A DNA stretch of 64,000 bases from NCBI GenBank assembly GCA_964016885.1, contig OZ024758.1, positions 24,118,001 through 24,182,000 on the forward strand, read 5' to 3'. Numbering within the stretch: the first letter of the stretch is position 1; the number at the start of each line of letters is the position of its first letter. Of this stretch, positions 1-64,000 are shown piece after piece. Position numbers and translations under genes: made by a program. The notes under the pieces were generated by a model that saw only the letters and a program-made list of their open reading frames with translations, was not told where the DNA came from and searched no databases. This DNA is from Eledone cirrhosa. Its lineage: Eukaryota.

Positions 1-13
1 GGTCATACTTTTT

Positions 14-69
<56 letters not shown>

Positions 70-587
70 TGAGTATAACGTTTTATAAAATGTTTCTAGT
101 TCTGTCTTTCCCTCTTTCATTCTATCTTGCTGTATGTCTCTCTCACTATCTCTCTCCCTCTGTCTCTCTCACTATCTTGCTATCTATCTATCTATCTATC
201 ACTATCTTGTTATCTATTTCTCTCTCTGTCTCTCTCTCACTATCTCTCTATCTCTCCCTGTCCCTCTCTCTCCCTGTCCCTCTGGCTCTCTCACTATTTC
301 TCCCTGTCTCTCACTCTTTCTTGCTACCTATTTCCCTCTGTCCCCCTCATGTTATCTACTTATCTGTCTCTCTTCCTTATCTCTCTCCCTTACGACAACG
401 TTACTATCAACTCATTAATATAATAGTGTTCTCTAATTTCTCTGATTTCAATTGCCATAACTAATCTAGTTAGCCATTCATGTCTTCCACTTCAGCTCAT
501 CCGTTGTCCGCTGTTTAAACTCCGTGGAATTATTATTCCGTACCTTCGCGTAGGTCATGCATAACCTCTCTCTCTCTCTCGCCAGAG

Positions 588-633
<46 letters not shown>

Positions 634-674
634 TAAAGGTTTACACACATATATATATATATAAAGGTTTACAT

Positions 675-707
<33 letters not shown>

Positions 708-1460
708 GTGTTTTGCAACGGGTCACTTTGTGGCTCAATGAAAAGTTAAATTAAATAATCAGAGCTATATATCATAAAACATGTCTATAGAATCACTAGA
801 TATGGTATATATTTTATCTGGTGATTCTATAGACATGTTTTATGATATATATATAAACATAAATTATCGAGATTCGCATTTCGGCCCAGGAAATAACGAA
901 AAACAACCTCCGAGATGTGCGGCAAGTGCTCAATGATTCAGATGAACCAGAGCTATAACAAACGTTAAAGGCCAAACACACTGAGACGATGGTTAAACAA
1001 TCATTCGCATAGTCCCCAAAAAAACGATCAAGTAATGCGGGTATTGAAAATTTACCCGGGCCCCTGGAAGGTTGGTAAAATCCAGTATATGGGTTTCTGC
1101 GGCTCCTAAATCAAGTACCGTCCGCTTACATAAATAATGTCAGGCTTCTGGTAAGATGATTGAACAAGAAAGCCACTTTCTCAACAGGTTTTAGTTCAAT
1201 GTTAATACAAGGACTGACTATTGCTGACCCCACGTGGGGATCGGCAAGGGAGGCAACCCCTATATCAAGCGAATGAATTCAGTTGTGTATGTTTTTGCAA
1301 GAATGCAAAAATATCACAAATCGAATAGAGTTCTTAACAGAAGGGTTAAAATTAACATAAGCTATTCATCAGTCAATAGAATCAACTAAAAAAAAATCAA
1401 GAAAATTAATAAAAACAATGAAATAAAAACAAAGAACAAGTTCCTTATATTAAAAAATTC

Positions 1461-1586
1461 ATCATTTTACGATCGTTTCTGGGATGTATGTGTGTTGGTA
1501 TGTATATCATAAATATATGTAAAAATATTACAAATTATCTGAGGAAATATACATACCTTCACATATACATGCCATCCTCATATATA
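1461..1586 (-). ncRNA. Degenerate hammerhead ribozyme with very long stem II (same family as 12751-12896)
   Basis: Minus strand reads aTGAGGA-tggCatgtatatgtg...cacacatacatCcca-GAAA-CGATCG-TA. C3 of the core is lost next to (TA)n. Inner helix ggtatgtatat/atatacatacc. Confidence 0.6.
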
Positions 1587-1628
1587 TAATATATTAACAA
1601 ATGGAAACTATATTTATAAAACCATATT

Positions 1629-1694
1629 TATTTTATTATACATATTTCAAGGGCCACCAAGGCAAATTATGGTGCGCTTTCATCAGATAAAATA
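1629..1694 (-). ncRNA. Type I hammerhead ribozyme (Penelope pLTR-like family)
   Basis: tattttat-CTGATGA-aagCgcacca..tggtggcCctt-GAAA-tatgta-TA/ataaaata. Stem I is a perfect 8 bp. Predicted cut between 1637 and 1636. Confidence 0.85.
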
Positions 1695-1733
1695 CAATAC
1701 AATTTGTTGAATCCCAACAAATTAAATATAACC

Positions 1734-1782
<49 letters not shown>

Positions 1783-1888
1783 CTGTGTGAGAGAGTCTCG
1801 GGCTCAATTGGGGGTAACCACAGCTAGTAAATGAATTCTAGTCCTGTAAAATTCATTTCTATATCAAACTTTATATATATATATATAT

Positions 1889-2202
1889 AATGTTTCTTAT
1901 ATAGACACAGGGCCAGCAATTGTGGTGCAGGGGAAAGTCGATTAAATCGACCCCAGTGCGTGACTGGTACTTTATTTTATCGACCCCAAAGGATGAAAAG
2001 CAAAGTTAACCTCGGCGGGATTTGAACTTAGAACTTAAAGAGCCATGACTCTGTCGCAAAGCATGGTGTCTGACACTCTACTGCTTCTGCCAAATTGTCT
2101 AATAATTGTTTCTACTTTTGGCACAAGGCCAGCAATTAACCCAGTGTATTACGTAACTCTTTGCTGCAAAGCATGGCGTCTGACCCTCTACCGATACTGC
2201 CT
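1889..2202 (-). mobile_element. tRNA-derived SINE family 1: one near-full copy and one internally deleted copy
   Basis: Reverse complement of the consensus seen at 35518-35708 (B box GTTCAAATC, conserved ...GGGGTCGATAAAATAAAGTACC core). Confidence 0.85.
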
Positions 2203-2336
2203 AATAATAAAATGATGATTTGTTATGTTTTCATTATGTTTATATATATGCAAAAGGCAAACAGAAATTGTAAAGCAAACGACAGAGTACAATGAAGAAA
2301 TATATTAGTTTAACGCTTGAAATAGCAGGAAGTGAG

Positions 2337-2372
2337 TCTTAACGTTTCGGGCACTAGTCTTTCATCAGAAGA
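2337..2372 (-). ncRNA. Minimal hammerhead ribozyme (no loop 3, palindromic ACGU)
   Basis: tctt-CTGATGA-aagactagtgccc-GAAA-CG-TT/aaga. Stem II is imperfect. Homologous to 47382 and 63943. Confidence 0.6.
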
Positions 2373-2477
2373 TAGAGTGAGAAATAGAAGATAAATAGAA
2401 AGTAAAGAGTAATGAGAGGAAGACACGGGGGAAATGGTGAGGGGGGGGAGAAACGTACGTATTAAGTTGGCCATCTT

Positions 2478-2522
<45 letters not shown>

Positions 2523-2670
2523 TATATATACACATACATATATACGTATATATATTCCCCTCCACCCCACCCCCGATCCAATCCCCCCCACTTTTTTATA
2601 ACTTCTATTTTCCCCTTTATTTTCTCTTTCATGTTTTATTTAAATATATTCTTTCTCACTACCCCTCCCC

Positions 2671-2703
2671 CTCCTGATGAAGGGCTTATGCCCGAAACGT
2701 CGC
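2671..2703 (+). ncRNA. Minimal hammerhead ribozyme core
   Basis: CTGATGA-a-gggc-ttat-gccc-GAAA-CG-TC. Stem II is perfect, but stem I is decayed to about 1 bp. Confidence 0.6.
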
Positions 2704-2798
2704 AACCACTCCCCCCACTCTCACTAAGCGTGAAACTAATAATATTTGTAACATTTACTCCTGCGTTTGTCTGTTTTTTGTTTTCTGATATCCCGAAC

Positions 2799-2859
<61 letters not shown>

Positions 2860-3281
2860 ATATAAGTATGTACACGTACATACATATATGTATACAGACG
2901 TACAGTAGTATGTATATATATACATACATGCACACATATATATATATGTACGTATGGATTCACCGAACATTTATAATACTCGGTGTGTTTGTAAACAAAC
3001 ATCCCGTATTAAGCCGTAGTGTCTGTATACATATATGTATGTACGTGTATGTACTTATATATATATATATATTATATATATATATATACATACTACTGTA
3101 CGTCTGTATACATATATGTATGTACGTGTACGTACTTATATATACACATACATATATGAATACAGATATACAGTAGTATGTACGTGTACATACTTATATT
3201 TAAGTAACAGCCGTACTAAGAGTGGGAAATGAAATTTCGTTTCATTTTTTCCGTTTATATATATATATATATATATATATG

Positions 3282-3385
3282 TGAAAAAGTTTGTCCTCAT
3301 CAGTGGCCTTCCAACCGTCGTAGGCATTTCGTCGCATTAAATGCCTACGACGGTTGGAAGGCCACTGATGAGGACAACTTTTTCA
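3282..3385. repeat. Near-perfect inverted repeat with ~47-bp arms next to (TA)n
   Basis: gtcctcatcagtggccttccaaccgtcgtaggcattt / aaatgcctacgacggttggaaggccactgatgaggac. A related non-palindromic copy lies at ~52965-53045 (minus). Confidence 0.9.
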
Positions 3386-3564
3386 TATGTAACCCATTTG
3401 CAGCGCCGCAGGTCCATTATTATCATATTTACATATATATATATAAATCGGCGTCACTAGTACTAACTAATTAATACACATTTCTATTTTCGGAAAATAT
3501 ATATTTTATTCTTTTACTGTGAAGCTTTTTTATATTACATCGGCACCAGTACATTTTTTGTAAT

Positions 3565-3661
3565 ATGTCAATCTCTATGTCAATCTCTACGTCAATCTCT
3601 ATGTCAATCTATATGTCAATCTATGTCAATCTATATGTCAATCTCTACGTCAATCTCTATG
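3565..3661 (+). repeat. 10-12 bp minisatellite (ATGTCAATCTCT), about 8 units
   Basis: Direct reading of tandem units. Confidence 0.9.
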
Positions 3662-3790
3662 TATTGAACACTGAAATTGCCTGTCAGAATGAGAGTATAT
3701 ACTACTTCCGGTTAGTGTGTATATACATACATACATATATAGATATTAATTCAAAATATTAACAAAAATAGACATTCGTGTGATCAAGTA

Positions 3791-3857
3791 TATTTTATTA
3801 TACATATTTCAGAGGTACTGAGCTATCTTCAACAGTATGTCCTCATCAGATAAAATA
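3791..3857 (-). ncRNA. Type I hammerhead ribozyme
   Basis: tattttat-CTGATGA-ggaCatactg..cagtacCtct-GAAA-tatgta-TA/ataaaata. Lies within nested inverted repeats at 3757-4006. Confidence 0.8.
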
Positions 3858-4617
3858 AGATGATGCATAACATACCCTGACTTAGTAGATGGTTAAGATT
3901 CAGTCATGGTATTACCATGACTGAATCTTAACCATCTACTCAGTACCTCTGAAATATGTATAATAAAATATACTTGATCACACGAATGTCTATTTTTGTT
4001 AATATTAATAACTCCGGAAAACCATTTCTGTTGAGTGGTTCCAATCTATTGTAAAACTCATTGTTTGATTTATTCATTGAACCTTGTTTAACCTTTAAAT
4101 ACATATAGATATATATATATGTTCACACTCACACACGTCTCTCTCTCTCTCTCTCTGTAAATATACTTATATATTAGCTGGTAGTTTCATACTGCTGTGA
4201 AATGCAGTTCAGTGAAAAATATTAGTCATCTCTCAAGAAATCACATTATTCCACTCCACCTAATAATACTGCTACATAGAATGAAATAACATTTTTTTTT
4301 TTAATATGATGTTTATCTGCGTCGCTAAACGATGTTTCTAGTTTCTGGTTTTCTTGTGACAGAAGACCGTGAAGAAAAAAATCTCCTGTTTCGATTCACA
4401 CGGACTCAACTTCCAATAAATTATATAATTATATATATATATATATATATATGAGGAGAAGAAGATGTCCTCTGACACTGAAATTCGTTTGTTTAAATTC
4501 ATATGATTCCAGTTCCTCAATGAAACAACAACCCAACCAGGAACTGGGCTTATCAGAGTATTGACAAAGTTATACACCTCAACAACATGTGTACTCGTCT
4601 CTACCACAATAATTCGG

Positions 4618-4672
4618 ACTGCCTGAAGAGGTCACAGCCAAAAATGGCTGTCACCGAAATATATATAGTAGT
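4618..4672 (+). ncRNA. Type I hammerhead ribozyme
   Basis: actgc-CTGAAGA-ggtCacagcca-aaaa-tggctgtCacc-GAAA-tatata-TA/gtagt. Strong stem II and palindromic helix III. Predicted cut after 4667. Confidence 0.88.
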
Positions 4673-4815
4673 AATAAACGAAGCCAAATTTTAAACATTT
4701 GACTTATTTATTTTATTTTATTTTACATTACTCCGGAGTAACCAAACCAACCTGCGCACTTCGTCGAGTGCTCCAATCTGCATACTGAGGTGTTGGTACA
4801 CAACCAACATATACT

Positions 4816-4853
<38 letters not shown>

Positions 4854-4955
4854 TCTGGGGTATTATTCTCTATCGCGTGCTAAAGCTACATTCCGAATTT
4901 GCATTCGTTAGCTTAGCCGCAGCCTAAAGCTTCGTTAATGCTGTACTAAAATTTG

Positions 4956-4991
<36 letters not shown>

Positions 4992-5037
4992 TTCAATGAT
5001 ATTAAATAAATGGAAACTATGTTTATAAAACCATATT

Positions 5038-5098
5038 TATTCTATTATATATATTTCAAGGGTACCAAAACTTTGGTACGCTCTCATCAGATAAAATA
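5038..5098 (-). ncRNA. Type I hammerhead ribozyme
   Basis: tattttat-CTGATGA-gagCgtaccaaa-gt-tttggtacCctt-GAAA-tatata-TA/atagaata. Confidence 0.88.
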
Positions 5099-6006
5099 CA
5101 AAGTGTGTTTTATAAATATTGACATAACCAGGAAGAAGATGTTAACGGTTCAAGGGAAAACTTGAACCGTTCGGTTCTTCCCTGTTCGGACATATTTGTC
5201 AAACTGTAGGTTTTATGAAACAATTATACCATAAGACAGGTAACTTTGTTAACTCATAAGACGGGTAACCCTGGTTGACACGTATTCGTTTATCTGTATT
5301 AACAGAGAAGATACTATTTTATTGTCTTACCTTTTATCGGTTTGGGATATTGGACAACATAAAATTAATATTATTCTCACAAGTTAATTAATATTATCGG
5401 AAGAAACAGAGAAAATTAACAAACCAACTAATCAACTCTTCACGTGTTACTGTCTTTACATTATCAGAAATGTATTGAAAGATTGAATATTTTTATAGAA
5501 AATTATATAAACATCCTATATGCTTTCCAGCTTTCAGATTTGTTAAAATACTCGTCGTATTTTGTCAATTTCCATTTAAATAACGGTTGTTTCTCTTCCT
5601 TCTTCCGATAACACTGTACATACCTCCCTATGGGATAATCTAAAGGCTAAAATGTACAATAAATGCTAAAATGTAATAAAAAGATTTAAGTTTAGGAATT
5701 TGTCATTGAATTATCTTGTTAGCCGCCTATCTAATTGTAAAGGAGGAACGTTAGAGAATTGAAACGACGATAAACCTTAAGAATAACAGTGAACGAATTT
5801 CACGGTGTGATAAACAGAGAAAAGATTGATTTTAATGACTTCCATTGCACCCTATAAAAATCAATAGTGAAGATGTTGATAACAACAACAACATCGGTTA
5901 ACTCTAACATCACCACAAGGCCAGAAATTTAGAGGATCATGGCTGAATTTGAGAATTGAATTAGAAGCTCTCACGGTAACTTTGTCTAAATAAAATAGTC
6001 TAATAA

Positions 6007-6520
6007 ATGTTTCTACATTTGGCACAAGGCCAGTGTATTACTGGTACTTTATTTTATCGACCCCCGTAAGGACGAAAGGCAAAGTTAACCTCGGCGGGAT
6101 TTGAACTCAGACCAAAATAGTCTTAAAATAATGAGTATATAAACCCACTGAACGGATAAAAGGATGAGCATCAGCACACGTGTACACATTAGAGTTACCT
6201 CCCTTTATGATCGGAGTTCAAATCTCGCCGAGGTTAACTTTGCCTTTCATCCTTACGGAGTCGATAAAATAAAGTACCAGTAATACACTGGGTTAATTGC
6301 TGGCCTTGTGCCAAAAGTAGAAACAATTATTAGACAATTTGGCAGAAGCAGTAGAGTGCCAGACACCATGCTTTGCAACAGAGTCATGGCCCTTTAAGTT
6401 CTGAGTTCAAATCCCGCCGAGGTTAACTTTGCCTTTCATCCTTACGGGGGTCAATAAAATAAAGTACCAGTAATGCACTGGGATATTTGCTGGCCTTGTG
6501 CCAAAAACGGAAACAATTAT
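6007..6520. mobile_element. Cluster of SINE family 1 copies: 6007-6110 (-), ~6190-6330 (+), ~6340-6520 (+)
   Basis: Matches the in-window SINE consensus. Confidence 0.85.
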
Positions 6521-7089
6521 TAGATTATTTCATTTTAAAATAGTTACGGTGAAATCTTATTCAATTTTGTAACACGAAATGCAAAACACAAATTAAGCAG
6601 TAATATTATACAGGGTGAGCGTAAAGTATTTCCCTGATTATAAAATACCATATCTCGGATACTATTTGAGATGTTACTTTTTCATTGTCGGCCCCGGCGG
6701 ACATAATAGAGAAGGGGTTTCTCCGGAGGACGGCAAAAGAGACGCGCTGGAAGGGGCATTCTAGCTCGCGAGATTCACACCTGCTGGTAGCTACCCCTGT
6801 GCCGATGGTGGTGAGTATGGAGGTGGTCCTAGGGCCAAGGACATCAGAAGTTTCCGCTGCTGCGGGATCGACCGCAATAGCTAATGAGGAACCGATAAGG
6901 AATCGTTCGAAATGTGACAACAGAGTAGATGAAGTTGACCAGTTAGAAAAACTTCTACGTCAGTGTTAAATAGCCGTGCATTACCATTCTCTCCTCAATA
7001 TACCATAACTTCGTATTTCTATTTACGACTACTTATATATGTCTTATTTGTGGAACCTCGCATTTCTATCTAAAAGGATTACCTTATTT

Positions 7090-7690
7090 ATAAGCAATCA
7101 ACGGTGGTGATATCAAGCAAGTCGAGGATTTCAAGTATCTTGGGTCCTGGATCATGGACTCTGAGAAGGATTTTGCCACCAGAAAGGCCCAAGTGTGATC
7201 AGCTTGCAACAAGATGGATCGAGTTTGGCGCTCAAATCTTTCCAACGACACCAAGATCAGACTCTTCCAAGTAACAGTTCAACAAATCTTGCTATATGGA
7301 AATGAAACATGGACGCTTTCATCCAAACAAGAAAAGCACCTTTATGGCACCTACACTCGCCTGCTTCAGCGCATTCAGAACATAGGCTGGCGACATCCGA
7401 CTTTGAGAGAGATATATGCCGGCCTCCCACGCATATCTATCATTGTGCGTAAAGAGAGAGTAAGATTTGCTGGCCACTGCCATCATGCTATTTATGAGGC
7501 TGTGTCCCCATTAGTGCTTTGTAAGACACAGTCACTAATAACAGGTGGCGCAAGCTCTCCTACCCCGATGTCATCTCCAGAGATTCTGGTATTGAAATCC
7601 AGGGCTTGGCAACGGCAATGAACGACAGACCCACGTGGAGATCAATTGTTGAGTCCATTTCGGCTGAGTCCGCCGGATGATGATGATGAT
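7090..7690 (+). mobile_element. RTE-clade non-LTR retrotransposon 3' fragment, decayed, with (GAT)n tail
   Basis: ...TKIRLFQVTVQQILLYGNETWTL...RVRFAGHC motif. Contains stops and frameshifts. Ends GATGATGATGAT. Confidence 0.85.
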
Positions 7691-8065
7691 TTATAAATAT
7701 GGCGTATTCAATTTGTTTTTCTTTTTACAACCTCTTTACAGTTGTAATCGCGGTGTACTAGTTGTCTGTTCAACATTAGTAACTAACCCCCACTACTGTT
7801 TTGTTGTGGATAATTAACGAGAACTGGCAGATATTTCAGTGAATATATTAGCCAAATCTATAATGACTATATTTATATTCTTACAGTTCCAAAATAGGAA
7901 CTTCAAAGACTAAATAATCGATTTGTTTTCCTTTGAAATGTTTAAGTTCAAAACAAGGATTTGCAGTTGTTTTCTCCTGTTAATTCTTGGTAGAGATGTT
8001 TTGAATATTGGTACCTAAAATAAATTCACCCGTTTCTACTTTAAGCCATGGACTCCGCAGATACT

Positions 8066-8103
<38 letters not shown>

Positions 8104-8136
8104 TTATTTTTGTCCTTCTTTTCTTCTCTCTTCTCG

Positions 8137-8320
8137 TGGATTGGCAGTATCAGTAGAGGGTCGGACGCCATGCTTTCCAGCATAGTTACGTCCCTTTACG
8201 ATCTGAGTTCAAATCCCGCTGAGGTTGACTTTGCCTTTCATCCTTACGGGGGTCGATAAAATAAAGTACCAGTAATGCACTGGGTAATTGCTGGCCTTGT
8301 GCCTAAAGTAGAAACAATTA
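8137..8320 (+). mobile_element. SINE family 1, near full length
   Basis: A-box-like TGGCAGTATCAG, B box GTTCAAATC, conserved core. Confidence 0.9.
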
Positions 8321-8627
8321 TATATATATAAACTCTCCATAGTCGTTAAAATATTCATTTGCATATTCAACCTAAGTTTGAAAAATCCATAATACATTTC
8401 CACTATCCAGAGAATATCCAACTGATAAGGTATGAATTAAGCGAGATTCGTATCAGCAAACATATTGTTATAATTTAAAACTCTAATTCAGAGATTTGAT
8501 TCTGACTTTGTTTTTTTCTATTTAATTGCTAAACCTGTAGATATTGTTCTCTATACAGTAACGGTAAAACTCACTTGTAATAATTCTTTATACACATCTC
8601 ACTGTGTAACACACTTCTCTTTGTGTA

Positions 8628-9437
8628 ATATATATATATTATATATATATATTATATATATATTATATATATATATTATATATATATATTATATATATAT
8701 ATTATATATATATATATATTATATATATATATTATATATATATATTATATATATATATTATATATATATATTATATATATATTATATATATATTATATAT
8801 ATATTATATATATATATTATATATATATATTATATATATATATTATATATATATATTATATATATTATATATATTATATATATATTATATATATTATATA
8901 TATATTATATATATATATATTATATATATTATATATATATATTATATATATATATTATATATATATATTATATATATATTATATATATATTATATATATA
9001 TTATATATATATATTATATATATATATTATATATATTATATATATATATTATATATATATTATATATATATTATATATATATATTATATATATATTATAT
9101 ATATTATATATATATATTATATATATATTATATATATATATTATATATATATATTATATATATATTATATATATTATATATATATATTATATATATATAT
9201 TATATATATATATTATATATATATTATATATATATATTATATATATATATTATATATATATATATATATTATATATATATATTATATATATATTATATAT
9301 ATATTATATATATATTATATATATATATTATATATATATTATATATATATTATATATATATATTATATATATATATTATATATATATTATATATATATAT
9401 TATATATATATATTATATATATATTATATATATATAT

Positions 9438-9469
<32 letters not shown>

Positions 9470-9490
9470 ATTATATATATATATATTATA

Positions 9491-9533
<43 letters not shown>

Positions 9534-9983
9534 ATTTTATATATATTATATATATATATTATATATATATATTATATATATATATTATATATATATTATA
9601 TATATATATTATATATATATATTATATATATATATATATTATATATATATATTANNNNNNNNNNNNNNNNNNNNNNNNNNNNNNNNNNNNNNNNNNNNNN
9701 NNNNNNNNNNNNNNNNNNNNNNNNNNNNNNNNNNNNNNNNNNNNNNNNNNNNNNNNNNNNNNNNNNNNNNNNNNNNNNNNNNNNNNNNNNNNNNNNNNNN
9801 NNNNNNNNNNNNNNNNNNNNNNNNNNNNNNNNNNNNNNNNNNNNNNNNNNNNNNATATATTATATATATATATTATATATATATTATATATATATTATAT
9901 ATATATATATTATATATATATATTATATATATATTATATATATATATTATATATATATATTATATATATTATATATATATAAT

Positions 9984-10015
<32 letters not shown>

Positions 10016-10271
10016 ATTATATATATATATATTATATATATATTATATATATATTATTATATATATATTATATATATATATTTTATATATATTATATATA
10101 TATATTATATATATATATTATATATATATATTATATATATATTATATATATATATTATATATATATTATATATATATATATATTATATATATATATTATA
10201 TATATATATTATATATATATATATTATATATATATATTATATATATATATATATTATATATATATATATAT

Positions 10272-10302
<31 letters not shown>

Positions 10303-10325
10303 ATATATTATATATATATATATAT

Positions 10326-10356
<31 letters not shown>

Positions 10357-10422
10357 ATATATATATATATATTATATATATATATTATATATATATTATA
10401 TATATATTATATATATATATTT

Positions 10423-10456
<34 letters not shown>

Positions 10457-10655
10457 ATATATTATATATATATATTATATATATATATTATATATATATA
10501 TATTATATATATATATTATATATATATATATATTATATATATTATATATATATATTATATATATATATATATTATATATATTATATATATATATTATATA
10601 TATATATATATTATATATATTATATATTATATATATATTATATATATATATTATA

Positions 10656-10695
<40 letters not shown>

Positions 10696-10763
10696 TATAT
10701 ATATATTATATATATATATTATATATATATATTATATATATATATATATTATTATATATATAT

Positions 10764-10795
<32 letters not shown>

Positions 10796-11142
10796 ATTAT
10801 ATATATATATTATATATTATATATATATATTATATATATATATATATTATATTATATATATATATATATTATATATATATATTATATATATATTATATAT
10901 ATATATTATATATATATATATTATATATATTATATATATATTATATATATTATATATATATTATATATATTATATATATATTATATATATTATATATATA
11001 TTATATATTATATATATATTATATATTATATATATATTATATATTATATATATATTATATATATATTATATATATTATATATATATTTTTTGTATATATT
11101 ATATAATATATATATTATATATATATATAATATATAATATAT

Positions 11143-11185
<43 letters not shown>

Positions 11186-11256
11186 TATAATATATATAAT
11201 ATATATATAATATATATATAATATATATTATATATATATATATAATATATATAATA

Positions 11257-11289
<33 letters not shown>
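8628..11289. repeat. (TA)n/(TTA)-interrupted microsatellite containing a 200-N assembly gap (9655-9854)
   Basis: Direct reading. Confidence 0.97.
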
Positions 11290-11328
11290 GTAATAAGCGA
11301 AAGATATATACTTTATATCATCACTATT

Positions 11329-11337
11329 TATTTCATT

Positions 11338-11382
<45 letters not shown>

Positions 11383-11441
11383 CGGAGGTGCAGAAATTTA
11401 TGTTTAACATAAATCAGAGCATGCCCTCAACAGACAAAATA
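11329..11441 (-). ncRNA. Degenerate hammerhead whose helix III palindrome has expanded into a (TA)n tract
   Basis: tattttgt-CTGTTGA-gggCatgc..gcacCtcc-GAAA-(TA)~22-atgaaata. Core carries an A6-to-U change. Confidence 0.75.
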
Positions 11442-11824
11442 TGTGAGATTTATAATTTTTTCATGATACACCAGCAACAGCGATCTTGATAGATCACTGA
11501 CAAGCAAGTATATAATGGGAAGATATATATATATAGTGTCTGTGTGTAGTATACAAAAGCAGCGAAGTTTACAAGTTGTTGAAATTCTTCCGATATATAT
11601 CTCATAAGGCCTGTTTATTGCAATAAGTGTTGATGTTAATCACTTCATCGTCATCATGAGATACGGAGTGGACAGAATTGGCAGAACGCCGAATTAATTA
11701 ACTAAAGTTATTAAGTTTAAATCATTACAGAATTAGTTTTCATGTTTGACCCTCTAGCCATACTGGAATCTATTCCGTTAATTTACACCGACAAAAATTA
11801 ATTTGGAGCTTAAGAAAAAGAAAG

Positions 11825-12389
11825 TGAATTGGCAGTATCGGTAGAGGGTTGGACGCCATGCTTTCTAGCATAGTTCCGTCCCTTTACAGTCTGAGTTCAA
11901 ATCCCGCCTAGGTTAACTTTGCCTTTCATCCTTACGGGGGTCGATAAAATAAAGTACCAGTAATGTACTGGAGTAATTGCTGACCTTGTGTCTAAAGTAG
12001 AAACAATTATATCCTAGTATCGGTAGAGGGTCGGTCGCCGTGCTTTGAAGCACATAGAGTTACCTCCCTGTATGATCTGAGTTCAAATCCCGCCGAGGTT
12101 AACTTTGCCTTTCATATTACGGGGTCGATAAAATAAAGTACCAGTGATACACTGGGATAATTGCTGGCCTTGTGCCAAAAGTAGAAACAATTATTTCCTA
12201 AATCATTGTCAATCTTCCGTTTCTTCTTCCTAATCCTCATTATGTTTTGTCGAGTTACGTCCCTTGCCATTCTTAGTTCGAATCCCGCCGAGGTTAACTT
12301 TGCCTTTCATCCTTACGGGGTCGATAAAATAAAGTACCAGTAATGTACTGGGTAATTGCTGGCCTTGTGCCAAATGTAGAAACAATTAT
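11825..12389 (+). mobile_element. Three same-orientation SINE family 1 copies
   Basis: Consensus matches at ~11825-12010, ~12017-12193 and ~12255-12389. Confidence 0.9.
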
Positions 12390-12553
12390 GTTTCGTAGAA
12401 CGATATTTGAGATATGCCACAGATAATCTATATTAAAATATCTGTTGAACTCGTGGAACAACTCAAATTTATCTCCTCAATAACTCTGTTATTTACGTAA
12501 ACAACAGCTTGCGTTCATTTTTTTACACTGACCGACATATGGGATAGGTGCGT

Positions 12554-12585
<32 letters not shown>

Positions 12586-12750
12586 TAGTGTGGTGTTAGT
12601 GTGTGTGTGTTAGTGTACAGTCCAACATTCATACAGATGTATGAATATACTGTACTAGCTTACAAGGACATAACCAAAGACAAACTAGAATACATAAATG
12701 AGGTAGTCATGTATATATGTGCATATATATGTCTATATATATATATATAT

Positions 12751-12896
12751 ATATATCTGAAGACGGCATATGTATGTGTTGGTATGTATATTAGATTTGA
12801 TAGTTTGTATAATTTTGTATAATTTTGTACATAGATCTGTTGAATATGCATGCCAATTCTAACACATATATGTCCTAGAAACGATCGTTAAATAAT
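12751..12896 (+). ncRNA. Hammerhead ribozyme with ~114-nt stem II
   Basis: CTGAAGA at 12757-12763, then cggCatatgtatgtgttggtatgtatatt...aatatgcatgccaattctaacacatatatgtCcta, then GAAA-CGATCG-TT. The 5' strand of stem I is overwritten by (TA)n. Confidence 0.65.
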
Positions 12897-12959
12897 GAAC
12901 TTTTTTTGTTTAATATAAGGAACTGTTTCATTGTTTTATTCATTATTTTTTTAATACTT

Positions 12960-18124
<5,165 letters not shown>

Positions 18125-18510
18125 ATATTAACAAATGATTTATGAAACTCAACATTGTCAAATATGATTTCTGAAACTCTGATTTTTCTTCTTTAAACAT
18201 TGATTTCTTACTTTGAGACACGCCGACAAATTGGTAGATGTTGGAATATAAAGCATTGATTCGGCTTCTCTACCTAACTTGTAGTTATTTAATCACGGCT
18301 TATACGAGACTGTTGGAAATAGTTGAGAAACCTCTCTCAAATCACAGCCTTGTGTTTTCTAAAATATTAAATAAAGAAAAACGAAGGAAGGTCACATTGA
18401 TTTGGGTCCTTGATTTATTATGACTGGGGGGGACCTAATACCTAAGTTAGAAATGAATATTTGATATCTGATACAAAGAAGGCAATAGCAAGTCAAAATG
18501 CGTCTAGGTG

Positions 18511-18825
18511 TTTAGGGCGGTGGATTGGCAGTATCGGTAGAGAGTCGGACACCATGCTTTGGAGCATAGAGTTACGGCCCTTTATAATCTGAGTTCAAAT
18601 CCCGCCGAGATTAGCTTTGTCTTTCATCCCTACGGGGGTCGATAAAATAAAGCACCAGTAATTGCTGGACTTGTGCCAAAAGTAGAAACAGTTACTTGTT
18701 TAAATCCCGCCTTTCATCTTTACGGGGGTCGATAAATAAAGTACCAGTAATGCACTGGGGTCGATTTAATCGAATTTCCCCTCCCTCAAAATTGTTGGCC
18801 TTGTGCTTAAACCAGAAACCATTAT
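18511..18825 (+). mobile_element. SINE family 1: full copy plus 3' half of a longer variant
   Basis: Consensus match. Confidence 0.88.
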
Positions 18826-19328
18826 TGTTTCCATGTACACTCGTTTCATTGATTTTAATCTGTTTTTATGTCCCCTTTTTCTGCTTTGTTGCTGGTTTCA
18901 CTTCTAAATAGAAAACCCAATTTAGTGACAATAAAAAACAAAATACAAAAAACCCGGATAAAATCCGTTAATTTCCTAAATGTTTCGTTATCGTTTATAG
19001 CTTTTGGCTAATACTTTTGATACTATCTATAGGCCATATGTTTTAGCAATATAATATCGTAATCATTGTTTCCAGCTGACGTCAAAGATATTTCTAGTGG
19101 ATTATGTGATAATATCAACATGAAATCTCGCCTATAGCAATCAACTGAATCTGTTTAACTCTCCTGTCAAATTTTGATGGATTATACAATTCTAACCAGA
19201 CTTTCATAAAGATATTAATCCATTTATGTTATTTTTTCTTAATGCAGTTTCTGAGTTTATTTTCAATCATTCTTGAGTTAAATAAATAAAAAAAATGTAT
19301 TAATTTATCATCGACAACAGGAGGAAAT

Positions 19329-19372
19329 ATTACTGATGGTGTCACAGATATGTGTGACGAAAGATCTTTGAG
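19329..19372 (+). ncRNA. Degenerate minimal hammerhead (family of 26007)
   Basis: CTGATGG-t-gtcaca-gatatg-tgtgac-GAAA-GATC-TT/tgag. A9 is changed to G. Helix III is palindromic GATC. Confidence 0.6.
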
Positions 19373-21934
19373 AAACTATATTTTTATTTGTAGTTTTTAA
19401 CTGTATTAATTTCTGAATAGCAAGCTATTAGGATAGTCAACAAACAGACATATATATATATATATATACAGCACGTTTTCTATCGAATGGATAGAAGCAA
19501 ACACACACAAGTACACCAGGTCTGAATACAGAGTAGCCGAATTCCCACTGTCATCGCCTCCATCTCTCTCGCCCTCCTCATCTCTCACTATTATGACCAA
19601 ATGGGGTCCCATTTTTATATCTATATTTTTAACTGTTAATCAACCAAGGACAAACATTGATTGCCAGCTGAATTATTTATAGAAATATAAAAATATACTG
19701 AAGCAAAAACCAAACTGGACTAAGTGTGTTTTACTATATTTTTCTGGCAATATTAGAACAACATTATCCTCTCCCAATATAATTTTATCGTCGTTATAAT
19801 TACTAATCCTTACTTATCTGCCACTTTACGGAATTTACTTAGTTTCGCCACAGTAAAGACAGAACTATATTTAGTGTATTTATAGGGACATAAATCTAAA
19901 TAAGAAGTGTTGTATTTGTTTTTATTGACTTCGAAACGACAAAAGCATTGATTTCAACAATATTTGAACTCAACATGAAAAGACATAACCATATAAAACA
20001 ATTCTCCATATCATTTTACGTTCTGGGTTCAAATCCATCCGTGTTCCACTTTGTGGTCGATAAGATAAGTAACATTTAAGTTCTAGAGTAAATGTAATCA
20101 ATTGTTCTTTACTCCCAAATTAGTAGCCATGTGCCTATAACAGAATCTAGAATATTATTCTGCTTCTCAAAACTTGTGTTACGCCATTAACAACCTTAAC
20201 TAGGGAACAAAATCAAAGGCATAATCTAAATATTTAACATAACGAAACAATGCTATCAAGCATCAGAATAAACACAAGGAAATGTTTATAAAATGTGGAA
20301 TTTCCAGGGTTGCGAGATCAATTTCATTTAAAGTAGAATTTTTATTTTTATTTAGAGACTTTTTTAGAAAGTAACACCAAATGAGAGAAAGAGAGAGGGT
20401 GGGGGGTTAGCAGTTTAAACTAGCAAGACCATTATTCAGCAGAATAGTTGATACCTGGAATAGTAGACCGTAATTATAGTAGAGAGTCGAATCCCGACGA
20501 CTGAGCTCTTGCAGTTTCGACAACAAATTTCGGGAAAAACTCAGCCGTCAGAACATATTGCTATCATAAATTATGTAGCATAACCTTAAGTAAACCTGAT
20601 AGTAGATACGTATATTTCTTATTGCAGTCATGTATTCTATAAATATATACATTTCCAATCATGTCACTATTTCTGTTCTAGATCGCCTAAAGGGGAACAG
20701 ATTCTTTCTATACTGAAAACCTTCGTGACCTTTGATAGTTCGTTAGTTTATTTAGCGACATTTTCGAATTTGAATTTCATGATTTTTACTGCAAAATATT
20801 TTTTCTAACAATTTAATTCTTTACATCATGAATGTTTTATATTACGGTTACCTCTAGCTGCCTTTCCTCCCTACTATTGAAGTGTTGTCAACCTTTGTAT
20901 TGTCATACCCTCTAGGGTAAATAAAAAAACATGTATCTTTACTTCGTGTGAGATTCTTCTTTAATCATACTGTGCGTACTTTGTAATAAATTTCTATATA
21001 CATATATCGTTGCACAATATGTGTATTGAACGTTAAAACAATATTTGAGCGGTTTTGTTAGAGATAATCCTTTTGTGAAGTTGCATACAGGAGAAAAAAC
21101 AATTGTTGTACAGAAAAGTCTGTTTACATCTTCCTAATCTAAGTCATTTCTAAAAACTTCAAAATCATCATTCACCTCTTTTACATGCTCACAACCATTA
21201 AAAAATATTGTGCCTAAAGTAACATTCTTAAACTTTATTAATAATCTTTTAAACTTTAAGTAGTTTTAATGATTTTTATTTGGTATATTTTTGTTAATTT
21301 ATAGACAATTACACGAAATATTTTTTTTAATCGACAAGACGTCCTACCCGTTTAAATTTTCAATAAATCAATAAGATGTCCATTCAACCGTCTAAATATC
21401 TCCAATTTGCGCTGATTTTCCATTAGCAGCTACCATTATTAAATTTTAAAGTTTTATATTCGAGGTCTAGGCGGCTAAAAAAAAAAAAAAGATCTTTTAG
21501 AGCCAGGTCAAAGCAATTGAGATGTTGTTTATTGAAATACTGTTTCAATAGGAAGTCTGACTCCACAAATCAAATCTGACAATTGTAATCGTATCCAGTT
21601 CATTTAACACTAACGTTTATTAATGTAATTCTATATAATCAATGTGTGCATATATTCAGACACACAGACACACATATATATATATATATAGTGAAAACTT
21701 GGACGGGAACAAAAACAGAGAGGCAGTACAAATAAAGGTTTATTAGGTTCACGTTCTTGAGAGTGAGGGGGGGGGATATATATAGTATCGTAGTTAATAT
21801 GAAGCATTGTGATAGTAAAAGACCAATAATTTCGTTCAACCAACACTGATTATTGAAACGCGCGTGCGTGCGTGCGTGCGTTGCGTGTGTGTAACTTTGG
21901 CTATGCAAACGAGAGAAACGATATAAGAGTAAAT

Positions 21935-22177
21935 CAGAGCGTCAGACGCCATGCTTTACAGCATAGGAGTTATCACCTTTTACGTTCTGAGTTCAAATCA
22001 CGCGGAGGTTAACTTTGCCTTTCATCCTTACGGGGTCGATAAAATAAAGTACCAGTAATGTACTGGTTTAATTGCTGGCCTTGTGCCAAACGTAGACACA
22101 ATTATTACCAGTAATATTACTGGGGTTGATTTAATCGACTTTTCCCTCCTCCAAAATTGTTGGCCACGTGCCTAAAT
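21935..22177 (+). mobile_element. SINE family 1 copy plus variant tail
   Basis: Consensus match. Confidence 0.85.
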
Positions 22178-22188
22178 CGTCATCGACG

Positions 22189-22223
<35 letters not shown>

Positions 22224-22333
22224 AATTAGTATATCTACTAACATATATATACAGATGCATACTTATGCCAGCAAATATATAGGTTTTGTCTTAGTAACTT
22301 TGTGGTTCAATGCATGGGGATGCAGAACAATAA

Positions 22334-22447
22334 TATGAAAGACGTAAAATAAGAAAATTATAAAAATTAACTTACTTACTAAAAGTTGGAGTGAAATTTT
22401 AGTAAGTAAGTTAATTTTTATAATTTTCTTATTTTACGTCTTTCATA
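22334..22447. repeat. Perfect ~51-bp-arm inverted repeat abutting (TA)n
   Basis: tatgaaagacgtaaaataag...actaaaa / ttttagt...cttattttacgtctttcata. Confidence 0.92.
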
Positions 22448-22448
22448 C

Positions 22449-22488
<40 letters not shown>

Positions 22489-24259
22489 TGTATTGAGTTC
22501 AAAACTCAAGCATTCCTTTACAATGAAATAGCTCAAAGAAAGAAATATTTCTGAGCCGTATAATACAAGTAAATATAAATTAATATATATGATGAAACAC
22601 AAATACCAACATATCTGTGTTTATATTGTAAAAGAAATTAAGTTAGCTAGAATGAAATATACTAATTATAATATTACAGTTTGCCTATCTCGATTTAAAA
22701 TAATAAATCAATAAAAACAAACAGTATTGGCAAATGGCCATGGTGTTTAGACAAATTTAAATTTCAAAATCAAACCTGTTCCGTAGATAAGTTTAAACTT
22801 TAAAATCCAAATATGTTTCGAGATGAATAAGTGTAAGGATATGTCCAGCTCACATCAGTAAACACCCTGAACAAATTGATATGCTTCACTTCTAAATATT
22901 TTAAAAGACTGTTTAACGCACATGGTTTAACACATGGTTTTCCAGTTTCTAGCCAGCCTCATACTCGTACTGCTAGAAATAACAGCCGTATATATGGGGC
23001 TACTATCAGCTCAACGTAAGGAGCAATTATATTAAGTGTATTGAGTTCAAAACTCAAGCATTCCTTTACAATGAAATAGCTCAAAGAAAGAAGTATTTCT
23101 GAGCCGTATAATACAAGTAAATATAAATTAATATATATGATGAAACACAAATACCAACATATCTGTTTATATTGTAAAACAATTATTTTAACTATACTAT
23201 CTCAAGCCAACAAAGGGAACTCTACATGGTCTCTTCATCTGTTAGAAATAGCAGTCAAATATCCCTTAAATCACTTCCTTAAAAAAACAACACGTTGGGT
23301 AATGTGGTCCTGGGCTCCTATGGGTGGAATATATTTGATCTTATATCTACTCAAGGTCTACGTGGGGGGGCTAAATAATAACAACAACATCATCATCAAC
23401 AGCAACAACAACAGCAACAACGTTATTTTTCTTTGGTGTGTAGTTCGTGACATTAACATCTCCAAGCATCGTTGATCATGCTAGCGTTATTTAATTGCAT
23501 TTGCCAGGTTCTATCAGTCTTATGAGGGGTAAAGCGAACGGCAGAGTTCTGCATTCATCAGATACACTAATTTCTCTGTTAAAACAGCCTGTATTAGTAA
23601 TTGCCTGACAAATCATCACACTAAATATCAGCATACATTATCAATTTTGGTGAAGTCTAGAACATTTTATATCCTATCAACTATGGCAATTTCTCGGCGT
23701 AATAGAATTGTCCTATGGTTTCTATATAAATAAAGTCTTTATGCTAATCCACACTTGGCTGCTTCGCTATTGTTAATGAAAATAAACATCACGGCAACAA
23801 AAACATAATGGATGATTTTCTAGAACCCTTTTAGAGTTGTAAAAACACTTACTTGGAATATCTAAAATCTCTTTAAAGAATATCAGAAAGAATCTATCAG
23901 CGTGTTTATTTACAAAAGAAGAAAAGCAATTTTCTTTTTAAAAGATAAACAGATGATGTCGCCTCGTTATCTGATTAGTAAATCGAAAGAACTATCTGAA
24001 AATAGATCAATATTCTCTTTTATTAATTTTTTTCTACGTCTCAATCGCCCTTTTAGTTTAAAAAAAGAAAAAATTGTGTTTATACATTTAACAAACTGAA
24101 GAATTTCCACAGAGGAATCAATTGGTAGGAAAAATATCGATTTAAAAATTAAATGTCAATTTCATTTCTCTTATTTTTTTTTATTTTCGTTTCTTTAGCA
24201 TTCAATTATTCTTGTATCGTATGCCATAAGAAACTGTAGCAGCTGAAGTACAATCATCT

Positions 24260-25580
24260 GACAACGTCTTGCAAGGCGGACACCCTTGTACCGTAGTATT
24301 TGTCACACACCTGCACTACGTCCTTCGCACATTAATCGACAACATTTTAAGAACCTTGTTTCATTCTATGAAAATCCACCTCTTCTCGTTATCCAGCCAC
24401 AACAAAAGCAGAAGTAAATTACCCTGATAATATCACCCTCTTTGCGGACACCATATTATAAGCTACACCGTCCTACACAACCTTGAAAACAATGACAGAA
24501 GATCTTTATGTCAATACATATTTGTTATAATAAGGTTGATGTTAGTGGTAGGGAGCCCAATACGCACAATTATACAAAACCTAAAATTTGTAGAATCCTT
24601 TGAACACTTAGGAAGCAATGTTGCAACCACAGAAAAGTATGTAAACATTCGTCTTTACTAAAGCATGGACTGTTCTTGATGGCCTCGGTTTCCCCTGGAA
24701 CACATTCATCCCTATCAGAGGAGTTTCTTTCGTGCCACTATTAAATCAATTCTTTTGTACGGTCACTTTATGTCAGCTCACTCTTGAGTGTTACTGGTAG
24801 CATGTAACTCAGTACCGGCAACGCCACCAAGTTTACTTGGTGAGGAAGGGGATTTTGGACACCCTGCAGGATAAAAAACAAAACCTGACAAATGAGGGAA
24901 GAACTCAAGAGTCAACGGCCATCGAAAAAAAAATATGTATCCTGCCAAATCAATGGGTGGCAGTAGTTCCAGCTGCACGCATCGAAAGACTGGTGTAGTG
25001 GTTCTGAGAGCAATGTGGCTTTGCAGATGATCAATGCAAATTGACAATGGAAAGACGCTCCCGCTTGAGTTAGAAGAGAACTATCGACCTTCAGGAGAAG
25101 CTGCGACCTCCGATTGTATTCAGCAACCGAAACAAATATGAAGTACACCAAATCCAATGCTCCTAGGGGGAGCCCTGGTTCTTCTTATTTGCGAGTGTAA
25201 ACTCAGCCAGATTAGATTAGATTTAGTACGAGTATATTGCTTGAACATTCACGAAATTCCTGGAAGATAGGCTTGATGGCGCTGACACCCGTAACAAGCC
25301 ATTTTCAATATCTCCTGAAAAGAGCATCCCAACAAACAGGCAATGTTTCTGAAATCACTGATCTCATTAGAAAGTAATGTGTGTGTTTTGCAGGTCATTG
25401 CTGGAGAGCTACGTAAGACCTCATTAGTGATATTCTCCTATGTACACCTCGACGTGTATATATACACGGATCGATCGTCTAACAAAAAGACATTCATCGA
25501 TTAGTTCTGTTCGAATACGCGGGGCTGTGATGGGTGGCGTGATTGAGTTAGACAAATCCGAGCAAGCTGAATCAGATGAG
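24260..25580 (+). mobile_element. Highly decayed, interrupted RTE-like LINE remnant
   Basis: YPDNITLFADT (YADD-like), attaaatcaattcttttgtacgg (IKSILLYG) and FAGHCW-like segments. Confidence 0.55.
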
Positions 25581-26006
25581 AAGAGACAAAAATAAAGAAA
25601 TAAAACGAAACGAAAGTATCACAACTTCAGCTTGTTAATGGACCGCTCCTATTTTTTCATCTCCGAAAACTAACTTTGATTCCCATAAACTTGATATTGA
25701 AGTTGGGGGTCCTATTTTGAGAGAGACCAGAGTTTTGTGTTGATCTGAGTTAAATAAATGTCTCTTTCTCTCTGATAAAAGTCTCAAAACTTCTTGAGTG
25801 CACCTCATATTTACGTTGTATTTGCAATAGAGACTGATATTCCTACTGCAAGGTGACGCGCATTGTTATACAATATTTTATAAAGCGCTGAATTGTGTCC
25901 CCTCATAGTACATGTTTGTAGATAGGAGAGTACCAATGAGAGTTAAGTCTCTTTGCCATGGAATCAGTAAAGCTGTGATAAGGGAGAAACAAAGAAAGGA
26001 ATCCCC

Positions 26007-26051
26007 AGTCACTGAAGAGGTCACAGAGTGTGTGACGAAAGAACTATGACT
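26007..26051 (+). ncRNA. Minimal type I hammerhead ribozyme
   Basis: agtca-CTGAAGA-g-gtcaca-gagtg-tgtgac-GAAA-gaac-TA/tgact. Stems I and II are perfect. Confidence 0.85.
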
Positions 26052-26241
26052 ATATATAAACAACTATCTGGTTGTGGAACCAACCAGCCAACCAGAAATT
26101 TATAAATATATAATAAATTGAAGTGAAAGCAACTGGTGCGTGTGTTTCTTATTGGCAACATGACCCTCCCAAAGTATAACAATATCGGTTTCAACACACG
26201 ATTTCAGATAAAGAATCTTGCTAAACAAATTCAGAAACGAA

Positions 26242-26297
<56 letters not shown>

Positions 26298-26301
<4 letters not shown>

Positions 26302-27189
26302 ATCCATAACAAAAAAATAGAAACAGACATATACTACAAGCCCACAGACTCCAAGCAATATCTCCCCTTCAACTCTTGCCACCCTAGACACGTTAAAATT
26401 AATATTCCCTACAACTTAGCCAAGAGAATCTGTACTATAGTCTCCAATAAAAACATCTGCTACTTACGGCTACAAGAACTAAAGGACACACTCATAGGCA
26501 GGGACTACCCTGCATCACTAATTGACAATGGAATCCAACGTGCCCTAAAACTCAGTACCCAGGACCTTAGACACCCTAAAGTAAATCAACCAAAACTAAA
26601 AGCTCTTCCATACATCTCCACACACAACCCCCTCAACAATGAGGCCTTTGACACCATCCTCCAGAACATCCCTGTATTGAAAAAGGACCATAGAATGAAC
26701 CAAATTCTACGAACACACGATATCATAAAGAGCAAAAGACAATCCAAGTCAATGGAAAACATCTTAACACATGCCAAAGTACTGCCAACCACAACAACGA
26801 AACCCACAGTAAAAAAATGCGATAGACCCAACTGTGGCATTTGCATCAACCTAATAGAGGGTTCGGAATTCTATTTCAAAGATGGACAACGTTTTATAGT
26901 AAAACACAATTTCACATGTGCATCGGAAAATCTAATATATGTATTAACTTGTTCAGGTTGTCGAGAACAATACATAGGCAAGACCAAAACCAGACTCCGC
27001 CAACGCATGACTGTCCATAGATCCCAAATTAAAATACGGGAATACAGGAAAATACCACTGAGTGAACACATTGATACCTGTGCCGCCCAAAATCATCCCA
27101 ACTTCAGAATCTTTCCCCTCTACAAATTTAAAGATAATGCCACCCACACCCAGCGCATCAGCAAGGAATCTTACTTCATTAACAAATAA
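26298..27189 (+). mobile_element. Penelope-like element 3' fragment: RT thumb, Cys-rich linker and GIY-YIG endonuclease (Neptune-like)
   Basis: TDIYYKPTDSKQYL...HPRHVKINIPY, KKCDRPNCGIC, and NLIYVLTCSGCREQYIGKT...LRQRMTVH. 5'-truncated at (TA)n. Confidence 0.93.
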
Positions 27190-27319
27190 AACTTAAAAAC
27201 TTAAAACCATAACTGAATACTGACCCATACAATCACTAATACTTTTTTATTCCTAATTAAACCATTTTTCAACTGTGAACAATTTGTCAGCATTTTCTAT
27301 TCCGTTTACCAATATATAA

Positions 27320-31541
<4,222 letters not shown>

Positions 31542-31616
31542 AATCAACCTCTTCAAATGCAAGTCGATGTTGTTACGGTATGTCGAATCTATTTATCTAT
31601 AAAACTGTTTATATTG

Positions 31617-31682
31617 TATTTTGTCTGAGGAAGGCATAGCATATTGTTAATATGATATCCCTGAAATATATATAATGAAATA
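31617..31682 (+). ncRNA. Type I hammerhead, probable pLTR ribozyme of the upstream Penelope-like element
   Basis: tattttgt-CTGAGGA-aggCatagcatatt-gtt-aatatgatatCcct-GAAA-tatata-TA/atgaaata. Same strand as the GIY-YIG ORF. Confidence 0.85.
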
Positions 31683-31813
31683 AATATGGTTTTATAAATA
31701 TAGTTTCCATTTATTTAATATTGTAAATATACTCCAAATATTTGTCGAGTGCTTTTATATCAGTTATAAATATTTACTAGTTGTAACCCAACAATTTTAA
31801 ATATAAAATATAT

Positions 31814-31844
<31 letters not shown>

Positions 31845-31918
31845 ATATATATATATATAAACAATTAAACAAAAGTGAGTTACAAACGAAACGAAATTTA
31901 ATTTCGTTTCGTTATTTG

Positions 31919-32000
<82 letters not shown>

Positions 32001-32003
<3 letters not shown>

Positions 32004-32213
32004 CGTGTGGCTGAGTGGTTAGAAATTTGGATTCACAATCTTGAGATTGTGAGTTCGATTCCTGGACCGGGCAATGCGTTATGTCCTTGAGCAAGACACT
32101 TTATTTCACGTTGCTCCTTCTACCTGGAGTTGCGACCGATAGATAGTATTAGCAATTGGAAAGACCAACGGAAACATTGTTCCCTCGGTCCGAATTGACG
32201 AAAGTCGATCGAT
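32001..32213 (+). mobile_element. tRNA-derived SINE family 2 with CORE/Meta-like central domain
   Basis: A box TGGCTGAGTGG, B box GTTCGATTCC, then GTCCTTGAGCAAGACACTT. Near-identical copy at 60534-60750 and decayed copy at ~52560-52720. Confidence 0.85.
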
Positions 32214-32476
32214 TAAAAATATATATATATATATATAAGTAGAAGGGATATTTAATTTGTTGGAAATACAACAAATATAAATGTTTATAACAGATTCAGA
32301 GCACCCGACAGAATTCTGGAGTAAATAGTCAATGATATTAAATAAATGGAAACTATATTAATAAAACCATATTTATTCTATTATATATATTTCACGTCCC
32401 TTTCCAGGGATAACTTGAACTGTTAAGGTATATTATCCTTGGTTATGTCAAATATTTATAAAACATTTTGTATTTG

Positions 32477-32537
32477 TATTTTATCTGATGATAGCGTACC
32501 AAAATGTTGGTAACCTTGAAATAAATATAATAGAATA
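32477..32537 (+). ncRNA. Type I hammerhead ribozyme with slightly decayed stems
   Basis: tattttat-CTGATGA-tagCgtaccaa..ttggtaaCctt-GAAA-taaata-TA/atagaata. An inverted 3'-half copy lies at ~32330-32393. Confidence 0.78.
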
Positions 32538-32600
32538 AATATGGTTTTATAAATATAGTTTCCATTTATTTAATATCATTATAGAGAGAGAGAGAGAGAG

Positions 32601-32892
32601 AAAAAGATGAAATCGAAAATGCAACTGGAGTCTTATTTAAGAAAATATATATATATTTATTTGGTTCCTTTACCGGTTTCGCAGTTCTTCTGCTTTTCAA
32701 AAGTAGAGTTGAGATGGAGTGTCTGTGGTATTTCTCACATCATTTTTCTCAGATGTGAGAAAAACCAGAGACCCTCCATCTCAACTCTACTTTTGAAAAG
32801 CAGAAGAACTGAGAAACCGGTAAAGGAACCAAATAAATATATATCTTTTTTTTAAAATAAGACTCCAGTTGCATTTTTGATTTCATCTTTTT
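32601..32892. repeat. ~290-bp palindrome carrying GAAA-CCGG-TA hammerhead 3' halves on both arms
   Basis: Arms are near-perfect with an imperfect central hairpin. A related single arm lies at ~48535-48620. Confidence 0.88.
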
Positions 32893-32957
32893 TTCTTTAT
32901 ATTTTCACTCGTGCAGGACACCTCGGTTATTTTTCATTTTGTAAAAAAAAACCTCAC

Positions 32958-32995
<38 letters not shown>

Positions 32996-33476
32996 CCATA
33001 ACTCCTGATAGAGTCGTTTCTTAGGTATTTTAAGCATGGCTGAGCCCATCGTTCTCCAGTTCTGAGTACAGTATATTTCTTTCAGGGATTCAGGGAAAGA
33101 TAGAGAGAGAGAAAGAGAGAGAGAGAAAGGAAATGAAAAAGAAATATAGAGGAAGAATCGACCCTAGTACTAGACTGGTACTTTTTTATCGACCTCGAAA
33201 TGATTAAAGGCAACGTTGACCTCGGCGGGATTTGAACTCCGAGAGCAGAGAACCGGAGGGAATACCATAAAGCATTCTATCCAACGTTCTAACGATTGGA
33301 TAACAAATAATCGACTATACTCAGTTATACAACAAATACCTTCTACACTTCGTCTGGAGGGGCTTTCGAATAATAGAATTATGTGTAAAAAAGAATCATC
33401 ACGACAATCACCGTATATTCTTTTAATTGAATCCTCTATCTCCATTTTAAATTCACTGAGACTACTCAAGCCATAA

Positions 33477-34321
33477 TCTATCTATATATATAAAACTGTG
33501 GTTGTCTGTCTGTCTATCGATTTTTGGCACACATCTCCTCTTAGAATCTCTCACGGAATTGCACCGAAATTGCTATACTTGTACATTGAGCCCTAGCGAA
33601 GACATCGGGAAAAAAATATTTCAAATTGACCCACCCTATGTGACGAAATCAAATATAATGTATCGATTTTTTAGCGTAAGTTATCAGTTATTTCCCTTTG
33701 TTCTGTTTACATTGAGCGTCTTACGTAAAAAATTACGCTGGCTTTCTCAGCGTTTAAAATGACATTAACACAATACACGAACGAACAGTTGTCGAGCCAG
33801 CAAAATATTGACCTGCAAAATTCATCAGTTCGAACACTAAGCTTCCGTTTTGCTTCATTTCCATTTAAAAGCATTTTAAAACAATATTTTTACTTGAAAA
33901 CAAGTCTATTTAAAGACTACGTAAAACAAGCAAATATTTCGTCGTTAGGCGTGCAGACAGACAGTCGTGCAGACAGACAGTCGTGCAGAGAGGTGATATA
34001 GGCGTGCAGACATACATAACTGATAATTTGGTTACGCTAATGTTTTTCTCTGCGTTGCAGTGTTTACATTTTCGATCTTTGTTAATAAATAACCAGTGCA
34101 GTTTCTATCCCCAGCATCCTCTTTTGTTATAACAATCGGGTTATCGTTATGTTTTCTTAACTTCATAAGGCATATTGTTGGTTGAGGGAATATTAATCAA
34201 AAACACCACATGCAAGTCTGCACAGTAGACACTACAGTTTTTAAGCCAAGAAAGAAACTTAACATTGTAACTTTAACACAGCTACTGAGCGACCCCGAGC
34301 AACGCTGGGCTTTACTGCTAG
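33477..34321 (+). mobile_element. Non-autonomous Helitron
   Basis: 5' TCTATCTATATATATAAAA...TGTCTGTCTG, 3' hairpin cccgagcaacgctggg followed by CTAG. Inserted between A and T. Confidence 0.7.
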
Positions 34322-34719
34322 TAATGAATAAACGTATAACATAAGTATTTAAAGTGATTATACAGTACTGTATTACTTTCTCACTTAAAAGCTTTATATA
34401 CATAGTATTTTTATATATTATTTTGTATTGTTAGAAATAATCCATTTAATGTTCAATTCATGACAGCCATTTTAAAACAGACACTTTTTATGCTATCCTA
34501 ATGTATCTGACTTAAATATTTATGGTCTCAAGTTAACTTAGGCATTCAACTATCAGTGAGCAACAAACAGTTGTTTTCTTAACTCCTGTTTTCTTTGCTG
34601 ACCTTATCTTTCGCTGTCATTTGAAAATGGATTTAATGGTACACTTAAATGTAATTTTTAACTTAGATTTGATAATACTTGATCTTTCAAGAAGAGAAAA
34701 TCAAAAGAAACTACCAATA

Positions 34720-35910
34720 TGGTCGAATTCAAATACCGCTGAGGTTAGCTTTGCTTTTCATTCTTACGAAGTGGATAAAATAAAACATCAGTATTGCATT
34801 GGGATCGATATAATAGAGCCCCCCCCCCCCCCCACCACCACCACCACCACCACCACCATATTGCTGGCCTTGTGCCTATAGTAAGAAATCATTATTTATG
34901 TAGCTAATGTAAATATCTATTATTTATATAGCAAATGTAAATTTTATTATTTAGCTAATGTAAATTTCTATTATTTATATAGCAAGGGTGGTGGATTGGC
35001 AGTATCGGTAGAGTCTCGGATGCCATGCTTTCCAGCATAGTTACGTCCCTTTGCGATCTGAGTTCAAATCCCGCCGAGGTTGACTTTGCCTTTCATCCTT
35101 ACGGGGTCGATAAAATAAAGTACCAGTAATGCACTGGTAATTTGCTGGCCTTGTGCCTAAAGTAGAAACAATTATTTATATAGCAAATGTAAATTTTATT
35201 ATTTAGCTAATGTAAATTTCTATTATTTATGTAGCTAATGAAATTTACTGTACATACGAGATATGTCTCAAAATTCTTGAGAACGTCATCTAGATCATGT
35301 GATCTCGTCAAATATATAAACTTGGTTCTATTTTTCTCAATAGGTTCTATTTTAAGTACAGCAAAACTGAGAGAGGTGAGTTTCATGCACGAGTAACACG
35401 CCGTAGTGTAAAGACTGAACACGAATTTATGACCTGATTCTTGAGAGCTGGAGTTTTATCAACTTAACTATCTTAGATACTTCACTCTTTAATCACCTAC
35501 AACTATTATAAAGCTGAGGGCGGTGGATTGGCAGTATTGGTGGAGGGTCGGACGCCATGCTTTCCAGCATAGTTACGTCCCTTTACGATCCGAGTTCAAA
35601 TCCCGCCGAGGTTGACTTTGCCTTTCATCCTTACGGGGTCGATAAAATAAAGTACCAGTAATGTACTGGGATAATTGCTGGCCTTGTGCCTAAAGTAGGA
35701 ACAATTATCTATAAAAGGCAGGGCGGTGGATTGGCAGTATCGGTAGAGGGTCGGACGCCATGCTTTCCAGCATAGTTACGTCCCTTTACGATCCGAGTTC
35801 AAATCCCGCCGAGGTTGACTTTGCCTTTCATCCTTACGGGGTCGATAAAATAAAGTACCAGTAATGCACTGGGTAATCGCTGGCCTTGTGCCTAAAGTAG
35901 AAACAATTAT
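34720..35910 (+). mobile_element. SINE family 1 cluster: 34720-34880 (old), 34986-35175, 35518-35708, 35720-35910
   Basis: Near-identical ~190-bp copies with A and B boxes and a Nin/Deu-like core (GCCTTTCATCCTTACGGGGTCGATAAAATAAAGTACC). Confidence 0.92.
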
Positions 35911-36568
35911 AAAGTTGAACCAACGAAGGGGTAGTTACATAGTTTCTCGGTCTACTAAACATATCTAGAAATCTTCACACTACCATCCAACACTCTTAAA
36001 AGAGAAGAAATGCATTTACTATTATAGTTTCCCAAGTATGAAAGGGAAAACGAAATAGTTAAGCCTGGATAACATTTGACAAAAAGTATGATTCATAAGA
36101 ACTGACCTGAAACCAAACAACAAAAATAACTTTAATAAAATCTGAACTTATATTACAATTACAAGCAGAAAAACCACCCTTCAGGTGGTTTTCTGCTAGC
36201 ATGTGTAGTGTGCATATTGATATTATACGCAGGTATATATACATGTAGATATGATACATCAAATAAAATCGTAATTGAGAATATGCACAGAAATTGATGA
36301 GAGACTGGGTTATGCTGTCTTATGTAAGTAAAGTAGTCCATGATACATTTAAAAAATACGATATTATATATAAACTGCATTACGGTGAAATGTAATAAAA
36401 ATGAAAAAGGAGAACATTAGCAACAGAAATATATCATAACCGGAAGTGTTGACATTTGAAAATTTTAAAAGAAGTGAATCTTAAAATAAGCAATCATTAT
36501 ATTTAAGAATATTTATGTTTAATCAACAGCTACGAAATTATGTACACAAATTATGTAATATTCATTCA

Positions 36569-36846
36569 TTATTTATTCCTAGGGGTCGATAAAATAAAGT
36601 ACCAGTAATGTACTGGGTAATTGCTGGCCTTGTACCTAAAGTAGAAACAATTATTTATTCCTAGGGGTCGATAAAATAAAGTACCAGTAATGTACTGGTA
36701 ATTTGCTGGCCTTGTGCCTAAAGTAGAAACAATTATTTATTCCTAGGTTAACTTTGCCTTTCATCCTTACGGGGTCGATAAAATAAAATACCAGTAATAC
36801 ACTGGGATCATTGTTGGCCTTGTGACAAAAGTAGAAACAATTATTT
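36569..36846 (+). repeat. Tandem triplication of SINE 3' halves joined by TTATTTATTCCTAGG
   Basis: Three units seen directly. Confidence 0.85.
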
Positions 36847-36949
36847 GTTCAAAGCAATTCAAACTTATTTTACGAACGAGATAAAAAAATATATTCAGGA
36901 CACAGTCCCGCACTCCTCCCTTTATTATATTATGATTTCAAAGCGATTA

Positions 36950-37400
36950 TTTTGGTACTGACTGTGTACCAAAATCTAGGCTTCTTCAAAGCCAGAAAAT
37001 ACTTTAGCAAACCTCAACAACTGATCGTCATTTACTAACCTCTTGTTAGACCCATGGTGGAATACTTCTCTCACATGAGATGGGGTGAGAGGATGTTACT
37101 GCTACACAGAAAGGTATGTTAGACCACATAAAAAGAAAGGTGTCACAACTGACTGGCAAGAAAGCATTCAAATAGTGTGCTTTTCCTACCACCATTTGTG
37201 GTCTCTGCTCGTCAGAACTGATTGATCTCGTACCAGATACTCCTAACCCATTTGTAATGTCACCAGGCAGCCATGTTGGGCTCCACCTCTGGGCATGACA
37301 CTAATCTCTAGTCTCAACCCTTCCTTCCATTCTTCCTAGAATGTCGTTTCACAGGAATTCCTTCTCTGCAGCCATCGACTGACAAATATTCAAGTGAAAT
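36950..37400 (+). mobile_element. Decayed CR1/L2-type LINE 3' remnant
   Basis: cttgttagacccatggtggaatacttctctcac translates to LVRPMVEYFSH, resembling the LIRPxLEY motif. Confidence 0.45.
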
Positions 37401-37606
37401 GCTAATAACACCAATCTAACTGGTGATTGGGTGGGGTTATAGGGTTACAAAACCCTTTCCTTCAGACTGAACCAATACAAAAAATTGCTTCAGTGTATAT
37501 CGAGACTGGTTTTTGATTTTAAATCTGATCAGTGCTGATTTTCTTTTCATCATTCTGAGATCGATAAAATATTAATGAATAATATAATACAGTTAATTCA
37601 ATCAAC

Positions 37607-38381
<775 letters not shown>

Positions 38382-38460
38382 AACGAAGGAAATGTGGTAA
38401 GGAACCAAGTGGACCATAACGAACTAAAGTACTCAATACTTAGGGTAGTAGAGTGGGTAA

Positions 38461-38574
38461 TAGGAACAAGTAAGACCCCGACGGCTGAGCTCAAGCCGTT
38501 TCGACGGCTAATTCTGGACTGAATTAGCCGTCGAAACGGCTTGAGCTCAGCCGTCGGGGTCTTACTTGTTCCTA
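38461..38574. repeat. Palindromic element (family A) made of two hammerhead 3' halves
   Basis: GAAA-CGGCT-tgagctc-AGCCG-TC/ggggtc on both strands. Other copies at 49006-49115, 51813-51933 and 63549-63703; fragments at 1-17, 49213-49255 and 60349-60390. Confidence 0.85.
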
Positions 38575-38576
38575 TA

Positions 38577-38620
<44 letters not shown>

Positions 38621-39439
38621 CTTGCCTGCCACTCTATTAAATTGGTTCTGTGTCTAATCAAAATTCATTATTAATATCTAGTCTGTATCCTAGAGTCATA
38701 TATAGAAAAAGTTCGAAGTTTAATGTCGTATGATGAATTAAAGTATTATCTTTGCAATCAACACTATGTTGTCATAATTTATCACAATCTAAATTTACAA
38801 ATGAATATTATATAGACGTTTAATTCACTTCTCTGGTGTCAATTCTTTCAACGTTCACCTACTTCTGTAACTCATTAACCCCTAATTGCCCCATGTCATT
38901 CACACTCTTTCGTTTCGTTAAAATCTCCAGCTATAACTCTTCTTTACGCCTCCCATTTCTCAAGAAAGTTCAATTCTACACCAACCTTCTAACTATGGAG
39001 TATTGGCATCTACAATTTTCCTGACTTACTACCCACAATCTCTTTTTAACTCTCGTCTCTTGAAATTTGAACTTTTATTTCTCGTCTCTTTCTCTCTTTC
39101 GCCCTCATTCTCTCTCTCTCAATTTCGCACTTAAAATCCCTATCTTCCTCTTACTCATCCTGACTCTTCTTCCCCACCCTTCCTGCATTTCTTCCCTCCT
39201 TGTTCTTACTACTCTTTTGGCCCTCTCCTCTCTTCCCTGATTTAACCAAATAAACAATAAAAGAACTTCAATCAGTCTAAATTATTTTCATCTTTTGTCG
39301 ACCACATCTCTAGGCTTGGAGTCACATTCACTCATAAATATCGATTAACAGAACTTCCTTTTTATATTGCTTTTAAAATACATAAATACGTGTCATTTGT
39401 TTTAATCATCAAGAATTACTACCTAACCTCAATGTCTTC

Positions 39440-40300
39440 CAGCCGCATGCCCTCATCAGCGAGGTCCTCTGCAAACCAGCAAAACCAGAAATGGACCAAG
39501 AACTAAAGTTAGCTCCGGTTGATTGGATTGATAAAGGCCTTGCCGTCCCCCAGTATGCAAATATCCAACTGGGACGACATCAAGGGCAGGTGAACCTTCA
39601 GGCAGATTGGGCCTTCTTTAGACTATTCTTTAGAAAATACTCTCTCCTGCCTCCGTTCTGTCTTAAAGTCAAACAGCGGCGCATGGCTCAATTCGGTACT
39701 CTCATCATAAACTGACACCCTTCTTGATGATGGTTGCACTCTCATCGGAGTGACCCAGCGCCTCAGTTTCCGCGTGAGTGAGCCGCACAAATGCCGTTGT
39801 TGTTGACGAGTTCGGTCTACACTCGCTACCCTGCAGCCATAGCGCAGGTCGCACGACATGGCCGGCTTCCTGTCACAACTGGATCCAGCTGGCCTCGACC
39901 GTGGCAATGGTAAGCGCCAAGATGAGATAACTCACTTCCCATTCGAGAGAGATAAATTCTTAATCTGGGACGCCACGTATTGCGACTAGTTATCAACTTC
40001 TAGCCTCGTCACTTCGACTGCAAACCCCGGTAACGCTACCCACAATGCGGAGGAGAGGAAGATAACCAAATACCTGGGCTTGAACGACAGCCTCCTCTTC
40101 CTATCGGTCTCTGTCGACACTGTGTGTCCTCGGTTCTTACACTGCTAATTTCCTCCGTAAAATGGAAAAGGCTACAATATGCCTGAGAAAGGATCCCCCT
40201 AAAGTAGGATGGCTGTTACAGCGGTTGTCGCTGGCCATTCTCAGCGGCAATGTCTTCAACATTTTTTCCGCTGGGCGCAGCCGAAACGTTGAGACTAAGG
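39440..40300 (+). mobile_element. Decayed, rearranged CRE/R2-group non-LTR element 3' end (Zn-knuckle plus restriction-like endonuclease)
   Basis: Translated segments EPHKCRC, DEITHFPFERDKFLIWDAT, NAEERKITKYLGL and DPPKVGWLLQRLSLAILSGN. Confidence 0.65.
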
Positions 40301-41827
40301 TGTTCAGTCTGTCCTCAATTTTCCTTTATTTCGTTGATTAATTTCAATCTTAGTTTCTTTATTCCCATTTATATTGTGCATTTTTCGATTATTTTTAATC
40401 GGAGGATTTATTAGATCTTCTTCTTGGCCCACTTATTCCTGAGAGTGTCATGGAGGCAGAGTCCTCAAACAGCGCATGCACCCCATTTTTTAACAATGGG
40501 GGACAGACGAAGGCGGTGACAGTTGGAGTTTGGTTCTTTTGTGTTCGGACCTGGTGTATATAGGTGTATACAAGAGAGAATGGGTATTTGGTAGTATTCT
40601 TTTCATCTTCGCCCACTTATTCCTAAGGGGGAATAGGTGGGGGAAGAGTCCTTAAACACTCCCTCTAGCGGGTCCTGTGTGAAGCAACCGTCTCCAACTA
40701 ATCCGGCTGGATCCTCAACCGTGACCAGTCAATCTCGTGGATGTTATCCCACCATCATACTGATGGTCTACCCCTAGGTCTCTTGTAGGTTGGTTTCGTC
40801 CGTAAAATATGTCCAGCGATTATTTCCTAAGACATTCTTATTAGATTAATTTAAATAAAAAGTATAAAAAAGGCAAAAAAAAAAAAATGATAAAATATTC
40901 ATCCACCGTCAGATGAACAAGAAAGAAAAATATAACCGTGTTACCATAAAAACCTTCGTTCCATCCTTGAAAATAAAGCGTAGATTTGATTTCACTACAG
41001 AGATAAATAGATAGATAGAGAGAGACAGAGAGAGAAAGAGAGGGAGAGATAGAGAGAGTGGGGAGAGAAAGAAAAGGAAAGAGACAGAGAGAGAGGAAAG
41101 GGAGGAAGATAAGCAATTTTTTGTTCTCAAATATTTCGGACGACGATATTATGACATCACAATAGTGTGCAGCCTTCAGACAAACGCATTCCATCTGTTA
41201 AGCAAGGCAAACGCTAAACGCTTTGATGTTTGAAATTTGAAATTAAAATATCAAAAATATATAGTATCATAAGTTAGTGGTTTTAACAATAACTGTTTCT
41301 ACTTTTGGCACAAGGCCAGCAATTAACGAGAATGGTACCCCGAAAGTGTAATGCTGCCAAGAAAAGGGCTAGAAGACAGGAATCAAAACATCGACATATC
41401 ATACCAAAACCAAAAGTCCCAAATAAACCGAAACATGAGGAAACAGAGAAGCATCAAAAGAAAGTTCCAAAGATTAAAATGACCGTTAATAAAGTTATGC
41501 TGAAGAGTAACTATCGACAGAAGAAGATTCGTCATCAAAGACCTCAGAAATTTCGATTTGACCCAGGACCTTCCAAAAGGCATTAAAACTTTTTATTAAT
41601 CTTAATTTTTGTTTCTGCTCATCTTTCCTCGTTCCGTGATTTCTCTTCCTCAACTTCATAAATACAACCCGTGAGCCTACAATCGGGTTTATAGATATGT
41701 ATGAATATTGCCTACTTGGATTTTTACTTTTTCTCGTGTGCGTGACTTAATAAATAGTTTGATATTTATTTCTAATTATTTCTAACTGTTTACTTACTAG
41801 CTCAAGCACCCTCTCTCTCATATATAT

Positions 41828-42292
41828 AAAGACCTGAAAATCCGCCTCTTCATTGCTGTAGTGGAGTCTGTGCTGCTGTACGGGTCTGAGACTTGGACAC
41901 TGACCAAGAAACTCACTCAGATGGTGGATGGGTGCTTCACGAGAATGCTGAGGACGGCTCTGAACATTAATCAGTATACACTGAGGAAGAAAAACTCAGA
42001 GCTGTATGGGAGCCTCCCAAAAGTCAGCTCAAAAGTCAGCTCAAAAGTGACACAGAGGAGACTGAGGTTAGCTGGACATGCTCACCGACATCCAGAGTTG
42101 ACATTGCACTCAGTGCTCCTGTCGGATCCCTACATGGACACACTGGAAGAGGAAGACCAAGGTTAATGTATGTTGATGCCCTAAAGACAGACACTGGTCT
42201 GTTGGAGATGCAGGACATGGCAGCGATAATGAGGCACAGAGAGTGCTGGAGAGAACTCGTCCATGGATCTCGGGAATTTTACCCGCCCTAGA
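41828..42292 (+). mobile_element. RTE-clade LINE 3' fragment
   Basis: KIRLFIAVVESVLLYGSETWTL...RRLRLAGHAHRH. Frameshifted, ends ...EFYPP* before (TA)n. Confidence 0.88.
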
Positions 42293-42729
42293 AAGAATAT
42301 ATATATATATATATACACACACAAGTGGAAGCTTAGTAAAATCGAAGCTTTGGCTGTGGCCAAGCAAAGTCGACCTACAATAAGGAATGAGTAGCAAAGC
42401 ACTCAATAAGGGTAGGTCCTTAGAGTAATAACACTGCTTGCAAGGGTGGGACGGGTCCTATTCAGCACTGCACCTCTCCATTCGTGACGGCCCTTTGTCA
42501 TCTCCTCCGTGAGCTTCAGCGATATATATATATAATTCGTTTTTGAATTTGTTTTGAGAGATTTCTTATCTGAAAACGTGTGTTGAAACAGATATTGTTA
42601 TAGTTTTATTGGCAGCATGGCCCTCCCAAAGTATAACACTGTGTTGGGGGGGGGCGTGTGGTAGTATTAGTACAGATTAAAGTTTCACTCTATAGGTAAC
42701 CTTAAACGATATCTCATTTACTTTGATAA

Positions 42730-43375
42730 TATCATCACCATCATCATCATTTTACGTCCACTTTTGCCTGCTTGCAAGGGTGGTACGGGTCCTATTCAGC
42801 ACGGCATCTCTCCATTCGTCGTGGTCCTTCGTCATCTCCTCCGTGAGCTTCAGCGATCTGAGGTCTGCTCTCACCACCTCCACCCATGTTTTTCGTGATC
42901 TTCCTCTACTGCGTCTTCCTTCTACTGGGATTTCTTGGCACTTCTTTACCCAGCAGTCATCCTCCATGCGCATCACATGTCCATACCATCTCAGTCTTCT
43001 CTCCTGCACACCACAACTTATCCCTCTTATACCCAGTTTCTCTCTCAACTCATCTATGCTTGGTTATTCACGCACATTGGCATTGCACATCCAACGGAGC
43101 ATGTTTGCTTCATTTCTCTCCAACCGTCGCATATCCTCTGCTGTTGCTGCCCATGTCTCACTACCATGCAGCATCGCCCACCTCACACAGGCATCATATA
43201 ACCGGCCTTTCGTACGCAGGGAGAAACCCTTCTTTGTCAACAGAGGAAGTAACTTCCTAAACTTCTTCCAACCCGTCCTTATTCTAGATACTATGGCCTC
43301 GGAACACCCCCCCCCCCTCTCATACTAATCTGATCAACCACTTCTATAGAAGTTATCAAGCACTATCAACCACTT
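42730..43375 (-). mobile_element. RTE-clade LINE 3' fragment with (GAT)n-like tail
   Basis: VQERRLRWYGHVMRMEDD...GRRSRGRSRKTW. Related pieces at 42437-42522 and ~46935-47085. Confidence 0.88.
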
Positions 43376-44471
43376 CTATAGAACCTACTGACTGTAGGTT
43401 TAAGTTTGTACGTAAAAGACGGGTCTTCTGTATAACTGCAGAGCGCCCAAGATCTCGATCCAGTGACATTGTCTGAGAGAGGTGTAAGTGAGCAAGGTCA
43501 GTTTTTATCACCTCGTCCCAGGTTTTTCTTGGTCTACCCTCTCCGTAGCTTCCATCAATTTTGCGTGCGTGTATATATGTATATATTTGTAGGTATGCGT
43601 ATGTGAGTGCATACGCGTATTTTGGAAAACTATATTATCCACGCCAAATTTTGCCATCGTTTCATTAGAAATAAGTACAATGTTATTGAAATTTATAATC
43701 TCTCCAACACACACACACAGTGTGTGCGTGTGCGTGTGCTTGTGCGTGTGCGTGTGTGTGTGTGTGTGTGCGCGCGTGTGCGTGCGTGCGCGTGTGCGTG
43801 CGTGCGTGCGCGTGTGCGTGCGTGCGCGTGTGCGTGCGTGTTTATATTGGTGTGTGTGCGTGTTTATATTGTGCGTATGTATGTGTATTATACATTAATT
43901 TAGAACTTTCGCAGTCATTACATGCTCATTACCCCACCTTATTTTCGATCGATTTGCATAATTCTCTTTTACATAATGTGTTTATTTATTAATTAAAAAT
44001 CTTAGTTAATTAACAAACCAATTAATCGAAAAAATGCATTAAAAAAATTTGCTTCTAATTATGTTTGAAAATTCGAATAAGTTTCTTTGATAAACAACTG
44101 GAATCCGGGATACCCGAGAGATGTTTCCGTTATTTATCCAAATACAACAGTAAATATGGAGTAATGTAAATACTAAGGGGTTAAAGAAAAAGATACATTG
44201 AATATAAGATTGTCATTATGATCACCAATTTAATGCTGATGCTGCTGATGATGATGTAGACTGGATAGATTTGCAATACATCTCTCCTTCCACCATCACA
44301 CCAGCGAAGCTTAAATCCCTAGGCACTGTGATTATCATTTTTTTTTTTTTTACTATTAACTAACCTCGGCTGAATTTGAACTCAGAACGTAAAGGGACTT
44401 AACTCTATGCTGCAAAGCTTGTTGTTCGACGCTCTACTGATACTGCCAATCCACCGCCCTCTCTACCACTA

Positions 44472-45479
44472 TCTATATATTACTAAAAGTCTGTGATTGC
44501 TTGCTTGTCTGTAATGTAATACAGCCAAAAGGGAGCATAATGGGGAAAATACTTTGAAAGGAAGTTGCCCCTGAAATGGAAATACAAATGGATTAAAACA
44601 AGTTTCGCATAAATCGGAACACGGGTTCCCGAGATACGGGGTTTTTCCGGGTACCTTCATGAACAAAGAGAGAGAAAGATAGAGAGGAAGAGATAGTGGT
44701 TGTGAGAGGGTAGATTGAAAGAGAGACATAGAGAGAGGGAGAGGAGAATGGGGGGAGAGAATGGTGGTGGTGGTGGTGGTGGTGGGTGGGTGTGTGTGTG
44801 TGTGTGTTGGGGGGTCTATGACCAGTGTATATAGATCACAGACACCCATTATATATATATATATATATATATAGTAGAAGGGGTATTTAATTTGTTGGAA
44901 GTACGACAAATATAAATGTTTATAACTGATTTAGAGCACTCAACAGTTTACTGGAGTAAATATTCAATGATATTAAATATATATATGTTTACACACACAT
45001 ATACATACATACACCCACACTCGTATATATATGGGCCTTAAATATATATATGTATACACACACATATACATACATGCACACACGTATATATATATATGGG
45101 CCTTCCACATTATATACATGTCTGTGTAAGGGTGGTGGATTGGCAATATCGGTAGAGGTTCGGACGCCATGCTTTGCAGCATAGAGTGACGGCCCTTTAT
45201 GATCTGAATTCAAATCCCGCCGAGGTTAACTTTGCCTTTCATCCTTACGCGGTGGATAAAATAAAGTACCAGTCACGCACTGGGGGTCGATTTAATCGAC
45301 TCTCCCCTCCCCCTCCAAAAAAAAAATTGCAGGCCTTGTGCCTATATAAAAAAAAATTAAAAAAAACCCATTATATACATGTCTGTATATTCTAATTATT
45401 TACAAATTATTTTTAAGTGAACATGATTTTTAAAAATATTTTGAAGTGAATGTAACCCAACGGGTGACGGGTGGTCTAG
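44472..45479 (+). mobile_element. Non-autonomous Helitron with nested insertions (pLTR fragment, SINE at 45129-45345)
   Basis: 5' TCTATATATTACTAAAAG...TTGCTTGTCTG, 3' cccaacgggtgacggg-tggt-CTAG followed by T. Confidence 0.6.
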
Positions 45480-45487
45480 TAGATAAT

Positions 45488-46411
45488 TGTTTCTACTATT
45501 GGCACAAGGCCAGCAATTACCCAGTGCATTACTGGTACTTTATTTATCAACCCCGTAAGGATGAAAGGCAAAGTTAACCTTGGCGGGATTTGAACATAGA
45601 ATGGCAAGGGCCGTAACTCTATGCGTCAAAGCATGGTATCCGACCCTCTACTGATACTGCCAATCCACCGCCCTATATAATTGTTTCTACTTTAGACACA
45701 AGGCCAGCAATTACCCAGTGCATTACTGGTACTTTATTTTATCGACCCCGTAAGGATGAAAGGCAAAGTCAATCGCGGCGGGATTTGAACTCGTATCGTA
45801 AAGGGACGTAACTATGCTGGAAAGCATGGCGTCCGACCCTCTACTGATACTGCCAATCCACCGCCCTAACATCGTGTCCGACCCTCTACTGATAGTGCCA
45901 ATCCACCGTCCTAACATGGCGTCCGACCCTCTACCGATAGTGCCAATCCACCGCCCTAACATGGCGTCCGACCCTCTACCGATACTGCCAATCCACCACC
46001 CTAACATGGCGTCCGACCCTCTACCGATAGTGCCAATCCACCGCCCTAACATGGCGTCCGACCCTCTACCAATACTGCCAATCCACCGCCTTAACATGGC
46101 GTCCGACCCTCTACCGATACTGCCAATCCACCGCCCTAACATGGCGTCCGACCCTCTACCGATACTGCCAATCCACCGCCTTAACATGGCGTCCGACCCT
46201 CTACCGATACTGCCAATCCACCGCCCTAACATGGCGTCCGACCCTCTACCGATACTGCCAATCCACCGCCCTAACATTGAGTCCGACCCTCCACCGATAC
46301 TGCCAATCCACCGCCCTAACATGGCGTCCGACCTTCCACCGATACTGCCAATCCACCGCCCTAACATGGCGTCCGACCCTCTACCGATACTGCCAATCTA
46401 CCGCCATTACT
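45488..46411 (-). mobile_element. Composite SINE insertion: two family 1 SINEs plus head array, flanked by a 17-bp direct repeat
   Basis: gtggtctagtagataat at 45471-45487 and 46412-46428. Confidence 0.85.
45825..46405 (-). repeat. 13 x 45-bp tandem array of the SINE 5' head (A box)
   Basis: Unit catggcgtccgaccctctaccgatactgccaatccaccgccctaa, no spacers. Confidence 0.95.
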
Positions 46412-46603
46412 GTGGTCTAGTAGATAATGAAATCTTCTCTTTAAAGTTTACTGAGCCTGCCTGTTGCATTTGTCTGTCTCATTCTGAAAAACCTACTCCA
46501 AATATTACATTCTAAGAATGTAATTTCAGTGAAAATTGATAGAAGTGTCAGTGATATTACACGTATGTATGTGAACAACGATAGCAGAGATGTGATTTTT
46601 CAG

Positions 46604-46940
46604 TGTGTATGTGTCTGTGTGTGACTGTGTCTCTGTGTGTGACTGTGTGACTATGTGTGGCTGTGTGTGGCTGTGTATGACTGTGTGTGTCTGTGTGTGT
46701 CTGTGTGTGTCTGTGTGTGTCTGTGTGTGTCTGTGTGTGACTGTGTGTGTCTGTGTGTGACTGTGTGTGACTGTGTGTGACTGTGTGTGACTGTGTGTGA
46801 CTGTGTGTGACTGTGTATGACTGTGTCTATGAATGTCTGACTGTGTGTGTGTCTGTGTGACTGTGTGTGTGTCTGTGTATCTGAGTGCATGTGTGTGTGT
46901 GACAGTCTGTGTCTATCTGTATCTGTGGGTATGTGACTGT
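46604..46940. repeat. (CTGTGTGTGA/T)n 10-bp minisatellite
   Basis: Direct reading. Confidence 0.9.
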
Positions 46941-47381
46941 CCTTATTCTAGATACATTTTTCAAACGCAGTTAGGATCTATAGAGGTGGTTGATAGCTTC
47001 TGATACCTAGGTGATCAGATTAGGAAGAGTGGAGGATGCTCCGAGGCCATAAGTATCTAGAATAAGGACTGGGTGGAAGAAGTTTCAAATCACACTGCAA
47101 AATCACATCTCTTCTAATCTAACGTTGTTTACATACATACGTGTGTAAATATGTGTGTGTGTGTATATAAATATGTGTGTGTGTGTATATATATTATTAA
47201 TATTTTGAAGTAATGTGCGTGTGTGTGTGTGGTGTGTGGTGTGTGGTGTGTGGTGTGTGGTGTGGTGTGGTGTGTGGTGTGTGTGTGTATGTGTGTAAAA
47301 GGTAAACAGAAATAACAACACAATCGGTACAGTATATGGAAGAGATATATTAGGTTAACGCTTGATATAGAAGGAAGAGGG

Positions 47382-47417
47382 TCTTCACGTTTCGGACGCT
47401 AGTCCTTCATCAGAAGA
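47382..47417 (-). ncRNA. Minimal hammerhead with non-cleavable GUG triplet
   Basis: tctt-CTGATGA-a-ggac-tagc-gtcc-GAAA-CG-TG/aaga. Confidence 0.7.
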
Positions 47418-48175
47418 AAGAATGAGAAATGAGAAATAAGATAGATTGAGGGGACGGGCGGGTTGGAATTGGAAAAAAAATGTCTTTAGATAAAAATAAC
47501 AGGTCCATTCATGTTGACAGAGAGAGAGGGGGGGTGTGTCTGCAGTGCTGAGACCGAGGAAACCACTAATAATGAGAGTACTTAGTGCATGGGGAGATAC
47601 TGATTGAGTATAGAGGTATGAACCTCGTCCCAGGTTTTTCTTTCGTGTGTGTGTGTGCGTGTGTGCGTGTGCGTGTGCGTGTACACACATACAGAGTCTT
47701 TCAAACGTTAACCATATTGTTGATCGAAGGAATCGAACTTTGAGAGAATTACGATTTTTTGTGAAAATAACTGATGTTTTCTTTTCTGTATCTATGGTTT
47801 ATATTATTGTAATTATATTGATGTTGTTGTTGTTGTTGTTGTTTAGACCGAGGTCAACTTGATGAAGGTTATCCTGTAATGAAAGAAAATCCAGCCGTGA
47901 CAATCGCCTCTTTTTTTTCTTTCTAAATGCTGCGTATCCAAAGATTACATTATGAAACGTATAGTTCCATTTTTAAGACTGAAATATGTAAATTATGATA
48001 TATAGCAGCTTGTGTGAACAGATAAAGGTTGTTTCTATTGTAATTTAACAGATTTGTATGAATAAATTTGAATACTGATTAGATACATCACTATCGATGC
48101 ATAATCTTCGTCCAGTATCTCTTTATTTTTAGTTCAGAAGGCCTTGTTATTGATGTGTATTATTACTGCGTGGAT

Positions 48176-48372
48176 TAGGGCGGTGGGTTGGCGGTATCGG
48201 TAGAGGGTCGGACGCCATGCTTTGACGTATAGAGTTACGGCCCTTGCCATTCTGAGTTCAAATCCCGCCGAGGTTAACTTTGCCTTTCATCCTTACGGGG
48301 TCGATAAAATAAAGTACCAGTAATGCAGTACTAAGATAATTGCTGGCCTTGTGCCAAAAGTAGAAACAATTA
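48176..48372 (+). mobile_element. SINE family 1, full length
   Basis: Consensus match. Confidence 0.9.
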
Positions 48373-48456
48373 TTACCGTTGTTGATGATGGTGATGATGA
48401 TAGTGCTGCTACACTCGTTTAGAAATTAATTAAAAATCACCAGATCTCCACACACG

Positions 48457-48492
<36 letters not shown>

Positions 48493-48640
48493 CGAGACAA
48501 ACCACAACAGAAACACAAACCCTTCATCACAATTTTACTTTTGAAAGAACTGTGAAACTGGTAAAGTAAATAAATAAATATTCTTTAAAGACTCCAGTTG
48601 CATTTTTAATTTATTTTCCTTATATATATATAAAAAAAAG

Positions 48641-48676
<36 letters not shown>

Positions 48677-48678
<2 letters not shown>

Positions 48679-48984
48679 AAGGCGGGTAAAATTCCCGAGA
48701 TCCATAGACGAGTTCTCTCCAGCGGTCTCTGTCCCTCATTATCGCTGCCATGTCCTGCGTCTCCAACAGACCAGTGTCTGTCCTTAGGGCATCAACATAC
48801 GTTAACCTTGGTCTTCCTCTTCTAGTGTGTCCATGTAGGGGCTCCCACAGGAGCACTGAGTGCAATGTCAACTCTGGATGTCGGTGAGCATGTCCAGCTA
48901 ACCTCAGTCTCCTCTGTGTCACTTTTAAGCTGACTTTTGGGATGCTCCCATACAGCTCTGAGTTTGGGATGCTCCCATACAGCT
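48677..48984 (-). mobile_element. RTE-clade 3' fragment (same family as 41828), bounded by (TA)n on both sides
   Basis: RRLRLAGHAHRHPEL...LLWEPLHGHTRRGRP...EFYPP*. Confidence 0.88.
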
Positions 48985-49706
48985 ATATATATATATATAT
49001 ATATATAGGAACAAGTAAGACCCCGACGGCTGAGCTCAAGCCGTTTCGACGGCTAATTCAGAATTAGCCGTCGAAACAGCTTGAGCTCAGCCGTCGGGGG
49101 TCTTACTTGTTCCTATTACCCACTCTACTACCCTAAGTATTGAGTACTTTGGTGCGTTATGGTCCACCTGGTTCCTTACCACATTTCCTTCGTTATATAT
49201 ATATATATATATAGGAAACGGCTTGAGCTCTGCCGTCGGGGTCATACTTTTTCCTATTTCCCGGGGGGGGGGGTCGATAAAATAAAGTACCAGTAATGCA
49301 GTACTGGGATAATTGGTGGCCTTGTGCCAAAAGTAGAAACAATTATTACTGTTGTTAATTATGATGATGATGATGATGATGGTGATGATGGTGGTGATGA
49401 TGATGGTGGTGATGATGATGGTGGTGATGATGATAGTGCTACTACACTCATTTAGAAATTAATTAAAAATCACCAGATCTCCATTTCTATGGAACTCTCC
49501 TACTGTAAAATCCATTTAACAATCTAACAGAATATAATTACCATTGAATGGATTTCTTTCTCTGTCCGTTATTTTTGTTCTGACTTTCATTGAAATGTTA
49601 ACTTTATCAGGATAATAATGACAAAACACATACATATATATATTATATATATATACACATACATACATATATATATACACATACATATACACACATATAT
49701 ACACAC

Positions 49707-49741
<35 letters not shown>

Positions 49742-49991
49742 GATATACACACATATATATACACACACACACATATATACACACACATAGATATACACAC
49801 ATATATATACACACACACATATATATATACACACACATACATACACACACATAAATACACACATATATAAATACACACACACATAAATACACACACACAT
49901 ATATAAATACACACACATACATATAAATACACACACACACACACATATATATACATACACACATACATATAAATACACACACTCACATATA

Positions 49992-50055
<64 letters not shown>

Positions 50056-50097
50056 TTATGAGCAATTGTCTCCTATGTTTTGTTCGTTCAATTACAA

Positions 50098-50136
<39 letters not shown>

Positions 50137-50236
50137 TTGTATGAGCACAACATACAAATATGGATATATATATATATATAGAGAGAGATAGATACACGTG
50201 TGTGTATGTGTGTGCTTGTGTATATATGTATGTATG

Positions 50237-50283
<47 letters not shown>

Positions 50284-50516
50284 CCAGTCCAGCACCATCA
50301 TCAGCAATATAAATCGATTTTCTAAAACCTAATCAAGTTCCGTGTTGATAATTACAAAATTGAGTTCTACGCCTTTATTTCTTGTAATTACTGAAATGCG
50401 TTCAATGTTAACCAAAAAGATTTGAAGGTCTTCAGATACCGCGTAAGAGAGACAACAAAAGCGTCGTATGTGTACACATGAACACGCATGCGCGGACACA
50501 CAGATACACACACATA

Positions 50517-50603
50517 GGTGTCTGACGAACCGCGGATTACAGAGTCAGGTCAGATCGATACAGATCGAACCTTGAGCTGGTCAGTGGCGAAACGCGCGTC
50601 ACC
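50517..50603 (+). ncRNA. Hammerhead with long stem II and CGCGCG palindromic helix III
   Basis: ggtgt-CTGACGA-accgcggatta...tggtcagtggc-GAAA-CGCGCG-TC/acc. Degenerate minus-strand homolog at ~54281-54366. Confidence 0.65.
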
Positions 50604-50755
50604 AACCAATAAACGTAATGAAGCATTTACCAATCGTCCCTGTTATCTTATTTAACTATAATACACTGTCTAGCTCTACACCTCGACACTGAAGTGAACC
50701 CAAACATCGAGTACTCACCCGGGTAAACCTACAGTAACTCCAAGTTACACTCCCT

Positions 50756-50788
<33 letters not shown>

Positions 50789-50790
50789 TG

Positions 50791-50841
50791 AGATTCTACA
50801 GGACTAGAACTGTTTCATTCATTAGAAATCATCAGGAATCT
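50791..50841 (-). ncRNA. Type I hammerhead with true helix III
   Basis: agattc-CTGATGA-tttc-taat-gaat-GAAA-cag-ttctagtc-ctg-TA/gaatct. Stem II is weak with U-U at its base. Confidence 0.78.
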
Positions 50842-51307
50842 GGGTATCAAAAAATAAATATGGTATTTATAGGTCTCTACAAGTGGTAGGAGGGGGTGGG
50901 GAGTGGGATGGGTGCAGGTCGTTGGTTGATAGAAAAGGGAATTCATTAAAAGCTAATTCTACAAAGCTATAGTTTATTTTTATTTTTATTTATTTATGTT
51001 TTTAGAGTAACAAGGGCAGACAGAATTCTATAAACAGGTTCCGGATGGCATACCATTCCTTGTCAGTAAGTTTCTCTTAAGCTAACAGATGTCTATAAAG
51101 TCAGTGGGGGGTCAGTCATGGTCGATAGAATTAAAGAAAAGGGAGATTCTTTAAAAGCTAAAGTCATATATATATATGCAAAAGTTCTATTTAAATTGTT
51201 GGGATACAACAAGCAAATATTTTTATAACTGATATAAAGCACTCGACAAGTATTTGGAGTAGATATACGATATTAACAAATGGAAACTATATTTATAAAA
51301 CCATATT

Positions 51308-51372
51308 TATTTCATTATACATATTTCAAGGATACCATGTTAAATTATGGTATGCTTTCATCAGACAAAATA
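51308..51372 (-). ncRNA. Type I hammerhead, left arm of inverted pair 51268-51582
   Basis: tattttgt-CTGATGA-aagCataccat..atggtatCctt-GAAA-tatgta-TA/atgaaata. Confidence 0.85.
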
Positions 51373-51477
51373 CAATATATACCAGTTTTATAAATAAATA
51401 TTGACATGTCTTCCAAAAGTAACGGTTGCATTTTGAAAGGGTACGTCAATGTTTATTTATAAAACTGGTATATATTG

Positions 51478-51542
51478 TATTTTGTCTGATGAAGGCACAC
51501 CATAATTTAACATGGTATCCTTGAAATATGTATAATGAAATA
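51478..51542 (+). ncRNA. Type I hammerhead, right arm of inverted pair
   Basis: tattttgt-CTGATGA-aggCacaccat..atggtatCctt-GAAA-tatgta-TA/atgaaata. Confidence 0.83.
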
Positions 51543-51581
51543 AATATTTTTTTATAAATATAGTTTCCATTTGTTAATATC

Positions 51582-51617
<36 letters not shown>

Positions 51618-51779
51618 AAAGACTGAAGACTAACATGGGTGGGCTGTACAAAAAGGGTTTTATTTACAGTATTAACAATTGTTTCATTGATCAGGTGAGT
51701 CTAAAGGTCGCTAATCACTCGAAATTGCGTCACTTGACCTTAAATACAGTGCGTGTCTGATCAAATCATCGGAATACTG

Positions 51780-51811
<32 letters not shown>

Positions 51812-51981
51812 ATAGGAAAATGTTCAGGACCCCGATAGCAGAGCTCAAGCCATTTCGACGGCTATTTCTGGCGTCCAGAAATAGCCGTCGAAACGGCTTC
51901 AGCTCTGCCGTCGGGGTCGTGAACCTTTTCCTATTGCCCACTCTACTACCCAAAGTATCGAGTACTCTGGTTCCTTACCAC

Positions 51982-52160
51982 TGGCAGTATCGGTAGAGGG
52001 TCGGATGCCATGCTTTGAAGCATAGAGTTACCTCCCTGTATGATCTGAGTTCAAATCCCGCCGAGGTTAACTTTACCTTTCATCCTTCCGGGGTCGATAG
52101 AATAAAGTACCAGTAATGCACTGGGTAATTGCTGGCCTTGTGCATAAACAGAAACAATTA
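51982..52160 (+). mobile_element. SINE family 1
   Basis: Consensus match. Confidence 0.88.
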
Positions 52161-52907
52161 TGTATAGATAGATAGACAGAGATTTTATGTGTACACACAA
52201 ATACATACCAACGTGTGTGTATATGCAAGCGTGTGTGAATATGTTTCTTCATCAAAAGGCTTAAGTGTCGTGCCTACTTCTTTGACAAAACGGATGAAAG
52301 GATAACACAATTAAATATGGATTTAAGTTCAATAAAAACAAAATCCCTGCCGGTAAAGCAATTCGACATGTTCTTTGAAGATCTCTTCTCACTAATTAGA
52401 AATATATAATTTGGAAACGTGAATATTTCCAAAGAACTCTAAAAGGGGACATAATAGACACGAGGAATTGCAAACATACCTACATCTAAAGAGAAAAATC
52501 CAAGAACCTAATGCTGATAAATATGTTAACTACAACAAATTCCCTAATGTCTAGACACACGATCATAAGAGCATGGGTTCAATTCATGGCCCCGGCACCA
52601 TGTTGTTTTCTTAAGAAAAACATACTTTAATTCCCATTACTTCTTCTCCTAGGAGTTGCGATCCGCTGATAATAACAGCAATACAAACGTGCCTTTGGTT
52701 CATTTTGATAATCGGTGTCTTTCTTTTATTTTTCTTTATTAAATGCTATATAGAGACCGTATTTCTACTCTCAGGGCATTAAATAAAGACTATAGTAGAA
52801 GCCTGAATTCTGTGTCATGTGGCTACAAATCAAATTCCTTAATCACTCACCAATGTCTAGTCCCCGATAAGCGTTAATCTAACTCTTAAACTAGTGTAAC
52901 AGAAAAC

Positions 52908-52956
<49 letters not shown>

Positions 52957-53413
52957 TGAGAAAAACGTGCTGCGGGCTGCTAATGGGTTACATATGAATA
53001 AAGTTAGTCCATCTTCCAACCATCATTGGTATTTCATCGCTTTAAAGACCATATACCTCAGGTTGGTGCGAGCAACGGCTAAAAAAAGTCGTTGGGACAC
53101 GTAATTAAAGGGGACACGAGTGTAAACAAACAAAATGGTGAAGCAACAGAAAGTGAGGAAGAAGGAGTCAAGTCCAAATTTCTATGAATTTAAATTCGGT
53201 GAAATCGTGAACGAGAAAGAATAAAGACCATCAAACCTGGTTGGAATGTAAGCAAGGAAGGAATTCCGTACAGGTCTAACGGGAGGAAGAAGGGATCTAG
53301 TCTGTGATTTCGGTGAACCTAAGTTCTGAGAAATCGTAGACGAGAGAGAGAGAAAAAAAGCGACCTGCCAGACCAAGGGTGCGAAAGAAAAGAATTACGC
53401 ACAGGTCAAACGG

Positions 53414-53463
<50 letters not shown>

Positions 53464-53866
53464 TTATTTATTTATACAAATAAAATACAGAGTTACTAAC
53501 TCATATTGATACCTTGTAATTAACAAGCTCAAAGTATACATACTGAGCATTATATAATAATATATGTAGAAATAAACACAGTAAATCGTGTGTCTAAAAT
53601 TACGAGGGTTGAAATACCACATTGGTTTGATAAATTTAACCTGAAGCAAACGAAAGATATAGAATATACATACAGGTCGTCTCAATAACTATTTTATCTC
53701 TCTGACAGATTAGAGATTTGTTTCACCCTGAAAATTGTGTTTGTAACAGATAATCCGTAGGCTTTCCTCAGAGAGAAATAAGATCAAATGGAACAGCCTC
53801 ATACGATTAAAAGCAACATGAATGAATATCCCACCTCGTGCGCTTTAATACTCGTGTGTATGTATA

Positions 53867-53939
<73 letters not shown>

Positions 53940-53940
<1 letters not shown>

Positions 53941-54260
53941 ATTGTTTCTACTTTTGGCACAAGACCAGCAATTATCTCAGTGTATTACTGGTACTTTATT
54001 TTATCGACCCCGTAAGGATGAAAGGAAAAATTAACACTGGCGAGGGTTTGAACTCAGACCACAAAGGGCCGTAACTCTTGCTGCAAATCATGGCGTCCGG
54101 CCCTCAACCGATACTGCTAATCCACCGATATAATGATAATAATAATTGTTTCTACTTTTGGCACAAGGCCAGCAATTATCCCAGTGCATTACTGGTACTT
54201 TATTTTATCGACCCCGTAAGGATGAAAGGCAAAGTTAACCTCGGCTGGATTTAAACTCAG
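53940..54260 (-). mobile_element. Two SINE family 1 copies
   Basis: Consensus match on the minus strand. Confidence 0.88.
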
Positions 54261-54459
54261 CCTTCATTACGTTTATTGGTTGGTGACGCGCGTTTCGCTA
54301 TTGATCAGCTCAAGGTTTGATCTGTATCGATTTGGCCCGACTCTGCAATCAAAAGCTCGTCGAAGCCCTCGTAGCAGTGGCAGAATGAATATACATGGTG
54401 AACCTACAGTAACTTCGCGTTACACGGTGTGTGTGCGTGCGCGAATGCGTATATATATA

Positions 54460-54866
54460 TATATATAATATAAAGCTGAGCGTCTTGTATATGTATTATG
54501 TATGTATCCTACACACCTCCCTATAGTTTCTTAGCTTTGCTCTCTCCGCGGCTCTTCCCTCTCTCTATAATAGATCATTACCCCTCTCTATAATTTAACT
54601 GCTTTACTCTCTTTGTCGCTCTTCACTCCGTCGCTCTTCCCTCTCTCTATAATCATACACACATCTACAGAGAGAGACAGAAAAACAGAGGGAGGGGAAA
54701 AGAGAGATAGGCCGTTAGACAGAGAGTTACAATTAAAGTGTTAGCTATTCAGAGAGAGAGAGTCGGAAGGACAATGTGACGCGGGATGGTGTGTGGTATC
54801 TTTGCAGTGGAGTGGTGGGGGCAGGTACACCTACCTATCCGGGTGCCAGCCGTACGGGCCAGCTAG
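54460..54866 (+). mobile_element. Probable non-autonomous Helitron
   Basis: TATATAATATAAAGCTGAG...TGTATGTATCC head, GC-rich hairpin-like 3' end followed by CTAG-T. Confidence 0.5.
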
Positions 54867-55084
54867 TATATATATATTGAAAAATGTGTGAGATCCTTGG
54901 TACAGTTAGGTATATTTGAAAAAAATGAAAAAAATGACTTCACTTGTAGTTTAACGGATCAACAGAACAGCCTGTTCGTGAAATAAAAATGCAAGTGACT
55001 GAGCATTCCACAGACGTGTACTCTTAACGTAGTTCTCGGGGAGATTCGGATTTCTTAATCTTTCAGATTTGAAGGGAAAGTATA

Positions 55085-55344
55085 CACTATACATACATAT
55101 ATATACGTATACATACACACATACATATATATATATACATACACACATACATATATATATATACATATATATATGTATACATACACACATACATATATAT
55201 ATATACATATATATATGTATACATACACACATACATATATATACATATATATATGTATACATACACACATACATATATATATATATATACATACGTACGT
55301 ACATATATACATATATACATACGCATATATATATATACATACGC

Positions 55345-55375
<31 letters not shown>

Positions 55376-55402
55376 CATATATATATACATATATACATAC
55401 GC

Positions 55403-55433
<31 letters not shown>

Positions 55434-55762
55434 CATATATACATACGCATATATATATATATACATATATAAAATATTAAACAAATAATGAATAAACAAT
55501 TCCTTATATTAAACAAAAAAAGTTCATTATTTAACGATCGTTTCTAGGATATATATGTGTGTTAGAGTTGGCATGCATATTCAACAGATCTATGTATAAA
55601 ATTATACAAAATTATACAAACTATCAAGATTAAATATACATACCAACACATATATATGTATGAATATGTATATGTGTATATATGTATATATGTATGAATA
55701 TGTATATGTGTATATATGTACGTACGTATGTATATATGTATATATATATATATGTATATATG

Positions 55763-55793
<31 letters not shown>

Positions 55794-55932
55794 GCGTATG
55801 TATATATGTATGTATATATATATGTATATATATATATATGCGTATGTATATATGTATGTATATATATATGTATATATATATATATGCGTATGTATATATG
55901 TATATATATATGTATATATGTATGTATATATG

Positions 55933-55963
<31 letters not shown>

Positions 55964-56146
55964 GCGTATGTATATATATATATATACATATATACATATA
56001 TATACATATATATATATACATATATACATACGCATATATATATATATACATATATATATACATATATACATATATATACATATATACATATATATACATA
56101 TATATATATACATATATACATACGCATATATATATATATACATATA

Positions 56147-56182
<36 letters not shown>

Positions 56183-56335
56183 TATATACATACGCATATA
56201 TATATATATACATATATATATACATACATATATACATACGCATATATATATATATACATATATATATACATACATATATACATACGCATATATATATATA
56301 TATACATATATATATACATACATATATACATACGC

Positions 56336-56368
<33 letters not shown>

Positions 56369-56801
56369 CATATATACATACGTACGTACATATATACATA
56401 TATACACATATACATATTCATACATATATATATATATATGCATACATATATATATATATATACATATATATACATATATACATATATATATACATATGCA
56501 TACACATATATATATATATATACATATGCATACACATATATATATATACATATGCATACACACATATATATATACATATGCATACACATATATATATATA
56601 CATATGCATACACATATATATATACATATTCATACACATATATATATATACATATTCATACACATATATATATATACATATTCATATATATATATATATA
56701 TATACATATTCATATATATATATATATATATATATACATATTCATATATATATATATATATACATATTCATATATATATATATATATATATATACATATT
56801 C

Positions 56802-56833
<32 letters not shown>

Positions 56834-56835
56834 TC

Positions 56836-56867
<32 letters not shown>

Positions 56868-57013
56868 TCATATATATATATATATACATATTCATATATA
56901 TATATATATATATATACATATTCATACACACACATATATATATATACATATTCATACACACATATATATATATATACATATTCATACACACATATATATA
57001 TATACATATGCAT

Positions 57014-57056
<43 letters not shown>

Positions 57057-57349
57057 TACACATATATATATATATATGCATACATATATATATATATATA
57101 TGCATACATATATATATATATATGCATACACATATATATATATATATATATATATGCATACACATATATATATATATATATATATATATGCATACACATA
57201 TATATATATATATATATATATATGCATACACATATATATATATATATATATATATGCATACACATATATATATATATATATATATATGCATACACATATA
57301 TATATATATATATATATGCATACACATATATATATATATATATATGCAT

Positions 57350-57381
<32 letters not shown>

Positions 57382-57385
57382 GCAT

Positions 57386-57422
<37 letters not shown>

Positions 57423-57547
57423 TACACATATATATATATATATATGCATACACATATATATATATATATATATATGCATACACACATATATATATATATA
57501 TATATATATGCATACACATATATATATATATATATATATATATGCAT

Positions 57548-57582
<35 letters not shown>

Positions 57583-57897
57583 TACACATATATATATATA
57601 TGCATATATATATATGCATACACATATATATATATATGCATACACATATATATATATATATGCATACACATATATATATATATATATATATATATGCATA
57701 CACATATATATATATATATATATATATATGCATACACATATATATATATATATATATATATATGCATACACATATATATATATATATATATGCATACACA
57801 TATATATATATATATATATACATACACATATATATATATATATATACATACACATATATATATATATATGCATACACATATATATATATATATGCAT

Positions 57898-57934
<37 letters not shown>

Positions 57935-57935
57935 T

Positions 57936-57972
<37 letters not shown>

Positions 57973-57973
57973 T

Positions 57974-58008
<35 letters not shown>

Positions 58009-58066
58009 TACACATATATATATATATATATATGCATACACATATATATATATATATATATATATG

Positions 58067-58097
<31 letters not shown>

Positions 58098-58185
58098 GCA
58101 TACACATATATATATATATATATATATATGCATACACATATATATATATATATGCATACACATATATATATATATATATATGCAT

Positions 58186-58224
<39 letters not shown>

Positions 58225-58225
58225 T

Positions 58226-58264
<39 letters not shown>

Positions 58265-58291
58265 TACACATATATATATATATATATATAT
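55085..58291. repeat. Compound (TA)n satellite with graded variant units (TACGCA, TTCA, TGCATACACA), interrupted at ~55470-55650 by a truncated long-stem hammerhead module
   Basis: Direct reading. 55490-55655 is the inverted homolog of ~12770-12960. Confidence 0.95.
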
Positions 58292-58375
58292 ACGTTATTC
58301 CGGGTTGAATCGGAGGTAACCACAGTAAGTAAGGTACTCAATACATAGCAGAGTATAACAGTTTTAATATAGATG

Positions 58376-58426
58376 AGATTCTACAGGACTAGAACTGTTT
58401 CATTCATTAGAAATCATCAGGAATCT
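58376..58426 (-). ncRNA. Type I hammerhead, left arm of palindrome 58376-58649
   Basis: Identical to 50791-50841. Confidence 0.78.
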
Positions 58427-58598
58427 GGGTATCAAAAAATAAATATGGTATTTATAGGTCTCTACATGTGGTAGGAGAGGGTGGGGAGTAGGATGGGTGC
58501 AGGTCATGTGTGTATGCATGACCTGCACCCATCCTACTCCCCACCCTCTCCTACCACTTGTAGAGACCTATAAATACCATATTTATTTTTTGATACCC

Positions 58599-58649
58599 AG
58601 ATTCCTGATGATTTCTAATGAATGAAACAGTTCTAGTCCTGTAGAATCT
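58599..58649 (+). ncRNA. Type I hammerhead, right arm of palindrome
   Basis: agattc-CTGATGA-tttctaatgaat-GAAA-cagttctagtcctg-TA/gaatct. Confidence 0.78.
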
Positions 58650-58652
58650 TAT

Positions 58653-60270
<1,618 letters not shown>

Positions 60271-60533
60271 AGCGAAGGAGTTGTGGTAAGGAACCAGATG
60301 GACCATAAGCACCAGAGTACTCAATACTTAGGGTAGTGGAGTGGGTAATAGAAAAAAGTATGACCCCGACGGGGTCATACTTTTTTCCTATAAATACATA
60401 TATGTATATAAATCCATATATATATCCATATATATATATACATATAAATACATATATCTATATAGACATATACATTTAAATACATATATACATGTATATA
60501 TACATACATATATATATACATACATATATACGT

Positions 60534-60750
60534 GGAGGCGCGTGGCTTAGTTGTTAGAGAACTGGATTCACAATCGTGAGGTTGTGAGTTCGATTCCTGG
60601 ACTAGGCGATGCGTTATGTCCTTGAGCAAGACACTTTATTTCACGTTGCTCCTTCTACCTGGAGTTGCGACCGATAGATAGTATTAGCAATTGGAAAGAC
60701 CAATGGAAACATTGTTTCCTCGGTCCGATTTGACGAAAGTTGATCGACTG
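60534..60750 (+). mobile_element. SINE family 2
   Basis: Near-identical to 32001-32213. Confidence 0.85.
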
Positions 60751-60918
60751 TCGATACATATATATACATATATACAAGTAATGTATTCTAAGATGAAGAT
60801 ACTTATATAAATGTGAAGATGTAATTTGCCAAGAACCTTCTTATATATCCTGCTATGTATTCTGTTATAAATCACTTGAAGTATAATCACATTACGTTTG
60901 TATTCACATTATAGTTTT

Positions 60919-61081
60919 TGGCGGTGGATTGGCAGTATCGGTAGAGGGTCGGACGCCATGCTTTCCAGCATAGTTACGTCCCTTTATGATCTGAGTTCAA
61001 ATCCCGCCGAGGGTCGATAAAATAAAGTACCAGTAATGCACTGGGTATTTGCTGGCCTTGTGCCTAAAGTAGAAACAATTA
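60919..61081 (+). mobile_element. SINE family 1 with internal deletion and target-site duplication
   Basis: attatagtttttggcgg is repeated on both sides. Confidence 0.88.
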
Positions 61082-61616
61082 TAGTTTTTGGCGGGCTTAA
61101 TTCCGATACTTTTTATAGCTTGTAGATATTTTAATGGTGTATTCATCTAATTTGCAACTACACTTCATTTGGTTCCTGAAGTATACTATATAGATATGTG
61201 TAGTTTGTGAGTTTTTACTGGGTGTTCTGTCTGTAGGTGAATTTGTGGTTCTGTTTGTTCTGCTCTATGGCCTACTCATCTATCCAGGAGTACGTTATCA
61301 ACCCTTAAATCTAGGAATGTATAATTAACCCTTATGAATGAATCTTGTCTTTAAAAAAGTATATTTATTTGTTGAAACATCCGAACTTATTCAGCCTTTA
61401 TATACAATACATGCATATATATATTGTATTTTATATAAATCTTGTATTTTATCTGAAATTTTGGTACCCTTGAAATATATATAATAAAATAAATATGGTT
61501 TTATAAATATAGTTTCTATTTATTAATATTGATATTATACTCCAAAAACCTGTAGAGTGCTCCGAATCTGTTATAAATAAATTTGTTGAATAACCAACAA
61601 ATTAAATATCTCTTTG

Positions 61617-61660
<44 letters not shown>

Positions 61661-61683
61661 AATTAATATAAATTAATATATGA

Positions 61684-61945
61684 TAAACACTAATACAAGT
61701 ATATAAGTGTTTGTATTACAAATGACCAACTTAGCTAGATTGAAAAATACTAATTAAATTAATACAGTTTGCCTGTCTCGATTTAAAATAATAAATCAAT
61801 AAAAACAAACCTATATTGGCAATTTTTATTGATTTATTATTTTAAATCGAGACAGGCAAACTGTATTAATTTAATTAGTATTTTTCAATCTAGCTAACTT
61901 GGTCATTTGTAATACAAACACTTATATACTTGTATTAGTGTTTAT
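61684..61945. repeat. ~125-bp-arm inverted repeat (family also at ~22480-22740)
   Basis: Arms are near-perfect reverse complements. Confidence 0.88.
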
Positions 61946-62033
61946 ATTAATTTGTATTTCACGGCTCAGAAATATCTCTTTCTTTGAGCTATTTAATTGT
62001 AAAAGACTGTTTGAGTTTATAACTCTATATATA

Positions 62034-62074
<41 letters not shown>

Positions 62075-62282
62075 ATATGGAAACGGCTTCTACAGGACCA
62101 GAACTGTTTCATTCGAAGTAAATTATCAGGAAAGTCATGTAGAAACCATTTCTATATTAAATATTTATACTCTGCCATGTATTGAGTACCTTACTGTGGT
62201 TACCCCCGGTTGAACCTGGGAATACACACATGTATACGTACAGCGGTAGTCCTAGAGAAAGAATAAAAAAAAAATTTTAAAA

Positions 62283-62321
<39 letters not shown>

Positions 62322-62360
62322 GATATTAATAAATGGACACTATATTTATAAAACCATATT

Positions 62361-62421
62361 TATTCTATTATATATATTTCAAGGGTACCAAAACTGTGGT
62401 ACGCTCTCATCAGATAAAATA
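62361..62421 (-). ncRNA. Type I hammerhead, left arm of inverted repeat 62319-62691
   Basis: tattttat-CTGATGA-gagCgtacca..tggtacCctt-GAAA-tatata-TA/atagaata. Confidence 0.87.
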
Positions 62422-62780
62422 CAAAGTTTGTTTTATAAATATTGACCTAAGTATTGACATATCCAGGAACGAGACCTTCACGGTTCAAGTATTACCTGGA
62501 TAGTTAGGTAAAACTTGAAACTATCCAGGTAAAACTTGAACCATTAAGGTCTCATTCCTGGATATGTCAATATTTATAAAAAAAACTTTGGTATGCGCTC
62601 ATCAGATAAAATACAAAGTTTTGGTACCCTTGAAATATATATAATAGAATAAATATGGTTTTATAAATATAGTGTCCATTTATTAATATCATTGATATTA
62701 TACTCCAGAAAACTTGTCGAGTGCTTTGAATCTGTTATAAATATATTTGTTGGATTACCACCAAATTAAATATCCCTTTG

Positions 62781-62828
<48 letters not shown>

Positions 62829-62976
62829 GTAATATTAGATATTACTCAGTTACAAGTATGAATATAGCTCGATGTAATATATCAAGTATAATACAGAGCT
62901 AGGACGAAACGGTCATTAGCTATTAAATGTTAGAAAGATTAAATACACTTTGATTATTATTTACATTGCGTGTGTA

Positions 62977-63033
<57 letters not shown>

Positions 63034-63780
63034 TTGGTGTTGGATGCTTAAATCGTCCGTATGCGGTAGGCCGTATGAGCACTCGATGCTCTCATAGAGC
63101 AGAGTATGATATCACAGAAAAAAATAGGAAAATCTGCTTCGTAGAATCGAGACGTGTCCGAGGACAGCGCGATGTCAGAGTCAGGTTTGATCACCACATC
63201 GATCGTGCCTCCAGCTGGTCGCCCGAGAAACAATTGGAATATGTCCAATAAATTCCTTTCGTCGCAACACTGATTTTCTTTTTTCTGTGATATATATATA
63301 TGTTTAACCGGCTGAGGTTGAAGGAACAGAATAGCGGTCGCCCTCGGGCCCTCGATTTTCAGCCCCATGGATTTTATCTATTACATTCACGTATTATATT
63401 TCGAATACCTGATGATATCACCGGATTCATACGGAACCCGGTCATTGAAATGATCATAGTATAATAAACCTTTCAAGGATTTACACAAATCCAGCCTCCT
63501 GTCATTTCATTATAATATTATATTTATATATATATATATATATATATATAGGAAATGAGTCAGGACCCCGACGGCTGAGCTCCGGCCGTTTCGACAGCTA
63601 GATCCGAACTAAGCCACCAATATCAGTATTACTGGTGGCTTAGTTCAGACCTAGCTGTCGAAACGGCCGGAGCTCAGCCGTCGAGGTCCTGACTTTTTTC
63701 CTATTATCCACTCTACTACCCCAAGTATTGAGTACTCTGGTGCGTTATGGTCCGCCTGGTATCTTACCACACTCTCTTTG

Positions 63781-63861
<81 letters not shown>

Positions 63862-63942
63862 AAAGGTAAACAGAAATAACACAATCGCTACAGTATATGG
63901 AAGGTATACATTAGGTTAACGCTTGATATAGCAGGAAGAGGG

Positions 63943-63978
63943 TCTTCACGTTTCGGACGCTAGTCCTTCATCAGAAGA
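63943..63978 (-). ncRNA. Minimal hammerhead with GUG triplet (copy of 47382)
   Basis: Sequence identical to 47382-47417. Confidence 0.7.
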
Positions 63979-64000
63979 AAGAATGAGAAATAAAATAGAT

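What the first reader, a model, noticed from the sequence alone, without database searches (positions are those of the whole stretch)
11329..11441. Ribozyme helix III as a microsatellite seed
Seen: on the minus strand, stem I, the core, stem II and GAAA are followed by ~44 nt of (TA)n, then the matching stem I strand ATGAAATA. Sister copies have only TATATA-TA here. Inference: the dimerisation palindrome slipped into a microsatellite, so these elements may create (TA)n tracts and therefore new insertion targets. A longer (UA)n could also fold helix III intramolecularly and remove the need for dimerisation, although this copy has a core mutation (CUGUUGA).
Basis: partly seen in the sequence, partly recalled or inferred. 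Interest (0 to 1): 0.72.

Follow-up and report, generated by a model that had tools for sequence, protein, structure and literature searches.

The report
Ribozyme loop grown into TA microsatellite
In one mutated copy of a common jumping-gene end, the 8-letter TA loop of a hammerhead RNA motif is 43 letters long, likely because it slipped during DNA copying after the element landed, which is a known way for repeats to arise inside mobile DNA and here looks like a rare accident.

Summary
On the minus strand, stem I, a CUGUUGA core, stem II and GAAA are followed by 43 nt of (TA)15T(TA)6, then ATGAAATA. All 13 other loop units in the window have 8 nt, as do 4 of 4 informative contig ends of the same subfamily. 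The halves join with nothing lost, carry a matching stem I variant, and the 3' end lies where sisters end, so two separate insertions are unlikely. It is a ~230-bp decayed end of a Penelope-like retroelement lying between TA tracts. Slippage after insertion is the best reading (0.6). No intermediate lengths were seen, so a one-step TA gain or assembly inflation remains; reads could not check the length. Folding predicts a stable monomer helix III (-11.8 versus +4.7 kcal/mol), but A6 is lost. The wider claim is weak: this loop is 1 of 38 isolated long TA tracts here, and nothing has inserted in it. Microsatellite birth inside retrotransposons is known; I found no paper on it in a ribozyme loop. 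The scan noted such hammerhead-bearing ends elsewhere in this genome; the notes I saw mention no expanded loop.

The parts
11290..11519 (-). Whole insertion: solo, gene-less hammerhead-bearing end (pLTR-like) of a Penelope-like retroelement, about 230 bp
   Evidence: 3' end 47 nt after the predicted cleavage site; contigs of other copies stop matching at 11512-11515 and run into TA or unrelated DNA
11434..11441 (-). Stem I, 5' arm (TATTTTGT); pairing can extend about 7 bp further out
11427..11433 (-). Catalytic core, CUGUUGA, with A6 replaced by U at 11430
   Evidence: other copies have A here in 6, 10 and 9 contigs of X1, X2, X3, and one 453-nt contig identical to the window carries the U
11384..11426 (-). 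Stem II, 43 nt, longer than in the window sisters
11380..11383 (-). GAAA box of the core
11337..11379 (-). Expanded helix III loop, (TA)15 T (TA)6, 43 nt against 8 nt; ends in the AUA triplet, predicted cleavage between 11337 and 11336
11329..11336 (-). Stem I, 3' arm (ATGAAATA)
11290..11328 (-). Rest of the element's 3' end, up to the junction with the TA array
   Evidence: 47 nt from cleavage site to TA, against 48, 50 and 58 nt in the short class of sisters
8628..11289 (.). Degenerate (TA)n array of about 2.7 kb, with a 200-N gap at 9655-9854; 3' flank and likely target
11523..11535 (.). Short TA tract (6.5 units) flanking the 5' end

Best explanation
This is one mutated copy of a hammerhead-bearing end of a Penelope-like retroelement whose 8-nt TATATATA loop is 43 nt long, likely because the loop expanded by DNA polymerase slippage after the copy had inserted. 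Steps. (1) Shown: the family carries a type I hammerhead fold with an 8-nt self-complementary helix III. (2) From the literature: such short palindromic helices let two ribozymes pair and cut as a dimer (PMC4209133). (3) Inferred: (TA)4 sits at the 4-5 unit threshold where dinucleotides begin to slip (PMC3812793), so each perfect-loop copy is a proto-microsatellite. (4) Inferred: in a genomic copy no longer under selection the loop grew, faster as it lengthened, to the 10-25 units usual for TA tracts here, and took one single-base break. (5) Predicted: the long loop folds helix III without a partner, but the A6U change most likely leaves the ribozyme nearly inactive, so the gain has no effect and was not passed on.
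For: Exact fit: GAAA and ATGAAATA abut the tract as they abut the 8-nt loop in 4 of 4 informative contig ends of the same subfamily (7 of 18 loose-end rows shown cover the loop, 5 distinct sequences, 1 cut short; 8 rows not shown). Stem I variant: G in the 5' arm and G in the 3' arm occur together in 3 of 8 core-bearing sisters and in this copy; only 3 of 12 family 3' arms have that G. The 3' end falls 47 nt after the cleavage site, as in the short class of sisters (48, 50, 58). No copy in the window ends or starts at the loop. The copy is decayed: it differs from sister contigs at 5-10 of 53-61 letters and has private changes at 11430, 11450, 11469, 11480. The genome grows TA tracts readily: 38 of 106 TA runs of 4 or more units outside the big arrays reach 10-25 units. 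Helix III as a hairpin: -11.8 kcal/mol against +4.7; P(A15.1-U16.1) 0.33 against at most 0.001 in 7 sisters.
Against: No loop of 5-20 units in 13 window units (9 insertions) or 4 contig ends; stepwise growth would predict some, though the sample is small and contigs drop long repeats. The tract length is unverified (skipped 11292-11388), and the copy lies 47 nt from a gapped, noisy TA array. The arm-pairing test alone was not significant (own pair -7.4 kcal/mol, 183 of 1000 shuffles as good; the 5' arm of copy 3849 pairs better with this 3' arm, -15.1). Similarity of the distal 3' end to window sisters was not significant (67-257 of 1000 shuffles).
Confidence: 0.6

Rival explanations
1. One-step gain: the TATATATA loop was itself used as a target by a (TA)n-seeking retroelement that left only TA (a tail-only, aborted insertion), or TA was copied in by template switching from the 2.7-kb array 47 nt away.
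For: No intermediate lengths. The length matches tracts at element junctions (10-25 units). Several PLE clades target (TA)n (PMC8557442, passages and section 11). L1 can insert a pure poly(A) tract when severely truncated (PMC3812793, section 4). The single phase break could be a junction.
Against: No trace of foreign sequence in the tract. Slippage rates rise steeply with length (PMC3812793), which can also leave few intermediates. A TT break is common in the neighbouring array (8.5 TT/AA per 100 nt).
Confidence: 0.2
2. Assembly or sequencing artefact: the real loop is short and the tract was inflated or mis-joined beside the gapped TA array.
For: 200-N gap inside the adjacent array. The contig identical to the locus starts at 11396 and does not reach the tract. 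The 47-nt 3' piece has TA on both sides.
Against: Thirteen other loops, several next to TA arrays, are assembled at 8 nt. The locus itself, with its core mutation, is reproduced by a 453-nt contig with 0 differences (this run may be the source sample). An error from 8 to 43 nt is large.
Confidence: 0.1
3. Two insertions side by side in one TA tract: one copy ending at the cleavage site, another starting there.
For: Self-cleavage would produce RNA ends at exactly this point. The arm-pairing and distal-similarity tests were not significant.
Against: 0 of 14 window units end or start at the loop. Both junctions are exact, in one orientation, with the matching stem I variant.
Confidence: 0.05
4. 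The element's telomerase-related reverse transcriptase stuttered on the (UA)4 template while inserting, so the tract was born long.
For: PLE RTs share ancestry with telomerase (PMC8557442, abstract). No intermediates. TA tracts flank most copies.
Against: Only 1 of 10 insertions in the window shows it, and that one is decayed. No direct evidence of reiterative copying.
Confidence: 0.05

Closest known systems
Type I hammerheads with a small palindromic helix III in PLE pseudo-LTRs (Cervera and de la Pena 2014, PMC4209133; read: parts 1-2 of 4, covering results and discussion)
   Same: Type I order, unpaired base next to stem II in some copies, palindromic helix III, mostly solo copies or close copies on opposite strands, predicted dimer activity. 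They report that lengthening helix III in a single motif gives some cleavage, mostly at non-physiological Mg2+.
   Different: Helix III here is a pure dinucleotide repeat, identical to the family's target repeat, and has grown five-fold in one copy; stem II is longer; A6 is lost. The parts read describe no natural repeat expansion of helix III.
Microsatellite birth from internal proto-microsatellites of L1 and Alu (Grandi and An 2013 as recalled, PMC3812793; read: passages and section 4); mini-me elements of dipterans (recalled; only the reference line was seen)
   Same: A short internal repeat of a retroelement expands after insertion in some copies; threshold of 4-5 units for dinucleotides.
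   Different: The seed here is a structural part of a ribozyme that selection keeps palindromic, and the product is the element's own target repeat.
C-terminal GIY-YIG PLEs that insert in (TA)n: Neptune and Hydra clades (Craig et al. 2021, PMC8557442; read: passages, section 11, one search of the supplement)
   Same: TA flanks, head-to-head truncated pairs, a tail at one end, hammerhead near the 3' end.
   Different: No ORF is attached to this copy, so the clade is open; the long-end class here extends about 80-90 nt beyond the short class, more than the 30-40 bp tail described.
Non-LTR retrozymes (PMC7229834, passages; bioRxiv 10.64898/2026.07.22.740005, part 1 of 5)
   Same: Short, non-coding, type I hammerhead, probable PLE origin.
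   Different: Not in tandem repeats here.

Membership tests
Type I hammerhead, PLE type | CUGANGA core | tested here: not met
   CUGUUGA in this copy; A6 present in 9 of 9 other core-bearing units and in sister contigs
Type I hammerhead, PLE type | GAAA box and NUH cleavage triplet | tested here: met
   GAAA 11383-11380; AUA before 11336
Type I hammerhead, PLE type | Stems I and II, with covariation in the family | tested here: met
   Stem I 100% paired, stem II 93.1%, 6 of 9 stem II pairs with two-sided changes in 8 sisters; both stems form in the constrained fold of this copy
Type I hammerhead, PLE type | Short palindromic helix III, unstable in a monomer | tested here: not met
   Met in sisters (+4.7 kcal/mol hairpin, -2.2 to -3.2 dimer duplex); here 43 nt and -11.8
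Type I hammerhead, PLE type | Match to an Rfam hammerhead model | tested here: not met
   No match at gathering score in the window, none up to E 10 for this copy or a sister pair
Type I hammerhead, PLE type | Self-cleavage | not testable with these tools
   Needs an in vitro assay; A6C cut activity in Mg2+ by orders of magnitude in another hammerhead (PMC7151607, passages); A6U is not tested there
Penelope-like element end (pLTR) | Head-to-head truncated pairs and two end classes | tested here: met
   4 inverted pairs among sisters; 3' ends at 47-58 or 135-144 nt. This copy is solo
Penelope-like element end (pLTR) | Insertion in (TA)n | tested here: met
   TA on both sides of this copy and behind most sisters
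Penelope-like element end (pLTR) | Physical link to an RT plus GIY-YIG ORF | tested here: inconclusive
   A PLE fragment lies at 26302-27189, 4.4 kb upstream of sister 31625 across a TA array; no sequence link to this subfamily was shown
Hydra clade | No CCHH motif, DKT motif, CxCX5C linker (PMC8557442 section 11) | tested here: inconclusive
   No ORF on this copy. The window's PLE fragment has a CX4CxxC linker and CCHH-type residues, and its relatives P0001 and P0003 have GLKF and DKG, which is Neptune/Nematis-like, not Hydra; it may not be the partner
Non-LTR retrozyme | Tandem head-to-tail units, each with a hammerhead | tested here: not met
   Solo or inverted copies only
TE-born microsatellite | Short repeat at the same position in unexpanded copies, long in some | tested here: met
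   8 nt in 13 of 13 window units and 4 of 4 contig ends, 43 nt here
TE-born microsatellite | Graded lengths and allelic polymorphism | tested here: inconclusive
   No intermediates in a small sample; repeat skipped; no genome held

The most novel reading that the evidence does not exclude
The (UA)4 helix III works as a mutable dial. A gain of only 3-4 units is predicted to free the ribozyme from needing a partner (P(A15.1-U16.1) 0.001 at 4 units, 0.20 at 7, 0.34 at 8), so intact-core copies with longer loops would cut as monomers, and loop expansion, possibly by the element's own telomerase-like RT, would keep supplying the family with fresh (TA)n targets: a self-seeding cycle that helps explain the TA load of this genome.
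Probability: 0.07. Interest if true: 0.65.

Novelty: new member of a known kind. Interest (0 to 1): 0.3.

Why it matters
As one copy it is a neat natural mutant: selection for a dimerising palindrome keeps a proto-microsatellite inside a ribozyme. With many copies sharing one 4-unit start, and TATGTATA copies as an internal control, the family would be a clean test of how TA microsatellites are born at the threshold length. The length series also gives a simple bench test of how much helix III a PLE hammerhead needs to cut alone, which bears on the open question of whether these ribozymes act as dimers. It does not, on present evidence, explain where the genome's TA tracts come from.

Tried and rejected
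No genome is held for this window, so the genome-wide table was not run. Rfam gave no hammerhead match. A pattern scan of metagenome contigs returned 117 stretches (45 of 64 parts scanned); 1 of 117 passed a loose stem filter and it has weak pairing and no family likeness, so all were treated as chance. The PLE protein found 1 weak bacterial hit among 49 candidates in genome contigs, not used. No RNA holder was listed, which says nothing on expression. Laying contigs over the tract gave no cover because the repeat was skipped. Arm duplex energies and distal 3' similarity were not significant. The unconstrained fold of the copy puts the TA hairpin and stem II first and does not form stem I. MAFFT misaligned the tract onto the sisters' 3' ends, so that alignment was not used for counts. 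One search of the supplement of PMC8557442 found no hammerhead with this loop (1 hit, inside coding-like sequence). Paper searches for a ribozyme loop expanding as a microsatellite found none: (68 returned 0 papers); searches for mini-me found no usable paper. The library lacks most subscription papers, and bioRxiv supplements were not seen. Rejected: a chance motif (covariation, copy number); a retrozyme array (no tandem units); loops as a main source of TA tracts (1 of 38).

Full report
Observation. The minus strand at 11441-11329 reads as described: stem I arm TATTTTGT (11441-11434), core CTGTTGA (11433-11427), a 43-nt stem II, GAAA (11383-11380), a TA tract (11379-11337) and ATGAAATA (11336-11329). 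The tract is 43 nt, (TA)15 T (TA)6. A scan of both strands found 14 GAAA-loop-arm units in the window; the other 13 all have an 8-nt loop: 7 TATATATA, 5 TATGTATA, 1 TAAATATA. Eight of the 13 are halves of four head-to-head pairs, so they stand for 9 insertions. Rfam gave no hammerhead hit, so the assignment rests on the core and on pairing: in 8 core-bearing sisters 96.3% of 136 cells pair, and 6 of 9 stem II pairs change on both sides, above all 500 shuffles and all slid controls (relatedness can inflate this).

What it is. The copy is about 230 bp (11290-11519) with no ORF. It has a 6.5-unit TA tract at its 5' side and a 2.7-kb degenerate TA array, holding a 200-N gap, at its 3' side. Sisters end either 48-58 nt or 135-144 nt after the predicted cleavage site, mostly in TA; this copy ends at 47 nt (of 11 units measured, one runs into a GA tract and one gave no TA run of 5 units). 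Head-to-head truncated pairs, a tail at one end, TA targets and a hammerhead near the 3' end are the features given for endonuclease-bearing Penelope-like elements (PMC8557442, passages and section 11). A truncated PLE ORF with a GIY-YIG domain lies at 26302-27189; its motifs are Neptune/Nematis-like, but I could not link it to this subfamily. The genome is animal: a named relative of that ORF is from an oyster, and 'octopus-like' comes from an earlier AI note that I did not check.

One element or two. The window sisters are a diverged subfamily. Closer relatives appear in contigs of runs X1-X3, which are one sample. Seven of the 18 loose-end rows shown cover the loop; they are 5 distinct sequences, one cut short, and the other 4 all read an 8-nt TATATATA followed by the start of the 3' arm (8 rows not shown). 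So the two sides of the tract are neighbours in this subfamily, and nothing is lost or doubled at either junction. The stem I variant with G in both arms occurs as a pair in 3 of 8 sisters and here; only 3 of 12 family 3' arms have it. No window copy ends or starts at the loop. Two tests did not help: arm duplex energy (183 of 1000 shuffles as good, and the 5' arm of copy 3849 pairs better with this 3' arm) and distal similarity. On balance one element.

How the tract arose. (TA)4 is at the 4-5 unit threshold for dinucleotide slippage, and internal proto-microsatellites of L1 and Alu are known to mature after insertion (PMC3812793, passages and section 4). The copy is decayed: it differs from sister contigs at 5-10 of 53-61 letters, with private changes including A6. 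Outside the big arrays 38 of 106 TA runs of 4 or more units reach 10-25 units, so 21 units is ordinary here. Slippage after insertion is therefore the best reading (0.6). Against it, no intermediate length was seen; contigs are biased against long repeats but would show 5-8 units. A one-step gain, by an aborted TA-targeted insertion or a template switch from the adjacent array, is the main rival (0.2). Artefact is possible (0.1): the contig identical to this locus covers 11396-11818 with 0 differences and confirms the core mutation, but stops short of the tract, and the second lay skipped 11292-11388.

The ribozyme. In 7 sisters helix III costs +4.7 kcal/mol as a hairpin and gains 2.2-3.2 as a dimer duplex, with P(A15.1-U16.1) at most 0.001. 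Here the hairpin is -11.8 and the probability 0.33. Varying the loop in this context gives 0.001, 0.008, 0.06, 0.20 and 0.34 at 4, 5, 6, 7 and 8 units, then a plateau. Two cautions. The published test of lengthening helix III in single PLE hammerheads gave only weak cleavage at high Mg2+ (PMC4209133). And A6 is lost: 9 of 9 other core-bearing window units and nearly all sister contig depth keep it, and A6C strongly lowered cleavage in Mg2+ in another hammerhead (PMC7151607, passages; A6U not tested there). The copy is most likely dead, and no expanded loop was seen in the sister contigs shown.

The wider claim. The loop tract is 1 of 38 isolated tracts of 10 or more units, in a window with about 17 kb of TA-rich arrays. 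One of 10 insertions expanded, and nothing is inserted in it. Loops can seed TA tracts, but here they are a minor source.

Novelty. Microsatellite birth inside retrotransposons and palindromic PLE hammerheads are both known. Searches found no paper joining the two; the library is partial. Earlier notes on this genome describe the same kind of element, one with a (UA)n stem III, and none of those shown mentions an expanded loop. Verdict: real, a new instance of a known process, interest 0.3; the bolder 'mutable dial and self-seeding' reading has probability about 0.07.

Noticed in passing
window 26302-27189 +: 5'-truncated PLE ORF (RT end, CX4CxxC linker, GIY-YIG), 60% identical to its best full-length relative P0001, starting at a 58-nt TA tract and followed by a 4.2-kb TA array and then hammerhead copy 31625.
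   Followed up: partly
window 1644, 3806, 3955, 51323, 51527: TATGTATA loops break the DNA repeat yet can still pair as an RNA dimer (-2.2 kcal/mol); they may be protected from slippage.
   Followed up: partly
window 3721-4007, 32331-32579, 51239-51616, 62288-62697: Four head-to-head pairs; where measured in both partners, one has the long 3' end (about 140 nt after the cleavage site) and the other the short end (about 50 nt).
   Followed up: partly
window 11512-11519; runs X1-X3: Contigs of other copies stop matching at the same place and continue in TA or in differing sequences, suggesting a defined 5' end of a short non-autonomous subfamily.
   Followed up: no
window 2674 +, 47413 -, 63974 -: A second hammerhead-like family with a short stem II and GAAACG after it.
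   Followed up: no
window 4623 +, 19333 +, 26012 +, about 63410 +: Further hammerhead-like cores of other families, with different helix III sequences (TATATATA, GATC, GAACTA, TGATCATA).
   Followed up: no
window 15843-17327 +: Long RT ORF fragment of a LINE (PF00078, E 1e-30) between two (TA)/(TATGTC)-type arrays.
   Followed up: no
window 11824-12398, 35517-35910, 45125-46405 and others: Abundant ~190-200-bp SINE-like repeat, often in tandem; a 45-bp piece of it forms a 13-copy minisatellite at 45825-46405.
   Followed up: no
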